From: Ruminococcus sp.
Lineage (GTDB): Bacteria; Bacillota; Clostridia; Oscillospirales; Ruminococcaceae
Direction of reading: 5' to 3'
Length of the DNA: 64,000 nucleotides
Assembly: GCA_029060305.1 (NCBI GenBank)
Contig: JAIDUG010000054.1
Location: 38,612-102,611, forward strand
Notes under the pieces: model-generated
Databases searched by the model: none
What the model saw: only the letters and a program-made list of their open reading frames with translations
What the model was told of the DNA's origin: nothing
Shown: positions 1-64,000 of the stretch, in pieces
How the letters are laid out: each line of letters begins with the position of its first letter
How positions within the stretch are numbered: the first letter of the stretch is position 1
Made by a program: the position numbers and the translations under genes

Positions 1-536
1 TCAGTAGTCTGATAGTCGAAAGAATCAAGTGCAAGCAGAGCAAATGCCACACCATTAATACCTTGTTGGCTTATCCAGCCGAAATCTTCATAGGGAGTAA
101 TCAGATTCCAGTCGCCTGTATTTTCGGGATTTCTTCCGATAGCTGTAAGAGTAAGTATAATACCTGAATTGTCTGTTGAGTATAAATTATTCAATGCTCC
201 GTTCATATTTACGGAAGATGCGGTAATATTTACTGTTTCAACTATTCTGTCGTAATAATCTTTAAAAATTTTATCGTCTGTGGAATAGTAGTCACCTCTT
301 GCAAGGCACATCATACTCCATTTACATGAAACAGCATCGGAATCAGGTTGTGTAACTGTTTCCGTCATTTCTGAAAGTACGTTTTCCAGTATAGTATCAG
401 TGTTCTGACCGTCTGCATAAACAATATTTTTTTCGGGAATTAAGTTCACTGAATAGTAAGCCTGTTTTAATACCGGACTGTTCAGAATCATTGCGGAAAG
501 AATAACAGAAAAAAACTTTTTTTCATATGCTTTCAA
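1..536 (-). CDS. Secreted alpha/alpha-barrel (prenyltransferase/squalene-oxidase-repeat-like) cell-surface protein; 3' end runs off the window
   Basis: Not in the ORF track. AGGAGG RBS then TTG at 536; frame open to the window edge. Hand translation MKAYEKKFFSVILSAMIL...IVYADGQ (signal peptide) ...STDNSGIILTLTAIGRNP...QQGINGVAFALLALDS, motifs I recognise from Firmicute DUF4430-associated surface proteins. Confidence 0.7.
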   Translation of the reverse strand, partial: MKAYEKKFFSVILSAMILNSPVLKQAYYSVNLIPEKNIVYADGQNTDTILENVLSEMTETVTQPDSDAVSCKWSMMCLARGDYYSTDDKIFKDYYDRIVETVNITASSVNMNGALNNLYSTDNSGIILTLTAIGRNPENTGDWNLITPYEDFGWISQQGINGVAFALLALDSFDYQTT

Positions 537-552
537 ATTTATAACCTCCTGT

Positions 553-586
553 AAATAAAAACACTCCCCTATAAAAATAGTGGAGT
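553..586 (-). terminator. Intrinsic terminator in the riboswitch expression platform
   Basis: Minus strand ACTCC-A-CTA-ttttta-TAG-G-GGAGT followed by GTTTTTATTT, lying between the aptamer and the RBS. Confidence 0.75.
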
Positions 587-612
587 CTTCTCACCAAAAT
601 TTTTTAATTATA

Positions 613-715
613 TAAGACCGGTTGCTGACTTATGAAAATAAATTTCAAATACAGTAATGGTGGTTGTTCAGGATTCTGACCTGATTTCCGGAAAATGCCT
701 TGCACACGTAGGGAA
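613..715 (-). ncRNA. Cobalamin riboswitch aptamer (short form)
   Basis: Minus strand GGAAATCAGG-TCAGAAT-CCTG-AACAACCACCATTACTGTA...TAAGTCAGCAACCGGTC matches the GGGAA/P4 T-loop/ACTG/B12-box consensus; starts just after a perfect promoter. Confidence 0.85.
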
Positions 716-729
716 AATTGCTGATTGAT

Positions 730-758
730 ATTATATCATAATTTTTATTGTTTGTCAA
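730..758 (-). promoter_or_regulatory. Sigma-A promoter of the riboswitch transcript
   Basis: TTGACA-17 nt-TATAAT on the minus strand, with TG extended -10. Confidence 0.85.
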
Positions 759-854
759 GACCTTTTTCTGAAAAAAGTCCTGACTATATAATTTGTTTTA
801 TGTTTTCAACAAGAAGAACGCTGAATATTTATTGTATATTTTTTCGGAATATTA

Positions 855-883
855 TTGACAAATCTGTAAAAATATGTTATAAT
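855..883 (+). promoter_or_regulatory. Sigma-A promoter (divergent)
   Basis: TTGACA-17 nt-TATAAT with TGn. Confidence 0.8.
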
Positions 884-1212
884 ATGTATATTAAGTCTTT
901 CAAATGAAATTGAATTTTAAAGGAGTGAAGAAAGAGTGATTTTAATTTATTGTCGGCTGGAAATTTAACCGGCTTAACATCTGATACAATGATGTTTGCA
1001 GAATGTGGAGAAAAAACACAGTAAATGTTGTACACTGAAAACGATTTTCAGGATTTTACCTGAATTGCGGTTTTCATATTAAAAAAAATAATGAATATTC
1101 TCTCCCTTACAATGAGATTTATTCTGTGATTTTTTTATGGTACTATAACATTCAATGTTATGTATCGTGACGAAAACAACAGAATAAAATTACTGAAACG
1201 GAGGATTCAAAA

Positions 1213-1521
1213 ATGAAAGGAAAAACCAATGCAAGAGTATTCTGTAAGAAAAACACTTCAGACACACTTGACTTTTATATAAAAGTCATGAATCAGAACT
1301 GGTATCTTTTTAGTACCGATTATTATTCAAGTAGTATTTACTATGAATACTACAACGGAAAGATGATTGACGATACTTTCCGTAAAACAAAGAGAGTCCG
1401 TCAGCAGAAATTGAAAGACCGCATTATCCGTACAACAAAATACATAGAAGATGAATATTCTGTTGTAATTCTTGACAGGACAAAAAAACGTAACAACAAA
1501 GAAAGCAGGTTGAATAACTGA
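1213..1521 (+). CDS. Small basic hypothetical protein (102 aa)
   Basis: GGAGG RBS, ATG, followed by a terminator; no motif recognised. Confidence 0.7.
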   Translation: MKGKTNARVFCKKNTSDTLDFYIKVMNQNWYLFSTDYYSSSIYYEYYNGKMIDDTFRKTKRVRQQKLKDRIIRTTKYIEDEYSVVILDRTKKRNNKESRLNN

Positions 1522-1616
1522 ATGTGAAAAAACAATGGAGAATCTACATATAAGAAACTGACATTTGATACTTCTCCATATTCAGAGAACTGACAGAAAT
1601 ATGACTTTATCAAAAA

Positions 1617-1651
1617 TAAAATGCCTCCTGTTTACACAGGAGGTATTTTTT
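1617..1651. terminator. Bidirectional intrinsic terminator
   Basis: AAAATGCCTCCTGT-ttac-ACAGGAGGTATTTT with A- and T-tracts, between convergent genes. Confidence 0.85.
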
Positions 1652-1664
1652 ATGTTATAGAAAA

Positions 1665-4421
1665 TCATACAAGTTTCTGATTAATTAATTCACGTTTCAT
1701 GAGACATAAATCAAATACATCAATTTTGTCATCTTCGTGTAAGTCACCGGCTTTCCAGTCAATGAGAGTTACATCAGGTGTTGAGATGAGCCATTTCTGC
1801 ATTGCTACAACGTCGGCAACATTGAATTTACCGTCTGCATTTACGTCGCCTTTTACTTTTTCTGAAACAGCAGGTTCAAGAATGAACTTCTGACCATCAC
1901 CGCCCCAGTAATTCCACTGACATATATTTGCACCGCTTTCAAGACTTATTCCGAAAACGTCAGCACAGGATTTTCCGTCAGAAACCGCACTAAGAAGCGT
2001 GTAAGAGCCGTCGGAATTACAGTAGAGGTCGAATTTCTGCGAACTGTCACCGGTAATGTCAGCAAGTGCAATATTTGCACCGTCACTGTCTGAACTGTTT
2101 TCTATTGTAAGGGCTTTTCCGTCATTTGACTGTATAATATATGTACCGTCTTTCTGTTTTGCAAGAGACCAGTTTTCCTTGTTACCCTGAATAACATTTC
2201 CGTTGTCGTCAGAAATAAAAAGTCCGCTGTTAAGATTTCTGATAGTGTATTTTCCGTCCTCGACTTCCGGACGTACTGGAGTAAGTTTCCACGACTGACA
2301 AGCACCGCCCCAGTAATTCCATTGTTTTATTACACCACCGTTTTCTTCCGACCAGTCGTAAACGTCAAGACAGGAATTATTTTCTGAGACTTTTGAAACA
2401 ATACCATAAAAAGCACCGTCCTGCACGAGTTTAAACAACTGATTATCACTGCCGTTATATGTCTGTAATACTACATTGAGACCGTCGGAATTGTCAGTAC
2501 CGTCAACGGCAATACATTTTGATTCGTCTTTCATTGAAAGAATTTTGAAATATTCGTCGTCAACAGCAACAAGTCGCCATTCCTGATGACTACCGCCACT
2601 GAGACCCCATTGCTGTATCTGTGTACCGTCTTTTGTACTTCCATCGGAAAGGTCAAGCGACAGTCCGCTGAATTTGTTTGTTATATAGTAGGGGATACCG
2701 CTGATAAGTTCGGTGTTGCTGAGTTTCACATCTGTACCGCTTCCCTGTACTGAATTTGCATTATAAACAGACTTGCTTTCAGTATTAGTTATGTCTTTCA
2801 AGTCCTCCGAAAAATTATAAGCAGTTTTTTTGCTTCCCCATATGCAAGTGTTGTTTCCGGTAGCGGTAAACGTCATTTTCTTTACCATTTCGTCAGATTC
2901 GTCAGCCTGTACAATGAAACTTCCCTTGTAAGTGACGTTATCATACGTGAAAGTCATATAAGCAGAATCTTCCGACATACTCCATTTGCCTTTAACGTCA
3001 CCTGTAACCGTACCGTCCGCATTGAGAGTAATATTCTTTGAGTATTCAACTTCCGCATTATTACCACTTGTTGCTTGGTCTGCGACAATTTTCTGACTGA
3101 GTTTATGGAAAATAAATTCATAATCACCGGTAACCGCTTCCATAGTGTGACCTGTTTCAGAGATTTCCTCGCCGTTGACATATTCGTAAGGCGTTGCAAC
3201 AGGCCAGCCGTCTTCGTTCATTATAAGCTGATGTACACGGACTTCGTGAAAACCGTACTCGTCGTCAAACTTGTTGTGATAGATTACAAATAATCTTCCG
3301 TCATCGTCCATGAGTACAGAATTGTGTCCTTGTGCCTTGTTCGGACGGTCATTGCAGTTCCATTTGTAGTTACTCATAAGACGCATACCGATATTACCAC
3401 CGATATTGTCACCTCCGGAAGTGTAAATAGCAGAATTGCCATTCTGGTCAACGTAAGGTCCTGAGGGTGATTCGCTTCTGAAAATACGCATATTGTAACC
3501 GCCGTCATTGTTGAAACAGCCGTAAGATACAAAAAGATAATAGTAACCTTTTCCTGTTTTAGGATTTTCCATATACTCAATGTAAGGACCTTCGCCGGAA
3601 ACCCAATGTCCACCTGCCGCCTTTATGCCCATATAAGCATCTGAAACGTCGTTTATAGTATCGTACTTTACGTTGTAGTCACGTAATCCGGTTTTTTCGT
3701 CAAGTTCGAGCATATACAGACCGCCAAACCATGAGCCATAAATCATCCATAAGTTGCCGTTTTCGTCGTAGAAAACAGCAGGGTCAATAGCATTTGTGCC
3801 ATACTGAGGATTCCATTTTCCTTTGCTGTCAAGATAGCGTGAAATGTTGGGATTACTGCCGAGTACTTTTTCTGCGTCGGTTTTCTTGTAACTGAAAGTA
3901 TCATTATTTTCAAATCCCGAATATACAATAGTGTCCACATATGTATAAGGACCGTCAATATTATCCGCTGTACAAAGTACTATTGAGGATTTATAGGAAT
4001 CGCCGTTTATACTGAGATACATACAGTATTTGCCCATTACTTCGTTGTATATGATGTCTGGTGCCCAGAGGTTGCCGGATAAGTCATAATCAGCCCTTGA
4101 CGGTGACGACCATGAAGCAGGTACAGCAAGGTCTGTATATATGTCTTTGAAGAATGTAGTATTTTTAGTACCGGCGTTAGAGTTTGCGGTATAAGTCCAG
4201 TGTTCCAAATCGTCGGAACGTACAGCACCGAGGTGTGAACCGATTACATAATAGCTGTCGTCGTCCAGTTTTATGACTGACGGGTCATGAACAGATACAC
4301 GCACTTTATTTGAGGCGGAATCTGCATTCATATTCCCGAAAGTACCGGCATTAGTTCCGGAAAAAAGCATTATTCCCGAAAGCGTAAGTGCCGTAGCCAT
4401 TTTCAGAAGATTTTTTTTCAT
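1665..4421 (-). CDS. Cellulosomal GH43 endo-1,5-alpha-L-arabinanase-like enzyme (Abn2/GH43_4-like) + C-terminal beta domain + tandem CBM13 (ricin) + dockerin
   Basis: Signal peptide; SVHDPSV, WAPD, NAIDP and EGPY motifs as in B. subtilis Abn2; QxW repeats; C-terminal GDVNADG...DWKAGDL...DVFDL dockerin. Confidence 0.85.
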   Translation of the reverse strand: MKKNLLKMATALTLSGIMLFSGTNAGTFGNMNADSASNKVRVSVHDPSVIKLDDDSYYVIGSHLGAVRSDDLEHWTYTANSNAGTKNTTFFKDIYTDLAVPASWSSPSRADYDLSGNLWAPDIIYNEVMGKYCMYLSINGDSYKSSIVLCTADNIDGPYTYVDTIVYSGFENNDTFSYKKTDAEKVLGSNPNISRYLDSKGKWNPQYGTNAIDPAVFYDENGNLWMIYGSWFGGLYMLELDEKTGLRDYNVKYDTINDVSDAYMGIKAAGGHWVSGEGPYIEYMENPKTGKGYYYLFVSYGCFNNDGGYNMRIFRSESPSGPYVDQNGNSAIYTSGGDNIGGNIGMRLMSNYKWNCNDRPNKAQGHNSVLMDDDGRLFVIYHNKFDDEYGFHEVRVHQLIMNEDGWPVATPYEYVNGEEISETGHTMEAVTGDYEFIFHKLSQKIVADQATSGNNAEVEYSKNITLNADGTVTGDVKGKWSMSEDSAYMTFTYDNVTYKGSFIVQADESDEMVKKMTFTATGNNTCIWGSKKTAYNFSEDLKDITNTESKSVYNANSVQGSGTDVKLSNTELISGIPYYITNKFSGLSLDLSDGSTKDGTQIQQWGLSGGSHQEWRLVAVDDEYFKILSMKDESKCIAVDGTDNSDGLNVVLQTYNGSDNQLFKLVQDGAFYGIVSKVSENNSCLDVYDWSEENGGVIKQWNYWGGACQSWKLTPVRPEVEDGKYTIRNLNSGLFISDDNGNVIQGNKENWSLAKQKDGTYIIQSNDGKALTIENSSDSDGANIALADITGDSSQKFDLYCNSDGSYTLLSAVSDGKSCADVFGISLESGANICQWNYWGGDGQKFILEPAVSEKVKGDVNADGKFNVADVVAMQKWLISTPDVTLIDWKAGDLHEDDKIDVFDLCLMKRELINQKLV

Positions 4422-4458
4422 ATGGAAACTCCTTTATTCTGAATTTTATATTAATTTT

Positions 4459-4487
4459 ATTATACAACTGATTTTGTGAAATGTCAA
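4459..4487 (-). promoter_or_regulatory. Sigma-A promoter of the GH43 gene
   Basis: TTGACA-17 nt-TATAAT on the minus strand. Confidence 0.8.
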
Positions 4488-4555
4488 CAAAAACTTTAAA
4501 GAAATATCGGATTTATTTAAAAGTCCGTGAGTAGTAATTTTTTTATTATGAGTGC

Positions 4556-4584
4556 TTGACTGAGATGTTAAAATATAGTATAAT
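4556..4584 (+). promoter_or_regulatory. Sigma-A promoter ~350 nt upstream of yfhO
   Basis: TTGACT-17 nt-TATAAT. Confidence 0.7.
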
Positions 4585-4940
4585 ATAATTTGAAAGGGGT
4601 GAATAACCAGTGATTTAAAAGAAAAAAATAATAATCTGCTGGCAGTTCACATTTACACCGCAAATAAAGATAGAAATGCGGTATGGGATAAAGTCTGTTT
4701 TATCAGAAAGTTTAATATTTTAAATATAGATATATTCCTCAAACGGTAAAATATGCTTTTTTCGTTACCCCTTTCGGTTACTGTAGGCTTTTTGTTTTCA
4801 GATAACTGTCAGGGGTGATTTTGTGGATTGCTGTAATTCAGGAAGGTGGTATGGTACAGAAATATTTTATTTTGCAGAAATCTGCTGACTATTGAAAAAT
4901 AGTAATTTAAAAAATGAAAAGAGGTTGAAAAAACAATATT

Positions 4941-7625
4941 ATGAAAACGAATCAAAAAGTAATAATCAAATCAGCATTATTGTATGTTACAGTGGCGGTA
5001 ATATCTTTTGTGATTGGTCTGTTAATGTTTAAGGTAAGGGAAATATATCCGTTTGGTGAAAAAAATGTGCTTTGTATGGACTTATGGGGACAGTATTTTC
5101 CGATGTATGTCAATAACAAGGAAGCCGACAGTCTTTCCGACCTTATGTATTCGTGGAATGGTGCTTTCGGTTTTAACAACTGGGCTCAGAGTGCTTACTA
5201 CTGCAACAGTATATTTCTTCTCCTGTTCAAGTTTATACCTGTGAGGAATCTTTCAAAAGCACTTGGAATATTCTGTCTGCTGAAAATGTCTTTCAGTGGA
5301 GTATCGTGCCTTGCATATCTGCGTTACAAAACAAAAGACGGTTCTGAATTATTCCAGATTGCAAGTGCTGTTGCCTATTCTGTATGTGCTTATATGCACG
5401 CATATATTTCGCAGTTTATGTGGACAGATATAGTAATATACGCTCCGCTGATAATGCTGGGTATAGAAAAACTTATAAATGAAAAGAAAATGATTTCATA
5501 TACAGTAATACTTGCGGTAGCTTTGATTTCAAACTTCTATATCGGATATGCTGTATGTATCTTCTGTGTTATTTACTTTGTAGGACAGACTGCTGTAAAA
5601 CTCGGATTCTATATAGCAAACAAGAGACCGCATTGCAGAAACAAAAAAATGGTTATTGGTTGTATACTGAGATTCGGTGTATCTTCACTTATTGCCGGAG
5701 CAATGTCAGCATTTGTGATAATACCTGTTGCTATGGCAATATCGCAGACTATAGCTTCTGAAAATCCTTTTCCTGAAAAATTTGAATGGTATGGAAGTCT
5801 GATTTCCGTATTGCAGAATATAACTCCTGAACGTCCTTTATTTCAGGAATACACCGGCGTTAATGCCTTTACAGGAACGGTTATTTTCTTAAGTGTGCCG
5901 TTGTATTTTGTAAACAGGAGTTTTCCTCTTAAAGAAAGAATATCTGATTTTATTGCGACGATTATTCTTCTGATTTCACTCGATTGTAATTACCTTAATT
6001 ATATATGGCACGGTTTCCACTTCCCGAATCAACTTCCGGCAAGGTGGAGTTTCCTGTTATCGCTGTTCCTTATAATGCTGAGCTGTAAAGGTCTTACCGG
6101 CATAAAGAATATACCTGTATCACATACAGTTGCAGGTTGTTTTGCGGGACTTGCCATTTTTTACGCAACAGTCGGCGGTATCGGTGAAAAAACTGAGGAT
6201 ATACAGATTTCAAATAAAGCATCTGCTTTTATTCTTATTCTTGCATTTGGTATTATATTGGTAAGTTTAGTTATGCATATCAAAAGGGAAGTCATATTTG
6301 ACAAGAAAATAAAAATCACTAAAAATGCGGTTGTGATTCTTACAACGGCTGTTGTATCATTTATGATAGTATTTGATTCAGGAAAAAACTTTGTTACAGT
6401 ATCACAGTATGAGGGCGTTAACGGAACTATGGTGAGTGACGAAACATCATATTCAAAAGCCGTGATAAAATCATGCACTTACGGTCAGCAATGGAAATGC
6501 GGTGAAGATGATTTCTACAGAGTGGAGGCAAACAACGGACATACTTTCAATAACTCTATGTTCGGTGATTATCACGGTATGAGATATTATTCCTCAACAA
6601 TGAACGGCAATGTATTTAAATTTCTCAGATTTATGGGAAACCGTGTATACGCTGATAAAGTAAGTTCTGTATATTCGCTTAGTTCACCTGTTCAGAACAG
6701 TATTTTCGGAATCAAATATTTTATGGATTTTGACAGGTATCTCAATAACGTTGTTCCGGATATGACTTTGGTTGAAGAAACTCCGGAGGGAAACTTCTAT
6801 GAAAATCCTACCTGTTTACCGATTGCTTACGCTGTATCTGATAATATTCTTGACTTTGAAGTAAACGACCAGATAAGAGCCTTGACAAATCAGAACGTTT
6901 TTATAAATGCAATGTATGGCGACAATATTGAACCTTTCCAGGAAATACCGGTAGATATGACAACGGAAAATATAACTCTTATGGAAAGTGAGGACTGGAA
7001 TGTCAATTATTTTTCCAATGGTTCTGGTGAGCCGTCATTATTCCACTATACCTTTAAGGTAGAAGAAGACGGTGATTACTTTATGGAACAGAATTTCAGA
7101 GCAGGCACGATACACGTCACCGGAAACAATATAGACAAAAATATTGACCCTGGTGCAAACAGAATGGTCTTTATCGGAAAACTTGCTAAAGATACTGAAA
7201 TTACAATAGATGTAAAGATTGAAAATATCGGACTTGGTTGTTTCGGTCTCAATGTTTACAAATTTGATAATCAGGCGTGGGAGACTGCTTATAATAAATT
7301 TGCATCACAGTCACTTGACGTTACAAGTTTTAAAAACACAACTATCAAAGGCGAAATAACAATGCAGGAAGACGGAGTTATGTTTACAAGTATTGCACAG
7401 GACGGTGGCTGGCGTGTATATTGTGACGGAAATGAAGTCAGCACATATAAGATAGCTGATGCACTTCTCGGAGCAGATATTCCGGCAGGACAGCACACGA
7501 TTACTTTTAAATATCATGTCCCTGGTTTTGTAACAGGGCTTATAATATCACTGAGTGCATTGGCAGTATTGATTCTGATTATTGTATTGAGAAGACCTCT
7601 TAAAAAGACTTTGTTTGCATGGTAA
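4941..7625 (+). CDS. yfhO: YfhO-family membrane protein (GT-C glycosyltransferase for cell-wall polymer glycosylation)
   Basis: 894 aa, many TM segments, MDLWGQY, W.GFHFPN.LP.RWSF, GMRYYSS and C-terminal IPAGQHTITFKY motifs. Confidence 0.85.
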   Translation: MKTNQKVIIKSALLYVTVAVISFVIGLLMFKVREIYPFGEKNVLCMDLWGQYFPMYVNNKEADSLSDLMYSWNGAFGFNNWAQSAYYCNSIFLLLFKFIPVRNLSKALGIFCLLKMSFSGVSCLAYLRYKTKDGSELFQIASAVAYSVCAYMHAYISQFMWTDIVIYAPLIMLGIEKLINEKKMISYTVILAVALISNFYIGYAVCIFCVIYFVGQTAVKLGFYIANKRPHCRNKKMVIGCILRFGVSSLIAGAMSAFVIIPVAMAISQTIASENPFPEKFEWYGSLISVLQNITPERPLFQEYTGVNAFTGTVIFLSVPLYFVNRSFPLKERISDFIATIILLISLDCNYLNYIWHGFHFPNQLPARWSFLLSLFLIMLSCKGLTGIKNIPVSHTVAGCFAGLAIFYATVGGIGEKTEDIQISNKASAFILILAFGIILVSLVMHIKREVIFDKKIKITKNAVVILTTAVVSFMIVFDSGKNFVTVSQYEGVNGTMVSDETSYSKAVIKSCTYGQQWKCGEDDFYRVEANNGHTFNNSMFGDYHGMRYYSSTMNGNVFKFLRFMGNRVYADKVSSVYSLSSPVQNSIFGIKYFMDFDRYLNNVVPDMTLVEETPEGNFYENPTCLPIAYAVSDNILDFEVNDQIRALTNQNVFINAMYGDNIEPFQEIPVDMTTENITLMESEDWNVNYFSNGSGEPSLFHYTFKVEEDGDYFMEQNFRAGTIHVTGNNIDKNIDPGANRMVFIGKLAKDTEITIDVKIENIGLGCFGLNVYKFDNQAWETAYNKFASQSLDVTSFKNTTIKGEITMQEDGVMFTSIAQDGGWRVYCDGNEVSTYKIADALLGADIPAGQHTITFKYHVPGFVTGLIISLSALAVLILIIVLRRPLKKTLFAW

Positions 7626-7657
7626 AAAAGCCGTTATAAAAAATATGTTATGTTATT

Positions 7658-7690
7658 TGCCGGACTATGTTTCAGTCCGGCATTTTTATT
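7658..7690 (+). terminator. Intrinsic terminator after yfhO
   Basis: TGCCGGACT-atgtttc-AGTCCGGCA-TTTTT. Confidence 0.8.
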
Positions 7691-7778
7691 TATTGTGACA
7701 TACCACATAATCTATTGACATTACGAAAAATATGTGGTAATATTTATGTATAATATTTTTAAGAAGGAGGATTTTTTA

Positions 7779-10727
7779 ATGGAACATCCAAAACGAACTC
7801 CGCAAGCGGTATTTTTAACATTTATATTGCTTGCAACATGGCTGATACCGTTGTTTAGCCAAAGCGTTTCCCCGATTAACGCTAAGGCGATTTCCACAGA
7901 TTATCCGGTACAGCTTATGAACATTTCGGCAAAGGACAATAAAACTGTTCTTACTGAAAACGGTACGGCTGACGGTTCAGCAGTACCAATGCAGGCTCTC
8001 GGAAACAACCTTTCGGGAAGCTGGAGATTTGACAGGGTAAACCAAGACACAAACGGCACTTTCTTTAAAATCTGCAACGCTGAATCGGGACGTCTGCTTA
8101 CTCCGGCAAACTATTCTGTAAAGTCCGGTACAGGTGTAATTGTGTACGGAAGTGAATCACATCAGTCACAGCACTGGTACGTTGTGCCGGTAAAAAACGA
8201 CCACCTCGGAAACAATCTTTACTACAAAATCGTAAACTATTCTGATACTTCACTTGCACTTACACAGGGAAAATCAGGAGCTTCTCTCGAAAAGTATACA
8301 GGTGCTGACAATCAGTTATGGTTGCTGAATCCGGACGGTTTACAGGGATTTGCAGGTTACTGCGACAACGACAACACGGGAAACATCAAAGCCGGAAATA
8401 TCGGCGGACTTTTCGGTGAGACTGTTGAAGTATCTACTTTCAACGACCTCAAGAAATACGCTGAATCCGATACGCCTTACACAATCGTTGTAACAAAGAA
8501 TATCAGTGTTACAGAACTCAATATGAATGGTACACGATATATGTGTACTGCCGGAAGAATTTACGTCCGCAACAACAAGACTATCATAGGCAGTTACAAC
8601 GCTCATACTCTTTTTAATGTACAATTCTGTACATCTTCTTCAAAGGGAGTAGGAAACAACATTATTATCAAAAACTTTGAAATGCAACATGATGCTGAAT
8701 CCAATAACAACGACTCCATTGTATGTTACTTTGGTTCAGGAAAAAACATCTGGGTTGACCATGTGACATTCATAGGTCACGAAAACTATGGTTACGCTCC
8801 AAAGACAAAGGAAAAAGACGAGGACAAATTCCTTGCCTGCTGTTATGACGCAGATTACTGCACCGTTTCAGACTGTTCTTTCGGTAAACATAAGTATGGT
8901 TTGATTTTAGGTTATCCTGCTGACGATGCTGGCAATAAAGCTAAATACGGCGGTTATCCACGTATGTCACTTATTTCAAATAAGTTCGATGGTTGTGAAA
9001 CAAGAGGTCCCGGACTTATGAGATGGGGTTATTTCCACTCTCTCAACAACTATGTCAATAATTTCAGTATGGCATATACAGTTATGTCTGACGTTAATAT
9101 ATATGCTGAAAACTGTAATTACGAAAACGGCGGTAACGTTATATGTGACTGGGATAAGGCTACATATATCGGACATTATTCAGAATCCGGCTCTGTTTTT
9201 TCCGGTTGTAAAAGAACACAACAGGGTGGAGATTCCAACAGTACAGCAGACGCAAGCAAATGGAGACCGACAGGAAATTACAGTTACATAAAGCTGACAG
9301 CAAATGAAGCAAAAACTTACTGTTCAGCAAACAGCGGTTGTCAGACTTCAAACGGCGGTATGATGTATCTGCGTTTTGCAAAGAAAGGCGTTCCGAGTGC
9401 TGGATTCACGTCAACACCAAGCGGTGAAATGACTACAGCACCTACTACAAAACCGACAACAAAGCAGACCACAACTACTACAACGACTACAAAGCAGACT
9501 ACAACAACTACAACAACAACTGCTCCTGTAGTAGCAAACTTCAATGACGGCTCAGCATATCGCATAAAGAACGCTGATTCCGGTCTTTATATGCAGGTGG
9601 CAAATGCAAACGCTGAAAACGGTGCAAACGTTCAGCAGTGGGGAAGTGACGGAAAATCTGTTCACGATATGTGGAAGATGTTCAGTGCAGGAGACGGCTA
9701 TTATTATATTGCTTCATGTGTAGGCGACGGCGGTACTTATGTACTTGACGTTGCAGGTAAAAAAACTGATAATGGTACAAATATTGATATTTACAAGTAT
9801 AACGGCGGTACAAATCAGCAGTTTATGCTTACAAAGAATGATGACGGTAGTTATAAGATACGTACAAGAGTTTCCGGTGGAAAATCAGTTGTTGAAGTTG
9901 CAAACGCTGATAAAAATTCTGGTGCAAACATTCAGGAATGGGAAATCAACAACGCAAACTGTCAGAACTGGATTCTTGAGCCTGTAACCGATGCTGGTTG
10001 CGTAATGGATGAAAGTGTTGTATATACTTTTGAAAATGTAAATTCCGGTATGCTTATGGAAGTTACAAACGGTACAATGGCAGACAATACAAATGTACAG
10101 CAGTGGGGTGCAAACGGTTATGACTGTCAGAAGTGGATTCTGAAATCATTCGGTTCAGGTAACTATTACTGGATTCGTTCCGCACAGGACGAAAGTTACG
10201 CTCTTAAAGCTGACGGTTTTTCAAACGGCGGAAACATCTGTCTTACAACTTATTCCACAAAAGACAGCTCACAGCTTTTCAGATTCACGAAAAACCTTGA
10301 CGGTTCATACAGTATCATAACACACGCTTCAAAAGACAAGTGCCTTGTTGAAGTTGCAAGTGCTTCAAAGGAAAGCGGTGCAAACGTTCAGCAGTGGGAA
10401 ATTACAAACAGCAGTTGTCAGAAATGGAACATTTCGACAGAGAAAAAACCTGTTGCAACTACACAGTCCACTACAAAATCTACTACAACAAAAAACACCA
10501 CCACAACAACTACCACAACCATTACTACAAAACCGGTTGATAAAGAAGTTTCCGGCGACCTTAACGGTGACGGTAATCTCAATGTTACTGACTTGGTACT
10601 GCTTGAAAAATGGCTTCTCTCAGCAGACAGTACAGGTATTGTAAACTGGAAATCAGCTGATTTCAATTCCGATAACATACTTGATGTATTTGACCTTTGC
10701 ATGATGAGAAAAAATTTAGTCAGATAA
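7779..10727 (+). CDS. Cellulosomal pectate lyase: ricin-like domain + PL1 + Thr linker + tandem CBM13 + dockerin
   Basis: Start moved to ATG 7779 (AAGGAGG RBS). IWVDH motif, R-x-P-G-L-M-R region, QxW repeats, dockerin GDLNGDG...WKSADF...DVFDL. Confidence 0.85.
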   Translation: MEHPKRTPQAVFLTFILLATWLIPLFSQSVSPINAKAISTDYPVQLMNISAKDNKTVLTENGTADGSAVPMQALGNNLSGSWRFDRVNQDTNGTFFKICNAESGRLLTPANYSVKSGTGVIVYGSESHQSQHWYVVPVKNDHLGNNLYYKIVNYSDTSLALTQGKSGASLEKYTGADNQLWLLNPDGLQGFAGYCDNDNTGNIKAGNIGGLFGETVEVSTFNDLKKYAESDTPYTIVVTKNISVTELNMNGTRYMCTAGRIYVRNNKTIIGSYNAHTLFNVQFCTSSSKGVGNNIIIKNFEMQHDAESNNNDSIVCYFGSGKNIWVDHVTFIGHENYGYAPKTKEKDEDKFLACCYDADYCTVSDCSFGKHKYGLILGYPADDAGNKAKYGGYPRMSLISNKFDGCETRGPGLMRWGYFHSLNNYVNNFSMAYTVMSDVNIYAENCNYENGGNVICDWDKATYIGHYSESGSVFSGCKRTQQGGDSNSTADASKWRPTGNYSYIKLTANEAKTYCSANSGCQTSNGGMMYLRFAKKGVPSAGFTSTPSGEMTTAPTTKPTTKQTTTTTTTTKQTTTTTTTTAPVVANFNDGSAYRIKNADSGLYMQVANANAENGANVQQWGSDGKSVHDMWKMFSAGDGYYYIASCVGDGGTYVLDVAGKKTDNGTNIDIYKYNGGTNQQFMLTKNDDGSYKIRTRVSGGKSVVEVANADKNSGANIQEWEINNANCQNWILEPVTDAGCVMDESVVYTFENVNSGMLMEVTNGTMADNTNVQQWGANGYDCQKWILKSFGSGNYYWIRSAQDESYALKADGFSNGGNICLTTYSTKDSSQLFRFTKNLDGSYSIITHASKDKCLVEVASASKESGANVQQWEITNSSCQKWNISTEKKPVATTQSTTKSTTTKNTTTTTTTTITTKPVDKEVSGDLNGDGNLNVTDLVLLEKWLLSADSTGIVNWKSADFNSDNILDVFDLCMMRKNLVR
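9439..9522 (+). repeat. Low-complexity ACN-codon tract (Thr-rich linker)
   Basis: Encodes TTKPTTKQTTTTTTTTKQTTTTTTTT; similar tracts at ~10450-10530 and ~14135-14210. Confidence 0.8.
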
Positions 10728-10742
10728 TAATTTCTGAATTAC

Positions 10743-10790
10743 AAAGACCTCAGATTACGGAAGATTATTCTGTAACTGGGGTCTTTATAT
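10743..10790 (+). terminator. Hairpin/terminator after the PL1 gene
   Basis: AAAGACCTCAG...CTGGGGTCTTT stem with a weak T-tract. Confidence 0.55.
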
Positions 10791-10864
10791 ATCTTCAATA
10801 CGATATTGAAATTTTTTCTGATACGTGTTATAATATTTTTAATTATATGAGAGGGTATGTTTAT

Positions 10865-11596
10865 ATGAATAAAAATACAGAAAAAACTATTGCTAAAAAT
10901 TTTTTTGAAAAAAATGAAGAAGATTTCATACATACGTCATTTGACAGGGAAATAGCTTTTTATGAAAGTATATGTTCCGGAAATATGGAGCTTGTGCGTG
11001 TATTTATGAAACCCCTTTTCTGTGAGGGGTGCGGAATACTCAGTGAGGACTATCTGCAAAATCTTAAATATCATGTAGTTGTACTTGCAACAATGATAGC
11101 ACGTTACTGTATCAAAGGTGGAATGTCTCCTGAAGAATCATACAGTATGAGTGACTTCTTTATAATGAAAACCGATAAATGCCGTACTGAAAATGATATT
11201 CGCAAGGTTCACATAGAAATGATAGAGACTTACACGAATAAAATGCGTTATATAAAATTTAACGGAATATTTTCAAAACAAGTGGTAAAGGCTATTGAAT
11301 ACATAATATGCAATATACATAGCCGTGTTACACTGAATGATACCGCTGAACATTTAAAAATAAGTCCTGCACATCTTTCAAGGATTTTCCGAAAGGAAAC
11401 GGGAGAGAGTTTCAGCGGATACGTAAACCGTATCAGAATTGAAGAAGCGTCGTCGCTTCTGCTTTACACTGAACGCACTGACATTGAAATAAGTAATATG
11501 CTCGGTTACAGTTCACAGAGTTATTTTATAAAGGTTTTCCGGAAGTATATGGGTTGTACTCCGAAAAAATACAAAAAACAGTATCACATATTTTAA
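10865..11596 (+). CDS. AraC-family transcriptional regulator
   Basis: C-terminal double HTH (ISPAHLSRIFRKETG...LGYSSQSYFIKVFRKYMGCTP). Start moved from 10697 to ATG 10865 (GAGGG RBS; removes the overlap with PL1). Confidence 0.9.
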   Translation: MNKNTEKTIAKNFFEKNEEDFIHTSFDREIAFYESICSGNMELVRVFMKPLFCEGCGILSEDYLQNLKYHVVVLATMIARYCIKGGMSPEESYSMSDFFIMKTDKCRTENDIRKVHIEMIETYTNKMRYIKFNGIFSKQVVKAIEYIICNIHSRVTLNDTAEHLKISPAHLSRIFRKETGESFSGYVNRIRIEEASSLLLYTERTDIEISNMLGYSSQSYFIKVFRKYMGCTPKKYKKQYHIF

Positions 11597-11708
11597 TATC
11601 AAAATTTTACTATTTTTATCATTAAAGTTATATATTTCTGTGAGGAAATCTATTATAATAGTCTCATATTAAAACGGACTTATTTCAATATGGAGAGGAG
11701 TTTATAAC

Positions 11709-14700
11709 TTGAAAAAGAATATTTTTAAACGCTGTACAGCAGTATTTGCAATGTGCAGTATAATGGCTTCTGCTATGCCTTTAATGTCATTGCCGGTTTC
11801 GGCTGAACAGAATATCATAAGTAACTCAACTTTTGACAGCGGTGTTTCCGGCTGGAGTACATATAAGGAAAGCGGTGGTAGCTGTTCACTCGGTACAGAG
11901 AATGGAAAACTTGCCCTTAAAATAAGCAGTACCGGCAAACTCAACTATTCTGTTCAGGTATGCTATGACATCATACCGCTTTATCAGAACGGTGTATATC
12001 GCCTTAAATATGATATTTCGTCAAGTGTGGACAGATATGTTGAGGGTATGATACAGCAGAACGGCGGTACTTATCAGGCTTATACTTGGAAAGGTCTTTC
12101 GCTTACTTCCGAACCTCAGACTGTAGACTATGAGTTTACAATGGAAGAAGAAACCGACATAATGGCTAAAATGGTTTTCAATTGCGGTGTACCTGCTGAG
12201 GGCGAAACCGAACTTCCTGAACATACAATATATCTTGATAATGTTTCACTTGAACTTATTGACGACAGCAAGGTTGACTACAGTGCCACACGTCCTTATG
12301 AACCGCATATTATGACCAATCAGGTAGGCTATAAACCCGAAAACCGTAAAATTGCGGTAATCAGAAAAGCAGATGAGGTAAATACAAATGAATTTTCAGT
12401 TGTCAATGCTGATACAAATGAAGTTGTTTACACTGGTGTTGTTTCCGAATCAATGTATAATTCTCTGACTGATGAAACAAACTACAAGGCAGATTTTTCG
12501 GCAGTTACAACTCCCGGCAGATATTACATATCATATGGCGGACTTGATGATTCATATACTTTTGAAATTTCAGATGATGTTTATACAAATCTTCTTGACG
12601 ACAGCGTAAGAATGTTATATCTTCAGAGATGTGGTGTTGCTATTGAAGACGAAACTTTCAGTCACGAAGCCTGCCATAATACTTTGGCAACAGTTTACGG
12701 TACAGACAAGAAAATTGACGTTTCAGGCGGTTGGCACGATGCCGGAGATTACGGACGTTATATAGTACCGGCTGCAAAAGCTGTTGCAGATTTGCTTTAC
12801 GCTTACGGTGAAAATCCGTCTCTTTACAGCGACAGCATAGGTATTCCCGAAAGCGGAAACGGTGTTCCCGACGTTCTTGACGAGGTACGTTTTGAACTTG
12901 AGTGGATGATGAAAATGCAAAATGAAAACGGCGGAGTACATCATAAAGTATCGTGTGAGAGTTTCCCGGGTTACGTTATGCCGGAAAAGGAAACAGAACC
13001 GCTTATTGTAACGGAAATTTCAACAACGGCTACTGCTGATTTCTGTGCTTCAATGGCTCTTGCTTACGAATACTATAAAGATGTTGACAGTGATTTTGCA
13101 AACAAGTGCCTTGAATGTGCTGAAAAAGCGTGGGCTTTCTTAAAGGAACACCCTGAATTTATTTTCAAGAATCCTGAAGATATTGTTACAGGTGACTATG
13201 GCGATAAATATGACAATGATGAACGTTATTGGGCAGCGGCACAGATGTACCGTGCAACTGGTGACAGCAAATATATTGAAAATATTTCAGATACAACCGG
13301 TCTTGACTGGTCAACAGTAGGCGACTATGGAAATATTGCAATAGTTACAATGAAAGACATTGACAAAAATTCCGACCTCTACAAAAAAGCAGAAAAGAAT
13401 ATTATTACTCAGGCTGATAAATTTGTTTCAGTTTCAGGCAATACAGCCTATGGTGTAGCACTTAGTAAGTTTGCGTGGGGCAGTAATATGACTGTCGCAA
13501 ACTCCGGAATCATACTCGGACTTGCACACAAACTCACTGGCGAAGAAAAATATATTGAAGGTTCTCAGAAACAACTTGACTATCTTCTCGGTGTAAATCC
13601 CGTCGGAGAATGTTTTGTAACCGGTTATGGTACTGTTTCACCTGAAAATCCTCATCACCGTCCGTCAATGGCAAAAGATACTGCTATGAAAGGTATGTTA
13701 GTAGGCGGTGTAAACTCAGCACTTGAGGACAGTGCGGCAAAAGCATATTGTCAGGGACTTCCTGCCGGTAAATGTTATGTTGATAACTCCGAAAGCTATT
13801 CAACAAACGAAATAACTATTTACTGGAATTCTCCTTTGACTTATCTTCTCTCACTTACTAATGAAAATAATACTTCAGCAGATGATGATATTCTCTGGGG
13901 TGATGCTAACTGTGACGGTAAAGTAAATATATCTGATGCTGTATTGATTATGCAGTCAATCTCAAATCCAAGCGAATACCATTTATCTGAAAAAGGAATT
14001 ATAAATGCTGACGTTTTTAATCACGGTGACAGCATAACCAATGCAGACGCACTTTCAATTCAGAAAGTAGAGGCAAAACTTCTTAAACAGTCTGATTTGC
14101 CGGAATCATATATGGACGAAAAGCCACCTGTTGCAACAACAACTACTGCAAATTTAACGCCTACTACTACAACTACTACCACTAATGCAGATAATACAAC
14201 TACAACTACCGTTGCAGGAATAAAGGATTCGGGAACTCCTATGAACGATAAAGCAACAGTGGTTGCAGATTTCAGAAAGGGTGAAACTTCCTACTTCTTT
14301 GCTTCTGACGGCTGGACTAACGGAAGTTGCTTTGACTGTGGCTGGTACAAACAGAATACATCTTTTGACGGCGGTGTTCTGAACCTCACAATTGATAAAG
14401 ACCATTCAGGAAAATACAATTACTCCGGTGCTGAATACAGAACAACTGACTTTTATCATTACGGCTACTATGAAACTTCAATGCAGGCTATAAAAAATGA
14501 CGGTGTTGTATCATCATTCTTCACATATACCGGAGAATCCGACAACAACCCTTGGGACGAAATTGATATTGAAATCCTCGGAAAAGATACAACTAAAGTA
14601 CAGTTCAACTACTATACTAACGGCGTAGGAAATCACGAATATATGTACAATTTGGGATTTGACGCTTCCGAAAGTTTCCACACATACGGATTTGACTGGC

Positions 14701-14888
14701 AACCCGACCACATCGCTTGGTACGTTGACGGAAAAGAAGTCTACAGGGCAACAAATGATATACCTTCAACTGCCGGAAAAATTATGATGAATGCTTGGAA
14801 CGGAATAGGCGTTGACGACTGGCTTAAACCTTATGACGGAAAAACACCTCTTACAGCACGTTATCAGTGGGTAACATACAACAAGTAA
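11709..14888 (+). CDS. Bifunctional cellulosomal enzyme: CBM4 + Ig-like + GH9 + internal dockerin + Thr linker + GH16 licheninase
   Basis: TTG start with GGAGAGGAG RBS; [14 protein letters not shown] and Y.TNE...YWN GH9 motifs; GDANCDG...LIMQSISNP dockerin; EIDIE GH16 catalytic motif. Confidence 0.9.
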
Positions 14889-14908
14889 TTTTCTTCCTCT
14901 AATATAAT

Positions 14909-14947
14909 AAAAACAGGTCATCCTTGAAAAAAGGGTGATTTGTTTTT
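14909..14947 (+). terminator. Intrinsic terminator
   Basis: AAAAACAGGTCATCCTT-gaaaa-AAGGGTGATTTGTTTTT. Confidence 0.7.
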
Positions 14948-15101
14948 ATGTGCAGAAAATGACAGTAAATATTTTTACAGTCAGTTTGAAAATACTATTG
15001 TTTTTTTGGTTAAATTATGATATGATATTTATATTACAGAGTACCGGAAGATTCAGCGATTTTCCGGACTAAGTATTAAATATCGTTAAATGGAGGCTAT
15101 T

Positions 15102-17564
15102 ATGAAATTAAAAAAACGTCTGCTTGCTGTTATGTGTGCAACAGCAACAATTTGTCCGGTTATGGCAAATATTCCGGTGACACATTCAGCGGAAGAACTT
15201 GCTGAATCAATTGCAAATGATTCCGGACTTGATTATGACTTTGCCCGTGCATTGCAGTATTCAATATATTTTTATGATGCTAATATGTGTGGTACAGAAG
15301 TAGAAGAAAACAACCTTTATTCGTGGCGTGGAAACTGTCATACTTATGATTCGCAAGTACCTTTGAAACCTATGCAGGACAGTAAAAGTGCAGGTACAAA
15401 TCTTTCACAGGAATTTATTGACAAGTACAAGGATATTCTTGACCCCGACGGAGACGGTTTTGTTGACGTTGCAGGAGGTTTCCACGATGCAGGAGACCAC
15501 GTTAAATTCGGTATGCCGGAAAATTATGCCTCCGCAACAGTCGGCTGGGGATATTATGAATTTCGTGATTCGTATGTGAAAACCGGTCAGCAGGAACACG
15601 TTGAGACAATACTCAGGTACTTCAATGACTATCTTATGAAATGTACTTTTCTTGATAAGGACGGAAACGTTATAGCACACTGTTATCAGGTAGGCGACGG
15701 CGATATAGACCACGCTTACTGGAACTCTCCTGAAGTCGACAGTATGGTAAGACCGGCTTTTTTCCTTACAGCCGATAAACCACAAACGGATTATGTTGCA
15801 TCTGCTGCCGCTTCTCTTGCTATAAATTACCTGAATTTCAAGGATACCGACCCCGAATATGCTAAAAAATCCCTTGACTATGCAAAGGCACTTTTTGATT
15901 TTGCCATGAAAAATCCGAAAGAACTCAGTGACAATGAAGACGGTCCGAAAAGTTACTATCGTTCAAGTAAATGGGAAGATGATTACTGCTGGGCTGCTGC
16001 ATGGCTTTACAAGATAACAGGTGAACATAAGTACCTTGAAGAAATCTATCCTAACTATGATTATTACGCTGCACCGTGTTACGTTCACTGCTGGAATGAT
16101 GTATGGGGCGGTGTACAGTGTATTCTCGGTGAAATCTCTATGGAAAAACCTCTCAGAGACGGCGAATATGTATATCCGGATTTCATAGACGAATTTAAGG
16201 AAAGTGCAGGAAAAAGTCCGTATGAGGAAATGAACTGCTGGGATTCAGTGGCAAAGGCTATTGAAACATATATGTCCGGAGGAGTGGGAACAGTTACACC
16301 GGCAGGTTACTGGTGGCTTGATACGTGGGGGTCGGCAAGATACAACACTGCCGCACAGCTTGTTGCACTTGTTCACGACAAGTACACAAACGGCGGAAAA
16401 GCTGGAAAATACAGTGAATGGGCTAAAAGTCAGATGGAGTACATTATGGGTAACAATCCGCTGAAACGTTCATATATTGTTGGCTATAATGAAAATTCAG
16501 TAAAATATCCACATCATCGTGCCTGCTCAGGTCTTACTAAGTGCGAAGACCCCGACGAACACAGATACGTACTTTACGGAGCATTAGCTGGAGGTCCTGA
16601 TAATGCTGACAATCACAATGATACAACTGCTGATTGGATTTATAATGAAGTAACTATTGATTATAACGCTGCTTTTGTGGGAGCGTGTGCCGGTCTTTAC
16701 GAATTTTTCGGTACTGACGATATGAAACCTACTAAAGATTTTCCGCCTGCTCCGAAGTTCAGCGGAGGAAGTACCGGCGGTAATAATTACTGGGTTAATG
16801 CCTGCGGTATCGACGACCTTAAAGCTGACGGTTGCGGAGTTACTAAAGTTTCGCTTATGGTAATGACGGATTCCACAAAAGTAAACAATGATATTTCTGT
16901 ACGTTACTATTTCAACAGTTCTGAAATTTCGGATATTAACACAGTACAGGCAAGCAAGTTATATGACCAGTCAGAAATAGAAGCAGGTGCGACAAGTACA
17001 ATCAGCGGTCCTTATAAGTACGAAAAAACTCCCGATACTTATTATGTTGAGATAAAGTGGGACGATTACAATATAGCCAATTCCGGAAAAAAATATCAGT
17101 TTTCTGTAGGAATGCACTATGGCGACAAATGGAATCCTGATAACGACTGGAGTTATGACGGGCTGAAAATTTATGAAAATGACAGTGCATTTTTTGAAAC
17201 TGGTAACGAAGTGAAAGTTGATAATATATGTGTTTATTCGGACGGTGTACACGTCGGCGGTATTGAACCTGACGGAAGTTCACCGGCGATTGAAGAAGAT
17301 ACTTCAGATACATCTTCCGGAAAAGATGATATTCTTTATGGTGATGCAAACTGTGACAATAAGGTAAATATTTCTGATGCTGTACTGATAATGCAGTCAA
17401 TTTCCAATCCGAGTGAGTATAAAATTACTGAACAGGGTAGAAAAAATGCTGACGTTGTAGGAAAAGGTGACGGCATTACAAATAAAGACGCTCTTACAAT
17501 TCAGATGATTGAAGCTAAACTCATAAACCAAAAGGATTTGCCGATTGAAAATCTGAGCATCTGA
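15102..17564 (+). CDS. Cellulosomal GH9 endoglucanase + CBM3c + dockerin
   Basis: Start ATG 15102 (GGAGG RBS); GGFHDAGDHVKF, PHHRA and YNEVTIDYNA motifs; CBM3-like segment; dockerin GDANCDN...LIMQSISNP. Confidence 0.9.
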   Translation: MKLKKRLLAVMCATATICPVMANIPVTHSAEELAESIANDSGLDYDFARALQYSIYFYDANMCGTEVEENNLYSWRGNCHTYDSQVPLKPMQDSKSAGTNLSQEFIDKYKDILDPDGDGFVDVAGGFHDAGDHVKFGMPENYASATVGWGYYEFRDSYVKTGQQEHVETILRYFNDYLMKCTFLDKDGNVIAHCYQVGDGDIDHAYWNSPEVDSMVRPAFFLTADKPQTDYVASAAASLAINYLNFKDTDPEYAKKSLDYAKALFDFAMKNPKELSDNEDGPKSYYRSSKWEDDYCWAAAWLYKITGEHKYLEEIYPNYDYYAAPCYVHCWNDVWGGVQCILGEISMEKPLRDGEYVYPDFIDEFKESAGKSPYEEMNCWDSVAKAIETYMSGGVGTVTPAGYWWLDTWGSARYNTAAQLVALVHDKYTNGGKAGKYSEWAKSQMEYIMGNNPLKRSYIVGYNENSVKYPHHRACSGLTKCEDPDEHRYVLYGALAGGPDNADNHNDTTADWIYNEVTIDYNAAFVGACAGLYEFFGTDDMKPTKDFPPAPKFSGGSTGGNNYWVNACGIDDLKADGCGVTKVSLMVMTDSTKVNNDISVRYYFNSSEISDINTVQASKLYDQSEIEAGATSTISGPYKYEKTPDTYYVEIKWDDYNIANSGKKYQFSVGMHYGDKWNPDNDWSYDGLKIYENDSAFFETGNEVKVDNICVYSDGVHVGGIEPDGSSPAIEEDTSDTSSGKDDILYGDANCDNKVNISDAVLIMQSISNPSEYKITEQGRKNADVVGKGDGITNKDALTIQMIEAKLINQKDLPIENLSI

Positions 17565-17573
17565 CAAAAAATA

Positions 17574-17611
17574 TAACCGGTTCTTTTAAAGAGCCGGTTA
17601 TTTATATTTTT
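17574..17611 (+). terminator. Intrinsic terminator
   Basis: TAACCGGTTC-ttttaaa-GAGCCGGTTA plus T-rich tail. Confidence 0.75.
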
Positions 17612-17685
17612 ATACATTTTAGCATATAATTACTGAAAAGTCAATAAATTAAATGATTTTTTCAGTAAAAAAGTTCATTTTAGTA

Positions 17686-17722
17686 TGGACAAGCTAACAA
17701 TAAAATGTTATAATTATATCAT
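17686..17722 (+). promoter_or_regulatory. Sigma-A promoter of the kinase-hydrogenase operon, overlapped by a Rex-like palindrome
   Basis: TGGACA-17-TATAAT (17686-17714); 18-mer ATGTTAT-AATT-ATATCAT (17705-17722) fits the TGTTA-n6-T(A/T)xCA Rex geometry. Confidence 0.55.
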
Positions 17723-17747
17723 TATAAAATATGAATGGAGTGAAACC

Positions 17748-18497
17748 ATGAATAAAATCATTGCGGAAAGAAGTACCAAAACTATTTACAGTGACGGTTA
17801 TAGATGTATGAAAGTTTTCAATGAGGAGTATTCAAGTTCAAATGTACTGAATGAGGCGTTCAATCAGGCTATGGCTCAGAATGAGGGGCTGAGTGTTCCG
17901 AAAATAATGGAAGTTTCTGAAAAGGACGGCAAATGGACAATAGTGTCAGAATATATAAACGGAAAGTCCCTTGCACAGCTTATGGAAGAAAATCCCGAAA
18001 ATCTGGACAGTTATCTTGAATTGTTTGTAGATTTACAGCTTGACGTACATTCAAAGAGATGTCCCACACTGAAAAGGCTCAGCGACAAACTTCACCACCG
18101 TATCGAACAGACTGAACTTTCAGCAACAGACCGTTTTGCACTGCACACACGTCTTGAATCTTTTCCAAACAACAACAAACTTTGTCACAGTGATTTTCAC
18201 CCGTCAAATATCATCATTTCAGAGGACGGAAAACCATATATTATTGACTGGTCGCACGCTGTACAGGGTAACGCTTCAGCAGAAACTTCAATCACGTACC
18301 TTATGTTTATGCTGAACGGTAAACTTGATGTTGCGGAAAAATATTTGGAAATCTTTTGCAAGAAAAGCGGTACATCTGTTGATTACGTGAAAAGGTGGAT
18401 ACCGATTACTGCAACGGCTATGTCTGTAAACAGGTATCCGGAAAGACGTGATTTTCTTATGAAATGCGTTGAAGAAGGATTTGCTGAAAAAGTGTGA
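17748..18497 (+). CDS. APH/choline-kinase-fold phosphotransferase
   Basis: CHSDFHPSNII and IIDWS kinase motifs; start moved to ATG 17748 (GGAG RBS). Confidence 0.85.
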   Translation: MNKIIAERSTKTIYSDGYRCMKVFNEEYSSSNVLNEAFNQAMAQNEGLSVPKIMEVSEKDGKWTIVSEYINGKSLAQLMEENPENLDSYLELFVDLQLDVHSKRCPTLKRLSDKLHHRIEQTELSATDRFALHTRLESFPNNNKLCHSDFHPSNIIISEDGKPYIIDWSHAVQGNASAETSITYLMFMLNGKLDVAEKYLEIFCKKSGTSVDYVKRWIPITATAMSVNRYPERRDFLMKCVEEGFAEKV

Positions 18498-18507
18498 GGT
18501 GAATGAG

Positions 18508-19935
18508 ATGAGAAGATTCGATACAAAAGTACAGCATCTTAAATACAGAATATTATGTGAAGTCGCACGTCAGGCGTGGAATGACACTTTACTTGAAAAC
18601 CTGATTAATATTCCTGAAATAATCGTACCTGAAAAGGTTTCTACAATGCACTGTTGCGTGTATAAGGACAGGGCTATAATTTCAAAGCAGGTAAAGATTG
18701 CGATAGGCGGTGACAAGGAAAATCCTAACGTCATTGAAGTTATTGACATTGCTTGCGATGAGTGTTCAACAGTGGGCTATGAAATAACTGATTTCTGCCG
18801 TGGCTGTCTTGCACACAGATGTGAAAACGCTTGTCCGAGAGGTGCTATTTACTACGACTACAACCATAAGGCTCATATTGACAAGGAAAAATGTGTTGAA
18901 TGTGGACAGTGTGCTAAAGTGTGTCCGTATTCCGCCATTATAAACAGAAAACGTCCGTGTCAGATTGCGTGCAAAGTAAAGGCTATTTCAATCAATGAGG
19001 ACGGTTCAGCACAGATTGACAACAGCAAGTGCGTGGAGTGCGGAGCGTGTGTTTATCAGTGTCCATTCGGTGCTATAATGGACAAATCATATATACTTGA
19101 TGTTATAGATATAATAAAGAAAAGTGACGGCAATCAGAAATATCAGGTATATGCAGTTGTTGCACCGTCAATATCAAGTCAGTTTTCATATGCGAAAACA
19201 GGTCAGGTTGTAAGCGGACTTAAAAAACTTGGTTTTTCGTCTGTTGTAGAGGCGGCATTAGGTGCGGATATGGTTGCGGACAAAGAGGCGAGAGAACTTG
19301 CTGAAAAAGGTTTTCTGACAAGTTCGTGCTGTCCCGCATTTGTTTCGTACATAAAGAAACACGTGCCGAATATGACGGAAAATATTTCGCACAATCTGTC
19401 ACCAATGGCGGAAGTCTCACGATACATAAAAGAAAATAATCCGTCAGCGAAAGTCATATTCATAGGACCTTGTACTGCAAAGAAGTCTGAAATAAAACTC
19501 GATACTGTAAAACCTTATGTTGATTCCGTAATGACTTTTGAGGAACTTCAGGCAATGTTTGACAGCCGTGACATTGATATAACTACTCTTGAAGAAGATT
19601 CGCTGAATGACGCTTCATTCTACGGAAGAATATTTGCAAGAAGCGGTGGACTGTCGGAAGCAGTCGCACAGGGTCTGAAAGAAAACGGTCTGGAAGATTT
19701 TGACCTGAAACCGTGTATATGCAATGGTATTGACGAATGTAAGGTTGCACTTCTGAAAGCTCAGAAAAAAGTCCTTAAGGAAAACTTTATTGAGGGAATG
19801 GTGTGTACTGACGGTTGCATAGGCGGAGCAGGCTGTCTTACTCACGGTGCTAAAAGCAAAACTCAGGTTGACAAGTACGGAAAAGAATCTTCCGAAAAGA
19901 CTATTAAGGACGCTGTAAATAATTTCAAGATATGA
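18508..19935 (+). CDS. hydA: Monomeric ferredoxin-type [FeFe]-hydrogenase (group B-like) with N-terminal 4Fe-4S clusters
   Basis: H-cluster motifs TSSCCPAF, FIGPCTAKKSE and EGMVCTDGCIGG; several CxxCxxCxxxCP ferredoxin motifs; start ATG 18508 (GAGGTGA RBS). Confidence 0.9.
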   Translation: MRRFDTKVQHLKYRILCEVARQAWNDTLLENLINIPEIIVPEKVSTMHCCVYKDRAIISKQVKIAIGGDKENPNVIEVIDIACDECSTVGYEITDFCRGCLAHRCENACPRGAIYYDYNHKAHIDKEKCVECGQCAKVCPYSAIINRKRPCQIACKVKAISINEDGSAQIDNSKCVECGACVYQCPFGAIMDKSYILDVIDIIKKSDGNQKYQVYAVVAPSISSQFSYAKTGQVVSGLKKLGFSSVVEAALGADMVADKEARELAEKGFLTSSCCPAFVSYIKKHVPNMTENISHNLSPMAEVSRYIKENNPSAKVIFIGPCTAKKSEIKLDTVKPYVDSVMTFEELQAMFDSRDIDITTLEEDSLNDASFYGRIFARSGGLSEAVAQGLKENGLEDFDLKPCICNGIDECKVALLKAQKKVLKENFIEGMVCTDGCIGGAGCLTHGAKSKTQVDKYGKESSEKTIKDAVNNFKI

Positions 19936-19960
19936 CAGTAATTTTCAGATAATAAGTAAT

Positions 19961-19994
19961 ATTTCCGTATGTCGAAAGATGTACGGAAATTTTT
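19961..19994 (+). terminator. Intrinsic terminator
   Basis: ATTTCCGTA-tgtcgaaagatg-TACGGAAAT-TTTT. Confidence 0.75.
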
Positions 19995-20015
19995 ACTAAT
20001 TTTTTTGTCAGGGGC

Positions 20016-20044
20016 TTGAAATTTTCTGTAAGATATGATATAAT
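20016..20044 (+). promoter_or_regulatory. Sigma-A promoter heading the 20.1-23.9 kb operon
   Basis: TTGAAA-17-TATAAT with TGn. Confidence 0.75.
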
Positions 20045-20078
20045 AAAAAAGTCATTTCAGAAAAGGTGGTGAAAAGGT

Positions 20079-20594
20079 ATGAGGTGGAACAAAGCTCAGA
20101 ACGAACTTTACAGCAGATTAGCGGACTGTCTGAAAAAACGTGTGATTTATGATATTGATATAGATAAGTATACCGATACACATATTCACGGGTTTCGCAT
20201 AATTGTTGACGGCGAAACGTGGTTTGAAAACAATGAAGATTTATGGGAGAATAAGGTTGTGGAGTACGGAAGTCAACACACTAAACCGCCATTTAATGAC
20301 TTTATGTGGCTTACTCTGGAAGCAAGTAATTATGGTGTTTTAATGACAGCTAAGGAAATCGGCTTAATCAACTTACACTGCATTTATGATATTGTGCAAA
20401 AGTATCTCAACATATACAAAATTGATAAGTGTCTGAATCACGATAATTATATTTTCAGGGTACTTGCTGTTTTAGACCACCGCACAGGTAGACGTAAAAT
20501 TAAACAGCTCCTCGAAAATATCGACAATGAACCCATATGGTTCAGGAAGTACATAAGATTGCGTGCGAAAGCACAGAATATTTATATTGATTAA
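20079..20594 (+). CDS. Conserved hypothetical protein (SF0329-like)
   Basis: AAAGGT RBS; MRW...LAVLDHRTGRR...IRLRA pattern resembles that family from memory; unverified. Confidence 0.55.
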   Translation: MRWNKAQNELYSRLADCLKKRVIYDIDIDKYTDTHIHGFRIIVDGETWFENNEDLWENKVVEYGSQHTKPPFNDFMWLTLEASNYGVLMTAKEIGLINLHCIYDIVQKYLNIYKIDKCLNHDNYIFRVLAVLDHRTGRRKIKQLLENIDNEPIWFRKYIRLRAKAQNIYID

Positions 20595-20624
20595 CCAATA
20601 TTATAAATGAAACGGGGTAATTTA

Positions 20625-21242
20625 ATGAAAGTACTTTTAATCAACGGAAGTCCACATTTAAAGGGCAATACATACATTGCCCTGAATGAAATGGAAAAAA
20701 TCTTCCACGAAAACGGCGTTGAAACGGAAATCGTCCACGTTGGAAACAAAGATGTAAGAGGTTGCATAGCCTGCAACTCTTGTGCGACAAACGGAAAATG
20801 CGTTTTTGACGATGTTGTGAACGAAACAGCAAAGAAGTTTGAGGAGTGCGACGGAATTGTTGTCGGAACACCTGTTTATTACGCTTCCGCTAACTCAACT
20901 CTTATTTCTTTCCTGACAAGACTTTTCTACAGTACGCATTTTGACAAGACTATGAAAGTCGGAGCAGGAGTAGCCGTTGCAAGACGTGGCGGTCTGTCTG
21001 CTACTTTCGACGAAATGAATAAATTCTTTACTATTTCGGGAATGCCTGTTGCATCAAGTCAGTACTGGAACAGCGTACACGGCAGAGAACAGGGGGAAGC
21101 GTTGCAGGACGCTGAGGGTTTGCAGACAATGCGTACTCTCGCAAGAAATATGACTTTCCTTATGAAAAGTATCGCACTGGGTAAAGAGGCTTACGGTCTC
21201 CCCGAAAAAGAACCTTTTCAGCGTACAAATTTCATAAGATAA
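20625..21242 (+). CDS. Iron-sulfur flavoprotein / NADPH-dependent FMN reductase family
   Basis: NGSP...GNT flavodoxin start, CxxCxxCx5C cluster motif, GTPVYY. Confidence 0.88.
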   Translation: MKVLLINGSPHLKGNTYIALNEMEKIFHENGVETEIVHVGNKDVRGCIACNSCATNGKCVFDDVVNETAKKFEECDGIVVGTPVYYASANSTLISFLTRLFYSTHFDKTMKVGAGVAVARRGGLSATFDEMNKFFTISGMPVASSQYWNSVHGREQGEALQDAEGLQTMRTLARNMTFLMKSIALGKEAYGLPEKEPFQRTNFIR

Positions 21243-21266
21243 TATTATTAAGGAGGAATTTTTTTA

Positions 21267-21800
21267 ATGAAAGTATTGGTTATCACAGGAAGTCCGCACA
21301 AGAAAGGTACTACAGCAGTACTTACGGAGCAGTTTATCAAAGGTGCTGAGGAAGCAGGTCATGAAGTCTGTCGTTTCGATTCCGCATTCATGAACGTTCA
21401 TCCTTGTATCGCTTGCGAAAAATGCCACAAAACAGATACAGGTTGTGCATTCAAGGACGATATGGAAAAAATCAATCCTGAACTCGTTTCAGCAGACGTG
21501 ATTGTTTTCGTAACACCCATTTACTATTACGGAATGAACGCTCAGATAAGAACAGTTATAGACCGTTTCTATGCAAACGATGCTTCACTTCACGGCAACA
21601 GAAAGACTGCACTTATGGTGACTATGGCTGATGATACTATGGAATCAGCAGAAGGTGCGATTGCTTCATTTAAGGGAATGGCAAATTATCTTGACTGGGA
21701 GATTTCAGGAATGGTAATAGGCGTTGATTGTGGAGACGTTTCCGCACTCGAAAAGACAGATTATCCTGAACAGGCTTACAACCTCGGAAAGAACATATAA
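21267..21800 (+). CDS. Iron-sulfur flavoprotein (second paralog)
   Basis: TGSPHKKGTT, CxxCxxCx6C, TPIYY; AAGGAGG RBS. Confidence 0.88.
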   Translation: MKVLVITGSPHKKGTTAVLTEQFIKGAEEAGHEVCRFDSAFMNVHPCIACEKCHKTDTGCAFKDDMEKINPELVSADVIVFVTPIYYYGMNAQIRTVIDRFYANDASLHGNRKTALMVTMADDTMESAEGAIASFKGMANYLDWEISGMVIGVDCGDVSALEKTDYPEQAYNLGKNI

Positions 21801-21812
21801 GGAGATTTATTT

Positions 21813-22370
21813 ATGACAAACTCGGCATTAATAAGTAAAAAAAGCGTTTCCGTAAAGAAACAGACTATTGTTGCATTGCTTGCAATTGTATCAGCAGTTG
21901 TACTTCCGCAGTGCGTTCACGTAATGGGCAGTATGTCGGGACTTGGCACGGCTCTTGGTGAAGTATTTCTTCCTATGCACCTGCCTGTACTTCTTGCCGG
22001 ACTTGTTGCAGGTTCTTACGCCGGAGCTTTTGCAGGACTTTTCAGTCCGCTTATAAGTTTTGCACTTACCGGAATGCCGTCTGCTGTAATGCTTCCTTTC
22101 ATGATGATTGAACTTTTTTCATACGGACTTATCAGCGGACTTCTCCGCAATTCAAAAATGCCTTGTATCGCAAAAGTCCTCACAGCACAGGCAGGCGGAC
22201 GTGCAGTACGTGCAATTGCAATTCTTCTTTCCGTTTACGCTTTCGGAAACACTGCAATCAATACGACTGTAATTCTCAGCAGTATAGCAGTCGGAATTTT
22301 CGGACTTGTTTTACAGTGGACTTTGATTCCGCTTATAATGTACCGTCTTGACGGCAAAAAATCCGAATAA
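21813..22370 (+). CDS. ECF transporter S-component
   Basis: ~185 aa, ~6 TM, FLPMHLPVLLAGL...G...GLFSPLISF..TGMP...MMIEL signature. Confidence 0.8.
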   Translation: MTNSALISKKSVSVKKQTIVALLAIVSAVVLPQCVHVMGSMSGLGTALGEVFLPMHLPVLLAGLVAGSYAGAFAGLFSPLISFALTGMPSAVMLPFMMIELFSYGLISGLLRNSKMPCIAKVLTAQAGGRAVRAIAILLSVYAFGNTAINTTVILSSIAVGIFGLVLQWTLIPLIMYRLDGKKSE

Positions 22371-22388
22371 TACAGGGAGGAAATTTTT

Positions 22389-23510
22389 ATGGCATATCTC
22401 GGAGAAGATATTAAAAAACTTGGTTTCGGACTTATGCGTTTGCCACAGAAAGACGGTTCTATAGATATTGAACATACTAAAAAAATGGTTGATATGTTTA
22501 TGGAAGCAGGATTCACATATTTTGATACTGCATGGGCTTACGCAGGAAGTGAAGACGCTATCAGACAGGCACTTGTTGAACGCTATCCACGTGAGAGTTA
22601 CCAGCTTGCAACAAAAAACGCTGCGTGGATTAACTGCAAAACCAAAGAAGAAGCTCAGCAACAGCTTGAAGTTTCGTTGAAACAGACCGGAGCAGGTTAT
22701 ATTGACTTTTATCTGTTGCATAACCTCGGCGAAACTCGTACACATTATTTTGATGATTTCAATATGTGGGAATGGGTGCAGGAAAAGAAAAAAGAAGGTG
22801 TACTCCGTCATGTAGGATTTTCTTTCCATTCAACGCCTGACGAACTTGAGGAAATACTCATTGCACATCCTGAAATGGAGTTTGTACAGTTGCAGATTAA
22901 CTATGCTGACTGGGAAGATTCTGCAATATGTTCAAGACGTTGTTATGAAGTAGCAAGAAAGTATAATAAACCTGTTATCATTATGGAACCCGTAAAAGGC
23001 GGACTTCTTGCAAACCCTCCGCAGTCGGTGACGGATATTCTCAAATCGGCAGAGCCTGAAATGTCGCTGGCATCATGGGCAGTGAGATTCTGTGCAGATT
23101 TGGACGGAGTAATTACTGTACTTTCTGGAATGAGCAATATCGAACAAATGCAGGATAACCTTTCATATATGAAAGATTTTAAGGGACTTACGGAAGAAGA
23201 AAAAAATACCATTGTCCTTGCACAGACAGAACTCAGCAAAATACCGATTATTCCGTGTACTTCCTGTAACTACTGTTCAAAAGTCTGTCCAATGGATATA
23301 GGAGTATCAGGTTCATTTACAGCACTGAACTATGTTACAACTTACGGAAACAAAGCGTTTGCACTTAGTCAAGAGGGTTGGCTTGTTGGCGGTCACGGAA
23401 AGAAACGTGCAGACGAATGTATAAAATGTGGCAAATGTGAAAAAGTCTGTCCGCAACATATAAAAATCCGTGAGGAACTGGAGAGGGTCTGCGATGTGCT
23501 TATCAAGTGA
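22389..23510 (+). CDS. Aldo/keto reductase with C-terminal 2x[4Fe-4S] domain
   Basis: LGFGLMRLP, YFDTAWAY, YIDFYLLH, IMEPVKGG; CTSCNYC..CP and CIKCGKCEKVCPQ. Confidence 0.9.
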   Translation: MAYLGEDIKKLGFGLMRLPQKDGSIDIEHTKKMVDMFMEAGFTYFDTAWAYAGSEDAIRQALVERYPRESYQLATKNAAWINCKTKEEAQQQLEVSLKQTGAGYIDFYLLHNLGETRTHYFDDFNMWEWVQEKKKEGVLRHVGFSFHSTPDELEEILIAHPEMEFVQLQINYADWEDSAICSRRCYEVARKYNKPVIIMEPVKGGLLANPPQSVTDILKSAEPEMSLASWAVRFCADLDGVITVLSGMSNIEQMQDNLSYMKDFKGLTEEEKNTIVLAQTELSKIPIIPCTSCNYCSKVCPMDIGVSGSFTALNYVTTYGNKAFALSQEGWLVGGHGKKRADECIKCGKCEKVCPQHIKIREELERVCDVLIK

Positions 23511-23928
23511 TGTGGAAAAGGCAAAGGAAGTTTTCGATAGCGGAAAATATACTTGCGTTTTGTGCAAAGGTGATACATTAATTACAAGCACTGAACGTGG
23601 CGTTAAACCGCTTGTCGATTTTATTGACAGCGGTGAAGATTATACAGGTTTTTCAGCAGTTGATAAAATCGTCGGAAAATCAGCAGGACATCTTTATATG
23701 CTTATGGGTGTGAAAAGTGTTCACGCTGTTGTGATGAGCAGGGAAGCGTCGGAATTTCTTACTTCCGGCGGTGTGAAATCAACCGCTGATACATTTACCG
23801 AAAAGATTATTAACCGTATGGGAAACGATATTTGTCCTATGGAAAAATTTGTTGCAGGAATTGACGATTCACAGCTTGCACTTCTCAGAATCCGTGAGAC
23901 TATGGCGGAACTTCAGAAAAATCATTAA
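23494..23928 (+). CDS. DUF1893 (TM1506-like) protein
   Basis: RGVKPL, DKIVGK and IINRMG.DICPME motifs; ATG 23494 overlaps the end of the AKR gene. Confidence 0.8.
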   Translation: MCLSSDVEKAKEVFDSGKYTCVLCKGDTLITSTERGVKPLVDFIDSGEDYTGFSAVDKIVGKSAGHLYMLMGVKSVHAVVMSREASEFLTSGGVKSTADTFTEKIINRMGNDICPMEKFVAGIDDSQLALLRIRETMAELQKNH

Positions 23929-23934
23929 TTAAAA

Positions 23935-23967
23935 CAAAGGCGTGTATTATATGGTACACGCCTTTTG
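23935..23967 (+). terminator. Intrinsic terminator ending the redox operon
   Basis: AAAGGCGTGTA-ttatatgg-TACACGCCTTT-T. Confidence 0.8.
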
Positions 23968-23994
23968 AAATATATAATATAAGAGGTGTTTTTT

Positions 23995-24669
23995 ATGAGA
24001 GAATCAGAAAGTTTTATTGACATTATTTGTGAAAATTATTCTGCTCCTGAAAATTCAAACACGCCGTTCAGTGACGACGATATAAGAAATTTTGAAAAGG
24101 CTTTAGGTGCTGAATTACCGTCCGACTATTACGAATTTCTTAAAGTTTACGGTTTCGGAAGTTTCAGTGATTACTTTTATATAAGTAATCCGTTTATTGA
24201 AAATGGTACTGATATTTTTATTTCTGAAAATGCAAGACAAAAAGAAATTTACGCTTTTCTTGAGCGTGACGTGGATAAAACTATAAACGGTTGGATTACT
24301 TTTGTTGACTGTAGATTCATAAACGGACAAGTGGAAGTAGTTGCAGGAAATCCGGCACTTCTTGAGACCATGCGGACGGAAAAAATTGACGTTTACACAC
24401 GAAGCAAAATAATAGCTTTCGGAAACCATTTCCCATACTCTTTTTACCCAGACAAATCAGACGGGCTTATTTTTATAGGTCGTACAGACGACGAGGATTT
24501 TTTTTACAGATATTCAGACGGTAAATACAGCATTGTAATGTATGATGATGATTACTATGAGTTTGATATGACGTTTACCGAATTTGTATACAACTATCTT
24601 ACCGCAAAAATAAAACTTCCAATGGGAAATGAAGAAACTGAATGGGAATTTATACCTTTCGGGGAATAA
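23995..24669 (+). CDS. SMI1/KNR4 (SUKH) family protein, putative orphan immunity protein
   Basis: DDIRNFEKALGAELPSDYYEFLKVYGFGSF is the SMI1/KNR4 N-terminal signature; ends F.EF.YNYL. Confidence 0.75.
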   Translation: MRESESFIDIICENYSAPENSNTPFSDDDIRNFEKALGAELPSDYYEFLKVYGFGSFSDYFYISNPFIENGTDIFISENARQKEIYAFLERDVDKTINGWITFVDCRFINGQVEVVAGNPALLETMRTEKIDVYTRSKIIAFGNHFPYSFYPDKSDGLIFIGRTDDEDFFYRYSDGKYSIVMYDDDYYEFDMTFTEFVYNYLTAKIKLPMGNEETEWEFIPFGE

Positions 24670-24754
24670 AAAACTCTATTATGAATTTTCGTAATTTCTT
24701 ATAGAAACATATAATAATTTGTTAATATTTCGGAAATGTTTTTTGAAAAACCTA

Positions 24755-24783
24755 TTGCATTTTCCGGAAAAGTATGCTATAAT
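24755..24783 (+). promoter_or_regulatory. Sigma-A promoter of the PL11 gene
   Basis: TTGCAT-17-TATAAT; the spacer holds the palindrome TTTCCGGAAA. Confidence 0.7.
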
Positions 24784-24855
24784 TAAATTACATTATATTT
24801 GAGAGGTTTGTGGATAAATTTTTATTAATTTTTTATATTGGAGGAATGATTCTAT

Positions 24856-27800
24856 ATGCACATGAAGAAAAAAGTGTCTGCATTGCTTGCCAGTGTTGTA
24901 TCGCTGACGGCTCTGAACAGTATTCCGATGTGTGTTCCTTATGCAAATGCTCTTAACATCAATAACACACAAAGTAACGTTGTGGAGTACCTTAACAGAG
25001 GTATAAGTGCAGTCAATACCGGCGATGGTATGCTTGTAAACTGGCGTTTCCTTGCCACCGACCCCGACAATGCAGTATTTAAACTTTACCGTGATAATAC
25101 ACTTGTTTACACAAGTACTGACAAGGACAATTCATATACAAAGGGTGCGACCTGTTTCCTTGATAAATCCGGAAACGCAAAGTCAGTATATAAAGTCGAA
25201 TGTTATAATGGTTCGGAGCTTCTCACAAGTGATACCTGCTCCATTGAGGCAGATGCTCCGTATTTTGACATAAAATTAAGTCCGCCGAGTTCAAACCATA
25301 CCCCTAACGATATGTCTGTGGGTGATGTTGACGGCGACGGTGAATATGAACTCTTTCTCAAATGGGACCCGACTGACTCAAAAGACAATTCACAAAAGGG
25401 TAAAACCGGTAAGGTATATATTGACTGCTATAAACTCAACGGAAAGCGTTTGTGGAGAATAGATTTAGGCGTTAATATCCGTGCCGGTGCACATTATACA
25501 CAGTTTTTCGTAGCCGACTACGACCTTGACGGTAAAGCAGAAATGTGTTGTAAGACTGCTGACGGTACTGTTGACGGTACAGGAAAAGTAATCGGTGACG
25601 CTTCAAAAGATTACCGTGATTCTTCCGGTTTCATAATTCAAGGTGATGAGTTCTATACTCTTTTCGACGGTGCAACAGGTGCTGAACTTGATACCGTGCC
25701 TTATGAACCCGCAAGAGGTGATACAACAAAATGGGGCAAGACAAGCGACAAAACAAACCGTGTTGACAGATTCTGGGGTACTACTGCATATCTTGACGGT
25801 GTACACCCTTGTGTTGTTACCGGTCGTGGTTATTATGCAAGAATGACTGCAACTGCTTACAAGGTTGAAAACAAGAAACTCGTGAAAATGTGGAATTTCG
25901 ATACCGGAACGAGTAGCAGTTCAGCCGGTTGGGGTGACGGTAACCATAATACTATGGCGGCAGACGTGGACGGCGACGGAAAACAGGAAATTATTACAGG
26001 GTCTACCTGTATCGACGATAACGGCAAGATTCTTTGGAATACCAATCAGGGACACGGTGATGCTATGCACGTCGGAGACCTTGACCCAGATAACCCAGGA
26101 CTTGAAGCGTGGATTTGTCATGAAGATAAACCCTATGGCGTTTCGCTTATTGACTGCGATACCGGAAAAATTATTTTCCACAATAACGGTGCAGGTGATA
26201 CCGGACGTTGTTGTGCCGATAATATATGGGCTGGTAATCCTGGTGCGGAATTATGGGGTAATAAGGAATCAGATGATTCCACACCTGTAAAGAACGTAAA
26301 GGGCGAAACTCTTTCTTGTAACAGACCGGCTATAAACTTCCTGACATACTGGGACGGCGATTTGGAACGTGAAATACTTGACGGTTACACAGATTCTCCG
26401 GCAAAAATCAGCAAAATGAACGAAAACGGCAAAATAACTCAGCTTATGCAGACAGACGGTTACTACACTTGTAATACAACAAAAGGTACTCCGTGTCTTT
26501 CCGCTGATATTTTCGGTGACTGGCGTGAAGAATTAATCGTCCGTTCTGCCGACAGCAAGTCAATAAGAATATTCACGACAACTTACGATACCGATTACAG
26601 AATACAGACCCTTATGCACGACCCGCATTATCGTTCACAGGTTTCGTCACAGAATACCGCATATAATCAGCCACCGCATACGAGCTTTTTCATAGGTACA
26701 GGTTACAAAATGCCTGAACGTTCAAAGTGTACCGTAAACAACGTAAACGGCAATGGCGGTACAGTAGTTACACCTCCTACTCCGACACCTACAAAGACGA
26801 CTGCTGTAATGGATACTTCTGTCAAGTATATGTTTAAGAACGTCGGAAGCGGTCTCTATCTTGATGTTGATGGTGCAAAGGCTGAAGCAGGTACAAACGT
26901 TCAGCAGTGGGGTGCAGACGGTGAAGCTGTACAGAATACATGGAAACTTCAGGATGCAGGTGACGGTTACTATTATATACGTTCATACGTCGGTGACGGA
27001 AAATCATACTATCTTGATTTGACCGCCGGAAAAACTGCTGACGGTACTAATATTGAAATATGGGCTAAAAACGAAAAGGACGCTCAGAAATTCAAATTCT
27101 TTGATAACGGCGACGGTACTTATACTATCGCTACAAAATCAACCAAAGATGCAAGCTGTCTGACAGTAGAGAATGATTCAAAGAGTTCAGGAGCAAATAT
27201 CATACAGAGCAAGGACAATGGAAGTGATTCTCAGAAGTGGACTGTCGAAAAAATTACTATCAAAGACGGCGTTGAGCTTGATACAACTAAAAATTATATG
27301 ATTCAGAACGTAAACAGCGGACTTTTCCTTGAGGTAAAGGACGGTAAAGCAGAAGCCGGTGCAAACGTTCAGCAGTGGGGTGCAGATACTGCAAATCCTG
27401 GAAATCATAATGTATGGCATTTTGAAAAGGTAAACTGGGGCTATTATTACGTTTACTCAGGAGTAGGCGAGGGAAATAATTTACTTCTCCAGTGCGATAA
27501 CAGTAAGGACGGCTCAAACATATATATAAACGACTTCCAGAAGTCAAGCAACCAGTACTTCAAGTTTGTTGACAATGAGGACGGTACTTATACTATTGTA
27601 ACACGTTCTTCAAAAGACCTTTCGTGTGTTGAAGTGGCTTCCGCTGACAAGGCTTCCGGTGCAAACGTTCAGCAGTGGACTTGGAACGACAATAACTGTC
27701 AGAAGTGGAAACTGATTCCGGTTGACTATACTCTCGCTTATCAGACAACAACTACAAAACCTGAACCCGTTGCCATTACCGGTGACGTAAACAAGGACGG

Positions 27801-27954
27801 AAAATTTGACAAGACAGACGCTGTATTAATGCAGAAATGGCTTCTCGGTGTAAAGGATTCCTCACTTGCTGACTGGCAGGCAGGCGACCTTACAGGTGAC
27901 GGAATAATCGATGTTTTCGACCTCGTGGAAATGCGTAAATCTCTTACTAAATAA
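24856..27954 (+). CDS. Cellulosomal rhamnogalacturonan lyase PL11 (YesW/YesX-like) + tandem CBM13 + dockerin
   Basis: EYLNRG, GDVDGDGEYE.FLKWDP, NIRAGAHYTQF, GHGDAMH, YNQPPH motifs; QxW repeats; dockerin GDVNKDG...DWQAGDL...DVFDL. Confidence 0.92.
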   Translation: MHMKKKVSALLASVVSLTALNSIPMCVPYANALNINNTQSNVVEYLNRGISAVNTGDGMLVNWRFLATDPDNAVFKLYRDNTLVYTSTDKDNSYTKGATCFLDKSGNAKSVYKVECYNGSELLTSDTCSIEADAPYFDIKLSPPSSNHTPNDMSVGDVDGDGEYELFLKWDPTDSKDNSQKGKTGKVYIDCYKLNGKRLWRIDLGVNIRAGAHYTQFFVADYDLDGKAEMCCKTADGTVDGTGKVIGDASKDYRDSSGFIIQGDEFYTLFDGATGAELDTVPYEPARGDTTKWGKTSDKTNRVDRFWGTTAYLDGVHPCVVTGRGYYARMTATAYKVENKKLVKMWNFDTGTSSSSAGWGDGNHNTMAADVDGDGKQEIITGSTCIDDNGKILWNTNQGHGDAMHVGDLDPDNPGLEAWICHEDKPYGVSLIDCDTGKIIFHNNGAGDTGRCCADNIWAGNPGAELWGNKESDDSTPVKNVKGETLSCNRPAINFLTYWDGDLEREILDGYTDSPAKISKMNENGKITQLMQTDGYYTCNTTKGTPCLSADIFGDWREELIVRSADSKSIRIFTTTYDTDYRIQTLMHDPHYRSQVSSQNTAYNQPPHTSFFIGTGYKMPERSKCTVNNVNGNGGTVVTPPTPTPTKTTAVMDTSVKYMFKNVGSGLYLDVDGAKAEAGTNVQQWGADGEAVQNTWKLQDAGDGYYYIRSYVGDGKSYYLDLTAGKTADGTNIEIWAKNEKDAQKFKFFDNGDGTYTIATKSTKDASCLTVENDSKSSGANIIQSKDNGSDSQKWTVEKITIKDGVELDTTKNYMIQNVNSGLFLEVKDGKAEAGANVQQWGADTANPGNHNVWHFEKVNWGYYYVYSGVGEGNNLLLQCDNSKDGSNIYINDFQKSSNQYFKFVDNEDGTYTIVTRSSKDLSCVEVASADKASGANVQQWTWNDNNCQKWKLIPVDYTLAYQTTTTKPEPVAITGDVNKDGKFDKTDAVLMQKWLLGVKDSSLADWQAGDLTGDGIIDVFDLVEMRKSLTK

Positions 27955-27968
27955 AACCTGAATATTAT

Positions 27969-28011
27969 AAAAACGTTCTCGGAGTTGAAAAAAATTCTGA
28001 GAGCGTTTTTT
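27969..28011 (+). terminator. Intrinsic terminator
   Basis: AAAACGTTCTCGGAG...TTCTGAGAGCGTTTTTT. Confidence 0.75.
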
Positions 28012-28075
28012 GTTACGTGCTGACGGTATTCACAAATTTTCGGAAAAATTGTAAAATATATACAGAGATGATATT

Positions 28076-28627
28076 ATGAAAGAAATTACAGAAGATATTT
28101 TCTATGAGTACATAAAGAAATATGATAAACTTCTGCTTGACTATGCTGTTATTTCAGCAGACGATGATTATAACAGTGAAATTTCCCACAAGGAAGCAGT
28201 AATAACAGCTATATCAGCTTTTAATCAAAGAAAAAGAGTTGGAAACAGTTTCACCTTTCCTGAATTTTATGTGGACGAAAGCAAAATGAGTTGTAAGAAA
28301 TGCAGTACAGAAAATTTCTTTACAGTTAATCCTGTAGAAAAGTACGGCAATTGTATGTTTGTTGAAGAGTCTTGTTATTGGAATTACAGTGATGCGTTTC
28401 TTTACTATACGCCATATAGAGTACCGTATACTGAAAAGGATTTTCAGAAAGTAAACTATGTGCTTTTTCCGGAGTGTTACCGTAAAGACCTTGAAATTTA
28501 TATTTGGAATGACAATTTTTCAAATTATTTCAATGACGGAAATGATTGTATGGGTGCGGTTATGTGGAGCGTTTACGACAAACATATGAACAGATTTATA
28601 ATCATAGGGTCATCTATGACAGATTAA
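28076..28627 (+). CDS. Hypothetical protein (183 aa, aromatic/acidic)
   Basis: Clean ORF with GAGATGA RBS-like site; no motif recognised. Confidence 0.65.
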   Translation: MKEITEDIFYEYIKKYDKLLLDYAVISADDDYNSEISHKEAVITAISAFNQRKRVGNSFTFPEFYVDESKMSCKKCSTENFFTVNPVEKYGNCMFVEESCYWNYSDAFLYYTPYRVPYTEKDFQKVNYVLFPECYRKDLEIYIWNDNFSNYFNDGNDCMGAVMWSVYDKHMNRFIIIGSSMTD

Positions 28628-28665
28628 TCAGAAATAAAAGTCAGTAGCTGACAGGAGGAAAAATA

Positions 28666-29475
28666 ATGTCACGAATAATTGAAACAGACAGACTTGATAT
28701 TCCCGAACTTATACCTTATACGATAACTTCGGAAATACAGTTGAAAAGATACTTTGAGCCGGAGCTGGGAATTTTCATAGCGGAAAGTCCTAAAGTAATC
28801 CGGCTTGCACTTGACGCAGGTTATGAACCTCTGTCAGCACTTGTGGAAAGAAAGTACATAACAGGACAGGCAAGTGATATTATTGAACGTCTGGGAGATA
28901 TTAACGTCTATACTGCTGACAGTGAAGTCCTGACGAAAATCACTGGTTTCAGACTAACACAAGGAATTTTGTGTGCAATGAGAAGAAAACCACTTCTTAC
29001 GGTTGAGGAGATATTGCGGAAAACTGAAAGAATAGCTGTTTTAGAGGACGTTATGAATCAGACTAATGTAGGTGCGGTGATACGTTCTGCAACGGCAATG
29101 AAAATTCAGGCTGTTATTCTTACTCCGGCAAGCAGTGACCCTTTGTACAGACGTTCTGTACGTGTAAGTATGGGTACAGTCTTTAAAATGCCGTGGACTT
29201 ATTTTGAAAGCGAAAATTATATTGACGTACTCAGAAAATATGGTTTTACTACTCTTGCAATGGCACTTCACGACAATACAGTTGATATTGATAATCCGGT
29301 TCTGAAGTCCCTCAAAAAAACAGCGGTGATACTGGGTACAGAGGGTGAGGGGCTGAAACAGTCTACTATTGACAGTTGCGATTTTACCGTGAAAATTCCT
29401 ATGGCGGAGGGTGTTGATTCGCTGAATGTAGCCTCCGCCAGTGCAGTCGCTTTCTGGGAACTCTCAAAGAAATAA
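28666..29475 (+). CDS. TrmH/SpoU-family RNA 2'-O-methyltransferase
   Basis: LEDV.NQTNVGAVIRSA, ILGTEGEGL and IPMAEGVDSLNVASA SPOUT motifs. Confidence 0.92.
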   Translation: MSRIIETDRLDIPELIPYTITSEIQLKRYFEPELGIFIAESPKVIRLALDAGYEPLSALVERKYITGQASDIIERLGDINVYTADSEVLTKITGFRLTQGILCAMRRKPLLTVEEILRKTERIAVLEDVMNQTNVGAVIRSATAMKIQAVILTPASSDPLYRRSVRVSMGTVFKMPWTYFESENYIDVLRKYGFTTLAMALHDNTVDIDNPVLKSLKKTAVILGTEGEGLKQSTIDSCDFTVKIPMAEGVDSLNVASASAVAFWELSKK

Positions 29476-29476
29476 G

Positions 29477-30796
29477 TTATTCGTTCTCACTGAGATACAA
29501 CGAAATACGGTTATTAAGCATATCCGCACATTGTTGCGGAGTTGTTTCGCCTTCAAAACACTTGTGATACTCCGAAAAAACTATACTGTCCACTTCAGAA
29601 GAAGTATACGGTTCAAATTCAACGTTTCTGATATATTCTACAGCTTTTTCAATAGCTTCTTCGGAAATTTCTATTTCTTCTTCACTGTCTGGAAGTTGTT
29701 GCGGACAGTGTACGGACATATTATTATATTTACTTTCTTTCAGCTGGTCAGACAGATTTTTTTCAGTAATCGGCATATTATTCAGATAGTCTGTATTTAT
29801 TGAGTTATCATTTAACATAAGTTCTATAAATTCGTAACCCTCTTGTTTTTTTGAACTCGTTTCAAGGATTCCTAACATTGAAAAAGCGTCAGTAACATAA
29901 CCCTTACCAGTTTCCGACGGATAGCCTACAAAAGTCACATCAGCACCGCCGAACTCTGTATAAGTCCAGCCTGTCAATATGGCGTTTATTCCGTTAAGAA
30001 ATATATCGCTGATAAGTGCACGGTTTTTTATAAGACCACAACTATCGACAAATTCATATGGCTGAAATTCCGGCAGATTATTAATACTTTCAAGCATTTT
30101 CAGAAAATCCCCTCCGAAATCACAGGTATTATTTTTGTAGTCAACGGAATCTATTGCAACACGTTTTATCAGATAGTTGATACGGTCATATTCTTGCCAT
30201 TCGTGGTTAATGAAATTCATATCTTCCGGCATATTATAGAAAGCCTCAAAAGCCTGTTCGGGAGTCCAGCTTTCCATATTTTCACCGACGTTTTCGGTTT
30301 TTGCAATCGCTGTATATAAAATCCAGTTATCACATATAGCAGGGATTTTTCCGTCAACTTCCAGTCCTGATAACACGTTAGGCAGGAAGTCTTCTTTTTT
30401 CAGGGTTTCGGACTGTTCCATAAGCGGATAAAGGTCAGTTAAGTAATTGTTTTTTATGAATTGTGACATATCGTCAACTCCCGTATATACTACATCAATA
30501 TCTTCTCCGGAAAGTATGTCAAGATTCATTAATTCAAGAGGGTCTGAGTTGTCACCGCCAGGATAGAATTTGATATTCACATCACAACTCATCTTGTTGA
30601 TAATCTGCCCTTTTATTTTTGAGAAGTCATTTACCATAGTTGCAACGTTCAATATTTTTTTGTCGTTAGTTTCTTCCAACGATTTTTCAGCAGTCGGAGC
30701 AGGGGAGCTTATACTGCTTGTACTGTTGTTGTCTTTTTTTTCACTGCACGAAAATACGCTCAGCATTGCGAATACTGCTATTAATATTTTTTTCAT
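29477..30796 (-). CDS. Orphan extracellular solute-binding lipoprotein
   Basis: Lipobox VFSC; DLYPLM...FLPNVL.G.E.DGKI family-1 SBP-like segment; no permease or ATPase nearby. Confidence 0.7.
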   Translation of the reverse strand: MKKILIAVFAMLSVFSCSEKKDNNSTSSISSPAPTAEKSLEETNDKKILNVATMVNDFSKIKGQIINKMSCDVNIKFYPGGDNSDPLELMNLDILSGEDIDVVYTGVDDMSQFIKNNYLTDLYPLMEQSETLKKEDFLPNVLSGLEVDGKIPAICDNWILYTAIAKTENVGENMESWTPEQAFEAFYNMPEDMNFINHEWQEYDRINYLIKRVAIDSVDYKNNTCDFGGDFLKMLESINNLPEFQPYEFVDSCGLIKNRALISDIFLNGINAILTGWTYTEFGGADVTFVGYPSETGKGYVTDAFSMLGILETSSKKQEGYEFIELMLNDNSINTDYLNNMPITEKNLSDQLKESKYNNMSVHCPQQLPDSEEEIEISEEAIEKAVEYIRNVEFEPYTSSEVDSIVFSEYHKCFEGETTPQQCADMLNNRISLYLSENE

Positions 30797-30972
30797 ACGA
30801 TTTTGTCCTTTCGTTGTGGATTTCTGAAAAGTCCCCGAGATGTCTTTTCATATGTAAGTGATTTTAAAGGACAAAAAAGACGAAAAATTTTTTGAATTTC
30901 AGAATATTTATAATATTCTACAAAAACAAATCAATAAAAAGTTTAATTTATAGTAATATTGTGGAATGATAT

Positions 30973-32139
30973 TCATTTTACAAATATTTCTTTTTGTACT
31001 CCTATATCTCCCTCAAGTTTGTACGTTACAGTGTAGACGAGTGAGGTATCTTTTTTTTCTTTTTCAATAGTGCGGTCGAGGATTGTAACTTCTTCGTCAA
31101 GAAAATTTTTTTCATAGAGATAGATTTTTTCCATAATTCTTTGTGAGAGTTCCTCGTCACTGAAAGTTATTTCAGAGAGTTCAGTTTCAGTGATTTTGTT
31201 CTTTATTATGCCTATGGGAAGCGTTTTTCCGAAAATCTTGAAATATTTTGAACTTTCTTCGGAAGTGTAGTTGCTGTATTCATTTTTTCCGAAAGATACC
31301 GGTATTTTAAAGCTGAAAAGTTTCAGATATTTTTCAGTTGCAGTCTCTCCTGTAGGATTGTACTGATTTATCGTGTAGTTTTCTTCAAAGGTTACTGTTT
31401 CTGAGTAAGTACCTGTAATTTTTCCCATAGCGTGATGAAGATTCACATGACCAGTTTCATCTTTCGTAACGCCGTTAATCAGCAGAGTACCTTGTGGCAC
31501 ATAGTCGCCTACCTTGTGCATCAGCTGACCGTCATATATTGAAGTATAAGTTATATAAGCGTCTTTTCCTGAAACAACGTTACATGGCATACGTTCATTA
31601 ATCATTTCCGGTTTGTCGACAAGTTCGGTGACTTCAACGACGATACGGTTTCCGGTAATGTGCATACCTGCCCACGCCACACCGTCAACCATTAGTCGCA
31701 ATTCGTTTTCGCAGTAAGGGAAATTTATTTCTTTGATAGGAGTTCCCTGTTTTATGTTGAGTTCTTCGAGTGCGGAAAGAATAGTTGTTTCGCTTACTCT
31801 GGAATTTCCCTGAATCTCAATAGTCATAACTATTCCCGAAAAATATACTGAAGCAGTGATTACAAGAATAATACCTGCAATTATTCCGAAACGTTTTTTG
31901 TGACGGATAAGAACAGAAGAAATTGTATCATATTCAAAACTGGATAAATCCATATTCAGTTTATCCGCAAGAGCCTGCACTTCGCTGAGGTCACGGCGGT
32001 ATATTTCCGCATAGAAAACGTCATTCCGGCAGTATTGTGCAAAACAGTCTATATCACTGTCGTGAAGAGTATTGATAAATTTGTAAAGATTTTTACCGCT
32101 TGCATTAATCTTCACGCACCCTTTTAACTGGTTCTTCAT
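30973..32139 (-). CDS. yqfD: Sporulation protein YqfD
   Basis: N-terminal TM, EIQGN...ILSALEELNIKQG, P.NVVSGKDA.I, GTLLING; follows yqfC. Confidence 0.8.
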   Translation of the reverse strand: MKNQLKGCVKINASGKNLYKFINTLHDSDIDCFAQYCRNDVFYAEIYRRDLSEVQALADKLNMDLSSFEYDTISSVLIRHKKRFGIIAGIILVITASVYFSGIVMTIEIQGNSRVSETTILSALEELNIKQGTPIKEINFPYCENELRLMVDGVAWAGMHITGNRIVVEVTELVDKPEMINERMPCNVVSGKDAYITYTSIYDGQLMHKVGDYVPQGTLLINGVTKDETGHVNLHHAMGKITGTYSETVTFEENYTINQYNPTGETATEKYLKLFSFKIPVSFGKNEYSNYTSEESSKYFKIFGKTLPIGIIKNKITETELSEITFSDEELSQRIMEKIYLYEKNFLDEEVTILDRTIEKEKKDTSLVYTVTYKLEGDIGVQKEIFVK

Positions 32140-32401
32140 TGTCTTTCGAGTTCCTTTCTGTAAATTCTATCTGAGATATTTTTCCACTTACAAGCAGACC
32201 GCTTTTATGGAAGTCGTAAGCCCTCAGACCGTTGCCCCAGATATTTATACATAATTTTCCGGAAATCAACCGCATAAAAACTTCGCTGTATTCCTCAATT
32301 CTCTTGCAGTTTTCTATCAGTAACTCCTTGTTGCCGTCCATATGGATAAGGGGTGTAAGATAGAAAGTTTCCATTGCCTTGTCGGTAAATTTTTCAAACA
32401 T
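32105..32401 (-). CDS. yqfC: YabP/YqfC-family sporulation protein
   Basis: GNKELLIENCKRIEEY...GKISQIEF pattern; overlaps the yqfD start. Confidence 0.8.
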   Translation of the reverse strand: MFEKFTDKAMETFYLTPLIHMDGNKELLIENCKRIEEYSEVFMRLISGKLCINIWGNGLRAYDFHKSGLLVSGKISQIEFTERNSKDNEEPVKRVRED

Positions 32402-32405
32402 AGTA

Positions 32406-33500
32406 TCACTCCAGTCTGAGAGGTTTTATTTTTTCGTACTCGCAGAACAGAAAAAATGTCATAATAACAAGCATTACTGACGGTATCGGGGAATGTGCCT
32501 GATGTGTACGGACGTTAATTACGGACGTGGGGACGGTTTCGCCGGAAAGCATAAAAGGCGTTATAATTCTGCATATAATGAAACTTATTACAGCGGATAT
32601 GATTCTCAGAAAAATAAGCGGTTTAAGTGAAAGTTTTCCTGAAATCGCTGAAATCTGAAATATAACGCATATTCCTCCGAAAGATACAAGAAAACTGAGA
32701 TACGGCAGAAGTTTGTAGTTTCCGACAGAAAAACCGTTTACAGCAGTAACGTCAAATATTGCAGTAATAAATTGTCCTGAATCATCTGCTGAAAGGTCTG
32801 TAATTTGTGAGAGGAAGTTTCCTGCAACTGATATTATACCGGAATATTTCAGTATTTCGGTGACGACTGCAAAAGCAATTACCATGAAACATATATTCAT
32901 TATTGAGTGACCTCCGCTTATAACACATTCCGTCAGCATCTGAGGAGACAGAGTTACAGCGGATTTTTCAATATGTGAATTGCAGTTTTTACGCATAAAG
33001 AATGATACAACAAAAGCAAGAAGTATATTTGCACTGAGGGTTGAAATAAAGATTATGTTTCCTGCCGACCTGTTTCCGTAAAGCTGACCGGCAATACAAC
33101 CGTATATGAAAGCTGAACCAGCTCCGAAACAAAGTCCGCTGAATATTTCCGCACGGTGTTTTTCAATGAGACCTTTTTCGTAAGCAGAAGATAACATTTT
33201 AGTGCCTACCGGATAACCTGCAATCATACTGAAACAGAATACTGAAAAAACAACTTTTTCCATACCGAAAATAATTTTTCCCGTACTTCCCGTAATCGAC
33301 GAAATTCTGTCAATAATACCGCTTTTTATCAGAAGTGACGGTACAATCATCATTGCGTAAAGCGACGGTATTATTACATATATACAACGTCTGAGTGCGT
33401 CGGCTACTGCATTACTTACTTTTTCCGTTTTCACAAGGCAGAATACCGCCGTACATATCAGCAGAAAGATTTCCGCAAAAAATAATATTTTTTTCCTCAT
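32406..33500 (-). CDS. ylbJ: Sporulation integral membrane protein YlbJ
   Basis: IIPSLY.MMI, SMIAGYPVG and LVSFGGICVIFQ motifs; multiple TM. Confidence 0.78.
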   Translation of the reverse strand: MRKKILFFAEIFLLICTAVFCLVKTEKVSNAVADALRRCIYVIIPSLYAMMIVPSLLIKSGIIDRISSITGSTGKIIFGMEKVVFSVFCFSMIAGYPVGTKMLSSAYEKGLIEKHRAEIFSGLCFGAGSAFIYGCIAGQLYGNRSAGNIIFISTLSANILLAFVVSFFMRKNCNSHIEKSAVTLSPQMLTECVISGGHSIMNICFMVIAFAVVTEILKYSGIISVAGNFLSQITDLSADDSGQFITAIFDVTAVNGFSVGNYKLLPYLSFLVSFGGICVIFQISAISGKLSLKPLIFLRIISAVISFIICRIITPFMLSGETVPTSVINVRTHQAHSPIPSVMLVIMTFFLFCEYEKIKPLRLE

Positions 33501-33517
33501 AAAATTCCCCCTGATTA

Positions 33518-33545
33518 ATTTTATTAAACTGTACCGGAAATTATG
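33518..33545 (-). promoter_or_regulatory. Sigma-E-like (mother cell) promoter for ylbJ-yqfC-yqfD
   Basis: Minus strand CATAAT-14 nt-AATAAAAT, resembling kCATAww-14-cATAnAnT; AT-rich, so only moderate support. Confidence 0.4.
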
Positions 33546-33581
33546 TTGAAATGAAAAAATTGTAAATTTTCAGGAAATAAC

Positions 33582-33610
33582 TTGACAAATAAAAGTATAT
33601 ATTATATAAT
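33582..33610 (+). promoter_or_regulatory. Sigma-A promoter of pspA
   Basis: TTGACA-17-TATAAT. Confidence 0.8.
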
Positions 33611-33667
33611 TGTAATAACAACCGATTGTGTTGTTTTTGGATTTTTTCGTGAAAAGGGGGCGTTTTA

Positions 33668-34351
33668 ATGGATATATTCAGTAGACTGAGTGATTTGTTG
33701 CGTTCTAACCTCAATGACCTTATTGACAGAGCTGAAGACCCTGAAAAAATGGTTAAACAGATTATCGCTGATATGCAGACGGAATTGAATAAGGCTGTAC
33801 AGAATTACAGCAAGGTAAGGTCGGAACAGATTCTCGCAGAAAAAAAGTACAATGATTCTGCAAAGGCTTCTCAGGATTGGGAAAATAAAGCCCGCAATGC
33901 TCTTTCAAAGGGTGATGTTGCACTTGCTAAACAGGCTCTCGCAAAAAAAGTTGTCACTGATGAGGAAGTCTCAGCTTACAAGGAAATGTATGATTCTATT
34001 TCTGAACATACTAAAGCCGTACAGTCACAGGTTGAAATGCTGAAACTGAAACTTGAAGATGCTAAAAGTCGTCAGGCGATACTTGTCGCACGTGCTAAAA
34101 TGGCTGAAACGCAAAAGAAAATTTCGGCAATGTCAGGAAATATGGACGGCTTGTCTGCATTTGAAAAATTCAGCAGAATGGAAGAAAAGATTTCACGTAC
34201 AGAAGCAGAAGCACAGGCTCTGAACGAAATGGCAGACGCTGAAAAAATAAAGGAAACATTTGAAAAGCTTGAAACGGATTCAAAAGTCGAATCCGAACTT
34301 TCAAGGCTTATGTCCGAAATGAATATCACGGAAACTTCTGAGGAAGAATAA
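33668..34351 (+). CDS. pspA: PspA/IM30 family protein
   Basis: IFSRLSDLLRSNLNDLIDRAEDPEKMVKQII, long coiled coil, AFEKFSRMEEKI. Confidence 0.92.
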   Translation: MDIFSRLSDLLRSNLNDLIDRAEDPEKMVKQIIADMQTELNKAVQNYSKVRSEQILAEKKYNDSAKASQDWENKARNALSKGDVALAKQALAKKVVTDEEVSAYKEMYDSISEHTKAVQSQVEMLKLKLEDAKSRQAILVARAKMAETQKKISAMSGNMDGLSAFEKFSRMEEKISRTEAEAQALNEMADAEKIKETFEKLETDSKVESELSRLMSEMNITETSEEE

Positions 34352-34375
34352 TTTTAGAAAAGGGAATTTTTATAT

Positions 34376-34537
34376 ATGAACGAAAAAAAGAATAAAAATT
34401 ATTCACGTAAAGTGTTTGGAACAGCTTTCGCAGTGCTTTGTGCATTGTTTGTAGCAATATTCTCTATAATGTACATTATATACAAAAGTCTGAGTGTAAA
34501 AAGCGACTGGACGGATTACGACGAGTGCGGAATATGA
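34376..34537 (+). CDS. Unannotated 53-aa single-pass membrane protein
   Basis: Below the ORF-track cutoff. AAAGGG RBS; MNEKKNKNYSRK-VFGTAFAVLCALFVAIFSIMYIIY-KSLSVKSDWTDYDECGI; lies between pspA and a terminator. Confidence 0.75.
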   Translation: MNEKKNKNYSRKVFGTAFAVLCALFVAIFSIMYIIYKSLSVKSDWTDYDECGI

Positions 34538-34544
34538 AAATTAT

Positions 34545-34575
34545 GGGACGGAATAAATTTCCGTTCCGTTTTTTT
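34545..34575 (+). terminator. Terminator of the pspA-small protein operon
   Basis: GGGACGGAA-taaat-TTCCGTTCC-GTTTTTTT. Confidence 0.8.
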
Positions 34576-34647
34576 GTAACTATTGATAATTTCCGGACAA
34601 TATGTTATTATAGAGATATGATTTTTTTAAAAAAGGAGATTTTTAAA

Positions 34648-36576
34648 ATGCTTGTATCTTTAAACAATATCAGTAAATTCTATAACGGTAATCAGTTGCT
34701 GAATAATATTTCCCTGTCTGTTGACGAAAACGATAAAATAGGACTTGTCGGGAATAACGGTTGCGGAAAGTCCACACTTCTTAAAATAATAACAGGTTCG
34801 GTAGAGCCGGACAGGTTTACGGAAAAAGACGGTATAATTTCTTTTGCTTCAAAGACGACTATAGGTTATCTGGAGCAGATGGGCGGACTTGATTCTGAAA
34901 AAACCGTTATGTCGGAAATGCAGGGCGTTTTTGACGGTATGCACAAGGCTATTGAACGACTTAGAGAGATAGAAATAGAAATCGAAATGGGAGATAATTC
35001 TTCCGCTGACGAATATCAGCAGTTGTCGTCGTGGGTCGAGGCAAATGACGGTTACAATACTGACGTTAAGATAAGAACTATTCTGAATGGTATGGGATTC
35101 TCTGAAAACGAATTGAACCGTACTGTATCTGGATTCAGCGGTGGCGAAAAAACACGTCTCTGTATTGCGAAACTTCTTCTTGAAGCACCTAATCTTCTTA
35201 TTCTTGACGAACCTACAAACCACCTTGATTTCAAGACTATAATGTGGCTGGAAGATTATCTGCGTTCATATAAAGGTGCTGTCCTGATAGTATCTCACGA
35301 CAGATATTTTCTTGACAGATTGTGTACATCTATTTGTGAGATAGAGAGAGGTACTCTCACCCGTTACAAAGGTAACTATTCGGCGTTTGTGCGACAGCGT
35401 GAGGAAAACGATACACGACGTTTGAAAGAATACGAAATGCAACAGAAACAGATTGCAAAACTGGAGGACTATGTTGCAAAGAACCTTGTCCGTGCATCTA
35501 CAACAAAAATGGCACAGAGCAAAAGAAAACAGCTTGAAAAAATGGATATAATTGAAAAACCTTTCCACGATATGAAAACGGCGAAAATTCATTTTACATA
35601 CGCCGTTGAACCGCCTATAGATGTGCTGAAAGTAAAGGGAGTTGATATTTCAGTAGGCGAGGGAAATTCTCATAAAACGCTTGTTAATGAAATAAATTTT
35701 GAAGTCCGCAGGGGCGAAAAAGTCGGAATAATCGGCGATAACGGCATAGGAAAGTCCACACTTCTTAAAATCATTCAGGAAAAAATGTCACACAAAGGTA
35801 TAGTGCGTTGGAACAGCAATATAAAGATATCGTACTTTGAGCAGGAAAGCACCAACCTTAACCGTGAGCTTACTGTTATGGAAGAAATACATAGTCGTTA
35901 TCCGTCAATGTCAGATTTGGAAGTCCGCAGTCTGCTTGCACAGGTGAGACTGACCGGCGAAAACGTTTTCAAGGAAACCGGAGTTATAAGCGGTGGTGAA
36001 CGTGCTAAATTATGTTTTGCGATAATGATGCAGGAACACGGAAATGTGCTGATTCTTGACGAACCTACAAACCACCTTGACTTATCGTCAAAAGAAGCTA
36101 TTGAGGAAGCACTTGCAGAGTATACAGGAACAGTCATATTTGTATCACACGACCGTTATTTATTGAGTAAGATAGCCGACCGTCTTATTGAACTCACTGA
36201 CGGAAATTATCGTCTGCATAACTATGGTTTTGAAAAATACCTTGACGTGCTGAGGGACGAGCAGGCTGAACAAAAAAGAATTGCAGATGCTGAAAAGTTT
36301 GCACGCAACGCAGAAGTCGCAAAGGAAAAAGCTGTCAGGACTTACCGCAACAAGCAACAGAGAAGTGCGGACGCTTTACGCAAAAACGAAATGAAACGTC
36401 TTGAAAAGGAAATCGACGATTTACAGGCGGAAATAGATTCTCTTACTGAGGAAATCTCAAAAGAAGAGGTTTACAGCAACTACTCACTTATGAATGAAAA
36501 ATGTACACGCATTGAGGAACTCAAACAGCAGATAGAAGAAAATTTTGAAAAACTGATTGAACTTGAAGAACAATGA
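34648..36576 (+). CDS. ABC-F family ATPase with C-terminal coiled coil
   Basis: Two Walker A motifs (GNNGCGKST, GDNGIGKST), SGGEK/SGGER signatures, LDEPTNHLD twice, no TM; start moved to ATG 34648 (AAGGAG RBS). Confidence 0.92.
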   Translation: MLVSLNNISKFYNGNQLLNNISLSVDENDKIGLVGNNGCGKSTLLKIITGSVEPDRFTEKDGIISFASKTTIGYLEQMGGLDSEKTVMSEMQGVFDGMHKAIERLREIEIEIEMGDNSSADEYQQLSSWVEANDGYNTDVKIRTILNGMGFSENELNRTVSGFSGGEKTRLCIAKLLLEAPNLLILDEPTNHLDFKTIMWLEDYLRSYKGAVLIVSHDRYFLDRLCTSICEIERGTLTRYKGNYSAFVRQREENDTRRLKEYEMQQKQIAKLEDYVAKNLVRASTTKMAQSKRKQLEKMDIIEKPFHDMKTAKIHFTYAVEPPIDVLKVKGVDISVGEGNSHKTLVNEINFEVRRGEKVGIIGDNGIGKSTLLKIIQEKMSHKGIVRWNSNIKISYFEQESTNLNRELTVMEEIHSRYPSMSDLEVRSLLAQVRLTGENVFKETGVISGGERAKLCFAIMMQEHGNVLILDEPTNHLDLSSKEAIEEALAEYTGTVIFVSHDRYLLSKIADRLIELTDGNYRLHNYGFEKYLDVLRDEQAEQKRIADAEKFARNAEVAKEKAVRTYRNKQQRSADALRKNEMKRLEKEIDDLQAEIDSLTEEISKEEVYSNYSLMNEKCTRIEELKQQIEENFEKLIELEEQ

Positions 36577-36637
36577 TAATTTTTTACAAAATATCACACT
36601 GGCTATTGTCGAAAATCAACAAAGTTTAAAATTTATA

Positions 36638-36666
36638 TTGAAAAATGTATTTTTGTATGGTATAAT
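36638..36666 (+). promoter_or_regulatory. Sigma-A promoter of the SCIFF operon
   Basis: TTGAAA-17-TATAAT with TGn. Confidence 0.8.
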
Positions 36667-36722
36667 GTTACTTAACGTTTACGGTGCAAGCCGTATAAAA
36701 AAATTAATGGAGGTTTATACTT

Positions 36723-36860
36723 ATGAAACACATTCAGACAATCAACAAGGCTAACCTTAAGGAGTCTGCTAAGAAGGGCGGTTGTGGCAAGTGTCAGGCT
36801 TCATGCCAGTCTGCTTGCAAGACTTCATGTACAGTCGCTAACCAGAAGTGCGAAAGATAA
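36723..36860 (+). CDS. scfA: SCIFF (six-cysteine-in-forty-five) ranthipeptide precursor
   Basis: Missed by the ORF track. GGAGG RBS; exactly 45 aa: MKHIQTINKANLKESAKKGGCGKCQASCQSACKTSCTVANQKCER, six Cys. Confidence 0.97.
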   Translation: MKHIQTINKANLKESAKKGGCGKCQASCQSACKTSCTVANQKCER

Positions 36861-36876
36861 GACTTGCATTTCACCT

Positions 36877-36913
36877 GAGGCAGTGTTTGTAAAAAAATAC
36901 TGCCTCTGTTTTT
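36877..36913 (+). terminator. Stem-loop/terminator after scfA
   Basis: GAGGCAGTGTTT-gtaaaa-AAATACTGCCTC-TGTTTTT. Confidence 0.75.
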
Positions 36914-36930
36914 AGTTATGAGGTGATAGT

Positions 36931-38511
36931 ATGGTTTTTAACTGCAAAATGTGCGGAGCTAATCTCAACGTAAAGTCCGGTATGCGTATATGTAAGTGTG
37001 ATTACTGCGATTCCGTGCAGACTATTCCCGACCTGAGCAGTGAAAAGAAACTGAAACTTTTCAATAAAGCCAATGCTTTGCGATTTGCTTGTGATTTCGA
37101 CAGGGCAGGGGACGTTTACAGGGATATTGTTACAGATTTTCCCGAAGAAGCTGAGGCTTACTGGGGGCTTTGCCTTTGTAAGTACGGTATAGAGTACGTT
37201 GTAGACCCCGAAACTCAGAACAGAGTTCCGACTTGTCACCGTACGTCTTTTGAAAAGATTCACGATATACCAGAGTTCAGGAAAGTCCTTGAATATTCCG
37301 ACGTAAATTTAAGAAATATTTATATACAGCTTGCTGAAGTGATTGACAACATTCAGCAGAGGATTCTTGCGATTGCAGTGAACGAAAAGCCGTTTGATGT
37401 TTTCATATGTTACAAGGAGACTGACGAAAACGGTAACCGTTCAGCAGATGCACTTCTTGCTGAAAAACTCTACTCAGAACTTACACGACAGAATATAAAA
37501 GTATTTTTTGCACCGGTAACTCTCAAAGGAAAGTTAGGTACTGAGTTTGAACCTTACATATATTCGGCGATAAACTCCGCACAGATTATGGTATGTGTGG
37601 GAACTTCTCAGGAACATTTCGATTCCGTATGGGTAAGAAACGAATGGAGCAGGTTTATTGAACTCATGAAGAAAGACAAGGCAAAAATACTTATTCCGTG
37701 TTATTCTGAGATGTCGGTAAGTCAGTTGCCGGTTGACTTCAGAGGATTTCAGGCACAGGATTTGGCGGAAACAGATTCTTTTGAAAATATTGTGAAAAAC
37801 GTTCAGGACATTATGAAAGCAAGCGAGGGGGCAAAGTCACAACTCAATATTCTTATGGAGCAGTTTGAGGGACAATTAAAAAATGAACGTTCAAAGTTGC
37901 GTATGCTTGAAAATATACATCATCAGCAGATGGTTTACGAAAAGAAGAACGCTAAAGAGATGTTTAAAAAAGAATACTGGAATCCAGCATATATAGTAAT
38001 ACTTGACTTTTTTATTATGCTGATAACTGCGTGCATAACAATCGGTGGTGGTTTACCGGACGGCGTAATATTTGCAAGCGTGGCGGTGGCTATTATATTA
38101 CCGTTGGCGATTATATTTCCCTATGCCAATAAACGCAACAAAAAAGCACGTGAAAATCTTTCACGCCGTCTTGCATACGACGAAAACGCAAACGGTTTTG
38201 ATTATGGAAGTCAGGACAGTGAAATAGTTCAGCTTCGTGAAATAGCTATGAAAAATTACGAAAAACAACATTTTACAGCAAGAAAAACAATCGGTCTGTA
38301 TATTCTATGGAGTTGGTTTTCATTTCTTCCAAAAAGTTTCATTGAGGGAATATTAGGTAATGATTACTATAAAAATTCGTCTGTTTTTACAGCAATTTTC
38401 AATGTGATAATACCTGTTATCGCACTTGCTTTTATAATCAGGCGTAATGTAAAGCTGAAAAAAGAACTCAACGAAAAGTTAGAGGAGATAAACAAGAAAA
38501 ATAAAATATGA
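36931..38511 (+). CDS. Zn-ribbon + TPR-like + TIR-domain protein with ~4 C-terminal TM helices
   Basis: CKMCG...CDYCD; EAEAYWGL.LCKYG; TIR motifs PFDVFICYKETD, KVFFA..TL and SVWVRNEWSRF (Glu at 37642-37644); four hydrophobic segments after residue ~350; GAGGTGA RBS. Confidence 0.85.
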   Translation: MVFNCKMCGANLNVKSGMRICKCDYCDSVQTIPDLSSEKKLKLFNKANALRFACDFDRAGDVYRDIVTDFPEEAEAYWGLCLCKYGIEYVVDPETQNRVPTCHRTSFEKIHDIPEFRKVLEYSDVNLRNIYIQLAEVIDNIQQRILAIAVNEKPFDVFICYKETDENGNRSADALLAEKLYSELTRQNIKVFFAPVTLKGKLGTEFEPYIYSAINSAQIMVCVGTSQEHFDSVWVRNEWSRFIELMKKDKAKILIPCYSEMSVSQLPVDFRGFQAQDLAETDSFENIVKNVQDIMKASEGAKSQLNILMEQFEGQLKNERSKLRMLENIHHQQMVYEKKNAKEMFKKEYWNPAYIVILDFFIMLITACITIGGGLPDGVIFASVAVAIILPLAIIFPYANKRNKKARENLSRRLAYDENANGFDYGSQDSEIVQLREIAMKNYEKQHFTARKTIGLYILWSWFSFLPKSFIEGILGNDYYKNSSVFTAIFNVIIPVIALAFIIRRNVKLKKELNEKLEEINKKNKI

Positions 38512-38525
38512 AAGGAAAATTTAAA

Positions 38526-39896
38526 ATGATACATAAGTACAAATTAAACGGATTCAATATAGTTCTTGACGTGAACAGCGGAGGCGTACACATTGTTGAC
38601 GAGCTTACATATGACTTACTTGACAATGTTGAGCCTCCTTTTGCAGAAGAGTGTCCTGAAAAGGTACTCGGAAAACTCTCAAAGGTCTATGATGTAGAGG
38701 ACGTTAAAACTTGTTACAAGGAAATTGTTGAACTCTACAACGACAAGATACTTTTTTCTGATGACGACTATGAAAAATATGCACAGTATTCAGTAGCTTC
38801 ACCTGTAAAGGCAATGTGTCTTAATATCGCACACGACTGCAATCTGCGTTGTAAATACTGTTTCGCATCTACCGGAGATTTCGGTAAGGGCAGAAAATTA
38901 ATGTCCTTTGAGACAGGAAAACACGCTATTGACTTTCTGCTTGAAAAGTCCGGAGACCGTCAGAACCTTGAATTAGACTTTTTCGGCGGAGAGCCTTTAA
39001 TGAATTTCGACGTTGTAAAGCAGATTGTTACTTATGCACGTAGCCGTGAAAAAGAGTTCAACAAGAAATTCCGTTTCACAATCACTACAAACGGACTTCT
39101 TCTTGACGACGACAAAATAGACTTTATCAACAAGGAAATGTCAAATGTTGTACTTTCGATTGACGGAAGAAAAGAAGTTAATGACTATATGCGTGTACGT
39201 GTTGACGGAACGGGCTGTTATGACAAGATTCTCCCTGCTTTCAGGAAACTTGTTGACGGCAGAGGCGAAAAAGAGTACTATGTGCGAGGTACTTTCACAA
39301 ATCACAATCTTGACTTTGCTGAGGACGTTTTCGCACTTTATAACGCAGGTTTCGACCAGATTTCAATAGAGCCTGTTGTGGGGGATTCTGACGAATACGC
39401 TCTCACTGAAAAGGATTTGCCGAAAGTTTTCAACGAGTACGAAAGACTTGCGAAAAAAATCATCGAAAACGAAAAGAACGGTAAGAAATTCAATTTCTTC
39501 CATTTTATGATAGACCTTGACCAAGGACCTTGTGCTATAAAAAGATTGCGTGGTTGTGGTTGCGGAAACGACTATGTAGCTATTACTCCAGACGGAGATA
39601 TTTTCCCGTGTCACCAGTTTGTCGGAATTGATGAGTACAAAATGGGCAACATTGATGAGGGTACTTTCAATCAGGAAATGAAACAGGATTTTGCAAAAGC
39701 ACACGTTTATACAAAACCCGAATGTAAAAAGTGCTGGGCAAAGTTTTATTGTAGTGGCGGTTGTAACGCTAACAATTATCAGTATATGGGCGACATCAGA
39801 ACAGCACACAAACTTTCATGTCAGCTTGAAAAGAAGCGTCTTGAATGTGCAATCATGCTGAAAGCTATCCGAATTTTCGGCGAACAAGAACAGTAA
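38526..39896 (+). CDS. scfB: SCIFF radical SAM/SPASM thioether cross-link maturase
   Basis: MIHKYKLNG.NIVLDVNSG N-terminus (RRE-like), CNLRCKYC, FFGGEP, SPASM GCG.G...PC and CWAKFYCSGGC.AN; alternative start 38508 overlaps the TIR stop (ATGA). Confidence 0.95.
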   Translation: MIHKYKLNGFNIVLDVNSGGVHIVDELTYDLLDNVEPPFAEECPEKVLGKLSKVYDVEDVKTCYKEIVELYNDKILFSDDDYEKYAQYSVASPVKAMCLNIAHDCNLRCKYCFASTGDFGKGRKLMSFETGKHAIDFLLEKSGDRQNLELDFFGGEPLMNFDVVKQIVTYARSREKEFNKKFRFTITTNGLLLDDDKIDFINKEMSNVVLSIDGRKEVNDYMRVRVDGTGCYDKILPAFRKLVDGRGEKEYYVRGTFTNHNLDFAEDVFALYNAGFDQISIEPVVGDSDEYALTEKDLPKVFNEYERLAKKIIENEKNGKKFNFFHFMIDLDQGPCAIKRLRGCGCGNDYVAITPDGDIFPCHQFVGIDEYKMGNIDEGTFNQEMKQDFAKAHVYTKPECKKCWAKFYCSGGCNANNYQYMGDIRTAHKLSCQLEKKRLECAIMLKAIRIFGEQEQ

Positions 39897-40255
39897 TGAA
39901 ACGCAAAACACGTACAATAACAGTAAACGGTAAAAAATACGTATGGTGGTGGGGAGTATACTACGATTCAACTGAGTTGTATCTTTCACCGGAGGGTGAT
40001 AAAACTTCTGTAATAAGAGTGGACTTTACAGAAAAGTGTATTAATGGTAATTTTAATATGGGCGTTATTATCAGGAAAAACGGTACGGAAAAAACTGTAA
40101 AAATAATCGAGCCTGCAATGGCAGGATTACTTCTGCCGTACATACAGGAGCAGGCAATATTTATTCCACGCAAGAATATATTTATAGACGGTTGTGAACT
40201 TCTCAGAAAAATGGGTTATGAAGTTATCGGGATAAAGAAAGGTCTGTACTGGTGA
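39896..40255 (+). CDS. Hypothetical protein (119 aa), translationally coupled to scfB
   Basis: TAATG stop/start overlap at 39894-39898; no motif recognised. Confidence 0.7.
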   Translation: MKRKTRTITVNGKKYVWWWGVYYDSTELYLSPEGDKTSVIRVDFTEKCINGNFNMGVIIRKNGTEKTVKIIEPAMAGLLLPYIQEQAIFIPRKNIFIDGCELLRKMGYEVIGIKKGLYW

Positions 40256-40261
40256 TAATTA

Positions 40262-41302
40262 ATGAAAAAAATGACAGTGGGTTTTATTACTGTATTGACT
40301 GCCTTAATTGTAGCGGTCTGTATGCATATTAAACACGAAGAAACACGCATACACAATGCAAAAATTGAACTCGGCAAGAAAAATGCTTGCGAATATATGA
40401 AACAAAAGTATGGAATAGAGGTTGAAGTTGTCAAAGTATCGGTTATAGAAGAAGATGATATATTCAGTAGTTGGGAAGGCGATGACGTATGGGTGACTGT
40501 CAGCGAAAACGACAAGGAATATAATGTTAAAATAAGCGGTGTTGAAGAAAATGCCGACGGTTTAGACGACTATCAGGCGGAAGAAATTGAAAAAGCCCTT
40601 ATTGATATGATAAAAGCCGATATGCCGACAGATTTTGAATATCATTTCTCTACGGACACAATGCGTAAATCACGTTATAAAGCCGGTAGTAAATCAAGTC
40701 TTGCGGAAATGCTTGACGGCAGAGATATTCTTGATATTTATTGCGTTAATACAGATTTGGAGGAATTACCTGTTTTTGAATTTTTAAGACGTAATATTAC
40801 CGATTGTACATTTTATTCTTTTTCGTCGCAGGAAATACTTGACGATTTCATGAAAGAAGAATATTATGATATTGAATATTATGCACCATTTATTATAAAT
40901 TATCGTGTACTAAAATTCAGAGAACGTGACAACGAATGCAGGGAATATAATCTGAAAAATTACGGTGAATTATTGTACTATGTACCACACGAAAAAGTCG
41001 ATGGTGAAATGAAAAAAGGTTTTTATGAAATTCCTGAATCCGAAATCGACTGGATAGACAGTGAATATGAAATAGTTTCAAAGGCATACGGTATTGACGA
41101 AAAAACTTCAAGAATACTTGTATGGTTTCCGATTCCCGAGGACAAAAAAGACAAGGATTTTTATTTGGCATATAGTTACTACCATGAATATGACAAAAAA
41201 ACAGTTCGGAAAACAGAAAAATGTCATATAGTCGGAAATTATGCGGTCAAGACTTTATATTCTCCTATTGCAGATATGAAAATAGCATTTCTGAGTAAAT
41301 AA
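40262..41302 (+). CDS. Hypothetical membrane-anchored extracellular protein (346 aa)
   Basis: N-terminal MKK + hydrophobic helix, acidic Tyr-rich body; starts 6 nt after the previous stop. Confidence 0.72.
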   Translation: MKKMTVGFITVLTALIVAVCMHIKHEETRIHNAKIELGKKNACEYMKQKYGIEVEVVKVSVIEEDDIFSSWEGDDVWVTVSENDKEYNVKISGVEENADGLDDYQAEEIEKALIDMIKADMPTDFEYHFSTDTMRKSRYKAGSKSSLAEMLDGRDILDIYCVNTDLEELPVFEFLRRNITDCTFYSFSSQEILDDFMKEEYYDIEYYAPFIINYRVLKFRERDNECREYNLKNYGELLYYVPHEKVDGEMKKGFYEIPESEIDWIDSEYEIVSKAYGIDEKTSRILVWFPIPEDKKDKDFYLAYSYYHEYDKKTVRKTEKCHIVGNYAVKTLYSPIADMKIAFLSK

Positions 41303-41346
41303 AAAAAGTCCGGAAGTAAATATCTTCCGGACTTATATTTTATATT
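41301..41346. terminator. Bidirectional terminator between the SCIFF operon and rpoC
   Basis: AAGTCCGGAAG-taaatat-CTTCCGGACTT flanked by A- and T-rich runs. Confidence 0.85.
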
Positions 41347-41348
41347 TT

Positions 41349-44300
41349 TCAGACTATCGGATTAATCGGAGTTGTGTTATGTTCAACGTATGATTCGTTT
41401 TTAACAACCTTTACGTGACTATAACAGTCCATACCAGTACCGGCAGGAATAAGTTTACCGATAATAACGTTTTCTTTGAGACCGAGAAGTCTGTCGCTTT
41501 TTCCTCTGATAGCAGCGTCTGTGAGAGCCTTTGTTGTTTCCTGGAATGATGCGGCTGCCATAAAGCTGTCGGAGTTGGAAGAAGCCTTTGTGATACCCTG
41601 AAGTACGGGACTTGTCTGAACAAGCTGGAGGTCATATTCACCTGCATCGATACGAGCCTGAATTTCACTGTTGATAATTTCGATTTCTTTTCTGTCAATG
41701 AAATTGCCGGGCAGGAGATAACTGCTTCCTGTTTCCTCAACCTTGATTTTGCGGAGCATTTGTCTTACGATAACTTCAATATGTTTGTCGTTGATGTCAA
41801 CACCCTGCAAACGATAAACTTTCTGTACTTCTTCGATAATGTAGTTCTGTACAGCCTGAGTGCCGAGTATATTAAGAATATCGGTCGGGTAACTGTTACC
41901 TTCGGTAAGACGAGTACCTTTTTCAATCTTGTCACCCTCAGAAACTCTTACTTTGAGATTGTAAGGAATCATATAGTTTTCAGTTTCGCCTGTTTCGGAG
42001 TTGGTGACGATAATATTCTGAGTTGTTTTTATTTCTTCAATGTGGATTGTACCGGAAATTCTTGAAAGGATAGCCGCACCCTTAGGACGTCTGCTTTCAA
42101 AAAGTTCTTCAACACGTGGGAGACCCTGTGTAATATCTTCAGCGTCAGCGGAAGCAACACCACCGGTATGGAAAGTTCTCATAGTAAGCTGTGTACCAGG
42201 TTCACCAATTGACTGAGCGGCGATAACACCTACAGCTTCACCGACTGCAACAATATTATTATTTGCGAGGTTAGCACCATAGCACTTAGCACAAACACCT
42301 GTTCTTGCTCTGCATTCGAGAACGGAGCGAATTTTGATTTTTTCAACACCAGCATCAATAATTTTGTTTGCGTCAGCATCTGTGATAAGTTTATTGCGTG
42401 AAACGATAAGTTCGCCGGATTCGTCCCTGAGGTCTTCCGAAAGGTATCTGCCTACAAGACGTTCTGCAAAAGGTTCAACTATTTCGTTTCCGTTTCTGAT
42501 TTCGTAAACTTCTATACCCTCAGTAGTTCCGCAGTCTTCCTCACGGATAATAACGTCCTGTGAAACGTCAACGAGACGACGTGTAAGATAACCTGAGTCA
42601 GCGGTTCGGAGAGCCGTATCAGCAAGACCTTTTCTTGCACCTCTCGAAGCTATGAAGTATTCGAGGATATTAAGACCCTCACGGTAATTTGCACGGATAG
42701 GGATTTCAATAACCGTACCGGAAGTATTAGCGATAAGTCCACGCATTCCGGCAAGCTGACGAATCTGTGAAATAGAACCTCTCGCACCTGAGTCAGCCAT
42801 CATCCATATAGGATTGTAGCGGTCAAAATTCTCTTTAAGTTTCTTTGTAACTTCGTCAGTCGTGTTAGTCCAGAGTGAGATAATTTTCTTTGTTTTTTCC
42901 TGAGCCGAAATATAACCGTACTCATATTCACTGGTAATCTGTTCAACTTCTGCATCAGCGTTTGCGAGTATGGCTTTCTTTTCAGGAGGAATTGAAGCGT
43001 CACATACTGCAACGGTAAGTGCTGCCCTTGTTGAATACTTGTAACCAAGAGACTTTATTCTGTCGAGAACTTCAGAAGTTGTTGTTGTGCCGTGAATTTT
43101 TATACAACGTTCAATAATATCGGAAAGCTGTTTCTTGCCGACAAGGAACGCAATTTCAAGGTCAAACTGTTTGTCGGAATTTGTTCTGTCAACATATCCG
43201 AGATTCTGCGGAATATTTTCATTGAAGATAAGTCTTCCGACAGTAGCGTCGATAATTTTTGAAACTTTCTTGTCGCCGATGTCCTTTGTGATTTTAACCT
43301 TGATATTTGCGTGAAGTGATACGTCGTGTTCATTGTAAGCCATGAGGGCTTCGTTGACATCACGGAATACTTTTCCCTCACCAATGTCACCAGGTTTATC
43401 CATAGTAAGATAGTATGAGCCAAGCACCATATCCTGTGACGGTACAGCAACTGGTTTACCGTCCGAGGGCTTGAGGAGGTTATTTGCGGCGAGCATGAGG
43501 AAACGTGCCTCTGCCTGAGCCTCTGCGGATAATGGAAGATGTACAGCCATCTGGTCGCCGTCAAAGTCGGCATTAAATGCGGAACATACAAGGGGGTGGA
43601 GTTTTATTGCACGACCCTCAACGAGAATCGGTTCAAAAGCCTGAATGCCGAGACGGTGAAGTGTAGGCGCACGGTTAAGCATAACTGGGTGGTCTTTGAT
43701 TACATCTTCAAGAGCGTCCCATACTTTGTTGTCAGCACGGTCAATGAGTTTTCTTGCACTCTTTATATTTGCTATTGCTTTTTTGTCAACAAGTCTTTTC
43801 AGTACAAACGGTTTGAAGAGTTCGAGAGCCATTTCTTTAGGAAGTCCGCACTGATACATTTTAAGCTCAGGACCTACAACGATAACAGAACGTCCGGAGT
43901 AGTCAACACGTTTACCGAGAAGATTCTGACGGAAACGTCCCTGTTTACCTTTAAGCATATCGGAAAGTGACTTCAAAGCCCTGTTGTTAGGACCTGTAAC
44001 AGGTCTGCCGTGTCTGCCGTTGTCAATAAGAGCGTCAACAGCTTCCTGTAACATTCTTTTTTCGTTTCTTACAATGATGTCGGGAGCATCGAGTTCAAGC
44101 ATTCTTTTGAGACGGTTATTTCTGTTTATAACACGTCTGTAGAGATCGTTAAGGTCGGAAGTCGCATAACGTCCGCCGTCAAGCATAATCATCGGGCGGA
44201 GGTCGGGCGGAATTACCGGAACAGCATCAAGAATCATCCACTCCGGCTTGTTTCCGGAAAGACGGAAAGCCTCAATAATCTGAAGTCTTTTAAGAATCTT

Positions 44301-45068
44301 TACTTTTTTCTGACCTGACGGAAGTCCTATAAGTTCAGTTTTGAGGTCGTTGGCAACAAGCTCAATATTGTTTTTCCAGTCAATATCAACAAGTCCGGCG
44401 AATTTCATACATTCTTCACAGGTACATTCTGTAGGGTTGTTTGTACAGTGGACTTTTTTCGTGCCGAGATAGATTTTTCCCATTTCAACGAGACGGTTTT
44501 TCAGGGAATCATATCTTTTCGGGTCGTATTCGTTAAGGAGTTTCTTTATAGCTTCCGCACCCATTTCAGCTTTGAAATCGTCTCCGTACTTTTCGAGATA
44601 GGAGAGATATTCTTTTTCTGAAAGCATTTGTTTTTTTACAAGTTCCGTGCTTCCGGGATCGGTAACTATATATTTTGTGAAGTAAAGGACTTCTTCAAGT
44701 CTTTTCTGTGAAATTTCGAGTACCTGTCCGATTCTTGACGGTGTGCCTTTGAAGTACCATATATGTGAGACAGGTGCGGCGAGTTCAATGTGTCCCATTC
44801 TTTCACGACGTACTCTTGCCCTTGTGACTTCAACACCGCAACGGTCGCACACTTTTCCTTTAAAACGGATTTTCTTGAATTTACCGCAGTGACATTCCCA
44901 GTCCTTTGTAGGTCCGAATATTCTTTCACAGAAAAGACCGTCACGTTCAGGTTTCTGGGTTCTGTAGTTAATGGTTTCAGGTCTTTCAACGATTCCGTAA
45001 GACCAGCTTCTGATTTGTTCAGGTGAAGCGAGACCGATTTTTATTGATTCAAAAGTATTAAATTCCAA
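41349..45068 (-). CDS. rpoC: DNA-directed RNA polymerase beta' subunit
   Basis: [34 protein letters not shown]; TTG start with AGGAGG RBS. Confidence 0.99.
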
Positions 45069-45096
45069 ACTGCTACCTCCTGCAAAATAAAGGGAA

Positions 45097-45126
45097 TACA
45101 GAACTGTCTTTTCCGACAGTTCTGTA
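45097..45126 (-). other. Perfect 12-bp stem-loop in the rpoB-rpoC intergenic region
   Basis: TACAGAACTGTC-ttttcc-GACAGTTCTGTA; no clear U-tract on the coding strand. Confidence 0.7.
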
Positions 45127-45151
45127 AACGGATTTATGATACGGATTAATA

Positions 45152-48100
45152 TTATTCCTCATTGGAGGAGTCGTCAATGTCAAAACTGTCAAAAAGGTCA
45201 TTGTCGTCCTCAATAACAAGTTCGTCATCATCTTCGTCGTCGAATGCAAATTCATCGTTGGTGTAATCATCAGAATCATCTTCTTCGCTGATTTCATCGT
45301 CGTCTAAATTGAAGCCTTCACCTCTTATGTCGTCATCAGAATAGTCTGTATTGTCGGCAGTTTTTTCCTCAGAGAATGAAGTATCACGGGACTGAATCGG
45401 GTCATCGTCGTCAAAATTCTGTTTCAGGTCTATTTCGTCCTGATTAATGTCAAGCACCTTAACGTCAAGACAAAGGGACTGCATTTCCTTTATAAGAACC
45501 TTGAATGCTTCCGGAATGCCAGGAGACGGAACATTCTGCCCCTTTACAATAGCTTCGTAAGTGTTTACACGACCCTGAGTGTCGTCGGATTTTACGGTGA
45601 GGATTTCCTGAAGTGTGTATGCTGCACCGTATGCTTCCAAAGCCCATACTTCCATTTCACCGAAACGTTGACCGCCGAATTGTGCTTTACCACCGAGAGG
45701 CTGTTGCGTTACGAGAGCGTAAGGACCTACAGAACGTGCGTGAATCTTATCGTCAACGAGGTGGTGAAGTTTGAGGTAGTACATATAACCGACAGTTACA
45801 CGGTTGTCAAATTTTTCGCCTGTTCTTCCGTCATAAAGTGTAAACTTACCGTCTTCGTTCATTTCGAGGGCTTTCGGGTTTATAACTTTGTCCATAGCGT
45901 TGATTTCAAACATATCATCACGATGATTTTTATTTTTTTCGTTAGCTTCACGGAAACAAGCACGAATATCATCTTCGTGTGCGCCGTCGAAAACAGGTGT
46001 CATAATGTGCCAGCCGAGAGCCTTACAAGCCATACCGAGATGTACTTCGAGAACCTGACCGATATTCATACGTGAGGGAACGCCGAGAGGATTCAGCACA
46101 ATGTCAAGCGGAGTACCGTCGGGGAGGAAAGGCATATCTTCTTCCGGAAGAATACGTGAAACAACACCCTTGTTACCGTGACGACCAGCCATTTTGTCGC
46201 CGACAGTAATTTTTCTTTTCTGTGCAATGTAGCAGATTACACGCATATTAACGCCTGCACTGAGTTCGTCGCAGTTTTCCCTTGTGAATACCTTTACGTC
46301 CACAATAACGCCTGACGCACCGTGCGGAACTTTGAGGGAATTGTCACGTACTTCACGGGCTTTTTCACCGAAAATAGCACGGAGCAGACGTTCTTCAGCA
46401 GTCAGCTCAGTTTCGCCCTTAGGTGTGACCTTACCGACGAGAATGTCGCCGGAGTTGACTTCCGAACCGATACGGATAATACCGTTTTCATCGAGGTTTG
46501 CGAGAGCGTCGTCACCAACGTTTGGAATATCTCTTGTGATTTCCTCAGGACCGAGTTTTGTATCACGACATTCAATTTCGTATTCTTCAATATGAACAGA
46601 TGTAAACACGTCTTCACGGACAAGTCTTTCGTTGAGGAGTACAGCATCTTCGTAGTTGTAACCCTCCCACGTCATGAAACCGATAAGGGCGTTTTTACCG
46701 AGGGAAATTTCACCGTCAGCAGTAGCAGGACCGTCAGCAAGTACCTGACCTTTTTTGACTTCCTCACCGACTGAGACGATAGGTTTCTGATTTACGCAAG
46801 TACCTTGGTTGGAACGTTTAAACTTTGTGAGTTCGTATTTGTGTTCAATGCCGGTACTGTCAATCATATGGATTCTGTTAGCATCAACATATGAAATTCT
46901 TCCGTCATATTCAGCAACGATACAAACACCGGAGTCAACAGCAGCCTTGTATTCCATACCAGTACCAACGAAAGGTCTTTCTGTTCTAAGAAGCGGTACG
47001 GCTTGTTTCTGCATATTTGAACCCATTAACGCACGATTTGCGTCGTCGTTTTCAAGGAAAGGAATCATTGAAGTTGCAACGGAAACAACCATTTTCGGTG
47101 AAACGTCCATAAAATCAACTTTTTCACGTTCACACTCAAGAATCTGGTCACGGTAACGTGCATTGACACGTGGACGTTTGAGTTTTCCGTCTTCTGTAAG
47201 CGGTTCGTTAGCCTGAGCAACGATATAATTGTCTTCAACATCGGCTGTCATATAGATAACTTCATTTGTAACAATGCCTGTTTCCTTGTCAACACGTCTG
47301 TAAGGAGCTTCAATAAATCCGTAGTCGTTTATTCTTGCGAAAGTTGCAAGGTAGGAAATAAGTCCGATGTTAGGACCTTCAGGGGTTTCGATAGGACACA
47401 TTCTTCCGTAGTGACTGTAGTGAACGTCACGCACTTCAAATCCGGCTCTGTCTCTTGAGAGACCACCAGGACCAAGTGCTGATAAACGTCTTTTGTGAGT
47501 AAGTTCAGAAAGAGGGTTGTTCTGGTCCATAAACTGAGAAAGAGGTGAGGAACAGAAAAATTCTTTCATAGCGGAAGAAATAGGTCTGATATTTATAAGA
47601 GACTGAGGAGTAAGTGTGCTTGTATCCTGAGTCTGAATATTCATTCTTTCACGGATACTGCGTTCCATTCTTGCGTAACCGATTCTGAATTGATTCTGAA
47701 GAAGTTCGCCTACTGAACGGATACGCCTGTTTCCGAGGTGGTCAATATCGTCAACAGTGCCGACACCTTCGCAGAGGTTGAGGAAGTAGCTGATAGTTGC
47801 GAAAATATCGTCAAGAATAATATGCTTCGGAACGAGTTCGTCGGCACGTTTTTTTACGTTTTCTTCGATTTCGTCATCGTCAGCGGAAGTTTCGAGAATT
47901 TCACGGAGAACCTTGAAAGAAACTTTTTCATTTACGCCGTATTTTTCAGCGTCGAAATTGATATATTGCTTTATATCAACCATACCGTTACCGATAATCT
48001 TTGCGACTTTTTCGACCATACGGATTTCTGTTTCGTCTCTGTCGTTCTTGAAATATTCCTTTACTTCAACGTTTACGAAAGCGTGATAGACGCCAGCCTG

Positions 48101-49063
48101 TTCAATTTCGCAAGCCTTGTCGTAAGAAATTATTTCACCGGCATCAGCCATAATTTCGCCTGTCATGGGATTAATTACTGGTTCAGCAAGAGTGTGTCCG
48201 GCAAGACGAGAAGCAATGCCGAGTTTCTTGTTATACTTGTAACGTCCGAAACGGCAGAGGTCATATCTTTTTGCGTCAAAGAAAAGATTGTTAAGGTGAG
48301 TTATAGCACTTTCAACTGTAGGAGGTTCACCCGGACGGAGTTTCTTGTAAACGTCTATGAGAGCATCGGAATTATTTTTAGTGCCGTCTTTCTGAAGAAT
48401 AGTCTGTTTGAGACGGTCATCTTCACCGAACATTTTATATATTTCCTCGTCAGAGCCGATACCTAATGCTCTGATAAAAGTAGTAATCGGGATTTTTCTG
48501 TTTTTGTCGATACGTACATAGACAACATCGTTTGAGTCCATTTCGTATTCAAGCCACGCACCTCTGTTAGGGATAACTGTTGTGCTGAAAAGGTCTTTAC
48601 CGGTCTTGTCTTTTTCAAAGGCATAGTAAACACCGGGAGAACGTACAAGCTGTGAAACAATAACACGCTCCGCACCGTTTATAACGAAAGTTCCGCTGTC
48701 GGTCATGAGTGGGAAATCACCCATATAGATTTCACTTTCACTGACTGAGCCGGTTTCTTTGTTGAAAAGATTAGCAGTTGCCCTCATAGCCACCTGATAG
48801 GTAGCACCTCTGGACTTACATTCTGCGAGAGTGTATTTGGGTTCGGTATCAAATCTGTAATCCTTGAAACTGAGTACAAGATTACCGTTATAGTCAGTAA
48901 TGTCGGTCATATCACGGAAAACTTCACGGAGACCCTCTTCCCTGAACCATTTATACGAGTTCTTCTGAACTTCAATAAGGTTTGGCATTTCGAGTGGCTC
49001 AGTGATTTTACTGAAGCTCATTCTGACATTCTTTCCCAGTTGCTTAGGTGTAACATTCACCAT
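45152..49063 (-). CDS. rpoB: DNA-directed RNA polymerase beta subunit with a long acidic C-terminal tail
   Basis: [47 protein letters not shown]. Confidence 0.99.
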
Positions 49064-49188
49064 AGGCGGAACCTCCTTATTTTTGCATATTCAAACCTGT
49101 CCGGAGATATATAATAGCGATATAGGCGGACAGGTCGTTTATTGATGTATGGAATATCACACAGAATAAAAAATTTTTCCGTAAACTC

Positions 49189-49217
49189 TTGACAAGTCTG
49201 TTTCAGTGTGATATAAT
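49189..49217 (+). promoter_or_regulatory. Perfect sigma-A promoter facing the rpoB promoter
   Basis: TTGACA-17-TATAAT with TGn extended -10. Confidence 0.75.
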
Positions 49218-49260
49218 AACATGATAACAGGGACTTTACCCCATATTGATACATTATATT

Positions 49261-49289
49261 ATTATAGTACATAATGTCGGAAATGTCAA
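49261..49289 (-). promoter_or_regulatory. Sigma-A promoter of rpoBC
   Basis: TTGACA-17-TATAAT on the minus strand, ~200 nt upstream of the rpoB ATG. Confidence 0.8.
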
Positions 49290-49317
49290 GGGGGTATGGA
49301 AACTTTTGTAAAAAATG

Positions 49318-49349
49318 CCGGATTGACAGAAAAATCCGGTTTTATTTTT
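49318..49349 (+). terminator. Plus-strand terminator-like hairpin upstream of the MBL gene
   Basis: CCGGATT-gacagaaa-AATCCGG-TTTTATTTTT. Confidence 0.6.
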
Positions 49350-49441
49350 ATTCATCTGTACAAAAAATATTTTCCGAAAATAATTTCAATGTTATTTAAA
49401 GATAACAATATTATAATCTGTAATGAAAGGTGGCGTTTTCA

Positions 49442-50251
49442 ATGAAAAAAATTGTTCTGATAATGATTGTTCTGATGTCGTTGTGTTCGTGCGGTAAAAA
49501 GGAAATATATCCTGATTTTACAATAGATTTTCTTGATGTCGGAAAAGCCGACAGTATGGTTTTAAGAACTGAAAACGGCACTGTAGTTATTGACTGTGGT
49601 GAAAAAGGTGACGGCAAGGAAATAATCAGTCTCCTTGAGGAAAACGGAATAGAAAGCGTTGATTATCTGATAGTAACGCATTATGACAAAGACCATGTGG
49701 GCGGTGTTGCAAAAGTTATAAACAACATTGAAGTGAAAAATGTCCTTGCTCCTGACTATGAAGAAGAAAGTCCCGAAATGGAAAAGTATCATAAGGCACT
49801 TGAAACAAAGAATATAACTCCTGTTCTTTTGACGGAAGATATTTCTTTCACACTTGACGGCGTTGATTATACAGTCTATGCACCTCAGAAAGATTTTTAC
49901 GGTGAAGATAATGACAATGATTTTTCGCTTGTTACGAAAGCAGTCTACCATGATACAACAATGTTGTTTACAGGTGATGCTATGGAACAGAGATTATCGG
50001 AGATTATGGACGTGGGAAAATGCAATCTGCTGAAAGTTCCGTATCACGCACGTAAACTTGACAATTCAGAAGAATTTATCAGTAAAGTCTGTCCGGAATA
50101 TGCTGTTGCCTGTACTTCAGAAGAAGAATTTTCCAACAATACGAAAAATCTTCTTGAAAAATACAAAGTGCAGTATTATGCGACCTGTTACAACGGCAGG
50201 ATTACAGCGGTAAGCAACGGCAATGAAATAAGTTTTACAACTGAAAAATAA
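49442..50251 (+). CDS. ComEC/Rec2-like MBL-fold metallo-hydrolase lipoprotein
   Basis: Lipobox LCSC; FLDVGKADS, IDCG, THYDKDHVGG, NDFSLV, FTGDA. Confidence 0.85.
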   Translation: MKKIVLIMIVLMSLCSCGKKEIYPDFTIDFLDVGKADSMVLRTENGTVVIDCGEKGDGKEIISLLEENGIESVDYLIVTHYDKDHVGGVAKVINNIEVKNVLAPDYEEESPEMEKYHKALETKNITPVLLTEDISFTLDGVDYTVYAPQKDFYGEDNDNDFSLVTKAVYHDTTMLFTGDAMEQRLSEIMDVGKCNLLKVPYHARKLDNSEEFISKVCPEYAVACTSEEEFSNNTKNLLEKYKVQYYATCYNGRITAVSNGNEISFTTEK

Positions 50252-50255
50252 AAAC

Positions 50256-50285
50256 AGGCGTATGTTTGTGACATACGCCTTTTAT
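50256..50285. terminator. Bidirectional terminator
   Basis: AGGCGTATGT-ttgtg-ACATACGCCT. Confidence 0.8.
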
Positions 50286-50286
50286 G

Positions 50287-51453
50287 TTATTTTTTTCTTT
50301 TGAAATAAAGTCCTACAGCTTCACTTGCCGAGAGCATTACAATCACAGCGATAGTACAGCCGATTGATACAGCATAGAGTATTCCCGCAAGTGCGAGACT
50401 TCCGTTGTGTTGAGGTATCATTGCAAGTCCAGGGAAAACCTGTATTATTCCGCACACGACAAATATAAACGTCGCAAGTGATTTGAAACCGTTCATACCT
50501 GTAATAAGAGTCAGCGAGCCTAAAGCACTTGCAAAAGCGATATACATAGCCGAATTTTTTATAGTGTTTCCTGCACCGCTGAGAGAATCTTTGTAGTCAA
50601 GACCGAGTTTTCCACCGTACAGCAGATAAAAAGCTACTGCACCGACTATACCTATAACAGCGATTACTATTGTAATCATAAAGCCTTTTTCAGCAAGCTG
50701 AGCTTTCTGCTGTTCTTTGAGTTCAAGCATCATTCGCAGGCTTTCCTTTGAATTTTTCTGATTCGACTGCAACTGCGATGATACAGCCTGTTTAGCACCC
50801 TCACGTTTTGCACGTTCAACATCTTCGTCAACGTATTTCGGAACAAATTTCGGTAATTCAGGTTCTTCATCGAGAATGGGAGCTTCTACAGGTTCGAGAG
50901 GCGGAGTATTTTTCTTTTCTTCCTGTGGAGGCGGAGTATAATTTTCCTCGTCCAGTACAGGAGCAGTGATTTCCGGAGCCGGTGCTTCTGCTCCCAGTTG
51001 CTCACGACGCATATTCAGTACTTTCTGTTGTTGTTCGTCTGAAAGATTATCGTATATTGTTCTGAGTTCAGGAGTAAGACCGGAGATTATTTCTTCGTCG
51101 CTGAGAATGAGTTTTCCGGAAGCTGATTCTGTAGTATTTTTTGTTTCAGATGAAGACAGTCCGAAAGAATCAATATCGTCCAGTACAGGTGCGGAAACTC
51201 CTGTCGGATTGCCTTTTCTGTGGTCAGTGAAAGCGTTGTAATTATTGTCCATACTGTCAAGGACAAGCGTGTCAACACCAGTCGGAGCACCTTTTTTGCG
51301 GTCAAGAGCAGGATTGTAATTTGTTTCCATACTGTCAAGGACGAGCGTGTCAACACCGGTCGGAGCGCCTTTTTTCTGAGTATTTGCTGTATATTCTATA
51401 TCTTCCAGAACAGGAGCATAATTATCATCGGGCATAAAATCACCTTTTTTCAC
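50287..51453 (-). CDS. Membrane protein with a disordered acidic repeat-containing N-terminus and ~4 C-terminal TM
   Basis: Repeated (A/T)(P/L)(V/I)L(D/E) motifs; probable true start MPDD at 51435. Confidence 0.75.
   Translation of the reverse strand: MKKGDFMPDDNYAPVLEDIEYTANTQKKGAPTGVDTLVLDSMETNYNPALDRKKGAPTGVDTLVLDSMDNNYNAFTDHRKGNPTGVSAPVLDDIDSFGLSSSETKNTTESASGKLILSDEEIISGLTPELRTIYDNLSDEQQQKVLNMRREQLGAEAPAPEITAPVLDEENYTPPPQEEKKNTPPLEPVEAPILDEEPELPKFVPKYVDEDVERAKREGAKQAVSSQLQSNQKNSKESLRMMLELKEQQKAQLAEKGFMITIVIAVIGIVGAVAFYLLYGGKLGLDYKDSLSGAGNTIKNSAMYIAFASALGSLTLITGMNGFKSLATFIFVVCGIIQVFPGLAMIPQHNGSLALAGILYAVSIGCTIAVIVMLSASEAVGLYFKRKK
51249..51374 (-). repeat. 78-nt-period tandem duplication within the CDS
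   Basis: ccatactgtcaaggacRagcgtgtcaacaccRgtcggagcRccttttt at 51249-51296 and 51327-51374 (KKGAPTGVDTLVLDSM twice); degenerate third copy ~51175-51220. Confidence 0.9.
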
Positions 51454-51472
51454 GTTAAGTTTTAAGAAATAA

Positions 51473-52750
51473 TTATCTTTCGATAACCTGACTTCTGTCA
51501 GGACCTACGCCGACCATACTTACGTGACAGCCGACGAGTTCTTCAAGGCGTGCGATGTATTTTTTGCAGTTTTCGGGGAGTTCTTCAAAACTTCTGCACT
51601 TTGAAATATCTTCTGTGAATCCCTCAAATTCTTCATATACAGGAGTACAGCCGTCGAGTTCTTCGAGAGCAGGAGGGAAGTTTTCAGTAACAGAGCCGTC
51701 GGGTTTCTTGTAAGCAACGCAGATTTTAAGAGTGTCGAGACCGGAAAGAGTGTCAAGTTTATTTATGGCGAGACTGTCAAGACCGTTTACTCTTACAGAA
51801 TGACGTACTATAACAGCATCAAACCAGCCTGTACGTCTTGGTCTGCCGGTAGTAGTGCCAAATTCTCCGCCGACGTTTCTAATCTGGTCGCCTGTTTCGT
51901 CGTCAAGTTCAGTCGGGAAAGGTCCTTTTCCGACACGTGTTGTATAAGCCTTTGCAACGCCGATTATGTTTGTGATTTCCTTAGGACCTATTCCTGTTCC
52001 TATACATACACCTGCAGAAAGCGGGTGTGAAGAAGTTACATAAGGATATGTGCCGAAATCAATATCAAGAAGTGTAGCCTGTGCACCCTCAAACATTATA
52101 TTTTTTCCGGCTTTGGAAGCATTGAAAGTAAGTACAGAAACGTCGTCCATATATGGAATAAGTCTCTTTCCGTACTCTGTATACTCAGCAGTAACGGCAT
52201 CAAGGTCGAATGGTTCACCGCCGTAAACTTCTGTAATTATTTTGTTTTTGAGTTTGCCTGTAGCCTGAATTTTTTCTGCAAGGAGTTCAGGGTGAACAAG
52301 GTCAAACATTCTGATACCGCATCTTTCGTATTTATCCATATAAGTAGGACCGATACCACGTTTTGTAGTGCCGATATCTTTACCGCCTCTGAAAGCCTCT
52401 GAAAGACCGTCAAGTGCAATGTGCCACGGCATAACGATATGTGCACGGGGGTCAACTTTGAGATGACCTTCTGTCTGAATACCTCTTTCTGCGAGGCTGT
52501 CGAGTTCGCCTATAAAGTCCTTTGGGTCGAGAACAACACCAGCACCGATAAGGCAGAGAGTATTCGGGTAGAGAATACCGGACGGAATAAGGTGGAGTTT
52601 GTAGACCTCACCGTTGTTTACAACAGTATGACCGGCATTGTTACCGCCCTGTGAACGTACAACTACATCAGCACGGGAAGCAAGAATATCAATTACTTTA
52701 CCTTTACCCTCGTCGCCCCACTGAGTTCCTACAACAATATTAGCAGGCAT
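51473..52750 (-). CDS. purA: Adenylosuccinate synthetase
   Basis: GTQWGDEGKGK, QGGNNAGHT, FEGAQATLLDIDFGTYPYVTSS, GTTTGRPRR. Confidence 0.99.
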   Translation of the reverse strand: MPANIVVGTQWGDEGKGKVIDILASRADVVVRSQGGNNAGHTVVNNGEVYKLHLIPSGILYPNTLCLIGAGVVLDPKDFIGELDSLAERGIQTEGHLKVDPRAHIVMPWHIALDGLSEAFRGGKDIGTTKRGIGPTYMDKYERCGIRMFDLVHPELLAEKIQATGKLKNKIITEVYGGEPFDLDAVTAEYTEYGKRLIPYMDDVSVLTFNASKAGKNIMFEGAQATLLDIDFGTYPYVTSSHPLSAGVCIGTGIGPKEITNIIGVAKAYTTRVGKGPFPTELDDETGDQIRNVGGEFGTTTGRPRRTGWFDAVIVRHSVRVNGLDSLAINKLDTLSGLDTLKICVAYKKPDGSVTENFPPALEELDGCTPVYEEFEGFTEDISKCRSFEELPENCKKYIARLEELVGCHVSMVGVGPDRSQVIER

Positions 52751-52805
52751 TATTATTTTCCTCTTTTCATGATAATATTAGTGCCGTCAGGCACACTTAC
52801 AATTT

Positions 52806-52834
52806 ATTATATCATATTGAAACTTACATTTCAA
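52806..52834 (-). promoter_or_regulatory. Sigma-A promoter of purA
   Basis: TTGAAA-17-TATAAT with TGn. Confidence 0.75.
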
Positions 52835-52904
52835 TAGGTTTGAGGAAAAAATTTTCATATTGCTGTAAAAATAATTCCCTGTTATATAACAGGGAAAAAA
52901 TCTT

Positions 52905-53624
52905 TTATTCAAGACCTATGTATATACCAGGGTTGTAACCGTCACCCTCCGGACATAGTAGCCAGCCGTCACCACGCACCTCAACAACGTAAATCCAGTA
53001 TTTATTTATATCGTAATCTTCAGCACCCTCCGTGCGAAATTCCACTTTTATTTTGTAAGCTGATTTTATACTTCTTGCTCCGAAATCCTTTTCATAAATT
53101 TTTCTGATTTCTGCCGTTTCTGAATTGTTTAGTTCTTTTCTGTCGAGAAGTTCAGCGTAGAGTTTTATATTTTTTCCGTAATCAAGTTCAAGGGTATCTT
53201 TTTCCTTTTCAAGACCGTCATTGAGAGTATTTATATAGTTTTTCCAGTCGTCCGCACTGCCGGAATCGTGTTTCAACTGGTCTATATAATCACTCGGTAA
53301 CATAATTTTCATCATTTTTTCGGAGTTGTTACGGTTGTAAGCACTCACGAAATCTGTAATCGGTTTTTCATATTCGGGTTTTGTACTGCGTACAACAGGC
53401 TCATCAGTCCCACCGCTGAACATAAATACAATGATTTTTAATAAAGCTATTATAATAACGGCTATGCAGACAGCACCAATAATAAGCTGTCGTTTATTTG
53501 CAACGGCAACTGCTTTTATTTCTTTTACAGCCTGTTTCGGACGAGAACGTGCCTTTATGCTTTCAGAGCAGTCACATTGTGTACCGTCGGGAAGTTCCTT
53601 TCCGCAAAATCCGCAAAAACGCAT
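52905..53624 (-). CDS. Hypothetical membrane-anchored protein with an N-terminal Zn ribbon
   Basis: FCGFCG...CDC, then one TM and an extracellular acidic domain; own promoter TTGACA-17-TACAAT at 53659-53687. Confidence 0.75.
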   Translation of the reverse strand: MRFCGFCGKELPDGTQCDCSESIKARSRPKQAVKEIKAVAVANKRQLIIGAVCIAVIIIALLKIIVFMFSGGTDEPVVRSTKPEYEKPITDFVSAYNRNNSEKMMKIMLPSDYIDQLKHDSGSADDWKNYINTLNDGLEKEKDTLELDYGKNIKLYAELLDRKELNNSETAEIRKIYEKDFGARSIKSAYKIKVEFRTEGAEDYDINKYWIYVVEVRGDGWLLCPEGDGYNPGIYIGLE

Positions 53625-53730
53625 ATACTGAACCTCCGTAAAAAGTTAATTTAACAGTATTGTATCACAAACGGAAGTTTATGTCAAGCAAAAAACGGAC
53701 ATATAAAAAATTTATACGTCCGTTACAGTG

Positions 53731-54558
53731 TTATCTGATTATACTCATAGGGTCGGTAAAAGTGCTGTTGTGAGTGATTTCAAAGTGAAGGTGAGGCTCG
53801 AGTGCACTTTCTATATCAGCAGTCTGACCGACAAGACCGATAACGTCTCCGCTTACAAGATTATCGCCCTCCTGTACCGACAAATCTTCCGCAAGATTGC
53901 AGTATTTTGAGATAAAGCCGTTGTGGTGGTCGACTGTTACTGTAATTCCCCACAGGGCATCTTTTTTGACGGAAGTTACTTCACCGTTGGAGATTGCGTA
54001 AACTTCCGACCCTGCTTCCGCTGAGAAGTCTGTACCGTTGTGGGTCTGCCACGAACCTGTTGTTTCGTTCTTTACGAGTTCTGTACCGCTGAAATCAGTA
54101 AGAACATTTGAAATGTCCGCAAGCGGTGGTTTTACGTTATCGAGTTTCGGGGAAACCGTTTCCACAGAATCATCTTCCGGAGCGATTACTTCTTCAATCG
54201 GGTCAATATCGGCAACTACTTCATTAAATTCCTCTTCCGGAGTTTCGATAATTATTTCCTCAATCGGAATAGTTTCCGCCTGTACCTGTACAGCTGTAGT
54301 AATCACCGGTTCCGTTGTTGTGGGAATCTGTGCGACAACGTAAGCAGTAGTAGTTGATTTCGGGACGTTATTGTACTTTTTGTCAACAGCGGTATCAGGC
54401 GAGTTTATTCCGGCATTCAGGTGACTTTCCGTAATTTTTTCGCCCTCACCGTAGGCAAAAAGGCACGCTGCACCAATCATCACGGCACTTATTCCGAGTG
54501 CCACGTAAAAGCCTTTTGAACCTTTTATTTTGTTTTCTGTTAATACATTTTTTTTCAC
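53731..54558 (-). CDS. spoIIQ: M23/LytM peptidase, SpoIIQ-like
   Basis: Start moved to GTG 54558 (GGAGG RBS); KGFYVAL + TM, W.THNGTDF, HLHFE; sigma-F-like promoter upstream. Confidence 0.7.
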   Translation of the reverse strand: MKKNVLTENKIKGSKGFYVALGISAVMIGAACLFAYGEGEKITESHLNAGINSPDTAVDKKYNNVPKSTTTAYVVAQIPTTTEPVITTAVQVQAETIPIEEIIIETPEEEFNEVVADIDPIEEVIAPEDDSVETVSPKLDNVKPPLADISNVLTDFSGTELVKNETTGSWQTHNGTDFSAEAGSEVYAISNGEVTSVKKDALWGITVTVDHHNGFISKYCNLAEDLSVQEGDNLVSGDVIGLVGQTADIESALEPHLHFEITHNSTFTDPMSIIR

Positions 54559-54576
54559 GTATAACACCTCCGATAA

Positions 54577-54606
54577 TATTTTGGACAGCTCGGCGGTAAT
54601 TTATAC
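54577..54606 (-). promoter_or_regulatory. Sigma-F-like (forespore) promoter
   Basis: Minus strand GTATA-15 nt-GTCCAAAATA versus consensus GYATA-15-GGnnAnAnTR. Confidence 0.55.
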
Positions 54607-54624
54607 ACGTGAAAAAATCAAATA

Positions 54625-55374
54625 TTATGAATGGTGTTCGCCTTTGAGACCTGCTTTTATACCCTTTATGATTACTTGTCTTGCGTGTACTGCCCTTTCT
54701 TTCGGAAGAGGGGGAGTGTCTCCGAGAGGATATTCAATACCGAGTTCAGCATATTTTGGTTTCGCCATATCGTGATATGCAAGTACATCAAGTGCCTTTA
54801 AGTTTGTGAGTGTTGCAAGATATTCGCCCAGTCTGAAAAGTTCGTCATCGTCGTCTGTTATTTCAGGGACTACAACGTGTCTTATCCATACCGGAATTTT
54901 AAGGTCTCTGAGATGTTCAGCAAATGCGAGAATATTTTTGTTGTCAAGACCTGTGAGTTTTTTATGTTCTATAGGGTCTATGTGTTTTATGTCAAGCATT
55001 ACGAGGTCGGTATATTTTAAAGCCTCGTCAATTTTTGAGTGTTCTTCCGGATTATATACACCTGCCGAAGTATCAAGACAAGTGTGAATACCTTTTGATT
55101 TTGCAAGTGCGAAAAGTTCCGCTAAAAACTCCGGTTGAGCAAGAGGTTCACCGCCTGTTGCAGTGATACCGCCTGATTTGAAAAATTCCTTGTATGAGTC
55201 ATATTCTTTCATAATTTCTTCAGCAGTCATTTCATGACCTTTTCCAAACTCCCACGTATCAGGGTTGTGACAGTACTTGCAACGGAGCGGACAGCCCTGA
55301 AAAAATACTACAAATCTTACTCCGGGACCGTCAACTGTCCCGAAACTTTCCGTTGAATGAATGTGTCCAATCAT
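54625..55374 (-). CDS. pflA: Pyruvate formate-lyase activating enzyme
   Basis: ESFGTVDGPG.RFVVF.QGCPLRCKYCHNPDTW, TGGEPL.Q. Confidence 0.95.
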   Translation of the reverse strand: MIGHIHSTESFGTVDGPGVRFVVFFQGCPLRCKYCHNPDTWEFGKGHEMTAEEIMKEYDSYKEFFKSGGITATGGEPLAQPEFLAELFALAKSKGIHTCLDTSAGVYNPEEHSKIDEALKYTDLVMLDIKHIDPIEHKKLTGLDNKNILAFAEHLRDLKIPVWIRHVVVPEITDDDDELFRLGEYLATLTNLKALDVLAYHDMAKPKYAELGIEYPLGDTPPLPKERAVHARQVIIKGIKAGLKGEHHS

Positions 55375-55376
55375 TT

Positions 55377-56690
55377 TTATACACCTCTGTTTTTAATATA
55401 GTTTAATAATATCTCATGTTCATTGGGAAGTTTTTCCTCAATGACAAGATTAAGCAAATTTTTTAAGGTACTTCCGATTTCCGCACCTTTCAGACCGTTT
55501 TTTACAAGGTCGTTTCCGTTTACGTCAAGCATATGAAGACTGCGACATTCGTTGTTTTCAATGATTTTTTCCGCTGTTCTGATATTTTCGTCAAGCTGTA
55601 TATTTTCTTCACGTACAAAATCGTTTTTAGCGGAATTGTCGCATTTTTTCATTTCCATGAGTTCAAAGAAAAGTACGTCACCGATAGCCGACATCATTTT
55701 TTTAATTTCAGTTTTCGTGAATATTTTTTCACTGTGATGTGCAATCAGTATTGTTGAATAATCTATTGAATCGTTATCATATTTCAAACGTTTCATAATA
55801 TCCCGTGTCATTTCCGCACCGATTTCAGCGTGTTTTTTGAAATGCCCTCTTCCTGTTTCGTCAAATTTTGCACAAAGAGGTTTTGCTATATCGTGGAAAA
55901 GCAATGCACGACGCATTTTCACATTGTCGGACGGTGCAGAGTTTACAGCACGTGCAATATGTTCCCATACGGTGTACTTGTGGTATGGTGAATGCTGTTC
56001 AAAACCTATGCAATTTTCAAATTCGGGAATAATAGTTGCTATAACGTCACTGTACTCAATAAGCACATTGAGACAGTTTTTTCCGCAAATCAGTTTGTCG
56101 AGTTCCTGAATAATGCGTTCTTTTGAGATGTTTTTCAGACGGTTTTTCATTTGGTGAATCGCCTTTGCGGTTTCCGTTTCTATTTCAAAGCCGAGTTGTG
56201 CGGAAAATCTTATTGCACGCATAATTCTGAGTGCATCTTCTGTGAAACGTTTTTCGGGACTGCCCACACATCTTATTATTTTTTTCCTTATATCTTCTGC
56301 ACCGCCGAAATAGTCGGAAATTTCACCTTTTGAGTTCATTGCGATTGCATTTATAGTGAAGTCTCTCCTTGCAAGGTCTTCACGTAAGTTTGCGGTAAAC
56401 TCAACGCTGTCCGGACGGCGTGAATCAGTGTATTCACCGTCAATGCGGTAAGTTGTTATTTCGTATGATATACCGCCGGAAATTACCGTTACAGTACCGT
56501 GTTTTATTCCTGTGGGAACGGTTTTATATTCTCTGAAAACTTCTATAATCTGTTCGGGAAGTGCGTTTGTAGTTATATCGGTATCGTCAAAAGGTCTTTT
56601 CATAAGTGTATCACGTACACAACCGCCTACAATATAGGCTTCAAAACCGGCTTTTTCCAGAACGTCAAGTATTTCTGCCGATTGATTCAA
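55377..56690 (-). CDS. cca: CCA-adding tRNA nucleotidyltransferase with HD-type segment
   Basis: VGGCVRD...DTD, EITTYR, DLARRDFTINA, EDALRIMRA, LFHDIAK; probable TTG start at 56690 (AAGGAG RBS). Confidence 0.92.
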   Translation of the reverse strand: MNQSAEILDVLEKAGFEAYIVGGCVRDTLMKRPFDDTDITTNALPEQIIEVFREYKTVPTGIKHGTVTVISGGISYEITTYRIDGEYTDSRRPDSVEFTANLREDLARRDFTINAIAMNSKGEISDYFGGAEDIRKKIIRCVGSPEKRFTEDALRIMRAIRFSAQLGFEIETETAKAIHQMKNRLKNISKERIIQELDKLICGKNCLNVLIEYSDVIATIIPEFENCIGFEQHSPYHKYTVWEHIARAVNSAPSDNVKMRRALLFHDIAKPLCAKFDETGRGHFKKHAEIGAEMTRDIMKRLKYDNDSIDYSTILIAHHSEKIFTKTEIKKMMSAIGDVLFFELMEMKKCDNSAKNDFVREENIQLDENIRTAEKIIENNECRSLHMLDVNGNDLVKNGLKGAEIGSTLKNLLNLVIEEKLPNEHEILLNYIKNRGV

Positions 56691-56834
56691 AATTTTATCC
56701 ACTCCTTTTTTTATTATAGAAATATTATACAACTTTTTTCATTTGAAATCAATAGTAATTTCGTACAACTTGACGGCAGGAAAATTTTGTGATAAAATAT
56801 CTTATGTAAATTTTTTAATACTGGAGGGGTTTAT

Positions 56835-57794
56835 ATGGCTCAGACTATCCTGAATCAGACCATTATTATGCTTATACTTATAATGGTCGGTGTACTCTGT
56901 GCAAAACTCAGACTTATAAGCAGTAACACAAATAAGGAACTGTCGCAGTTTGTATTGCAGGTCGTGAATCCTGTAGTCATCTTCATGTCATATCAGAAAG
57001 ACTATGAGGCACGCCTTGTGAAAAATCTTCTGCTTACGTTTGCGTTTTCCGTACTTGCATTTGCGGTAATGATTGCGGTTGCGTATCTTTTCATTCGCAA
57101 AAAAGAAGACAGGCACACGGAAGTCGAAAGATTTTCCGCTATCTACTCAAACTGTGCTTTCATGGGTATACCGCTTATGTCAGCACTTTTCGGTGACGAG
57201 GGTGTTTTTTACCTTACCGCTTTCATAACTGTCTTTAACCTCGTTATCTGGACTCACGGTGTAATAACTATTTCCGGCGAAAAAGATATGAAACAGGTTG
57301 TAAAAGTTTTCTACTCGCCGACGATAATCGCCATTGTACTTGGAATAATATCGTTTTTCCTGCGTGGAATGATTAAAGAAGTACCGGAAATCGTTTCAAA
57401 TATTCTGTCTGTTCCCGAAAGTGCTTTGAATTTCATAAAGGAAATAAATACTCCTATGGCTATGATAGTATCGGGCGTGACCATCTCTGCAACTAATGTA
57501 CCGAAGTTACTTAAAAATGTGCGTGTATATTTCATATGTCTTGTAAAGCTGTTGATTATACCGCTTGCACTTGCACTTGTAATGTCACCTTTCGGAATAG
57601 ACGAAAAAGTCCGTATGACTGTAATAGTTGCAGTTGCATCACCGCCTGCCGCAATGTGTACTCTGTTCTGTCTGAAATACAATAAAAATTCAGTGTATGC
57701 GTCGGAGATTTTCGCCGCCGGAACTATTCTCTCTGTACTTACTTTACCAATAGTGGTAAATTTTACGGAAAAATTAACAAATTTACTCCATTAA
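56835..57794 (+). CDS. AEC family transporter (auxin efflux carrier/malate permease-like)
   Basis: ~10 TM, YSNCAFMGIPL, NTPMAMIVSG, SPPAA. Confidence 0.9.
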   Translation: MAQTILNQTIIMLILIMVGVLCAKLRLISSNTNKELSQFVLQVVNPVVIFMSYQKDYEARLVKNLLLTFAFSVLAFAVMIAVAYLFIRKKEDRHTEVERFSAIYSNCAFMGIPLMSALFGDEGVFYLTAFITVFNLVIWTHGVITISGEKDMKQVVKVFYSPTIIAIVLGIISFFLRGMIKEVPEIVSNILSVPESALNFIKEINTPMAMIVSGVTISATNVPKLLKNVRVYFICLVKLLIIPLALALVMSPFGIDEKVRMTVIVAVASPPAAMCTLFCLKYNKNSVYASEIFAAGTILSVLTLPIVVNFTEKLTNLLH

Positions 57795-57974
57795 GTTTGT
57801 AAAAAATGCTGATTTTAATATTTTTTACAAAAAAATGTTTGAATTTTAGTAAATATGTGTTATAATTAATACACATCACTCTACGAATTTTTGATAAGTT
57901 ACAGCAGATTCATTTGATACAAATAATACTGCTGATTATTATATTTTTATCAAGAAAGGATTGGATTTTATACT

Positions 57975-59195
57975 ATGGAAAAAAGAGGCATAAGCAAACT
58001 TGATTTGAAGAGACGAAACAGAATGCAGATTCTGAGAGTAATCCGTGAGTCAGGACCTATTTCAAGGGTTGACGTTGCGAGTGAACTCGAAATTACTCGT
58101 GCGGCGGTTACGATTATTACCAATGAAATGATTGAAGAAGATGTCCTGACTGAAATCGGTGAAGCTCCGGTAAATATGGAGAAACTTCAGAAAGGCAGAA
58201 GAAAGATTCTCATTGATATAAATGTAAATAGTCGTTTCGCACTCGGTGCTACTGTTGACGAAAAAGAAGTGACTGTCGGTCTTACAAATCTCAATTCTGA
58301 TATTCTCGACAAGTCCGGTATGCTTATTGACGAAAGAACAACAAGCAAGGATATTATAAACTACATAATCAAAGCAAGCAACGAAATGATTAACAACAGT
58401 TGTCTTACAAAAGATAAGATTCTCGGACTTGGTGTTGGTGTTGTGCCGTCAATGTGGGGTAAACTTAAGATTTTTTATAAAGACGGTATTCTTGATTTCA
58501 GCAACTTCATTGACAAGTTAAAATCAGGTCTTGACGTTGATGTCCAATGCGGAAATGCGATAGGTCTTATGGCACTTGCAAATAATGATTTCAGAACTCA
58601 GAACGGCTATCAGACAAATCAGGCTTTCATATGCTGTGGCAATCAGATTAACCTTGCTATCGTAAACAAGAATGAGCTTTCAAGTGATTACATATCTTAT
58701 ACTTCCACAATCGAAAAGTATATAGTCGTTCCTAACGGTAAATCTTTTGACGGTTATCCTAACGGTTCTGTAAAGGCAGAGTTGTCAAAACAGGCTATTC
58801 TCGGTGATTTATATGAAATATATTCCAAAGAAAAAACTCCTGTATTGTACGAGCTTACAGACGGCGACAAGTCTAATATTGATACAAATAATGTTTTTAT
58901 GGCACTTGTGAGAGGTGAGGAATCTGTTAAAAATGTTGTTGATAGTATCATTGCAAAGTATGCTGTACTTATAAATAACCTTTCAATAAGTCATTTTGCT
59001 AAAAAGATAGTCCTTCATAATTTCGGACTTACTGAAAAGCAGTTTGATTATGTCAAGAAGGAAATGGGACGCATTATCAGTGACGAAATTGCCGACAGAG
59101 TGGTACTCAGCAGACTTGAGGGAAAAAATAATTTCCTTGGTGGCTGTTCGCTTATTATTCAGAATAACTTCTACACAAAGGGCGGTATACGCTGA
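57975..59195 (+). CDS. ROK-family transcriptional regulator
   Basis: N-terminal HTH NR..IL..IRESGPISRVDVA.EL.ITRAAVT.I...GRRKI; ROK-like body with LGLGVG; sugar/Zn motifs degenerate. Confidence 0.85.
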   Translation: MEKRGISKLDLKRRNRMQILRVIRESGPISRVDVASELEITRAAVTIITNEMIEEDVLTEIGEAPVNMEKLQKGRRKILIDINVNSRFALGATVDEKEVTVGLTNLNSDILDKSGMLIDERTTSKDIINYIIKASNEMINNSCLTKDKILGLGVGVVPSMWGKLKIFYKDGILDFSNFIDKLKSGLDVDVQCGNAIGLMALANNDFRTQNGYQTNQAFICCGNQINLAIVNKNELSSDYISYTSTIEKYIVVPNGKSFDGYPNGSVKAELSKQAILGDLYEIYSKEKTPVLYELTDGDKSNIDTNNVFMALVRGEESVKNVVDSIIAKYAVLINNLSISHFAKKIVLHNFGLTEKQFDYVKKEMGRIISDEIADRVVLSRLEGKNNFLGGCSLIIQNNFYTKGGIR

Positions 59196-59218
59196 TTCAA
59201 AATAATTGTATTTATATT

Positions 59219-59250
59219 CCGGCAGGTTATAAAACCTGTCGGATTTTTTT
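59219..59250 (+). terminator. Intrinsic terminator
   Basis: TCCGGCAGGTT-ataa-AACCTGTCGGA-TTTTTTT. Confidence 0.8.
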
Positions 59251-59315
59251 ATTGCATAAAAAACAGTAATTTTTTCGGACAACATTGAATATACATTGAA
59301 AAAAGGAGTGATAAT

Positions 59316-59615
59316 ATGGAAACAGAAAAAACAGCAGAGGTAAATGAAGATATAGAAATTGTGGATATTGCAGACGAATGTGAAGACAATACAGAAGAAC
59401 TTCTTGAAAAATATGACCGCCGTTCCAAACGCAAGGCTGATGACGTTCCTGCAATGCAGATGGTAGTGTGTATTATAACAGCCGTGCTTATATTCGGACT
59501 TAACGCTTTCTATCCGGAAATAGGAGGGGATATTTTCAGAAAACTAAACGATATGGTATTTTCCGGAAAAGAACTTTTCCCGAATCCCATAGACCTTATC
59601 ACTGAATTGTTTTGA
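59316..59615 (+). CDS. Small acidic single-TM protein, SpoIVFA-N-terminus-like
   Basis: AAGGAG RBS; acidic N-terminus, QMVVCIITAVLIFGL TM; stop overlaps the M50 start. Confidence 0.65.
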   Translation: METEKTAEVNEDIEIVDIADECEDNTEELLEKYDRRSKRKADDVPAMQMVVCIITAVLIFGLNAFYPEIGGDIFRKLNDMVFSGKELFPNPIDLITELF

Positions 59616-60172
59616 AAAGTCTGATAATAAAGAACACTGAATACAGTGTGAAATTTTCGTTTCTTGTTTTCAACGCCCTGATTTTTCTGCTGAGAGACAA
59701 CGATATTATTATGGATTTCTATGCGGTATGCCTTATTCACGAAACAGGACATCTTTTTGCAATAGCAGTTACAGGTGGAAAAGTGAAGTCGGTTGTTTTC
59801 GGTGGTACGGGTGTTATCATCACTCCGGAAAAAAATTCACGTCACGAGCTTTTCATAATGCTTGCCGGAGCAGGTGCAAATCTGATTGTTTTTTTCGTTA
59901 TGCTGTTTTCGGGAATCGACGGAAGTTTCCGTCTGCTGAATCTTGCAACCGCTGTATATAATCTGCTCCCTTACCGACAGCTTGACGGAGGTTCTGCATT
60001 GTGCATACTCACGGACGGTACACCTTATGAACGTACAATAAATACCGTTCTTACAACAGTGAAAATATTATTTTCCGTTATATTGCTTGCGGTGACTGTA
60101 ATTTATAGCCGTGAATTTCTGCCGTTGTTTATAGTTTCCGTGATGTTGTTTGTTTATGAAAGAGGAATCTGA
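59612..60172 (+). CDS. Site-2 (M50) intramembrane metalloprotease, SpoIVFB-like
   Basis: IHETGH (HExxH), LAGAGAN, NLLP..QLDGG; TTG start. Confidence 0.85.
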   Translation: MKSLIIKNTEYSVKFSFLVFNALIFLLRDNDIIMDFYAVCLIHETGHLFAIAVTGGKVKSVVFGGTGVIITPEKNSRHELFIMLAGAGANLIVFFVMLFSGIDGSFRLLNLATAVYNLLPYRQLDGGSALCILTDGTPYERTINTVLTTVKILFSVILLAVTVIYSREFLPLFIVSVMLFVYERGI

Positions 60173-61302
60173 TGAAAAAAATTTTTATAATAATGATATT
60201 AGCGTGTACTTCGTGCAGTGTGAAAGGAAGTTCCGGACAGGAAACAGAACCTACTTCATATATGCAGGAAATTGAACATCTTCATATTAATGACAGAAAT
60301 TATATTCCGGTAAACTATGATTATCAGATAGGAATGTGGTTTCCGTATATGCATTTTGAGGACTATATGTACGGTAAAAACTCTTCTGAATTTCGTTCCG
60401 CTGTACATGAAAAATTTCTGTCCGCACAGGCAGAAAATGTAAATACAATATATTTGCACGTTCACCCTTGCGGAGACGCTTACTATAAATCGGAAATTTT
60501 CCCTGTCGGAGTTTACCTTAACGGCGAATACGACCCTCTGAAAATAATGATTGAAGAAGCTCACGATATGGGACTTTCGGTACACGCTTGGATTAATCCT
60601 TTGCGTCTTCAGACGGTTGAACAGATGCAGAATCTTCCGGAAGACTTCATAGTAAAGCAGTGGACGGAAAATCCGGAAAGTCATTTTGCGGAAATCGTCA
60701 ACAACCGCTGGTATCTTAATCCTGCTTACGACGAAACGATAAATCTTGTATGTTCGGGAATCGAGGAAATAATAACTCATTACGACGTTGACGGAATACA
60801 GATTGACGACTATTTCTATCCGACTACTGAAACGTATTTTGACAGTACAGCTTTTTCGGAAAGCGGAAGTACAGACCTTGCGGAATGGCGTATGGAAAAC
60901 TGTACAAGGCTTGTAAAGTCAATATATGATACAGTAAACAGATATAATATACCTTTCGGGATAAGTCCGCAGGGAAATATAGAATCGGACTATTCCACGC
61001 AGTATGCTGACGTAAGATTATGGGCTTCAGAAAAAGGTTATTGTGATTATATTATACCTCAGATATATTTCGGTTTCAAGAATGAAACCTGTCCTTTTGC
61101 CCGAACACTGTCCGAATGGGAAAGCATAACTTCCGATAACGTAAAATTGGTTATTGGTCTGGGAGCTTATAAACTCGGACAGGCGGATATGTGGGCAGGA
61201 GTTGCCGGAGAGAATGAGTGGCTTGAAAATCCGAATATAATAAATCAGCAGATTGAGCTTGTAAAATCTTCGACTGCTGATGGTTATGCACTTTACTATT
61301 AA
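60172..61302 (+). CDS. GHL10/DUF187 glycoside hydrolase-like lipoprotein
   Basis: Lipobox-like ACTSC; HVHPCGDAYYKS, AH.MGLSVHAWINP, VDGIQIDDYFYP, DYIIPQIY; TGATG overlap with the M50 gene. Confidence 0.85.
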   Translation: MKKIFIIMILACTSCSVKGSSGQETEPTSYMQEIEHLHINDRNYIPVNYDYQIGMWFPYMHFEDYMYGKNSSEFRSAVHEKFLSAQAENVNTIYLHVHPCGDAYYKSEIFPVGVYLNGEYDPLKIMIEEAHDMGLSVHAWINPLRLQTVEQMQNLPEDFIVKQWTENPESHFAEIVNNRWYLNPAYDETINLVCSGIEEIITHYDVDGIQIDDYFYPTTETYFDSTAFSESGSTDLAEWRMENCTRLVKSIYDTVNRYNIPFGISPQGNIESDYSTQYADVRLWASEKGYCDYIIPQIYFGFKNETCPFARTLSEWESITSDNVKLVIGLGAYKLGQADMWAGVAGENEWLENPNIINQQIELVKSSTADGYALYY

Positions 61303-61333
61303 AAAAACGTCCGGAGTAATTTTCCGGACGTTC
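61301..61333. terminator. Bidirectional terminator
   Basis: AACGTCCGGA-gtaattt-TCCGGACGTT. Confidence 0.8.
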
Positions 61334-61349
61334 TGTAGTTATAGTGAAA

Positions 61350-62567
61350 TCATGTGAGCAGGTCAAGAGAAAGTTTTCTTGAATCAATGTCGTAATAGTC
61401 GCCGAGTTCTGCAATATAGAATCGGAAGCACACTTTTCCGTTGAAAGTCATTATATCACCTTCGTCAGATACTCCGAGTTCCGCAAGCTGTTCGTCATTG
61501 AGTTCATTGAGATATATTGTATGATTTTTTTCTACACTAAATTGTTTCATTTCTTTTTCCGTAAGTTCGCTGAAATAGATATTTCCGACGGAATCTTCAT
61601 GGTTTGCTAAAAGTTCAGCATCAGGATTGAGTACGTAATATCTGTCGCCCTCTTTTCCTATTCCGAAATACGCAAGCTGATTTGTATTCATATTATCAAG
61701 TGGGAGCGGGTCAACGTCGTGTGCAGTTTTTCCGATAGCGAATTTATCTTCTGCTTCAATGTCGGACATTGAAATATTCAGTTTTGAATCGAATGTATAT
61801 CCGAATTTTTCAAGTTCTTCGTCAGTGACAGTAAATGCTATCTTGTCCGAAATCTTGTTAAGCTGTTTTGTAATATCCTCACGGAACTGTGTTTCCCACT
61901 GTAAATCAATATTTTCTGCGATAGGTCTTTCAATGTGAACCGCACGTTCCATATTTTTGAGAGTAAAAGTAACCATAGGGTTTTCGTTATTGAAGAATGA
62001 TACATCAGCATAGTTCGGCTCAACATAAACTGTTGTACTGCCGTTTGAGCTGTCCTCTGTATTTACTACTCTGTAACGATATTTTCCTGAAGGTGATATA
62101 CCGGATTCGATTACGGTTTCTTTAGCCGTTGCCATAAAAAATGACGTAAACAGGAAGTAACCCAATGCACCGAATATATAAAGCAGGATTGTTATAGTAC
62201 CCCATGCTGTCTTAGCACCCTCTCCGGCACCGGAAAACAGTAATATTGATGCTCCTGTAATCATAATCGGAAGTATTATTGACCATTCACCGAAATAAAG
62301 TATAACCACAGGTAGCATTGCAGGTAGTATTACGAAACTTGCTATTCGTGTAATTAACTGTCTGCGTGTATAAAGCATTACAATAAGTGCTATGATTGAT
62401 ATGCCTGAAGTGAGCAGGCACACCGATACACTTGACGTTATATGTATATCGTAGAAAATTGCATAGTAGCAGAGATAACATACAAGATAAGCATAGCCCG
62501 CACTTATAAGAGCCATTACTCTTTTTGTCCATACGTTTGATAAAAAATTTTTCATTGAAGCCTCCAA
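61350..62567 (-). CDS. Hypothetical membrane protein (~5 N-terminal TM + extracellular acidic domain)
   Basis: Long clean ORF, hydrophobic N-terminal third; no family recognised. Confidence 0.75.
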   Translation of the reverse strand: MEASMKNFLSNVWTKRVMALISAGYAYLVCYLCYYAIFYDIHITSSVSVCLLTSGISIIALIVMLYTRRQLITRIASFVILPAMLPVVILYFGEWSIILPIMITGASILLFSGAGEGAKTAWGTITILLYIFGALGYFLFTSFFMATAKETVIESGISPSGKYRYRVVNTEDSSNGSTTVYVEPNYADVSFFNNENPMVTFTLKNMERAVHIERPIAENIDLQWETQFREDITKQLNKISDKIAFTVTDEELEKFGYTFDSKLNISMSDIEAEDKFAIGKTAHDVDPLPLDNMNTNQLAYFGIGKEGDRYYVLNPDAELLANHEDSVGNIYFSELTEKEMKQFSVEKNHTIYLNELNDEQLAELGVSDEGDIMTFNGKVCFRFYIAELGDYYDIDSRKLSLDLLT

Positions 62568-62743
62568 AATTGGTAATATTCAAAAACCATATTGTTTCAT
62601 ACAGTATATTATATCATTTTCCTTAAAAACTTACAAGGTATTTTGTGGAAATTAAGAAAAAATAAATTTTTTCGGAAACTGCTTTACAAAGTGTACAAAA
62701 GAATGTATAATTGTTATTAAAATAAATAGAAAAGAGTGAGAGC

Positions 62744-63229
62744 ATGAAAAAATATATATTTATAACAGGTACTGTATTGGTTATGGTTTTGATATTCTGT
62801 TTTTCTATGGAAAATTCGTCCGAATCTTTGCACAGGAGCGGGGGAATAACTGATTTTATTATGAAAACCTTTATACGTGGCTATCAGGATATGTCAGATT
62901 CAGAAAAAGAATCATTTCTGAAAGATGCTGATTATATTATCCGGAAACTTGCACATTTTTCTATTTATACAGTGCTTGGATTTCTTGTTTCTTCTGCTGT
63001 CGGCAGACGTAAACTTTTCAGTACCGGAAGTCTGATAACAGTTACATTTGGTTTTCTGTATGCCTGTTCGGACGAATTGCACCAGTATTTTGTGTCGGGA
63101 CGTTCATGTCGTTTTTCTGATGTCATAATAGATACCGGAGGAGTTATTGCCGGAATAATTATCTCAATGGCAGTATTCCGCATTTTGAGTGCTTTTAAAC
63201 ATAAATCGTCTGATTCTCCCCTCCGGTAA
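62744..63229 (+). CDS. VanZ-family membrane protein
   Basis: IRKLAHFSIY..LG, YACSDELHQYFV.GR...FSDV.IDT. Confidence 0.9.
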   Translation: MKKYIFITGTVLVMVLIFCFSMENSSESLHRSGGITDFIMKTFIRGYQDMSDSEKESFLKDADYIIRKLAHFSIYTVLGFLVSSAVGRRKLFSTGSLITVTFGFLYACSDELHQYFVSGRSCRFSDVIIDTGGVIAGIIISMAVFRILSAFKHKSSDSPLR

Positions 63230-63243
63230 AGAGGGGATTTTTT

Positions 63244-63999
63244 TCAGCGTGCAGTTGTTGCCGTCGTTGTACCTGATGAGGTAGTTGTACTATAGGAAGA
63301 TGATGTCTGACTTCCTGTACGTGTGCCTGTTGACGTACCTGTACCGGAAGAAGTTCCCGTACCTGTACCTGTCGTGCTTGTGGACGTACCTGTTGTAGTA
63401 GTAGTAACCTGTGCAAATGGGTCTGCACCCTCGTCAGGAAGAATTGCCGTAGGTTCAACACCGTTCAGACCATAGCATTTCTGATATTCAAGAATTATAT
63501 CACGTATCATATATTTTGAATATTCACCGCCCTCGATAACGCCTGCAAAAGCTATTTCAGGGTCGTCAGCAGGAGCAAATCCTATAAAGAATGAGTTCTG
63601 TTTGCTGAGGTCATTCTGGTCGGTCTGTGGAGTACCGGTCTTTATTGCAACGTCAAAACCAAGGTTTGAAAGTGAATATCTGTACACCGGTACGTTATGT
63701 GAAGCGTCAATCATACCGCTTATAATCGGGTCGTAAAGATAGTCGTATGCAAGGTCTATTTTTTCTGCAACAGTCGGCTGAGTTTTGTAAATAAGTTCGT
63801 TAGTGCCGTATTTATACAGACCGTCAACAAGATACGGTTTATAACGTACTCCACGGTTGGCGATAGTATTTGCAACAACTGCCATCTGCAAAGGTGTCAT
63901 ACCGCAGTCATAGTTACCGATACCTGCCTGAATGACAAATCCGACATACCACGGCTGACCACGTTCAGCGAAAGTTTCGGGATTACAGAGGAATCCTGC
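63244..63999 (-). CDS. Class B penicillin-binding protein (transpeptidase), C-terminal part; 5' end outside the window
   Basis: Frame open to the edge (W.VG..IQAGIGN...TPLQMA), KTGT motif, FIGFAPADDPEIA; Thr/Gly/Ser-rich tail. Confidence 0.9.
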   Translation of the reverse strand, partial: AGFLCNPETFAERGQPWYVGFVIQAGIGNYDCGMTPLQMAVVANTIANRGVRYKPYLVDGLYKYGTNELIYKTQPTVAEKIDLAYDYLYDPIISGMIDASHNVPVYRYSLSNLGFDVAIKTGTPQTDQNDLSKQNSFFIGFAPADDPEIAFAGVIEGGEYSKYMIRDIILEYQKCYGLNGVEPTAILPDEGADPFAQVTTTTTGTSTSTTGTGTGTSSGTGTSTGTRTGSQTSSSYSTTTSSGTTTATTAR

Positions 64000-64000
64000 T

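What the first reader, a model, noticed from the sequence alone, without database searches (positions are those of the whole stretch)
36723..39896. TIR-domain membrane protein embedded inside the SCIFF ranthipeptide operon, between precursor and maturase
Seen: promoter > scfA > stem-loop > Zn-ribbon/TPR/TIR/4-TM gene > scfB. The TIR stop overlaps or abuts the scfB start (ATGA at 38508-38511), so scfB cannot be transcribed without it, and no internal promoter is evident. The TIR keeps the catalytic-type Glu (WVRNEW). Established: scfA and scfB are normally adjacent; ranthipeptides have been linked to quorum-sensing-like signalling in clostridia; bacterial TIR domains are oligomerisation-activated NAD+ hydrolases or cyclic-ADPR signal generators in immunity. 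Inference: a peptide-gated, Toll-like receptor in which the cross-linked peptide (or its absence) is sensed through the TM or TPR part and triggers NAD+ cleavage, linking a RiPP signal to abortive infection, dormancy or population control. I know of no description of this pairing. The simpler alternative is a neutral insertion into an expression hot-spot.
Basis: partly seen in the sequence, partly recalled or inferred. Interest (0 to 1): 0.88.

Follow-up and report, generated by a model that had tools for sequence, protein, structure and literature searches.

The report
TIR membrane gene lodged inside SCIFF operon
A gut Ruminococcus carries a membrane-anchored TIR (immune-type NAD-cleaving) gene wedged between the SCIFF peptide gene and its maturase; the arrangement is old, conserved in about a fifth of related species and not described before, but it looks more like a captured mobile conflict gene riding on the operon than a peptide-gated receptor.

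Summary
The order is promoter, scfA, terminator-like hairpin, a 526-aa Zn-ribbon/helical/TIR/coiled-coil/about-4-TM gene, then scfB. The true scfB start is 38526, 14 nt after the TIR stop, not the ATGA overlap.

The arrangement is not strain-specific. All 8 orthologues looked up (43-72% identity) and 16 of 80 Ruminococcus species representatives have it, in at least 6 flanking contexts. The TIR and ScfB trees are largely congruent, so it looks like one old capture followed by losses. The cytoplasmic domains are under strong purifying selection (dN/dS 0.06-0.08). The catalytic-type Glu238 is invariant and the fold matches NADase TIRs.

Peptide gating has no support:
- The ScfA core is identical with and without the TIR.
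- The TM part evolves fast (dN/dS 0.42) and has only 4-12-residue outer loops.
- The N-module+TIR belongs to a family of more than 6,900 proteins; the three members sampled lie in tandem arrays on mobile elements without SCIFF.
- A second, unrelated 277-aa gene occupies the same slot in other Ruminococcus lineages.

Best reading: a captured conflict-type TIR effector, expressed by read-through of the scfA terminator. The enzyme activity, the trigger and any SCIFF link are untested.

The parts
36638..36666 (+). Sigma-70-type promoter of the scf operon (TTGAAA, 17 nt spacer, extended -10 TG-TATAAT)
   Evidence: 11 of 12 matches, the best site in 36400-41400. This is a consensus match only; the transcription start is not mapped.
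36723..36860 (+). scfA, the 45-aa six-cysteine SCIFF ranthipeptide precursor
   Evidence: PF13165 E=1.9e-24; TIGR03973 82 bits (cutoff 50). The core GGCGKCQASCQSACKTSCTVANQKCER is essentially invariant across the Ruminococcus loci compared, bar rare single substitutions (K23N in 3 loci, R45K in 2), with or without the TIR.
36877..36914 (+). Terminator-like hairpin plus T-run (inferred leaky terminator/attenuator) directly after scfA
   Evidence: A hairpin plus T-run lies after scfA in 84 of 85 loci, TIR+ and TIR- alike, with compensatory stem variants (GAGGCAGT/ACTGCCTC, GAGGCGGT/ACCGCCTC, GGAGCAGG/CCTGCTC). In TIR- relatives scfB lies 20-40 nt behind it, so scfB expression needs read-through.
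36931..38511 (+). 526-aa Zn-ribbon / helical / TIR / coiled-coil / TM protein gene
   Evidence: AF2 mean pLDDT is 86.6. Orthologues are 43-90% identical and are found only in this slot.
36931..37380 (+). N-module (aa 1-150): four-Cys zinc ribbon (aa 1-32), TPR-like helices (38-85), beta-hairpin with invariant PTCHR (87-104), helices 114-149
   Evidence: Invariant residues include C8, C23, C26, W78, P100-R104. dN/dS is 0.057. No Pfam hit. It is shared by more than 6,900 proteins.
37393..37770 (+). TIR domain (aa 155-280); the catalytic-type Glu238 codon is at 37642-37644
   Evidence: PF13676 48 bits. Foldseek matches: AbTir-3AD 7uxu (TM-score 0.78), L7 TIR, MyD88, SPARTA. WVRNEW aligns with the W-C-L-M-E of flax L6 and AtTIR. 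E238 is invariant in 58 sequences. dN/dS is 0.083.
37777..37974 (+). Long helix / probable coiled-coil stalk (aa 283-348)
   Evidence: one helix at 283-339, then 341-348. dN/dS is 0.065.
37984..38439 (+). Two TM hairpins (about aa 353-371, 378-396, about 450-468, 485-503), each followed by a basic NKKA...L..RL motif; the 50-aa loop between them is cytoplasmic
   Evidence: Outer loops are about 4-12 residues. dN/dS is 0.42. Apart from members and fragments of this same subfamily there are no homologues among 1.84 billion representatives (5 hits). Some orthologues have three hairpin units (P0039, P0044).
38526..39896 (+). scfB, the radical SAM/SPASM SCIFF maturase
   Evidence: TIGR03974 721 bits (cutoff 425), with the model starting at residue 8 of the 38508 ORF. 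The MIHKYK start is conserved in all loci. dN/dS is 0.031.

Best explanation
The middle gene encodes a membrane-anchored TIR protein that looks catalytically competent. It belongs to a very large, uncharacterised Clostridial family: a Zn-ribbon/TPR-like N-module plus TIR, followed by a variable C-terminus. The other members sampled lie in tandem arrays on mobile elements.

One copy, with a C-terminus of two TM hairpins, was captured long ago in the Ruminococcus flavefaciens group. It landed exactly between the leaky terminator behind scfA and the scfB ribosome-binding site. Since then it has co-diverged with scfB and has been lost in most lineages.

It has no evident promoter of its own. It is transcribed, together with scfB, by the fraction of PscfA transcripts that read through the hairpin. 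That gives low, steady expression.

Most likely role (inferred, not shown): a conflict or abortive-infection-type effector that cleaves NAD+, or makes an NAD-derived signal, when it oligomerises at the membrane. The trigger is unknown.

The link to SCIFF is most likely positional and regulatory. The gene gains expression by hitch-hiking and a protected location between two highly conserved genes. A ligand-receptor relationship is unlikely.
For: Shown:
- The domain anatomy and the TIR fold, with an invariant catalytic-type Glu.
- Strong purifying selection on the N-module, TIR and stalk (dN/dS 0.057, 0.083 and 0.065), against 0.42 for the TM part and 0.031 for scfB.
- The arrangement in 8 of 8 orthologues and 16 of 80 species representatives, in at least 6 flanking contexts.
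- TIR and ScfB distances correlate (Spearman 0.86) and their trees have matching major groups.
- TIR+ lineages are interspersed with TIR- lineages in the ScfB tree.
- Frameshifted or truncated alleles occur in L018, L019 and L004.
- The hairpin is conserved in 84 of 85 loci, and TIR- relatives have no room for an scfB promoter.
- The TIR stop lies -11 to +25 nt from the scfB start in most species.
- Contigs of RNA-seq libraries span scfA>TIR (36767-36954 in the metatranscriptome X7; 36801-37015 in X9) and, in X7 from a related strain, TIR>scfB (38454-38666).
- Paralogues lie in arrays with a Band_7_1 protein, next to resolvase, relaxase/MobC, Phd/Fic, PycTM and nSTAND6 genes.
- A second, unrelated cargo (277 aa) occupies the same slot in 1 of 80 and 6 of 117 loci, and a distant relative of it sits beside a phage-type integrase and a lysozyme gene, outside the slot.
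- ScfA is identical and ScfB shows no TIR-specific signature.
Against: - No enzymatic, toxicity or phage data exist.
- Full-length, the protein hits no PADLOC model. The N-module+TIR part alone gives only a weak PDC-S66 hit (E=2e-4).
- The neighbouring genes here are housekeeping genes (ABC-F, rpoC), not a defence island.
- This TIR subfamily was found only in the scf slot. It has stayed there, tightly coupled to scfB, over a divergence at which the flanks have rearranged. That is also what a true functional partnership would produce.
- Capture of the gene and 'trapping' between two co-dependent genes is an inference.
- The ScfB NJ tree has low resolution, so the number of losses, as opposed to recombinational transfers, is uncertain.
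- The RNA-seq contigs could contain DNA carry-over.
Confidence: 0.55

Rival explanations
1. SCIFF-coupled TIR signalling. Mature or immature ScfA, or ScfB activity, controls the TIR. For example, the abundant cross-linked peptide keeps the TIR off, and its loss triggers NAD+ cleavage. Alternatively, the peptide is sensed at the membrane and switches the TIR on.
For: - The subfamily sits exclusively and for a long time in the scf slot (27 loci).
- Spacing to scfB is tight, sometimes overlapping, which suggests translational coupling.
- The layout is shared promoter, abundant small peptide upstream, potentially toxic enzyme downstream.
- The literature links SCIFF to signalling and sporulation regulation (Chen et al. 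2020, as cited in PMC8102284).
- No paper describes the pairing.
Against: - ScfA is identical in TIR+ and TIR- species, and no ScfB residue tracks TIR presence across lineages.
- The TM part is the least constrained part, although the supposed ligand is invariant. It has only tiny outer loops.
- The conserved N-module is shared with thousands of paralogues, and the three whose loci were examined have no SCIFF nearby.
- In the survey of the 80 closest ScfB relatives, most species run SCIFF without the TIR (62 of 78 informative loci).
- A different gene can occupy the slot.
Confidence: 0.13
2. A non-enzymatic membrane role serving SCIFF. The TIR acts only as an oligomerisation scaffold, and the protein tethers ScfB or ScfA to the membrane, for example for export or localisation of the peptide.
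For: - SCIFF operons have no known exporter or protease (established knowledge).
- The architecture of membrane anchor plus coiled-coil stalk suits a scaffold.
- Many animal TIRs with the same W-x-x-x-E motif are scaffolds rather than enzymes (MyD88 and TRIF are among the fold hits).
Against: - The invariant Glu238, W234, N237, W239 and R241 across 58 family members suggest a conserved active site.
- The nearest relatives are arrays on mobile elements.
- SCIFF is made in the majority of sister species without this protein.
Confidence: 0.08
3. A neutral or decaying insertion with no function of its own.
For: - Three of about 20 species-level alleles are frameshifted or truncated (L018, L019, L004).
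- The gene has been lost in most lineages.
- The slot tolerates other insertions.
Against: - dN/dS is 0.06-0.08 on three domains, with dS near saturation.
- The ORF is intact at 43% identity in at least 16 species.
- About 100 residues are invariant.
Confidence: 0.04

Closest known systems
SCIFF system (ScfA/ScfB; CteA/CteB of Clostridium thermocellum; TIGR03973/TIGR03974)
   Same: A six-Cys 45-aa precursor and a radical SAM/SPASM thioether maturase, both scoring well above the curated cut-offs, driven by one promoter with a hairpin behind the precursor gene.
   Different: The normally adjacent pair lies 65-216 nt apart in 62 of 80 relatives and 110 of 117 metagenome loci. Here it is split by a 1.6-kb TIR gene.
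Bacterial and plant NADase TIR domains (AbTir, Thoeris ThsB, SPARTA TIR-APAZ, TIR-SAVED, flax L6/L7)
   Same: The TIR fold (TM-score up to 0.78 to AbTir) and a W-x-x-x-E helix whose Glu aligns with the L6 and AtTIR catalytic Glu.
   Different: - No partner genes (ThsA, Ago, CD-NTase/SAVED).
- A unique Zn-ribbon/TPR-like N-module and a C-terminal 4-TM anchor.
- Sequence similarity is marginal (E 0.03-0.3).
- Activity is untested.
Uncharacterised Clostridial Zn-ribbon-TIR family with variable C-termini (TPR, RCC1/WD40_RLD, LRR, MORN, DUF6273), in tandem arrays with a Band_7_1 protein on mobile elements
   Same: The first ~300 residues are about 50% identical, with the same invariant motifs (CxxC, EAYWG, PTCHR, FICYK, WVxNEW).
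   Different: Those members are soluble, multi-copy and borne on mobile elements. This subfamily is single-copy, has a TM C-terminus and is found only in the scf slot.
Peptide-sensing membrane receptors of RiPP or quorum systems (AgrC, LanK-type kinases)
   Same: A membrane protein encoded in the same operon as a small modified peptide.
   Different: No kinase or other known transducer domain. Almost no extracellular surface. No co-variation with the peptide.
PADLOC candidate system PDC-S66
   Same: A weak match over the TIR region (E=2e-4, 18.8 bits).
   Different: The match covers the generic TIR part only, and the full-length protein gives no PADLOC hit.

Membership tests
SCIFF ranthipeptide system | A precursor of about 45 aa with six Cys that matches TIGR03973/PF13165 | tested here: met
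   82 bits against a cutoff of 50. Cys at positions 21, 24, 28, 32, 36 and 43.
SCIFF ranthipeptide system | A radical SAM/SPASM maturase that matches TIGR03974 above its cutoff and is not the 'not_ScfB' exception | tested here: met
   721 bits against a cutoff of 425. NF040492 scores 589, below its cutoff of 855.
SCIFF ranthipeptide system | Precursor and maturase genes directly adjacent | tested here: not met
   the two are 1.67 kb apart here, against 65-216 nt in 62 of 80 relatives.
TIR domain superfamily (PF13676 TIR_2) | A profile match above the gathering score and a flavodoxin-like TIR fold | tested here: met
   48.1 bits against a cutoff of 28; a confident model whose best PDB matches are nearly all TIR domains.
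NADase-type TIR enzymes | The catalytic Glu in the W-x-x-x-E helix | tested here: met
   the motif aligns with W-C-L-M-E of L6 and W-C-L-D-E of AtTIR; the Glu is invariant in 58 sequences.
NADase-type TIR enzymes | Oligomerisation-dependent NAD+ cleavage | not testable with these tools
   This needs an enzyme assay of wild type against E238A.
Thoeris / CBASS / SPARTA / Pycsar TIR systems | A cognate partner gene (ThsA, CD-NTase+SAVED, short Ago, cyclase) in the locus, or a match to the system's TIR model | tested here: not met
   no PADLOC system model is hit; the neighbours are ABC-F, scfA, scfB, two unknown ORFs and rpoC.
   the TM region has dN/dS 0.42, the outer loops are about 4-12 aa, and ScfA is invariant and identical in TIR- species.
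   No multimer prediction or assay is available here.

The most novel reading that the evidence does not exclude
The TIR-4TM protein is a genuine functional partner of SCIFF. The abundant, cross-linked ScfA peptide, or ScfB activity, gates a membrane TIR NADase. That would make the universally conserved but functionally obscure SCIFF system the input of a Toll-like death, dormancy or immunity switch in some Ruminococcus, and would give SCIFF its first defined cellular target.
Probability: 0.12. Interest if true: 0.85.

Novelty: new variant of a known kind. Interest (0 to 1): 0.45.

Why it matters
- SCIFF is one of the most widespread RiPP systems in Clostridia, and its function is still unclear. 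A conserved extra gene inside the operon is a rare handle on it, even if only by showing how the operon is expressed.
- The gene also flags a very large family (more than 6,900 clusters) of Zn-ribbon-TIR proteins in gut Clostridia. The family is unstudied, is absent from PADLOC, and the members sampled form arrays on mobile elements. It is a plausible new conflict or immunity system.
- The slot between a precursor's leaky terminator and its maturase appears to be a recurrent landing pad. At least two unrelated cargo families with mobile-element relatives use it. This matters for anyone annotating RiPP clusters or hunting defence genes outside classical islands.

Tried and rejected
- PADLOC on the full protein gave no hit, and NCBIfam gave none.
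- A sequence search of the PDB with the family profile gave only marginal hits. Foldseek against viral structures found nothing significant. Foldseek against the PDB matched only the TIR domain, so the N-module and the TM part remain without structural relatives.
- An exhaustive HMMER search with the C-terminal 237 aa found only the subfamily itself: 5 hits in 1.84 billion representatives.
- I looked for ScfA or ScfB residues that track TIR presence. Only clade-level phylogenetic signal appeared.
- I tested whether the downstream 119-aa and 346-aa ORFs are TIR partners. They occur only in the window's own clade and at variable distance, so I rejected them.
- A search for RNA runs holding the TIR gene listed none. 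Evidence for co-transcription rests on short contigs from two RNA-seq libraries, the metatranscriptome X7 and X9.
- The metagenome scan by scfA DNA pattern gave 0 TIR loci in 117, so it did not extend the TIR survey. It did reveal the second cargo.
- Literature searches for SCIFF plus 'TIR domain', and for the Zn-ribbon-TIR family, found nothing relevant.
- ScfA-TIR multimer modelling was not possible with the tools.
Full report
**1. Observation**

The window holds, on the + strand, the following elements.
- A strong sigma-70-type promoter at 36638-36666: TTGAAA, 17 nt, TG-TATAAT.
- scfA at 36723-36860: 45 aa with six Cys. PF13165 E=1.9e-24; TIGR03973 82 bits against a cutoff of 50.
- A 12-bp hairpin followed by a T-run at 36877-36914.
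- A 526-aa ORF at 36931-38511, with a TIR_2 domain at aa 157-285 (48 bits against a cutoff of 28).
- scfB, ending at 39896 (TIGR03974 721 bits against a cutoff of 425).

The start conserved in every relative is ATG 38526 (MIHKYKLNGF), preceded by GAAAGGA and lying 14 nt after the TIR stop. Upstream is an ABC-F gene. Downstream are two unknown ORFs and rpoC on the opposite strand.

**2. Anatomy of the middle protein**

AlphaFold2, run with a 58-sequence alignment, gives a confident model with mean pLDDT 86.6. Its parts are:
- a four-strand zinc ribbon (aa 1-32);
- three TPR-like helices (38-85);
- a beta-hairpin carrying the invariant PTCHR motif (87-104);
- two further helices (114-149);
- the TIR domain (155-280);
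- one very long helix (283-339);
- a helical membrane region.

Hydropathy and the positive-inside rule give two TM hairpins (353-371/378-396 and about 450-468/485-503). Both ends and the 50-residue middle loop lie in the cytoplasm, and the outer loops are only about 4-12 residues.

Foldseek against the PDB matches only the TIR domain. The hits include AbTir with 3AD (TM-score 0.78), flax L7, MyD88, and SPARTA and TIR-SAVED TIRs. WVRNEW aligns with the W-C-L-M-E of flax L6 and the W-C-L-D-E of AtTIR. By established knowledge that motif holds the catalytic Glu of plant TIR NADases. Glu238 is invariant in 58 family members, together with W234, N237, W239 and R241.

The protein hits no PADLOC or NCBIfam model. 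The N-module+TIR part alone gives a weak PDC-S66 match.

**3. Recurrence**

A protein search found more than 6,900 relatives. About 44 clusters are full-length orthologues (43-90% identity), all from Ruminococcus MAGs. The rest share only the first ~300 residues and carry other C-termini (TPR, RCC1, LRR, MORN, DUF6273).

All eight orthologues whose contigs I looked up (43-72% identity) sit between scfA and a radical SAM/SPASM gene. They do so in at least six different flanking contexts.

A scan of GTDB species representatives with ScfB returned the 80 closest Ruminococcus loci:

| Content of the scfA-scfB interval | Loci |
|---|---|
| TIR gene (interval about 1.66-1.70 kb) | 16 |
| scfA and scfB adjacent (65-216 nt apart) | 62 |
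| A different gene | 1 |
| Uninformative | 1 |

The cultured R. flavefaciens strains Y1, MA2007 and ATCC 19208 lack the TIR.

**4. History**

In a ScfB NJ tree, the TIR+ loci form one large clade, which contains the window, plus several scattered deep lineages. Among the TIR+ loci, the TIR and ScfB trees share the same major groups, and pairwise distances correlate with Spearman 0.86. This points to one old capture with co-inheritance and repeated loss. Replacement by recombination through the conserved flanks is an alternative to loss. The tree resolution is limited, so the number of events is uncertain.

Three alleles are frameshifted or truncated: L018, L019 and L004. These could be real decay or assembly errors.

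**5. Selection**

| Region | Pairwise NG86 dN/dS, within the large clade |
|---|---|
| N-module | 0.057 |
| TIR | 0.083 |
| Stalk | 0.065 |
| TM region | 0.42 |
| scfB | 0.031 |

The gene is therefore functional. Its cytoplasmic parts are tightly constrained. The membrane part keeps its topology but not its sequence.

The C-terminal module has no homologues outside the subfamily in 1.84 billion representative proteins.

**6. Expression logic**

A hairpin plus T-run follows scfA in 84 of 85 loci, with compensatory stem changes, whether or not the TIR is present. In TIR- relatives, scfB starts 20-40 nt behind the hairpin, so scfB is normally expressed by read-through of a leaky terminator. This is the usual way RiPP operons make more precursor than enzyme (established knowledge).

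The TIR gene sits exactly between the T-run and the scfB ribosome-binding site. In orthologues its stop lies -11 to +25 nt from the scfB start in most species.

Promoter-like hits inside the gene are no more frequent than chance.

Contigs from RNA-seq libraries cross both junctions. In the gut metatranscriptome X7, one spans 36767-36954 (scfA into the TIR gene, 5 mismatches) and, from a related strain, one spans 38454-38666 (TIR into scfB). A contig of a second library, X9, spans 36801-37015. This supports co-transcription, but DNA carry-over cannot be excluded.

**7. Evidence on a functional link to SCIFF**

- The ScfA core is invariant, and the most common full ScfA variant is shared by 12 TIR+ and 15 TIR- species.
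- No ScfB column separates TIR+ from TIR- lineages beyond clade signal.
- The part proposed to sense the peptide is the least constrained part and is barely exposed outside.
- The conserved N-module is shared with paralogues. The three examined lie in tandem arrays, together with a Band_7_1/Zn-ribbon protein and a 231-239-aa protein. These arrays lie next to resolvase, relaxase/MobC, Phd/Fic, PycTM and nSTAND6 genes. They have no SCIFF nearby and none of their proteins is in PADLOC.
- The same slot holds a second, unrelated cargo: a 277-aa protein with an HNH-like motif and a weak PcrA/UvrD tudor domain. It occurs in 1 of 80 species representatives and in 6 of 117 metagenome loci chosen by an scfA DNA pattern (41-100% identity). 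A distant relative of it sits beside a phage-type integrase and a lysozyme gene, outside the slot.
- One locus has a MITE-like inverted repeat in the spacer.

**8. Interpretation**

The best-supported reading is a captured, membrane-anchored member of a conflict-type TIR family associated with mobile elements. It is kept under selection and expressed at a low level by read-through from the scfA promoter.

Its likely action is NAD+ cleavage, or production of an NAD-derived signal, on oligomerisation. This is inferred from the fold, the catalytic Glu and the family context. It has not been shown.

Exclusive and long residence in the slot is the main point in favour of a true SCIFF partnership. 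It is equally expected for a gene trapped between two co-dependent, highly conserved genes. I put the SCIFF-gated model at about 0.12-0.13.

**9. Comparison and novelty**

scfA and scfB are bona fide SCIFF genes. The TIR is a member of the TIR superfamily with NADase-type hallmarks, but it does not belong to Thoeris, CBASS, SPARTA or Pycsar (see the membership table).

No paper in the searchable library pairs SCIFF with a TIR domain or describes the Zn-ribbon-TIR family. The reported link of SCIFF to quorum sensing and sporulation is Chen et al. 2020, as cited in PMC8102284. SCIFF ubiquity in rumen Clostridia is described in PMC13289728.

I rate this a new variant of a known kind, of moderate interest. 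The arrangement is real, old and undescribed, but the exciting mechanism is not supported by the comparative evidence.

Noticed in passing
L058:3644-4477 (also L102, L119, L120, L134, L144, L196): An unrelated 277-aa gene occupies the same scfA-hairpin-[X]-scfB slot in other Ruminococcus lineages. It has an HNH-like motif (LELHHIDEN...NVLEHLLLH) and a weak PcrA/UvrD tudor C-terminus. The copies are 41-100% identical. It belongs to a small family of 30 clusters, and a distant relative (P0142, L219) lies beside a phage-type integrase and a lysozyme gene, outside the slot.
   Followed up: partly
L094:6001-14225, L096:478-13725, L097:741-6954: Paralogues of the Zn-ribbon-TIR module with RCC1, TPR, LRR or DUF6273 C-termini form tandem arrays of 2-4 genes. 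The arrays include a Band_7_1/Zn-ribbon protein and a conserved 231-239-aa protein. They lie next to resolvase, relaxase/MobC, Phd/Fic, PycTM and nSTAND6 genes. No PADLOC system model matches; the only hit is a marginal CARF-like one (E=0.002) to the 239-aa protein. This may be an undescribed multi-gene conflict system.
   Followed up: partly
L032:4286-4500: The scfA-scfB spacer is enlarged to 216 nt by a long, near-perfect inverted repeat (about -66 kcal/mol). It looks like a MITE-type insertion in the same slot.
   Followed up: no
window 37996-38089: A co-occurring strain in gut metagenome run X2 has a contig that matches on both sides but carries 92 unalignable letters of equal length over the TM1-TM2 hairpin. 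This fits the hypervariability of the membrane part.
   Followed up: no
window 39896-40255 and 40262-41302: A 119-aa ORF starts on the scfB stop codon (TAATG) and is followed by a 346-aa ORF. Neither has a Pfam or NCBIfam hit. Both occur only in the window's own clade, at variable distance from scfB, so they are not TIR partners. A metatranscriptome contig skips 39896-40207, which suggests that some strains lack the 119-aa ORF.
   Followed up: partly
L018:2909-4481, L019:269-1841, L004:5001-6601: The TIR alleles of three species representatives are frameshifted or split (for example 458 aa plus 74 aa in L004, seen on 11 contigs). This is either real pseudogenisation or assembly error.
   Followed up: partly
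window 34639-36576: The gene upstream of the scf operon is an ABC-F ATPase that scores above the cutoff for the ribosomal-protection-like ABC-F family (NF000355, 436 bits against a cutoff of 380). It also lies upstream of the scf operon in at least four of the TIR+ orthologue loci examined.
   Followed up: no

Follow-up and report, generated by a model that had tools for sequence, protein, structure and literature searches.

The rpoC locus and its insertion

The window, that is, the whole 64,000-nucleotide stretch of DNA analyzed here, comes from a Ruminococcus sp. and carries on its minus strand the genes for the β and β′ subunits of RNA polymerase. The 1239-residue β′ subunit, RpoC, is identical to a protein found in public collections (P0004), which also hold many relatives that are 81–97% identical to it over residues 150–300 and are named Ruminococcus sp. 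or R. flavefaciens β′. The relevant features are listed below, where A1 denotes an alignment of 29 insert-bearing sequences from six genera and Eco denotes E. coli numbering.

45152..49063, minus strand: rpoB, β subunit, 1303 aa, directly upstream of rpoC; identity assigned from its size and position
41349..45068, minus strand: rpoC, RNA polymerase β′, 1239 aa, TTG start as listed; Pfam Rpb1 domains 1–5
44838..44894, minus strand: canonical N-terminal zinc-binding domain, Cys59/61/74/77 (Eco C70/72/85/88), located with P0002 and the E. coli K-12 rpoC translation
44367..44534, minus strand: lineage-specific 56-aa insertion, N179–N234, unmatched in C. difficile, B. subtilis, and E. coli β′
44508..44531, minus strand: N-terminal arm of the insertion, E180–D187 (EYDPKRYD), nearly invariant in A1
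44409..44447, minus strand: Cys cluster C208-x6-C215-x-C217-x2-C220, putative Cys4 metal site
44445–44447, 44424–44426, 44418–44420, and 44409–44411, minus strand: codons of C208, C215, C217, and C220, respectively
44367..44381, minus strand: C-terminal arm of the insertion, D230–N234 (DWKNN); W231 and N234 (W53 and N56 of the insert) invariant in A1
42282..42533, minus strand: canonical second β′ zinc site, Cys846/919/926/929, spacing 73/7/3

The insertion is located between the helix that carries the MGAEAI motif and the next conserved helix of β′, and its boundaries were set from alignments with insert-less relatives. Comparison of residues 165–293 with the chains of the PDB has shown that the block upstream of the insertion corresponds to residues 167–185 of C. 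difficile β′ (7l7b) and the downstream block to residues 184–241. The B. subtilis (6wvj) and E. coli β′ chains align in the same manner, leaving some 50 query residues with no counterpart, in agreement with an earlier note, made from the DNA sequence alone, that typical Firmicute RpoC has only a few residues at this place. In eight aligned RpoC sequences from other families, the segment ‘E-I-D-L-E’ leads straight into the conserved helix, with no insert. The insertion lengthens, in frame, a spacer that separates universally conserved segments of β′. The peptide that had been singled out in the earlier note was found at 44367–44522 on the minus strand, where it encodes RpoC residues 183–234. 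The Cys region given there as 44409–44450 matches, but the start has to be moved, as the insertion begins four residues earlier on its N-terminal side.

Distribution, origin, and selection

The insertion is a feature of Ruminococcus sensu stricto, the gut and rumen bacteria of the R. flavefaciens type, and of a few neighboring genera. It is spanned by 22 of the 22 matching genomes of the same genus, and the genomes from fifteen other families of the order (15 of 15) match only the part that follows it. Within the family, the Cys-type insert was found in 6 of the 166 genera represented in a 201-genome sample, namely the genus itself and five others, which makes it a lineage-specific feature rather than a widespread one. 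A scan of named genomes confirmed 137 species-representative genomes as carriers. The best 80 of these 137 are nearly all Ruminococcus, and they include the R. flavefaciens isolates FD-1, 007c, MA2007, ND2009, YL228, Y1, SAb67, and YAD2003. A tree of β′ sequences computed on 350 columns with the insert masked, in which many forks are unresolved, separates the RpoCs that bear the arms of the insertion from the insert-less ones with 100/99 support. When a profile of the insert was run against the order (401 genomes, 179 genera), it matched only the genome of origin and a genus with a 13-Cys form described below; elsewhere in these 401 genomes nothing convincing was retrieved, the one weak match being a 70-aa frame (E = 1.3e-3). 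Three metagenome-assembled genomes labeled Alistipes (Bacteroidota; L067, L073, and L096) also carry a Ruminococcus-type rpoC with the insert, most likely as a result of binning contamination or mislabeled records.

The insertion might be thought to be an assembly error or a frameshift artefact, or else recently acquired DNA of foreign or mobile origin, an intein remnant for example. The probability of this is negligible, and no support for it was found. An assembly artefact, about which the earlier note had cautioned, is ruled out because the same in-frame insert recurs in more than 130 independent genomes, including those of cultured R. flavefaciens strains. A foreign or mobile origin was rejected on the basis of the native GC content of the insert (0.39, vs. 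0.43 for the gene) and the absence of repeats at its junctions, and the purifying selection documented below argues in the same direction. In addition, no homologue outside RpoC was found among 1.84 billion representatives. This profile search returned five marginal matches, one truncated RpoC fragment and four repeat proteins, and no donor or independent protein family; it is silent on the distribution of the insert because members with the insert are masked in RpoC clusters built at 50% identity. Outside RpoC, similarity was found only to two TIR-like proteins, P0125 and P0126, whose repeats (‘…GWDEERYQAVKARLLEKG.IA…GRGG…’) resemble the N-terminal half of the insert (EYDPARYDTQKNRLIEMGKISLGGK). 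The E-values, approximately 3e-5 to 6e-4, are boosted by the repeats, and the resemblance is probably due to chance or to a convergent helix-turn.

Pairwise comparison gave a dN/dS of 0.11 within the insert, as against 0.04 in the 112 codons that flank it, both values being approximate because synonymous divergence is near saturation (dS of approximately 1.3–1.4). By this measure the rate of evolution of the insert is about three times that of its flanks, and the sequence comparisons indicate that it is under purifying selection while being less constrained than the core. It can be taken as practically certain that the insertion is genuine, that it is under selection, and that its Cys4 cluster is conserved.

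Cysteine patterns and the putative metal site

C208, C217, and C220 are invariant in the 29 sequences of A1, and all of them have a fourth Cys residue, at position 215 (pattern I) or 211 (pattern II). Pattern I, C-x6-C-x-C-x2-C, with C215 as the fourth ligand position, characterizes the genus and one sister genus. Pattern II, C-x2-C-x5-C-x2-C-x2-C, is found in two divergent genomes of the genus (L021 and L022) and in four other genera; it has the Cys at 211, which is usually accompanied by another at 223. One carrier of pattern II, WP_022356927.1, is encoded by a complete 2.57-Mb genome labeled Ruminococcus by NCBI. The exact spacing of pattern I is kept in 80 of the 80 carriers tabulated (the best 80 of the 137, representing 67 distinct sequences), so that four conserved Cys residues are present in 29/29 aligned sequences and in 80/80 further carriers. 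The cysteines of the H-C-x6-C-x-C-x2-C motif reported in the earlier note are thus conserved among carriers. The His of that motif is another matter: position 207 is His in only 7 of the 80 carriers, and it is therefore not a ligand. Other residues that are invariant or nearly so in A1 are E180, Y181, D182, P183, R185, Y186, D187, K190, L193, G197, K198, W231, N233, and N234.

Three Cys4 clusters, the two canonical zinc sites and that of the insert, hold 12 of the 18 Cys residues of RpoC. The E. coli counterpart of the second canonical site is C814/888/895/898, with a spacing of 74/7/3. When the 18 cysteines of the protein were placed at random, four of them fell within 13 residues in 0.75% of cases; as sequence evidence goes, the retention of the Cys pattern in every carrier examined is far stronger than this figure.

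A metal site, rather than disulfides or chance, is indicated because there are always at least four thiols and the position of the fourth ligand has moved between lineages. It is probable that the four cysteines bind a metal, which is likely to be zinc, an Fe-S center being improbable. That a fourth Cys is always present and that two of the ligands are predicted by AlphaFold2 (AF2) to lie at the N-terminus of a helix fit a Cys4 metal site, although the spacing of pattern I is not that of a textbook zinc knuckle. On the clamp of the polymerase, the most likely function of the four cysteines is thus to keep a third structural metal ion in place. Because Cys-free modules can replace the knuckle in related genera, as described in the next section, such a metal site would be dispensable for the polymerase as such.

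Exchange of the tip module in sister genera

Approximately twenty further genomes of the family have RpoC frames of approximately 1300–1400 aa in which similarity to the query starts only at the C-terminal arm. The sister genera that harbor these long RpoCs share the arms, EYDPxRYD and W.N.LE..DDLK, the W.N.L part being seen where the match to the query starts in the RpoCs with a large tip module. In L038–L043, L045, L046, L048, and L049, whose RpoCs comprise approximately 1300–1330 aa, the same arms flank a Cys-free module of approximately 110 aa, and the EYDPxRYD motif was found to precede this module in the series L038–L049. The genomes concerned are labeled ‘Oscillospiraceae bacterium’ or ‘Huintestinicola sp.’. 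L044 (G170:C11:98200-100800) has two such modules in tandem, giving an insert of approximately 290 aa and an RpoC frame of 1403 aa; therefore, the tip also grows by internal duplication.

An expanded tip with 13 Cys residues is carried on the same arms in a single genus (g97; L037 of genome G121, and L053–L055). Its motifs, …CEMCARC…CAGC…CDDC…CDCKNCPMC…, include two CxxCxxC runs, and the number of cysteines would suffice for about three metal sites. L047 (G142:C27:19800-22300) has at the same position an unrelated, acidic and helical insert of approximately 90 aa that is devoid of the shared arms. Its RpoC groups with insert-less sequences, and the site has here received an insert independently.

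Within the arm-bearing group of the β′ tree, the different tips are intermingled. One clade (97/97 support) comprises 29 Cys rows together with three that are not of the Cys type (2 B, 1 other), and another one (99/96 support) brings together the 13-Cys form and two large-module forms. The simplest reading of this tree would be that the arms were gained once and that the tip was then repeatedly exchanged. The insertion site is a hotspot of module swapping, since sister genera carry Cys-free or 13-Cys tips on the same arms.

Position on the clamp and relation to known β′ inserts

The MGAEAI motif occupies residues 180–185 in the E. coli K-12 rpoC translation, and the insertion enters at approximately Eco K190–D193, at the C-terminal end of the MGAEAI helix (Eco 180–190). 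The β′ clamp-toe, a globular protrusion of the clamp (Eco 144–179), contacts Crl and the non-conserved region (NCR) of σ70 in E. coli, and it is an insertion hotspot that hosts the inserts of Deinococcus-Thermus and Actinobacteria (10.1101/726851; PMC8113463; PMC5511352). The entry point lies 11–14 residues beyond the boundary of the clamp-toe. The clamp location proposed in the earlier note is thus upheld, and from this position the insert is inferred to be surface-exposed.

The actinobacterial and Deinococcus-Thermus inserts are designated β′i1 and β′i2, respectively, in the nomenclature of Lane and Darst (2010, as cited in PMC5511352). Positions were compared between chains with fixed offsets, residue 78 of the query fragment being equivalent to Eco 201, Msm/Mtb 277, and Tth 477. 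β′i1 of Msm (residues ~140–230) maps to Eco ~150–154, N-terminal to the MGAEAI helix, whereas the Ruminococcus insert is C-terminal to it; the latter is therefore adjacent to the known hotspot but at a different point. An insertion point shared with Thermus β′i2 or actinobacterial β′i1 was accordingly rejected on the basis of E. coli numbering.

Like β′i1 and β′i2, the insert is lineage-restricted and in frame, and it occupies a non-conserved spacer in the N-terminal part of the clamp, close to where σ docks. In both cases unrelated modules are found at one site in different lineages. The folds and taxonomic scales differ, however. β′i1 is an antiparallel helical hairpin of approximately 90 aa and β′i2 consists of five SBHM domains, whereas the 56-aa insert is a putative Cys4 knuckle, modeled as a short helix, a 22-residue loop, and another short helix; and β′i1 and β′i2 mark whole phyla, as opposed to a handful of genera for the insert. 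The canonical β′ zinc sites also offer a parallel, as Cys4 clusters of presumed structural role in the same subunit, and a CxC motif occurs both in the canonical zinc-binding domain (C59-x-C61) and in the insert (C215-x-C217). Unlike the putative site of the insert, which is found in part of one family and within an insertion, the canonical sites are universal in bacteria and belong to conserved regions.

The predicted insert recalls small zinc-binding folds such as zinc knuckles, treble clefs, and the rubredoxin-like FdhE_C, as one pair of ligands would be supplied by a loop or knuckle and the other by the first helical turn. The CxxC-x5-CxxC spacing of pattern II is a further point in common with such small Cys4 modules; that of pattern I is unusual. 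The [4Fe-4S] domain of archaeal subunit D and of its eukaryotic Rpb3-like relatives is likewise a Cys-rich, lineage-variable module that binds metal, putatively so in the case of the insert, on the RNA polymerase of anaerobes. It belongs, however, to another subunit and another domain of life and has a ferredoxin-like motif that the insert lacks, and no homology between the two was detected.

In the literature covered, outside which the catalogue of Lane and Darst (2010) itself lies, no description was found of a Cys-rich or metal-binding β′ insert or of an insertion point at approximately Eco 190, and recent surveys of insertions mention no Cys or zinc insert in β′. Lineage-specific β′ inserts are thus already known, but a Cys-rich one at approximately Eco 190 is apparently new, the primary catalogue aside.

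Predicted fold and homology searches

The AF2 model of a 216-residue fragment, obtained with a 30-sequence alignment, has pLDDT values of 80–91 over the insert. The predicted layout is a helix at approximately Y186–V195, a 22-residue loop that contains C208 and C215, a short helix starting at approximately T216–C217, and a return to the host helix. According to DSSP, the C217-x2-C220 pair of the AF2 models straddles the start of the second helix, lying partly in its first turn and partly just ahead of it. When the insert was folded alone, the same secondary structure was obtained with a mean pLDDT of 67 only, which suggests that the insert packs on host helices and is not autonomous. The modeling thus gave a confident local fold in the context of the fragment, but a moderate one for the insert alone.

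Pfam searches with the whole protein, with the insert alone, and with the alternative tip modules returned no family other than the Rpb1 domains; this holds for the 13-Cys tip, which matches no Fe-S or zinc family. The best match of the insert, FdhE_C (PF24860, rubredoxin-like), is below threshold (E = 0.02; 15.4 bits, with a cut-off of 27 bits). A profile search of the PDB with the insert gave no match, and a sequence search with the fragment recovered the flanks only. Similarly, Foldseek gave no match for the insert-only model, and with the wide model it retrieved nothing but the RNA polymerase flanks (TM of approximately 0.45). No recognizable homology of the insert to a described zinc-binding family was thus found with Pfam, Foldseek, or PDB profiles.

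Proposed role and alternative interpretations

We propose that the insert forms a mini-domain of approximately 56 residues in which a long loop joins two short helices. Four Cys residues would hold it together, two provided by the loop and two by the N-terminal end of the second helix. These would coordinate one structural metal ion, probably Zn(II), in a third Cys4 site beside the two canonical β′ zinc sites. The mini-domain would cap the turn between the MGAEAI helix and the next helix, right after the clamp-toe. The arms, EYDPxRYD and W.NN, would represent a conserved anchor, apparently gained a single time, and the tip between them would be exchangeable, in the form of the Cys knuckle, its 13-Cys expansion, or the Cys-free module of approximately 110 aa, single or duplicated. 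As a surface decoration, the mini-domain might tune how the clamp tip contacts domain 2 of σA, a lineage-specific factor, or DNA at the edge of the cleft. The metal would serve the stability of the fold rather than catalysis or sensing; a sensor is disfavored because sister genera replace the knuckle with Cys-free modules. A structural Cys4 knuckle, probably with Zn, that sits on the clamp beside the docking surface of σ domain 2 and tunes contacts there is the interpretation that we favor, with moderate confidence. The tuning role is likely by analogy with β′i1, β′i2, and the E. coli clamp-toe. Taken by itself, the question of a specific docking or tuning role versus a neutral decoration is evenly balanced.

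The Cys cluster might instead be an Fe-S or otherwise redox- or oxygen-labile center that makes clamp behavior or σ docking responsive to oxidants, an interpretation that we consider improbable. The earlier note had suggested a redox sensor or a docking site for a factor, and both suggestions are speculative. It draws on the constant presence of at least four Cys residues, with five in pattern II genera including a C-x2-C-x2-C run, on the expansion to 13 Cys with two CxxCxxC runs in one genus, and on the weak, sub-threshold match to FdhE_C. These bacteria are strictly anaerobic and contain many Fe-S proteins, and archaeal RNA polymerase subunit D carries oxygen-labile [4Fe-4S] clusters. However, the ferredoxin signature CxxCxxCxxxCP is absent from pattern I, and thus from the tabulated carriers of the genus except L021 and L022, and pattern II has CxxCxxC only; no variant, the 13-Cys one included, is matched by Fer4 or another Fe-S family of Pfam. 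The position of the fourth ligand differs between lineages, as is usual for structural Zn sites, and the two other Cys4 sites of β′ are zinc sites. The presence of a Cys-free module on the same arms in sister genera also makes an indispensable redox-sensing role unlikely. In its more specific form, where oxidation of an Fe-S center or a zinc-thiolate switch would unfold the knuckle and alter σ or factor docking or clamp dynamics, this idea is if anything less probable still.

As for the second alternative, the insert might be a tolerated, neutral surface decoration, in which the cysteines stabilize the loop with or without a metal and which has no partner or regulatory role. This would account for the free exchange, expansion, or duplication of the tip among sister genera, for the lack of an insert at this site in most genera of the family and in the aligned RpoCs of other families, for its evolution at about three times the rate of the flanks, and for the fact that no co-occurring partner was found. 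We nevertheless regard it as rather unlikely. Even with synonymous divergence near saturation, a dN/dS of 0.11 is far below neutrality, and non-Cys residues are invariant or nearly so, including E180, D187, K198, W231, N234, and the YDP.RY motif. Moreover, the insert has been kept in at least 137 species, and for inserts at the neighboring clamp-toe, roles have been demonstrated in other phyla (PMC5511352; 10.1101/726851).

Significance and search for a partner

To our knowledge, almost nothing has been reported on the RNA polymerase inserts of the Clostridia that dominate fiber degradation in the gut and rumen. In E. coli, Thermus, and mycobacteria, lineage-specific inserts alter initiation kinetics, factor dependence, and sensitivity to antibiotics or phage proteins. 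The Ruminococcus insert would provide a third metal site in a bacterial β′ subunit, at an insertion point that is previously undescribed in the literature covered and that is next to the E. coli docking surface of σ domain 2, the σ70 NCR, and Crl. As a single family mounts three or more unrelated tip modules on these arms, it amounts to a compact natural experiment in the acquisition and swapping of RNA polymerase surface modules. The insert also provides a clean molecular marker of Ruminococcus sensu stricto, and structural or inhibitor work on these polymerases must take it into account. If the site were redox-labile, it would be a polymerase-intrinsic redox sensor in strict anaerobes, and the tips of the sister genera would represent different regulatory modules plugged into one port. 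If the insert is only a structural decoration, its importance would be modest.

The search for an interacting partner, which covered co-occurrence with a tandem σ-2 frame and the length of σA, yielded none. The σA of the genome is an ordinary 360-aa protein, and σA frames of approximately 360–400 aa show no obvious split according to insert type, although such a comparison is crude. Between dnaG and rpoD, outside the window, there is a 327-aa open reading frame (G000:C56:28244-29224, plus strand; L063:945-1928). It consists of two tandem copies of σ70 regions 1.2–2, without regions 3 or 4. Among the 201 genomes of the family, it is present in this genome only, the other genomes of the genus giving matches through σA alone, and it was rejected as the partner of the insert for that reason, as it does not co-occur with it. 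In its own right, this tandem protein may be a σ-2-only decoy that binds the β′ clamp helices.
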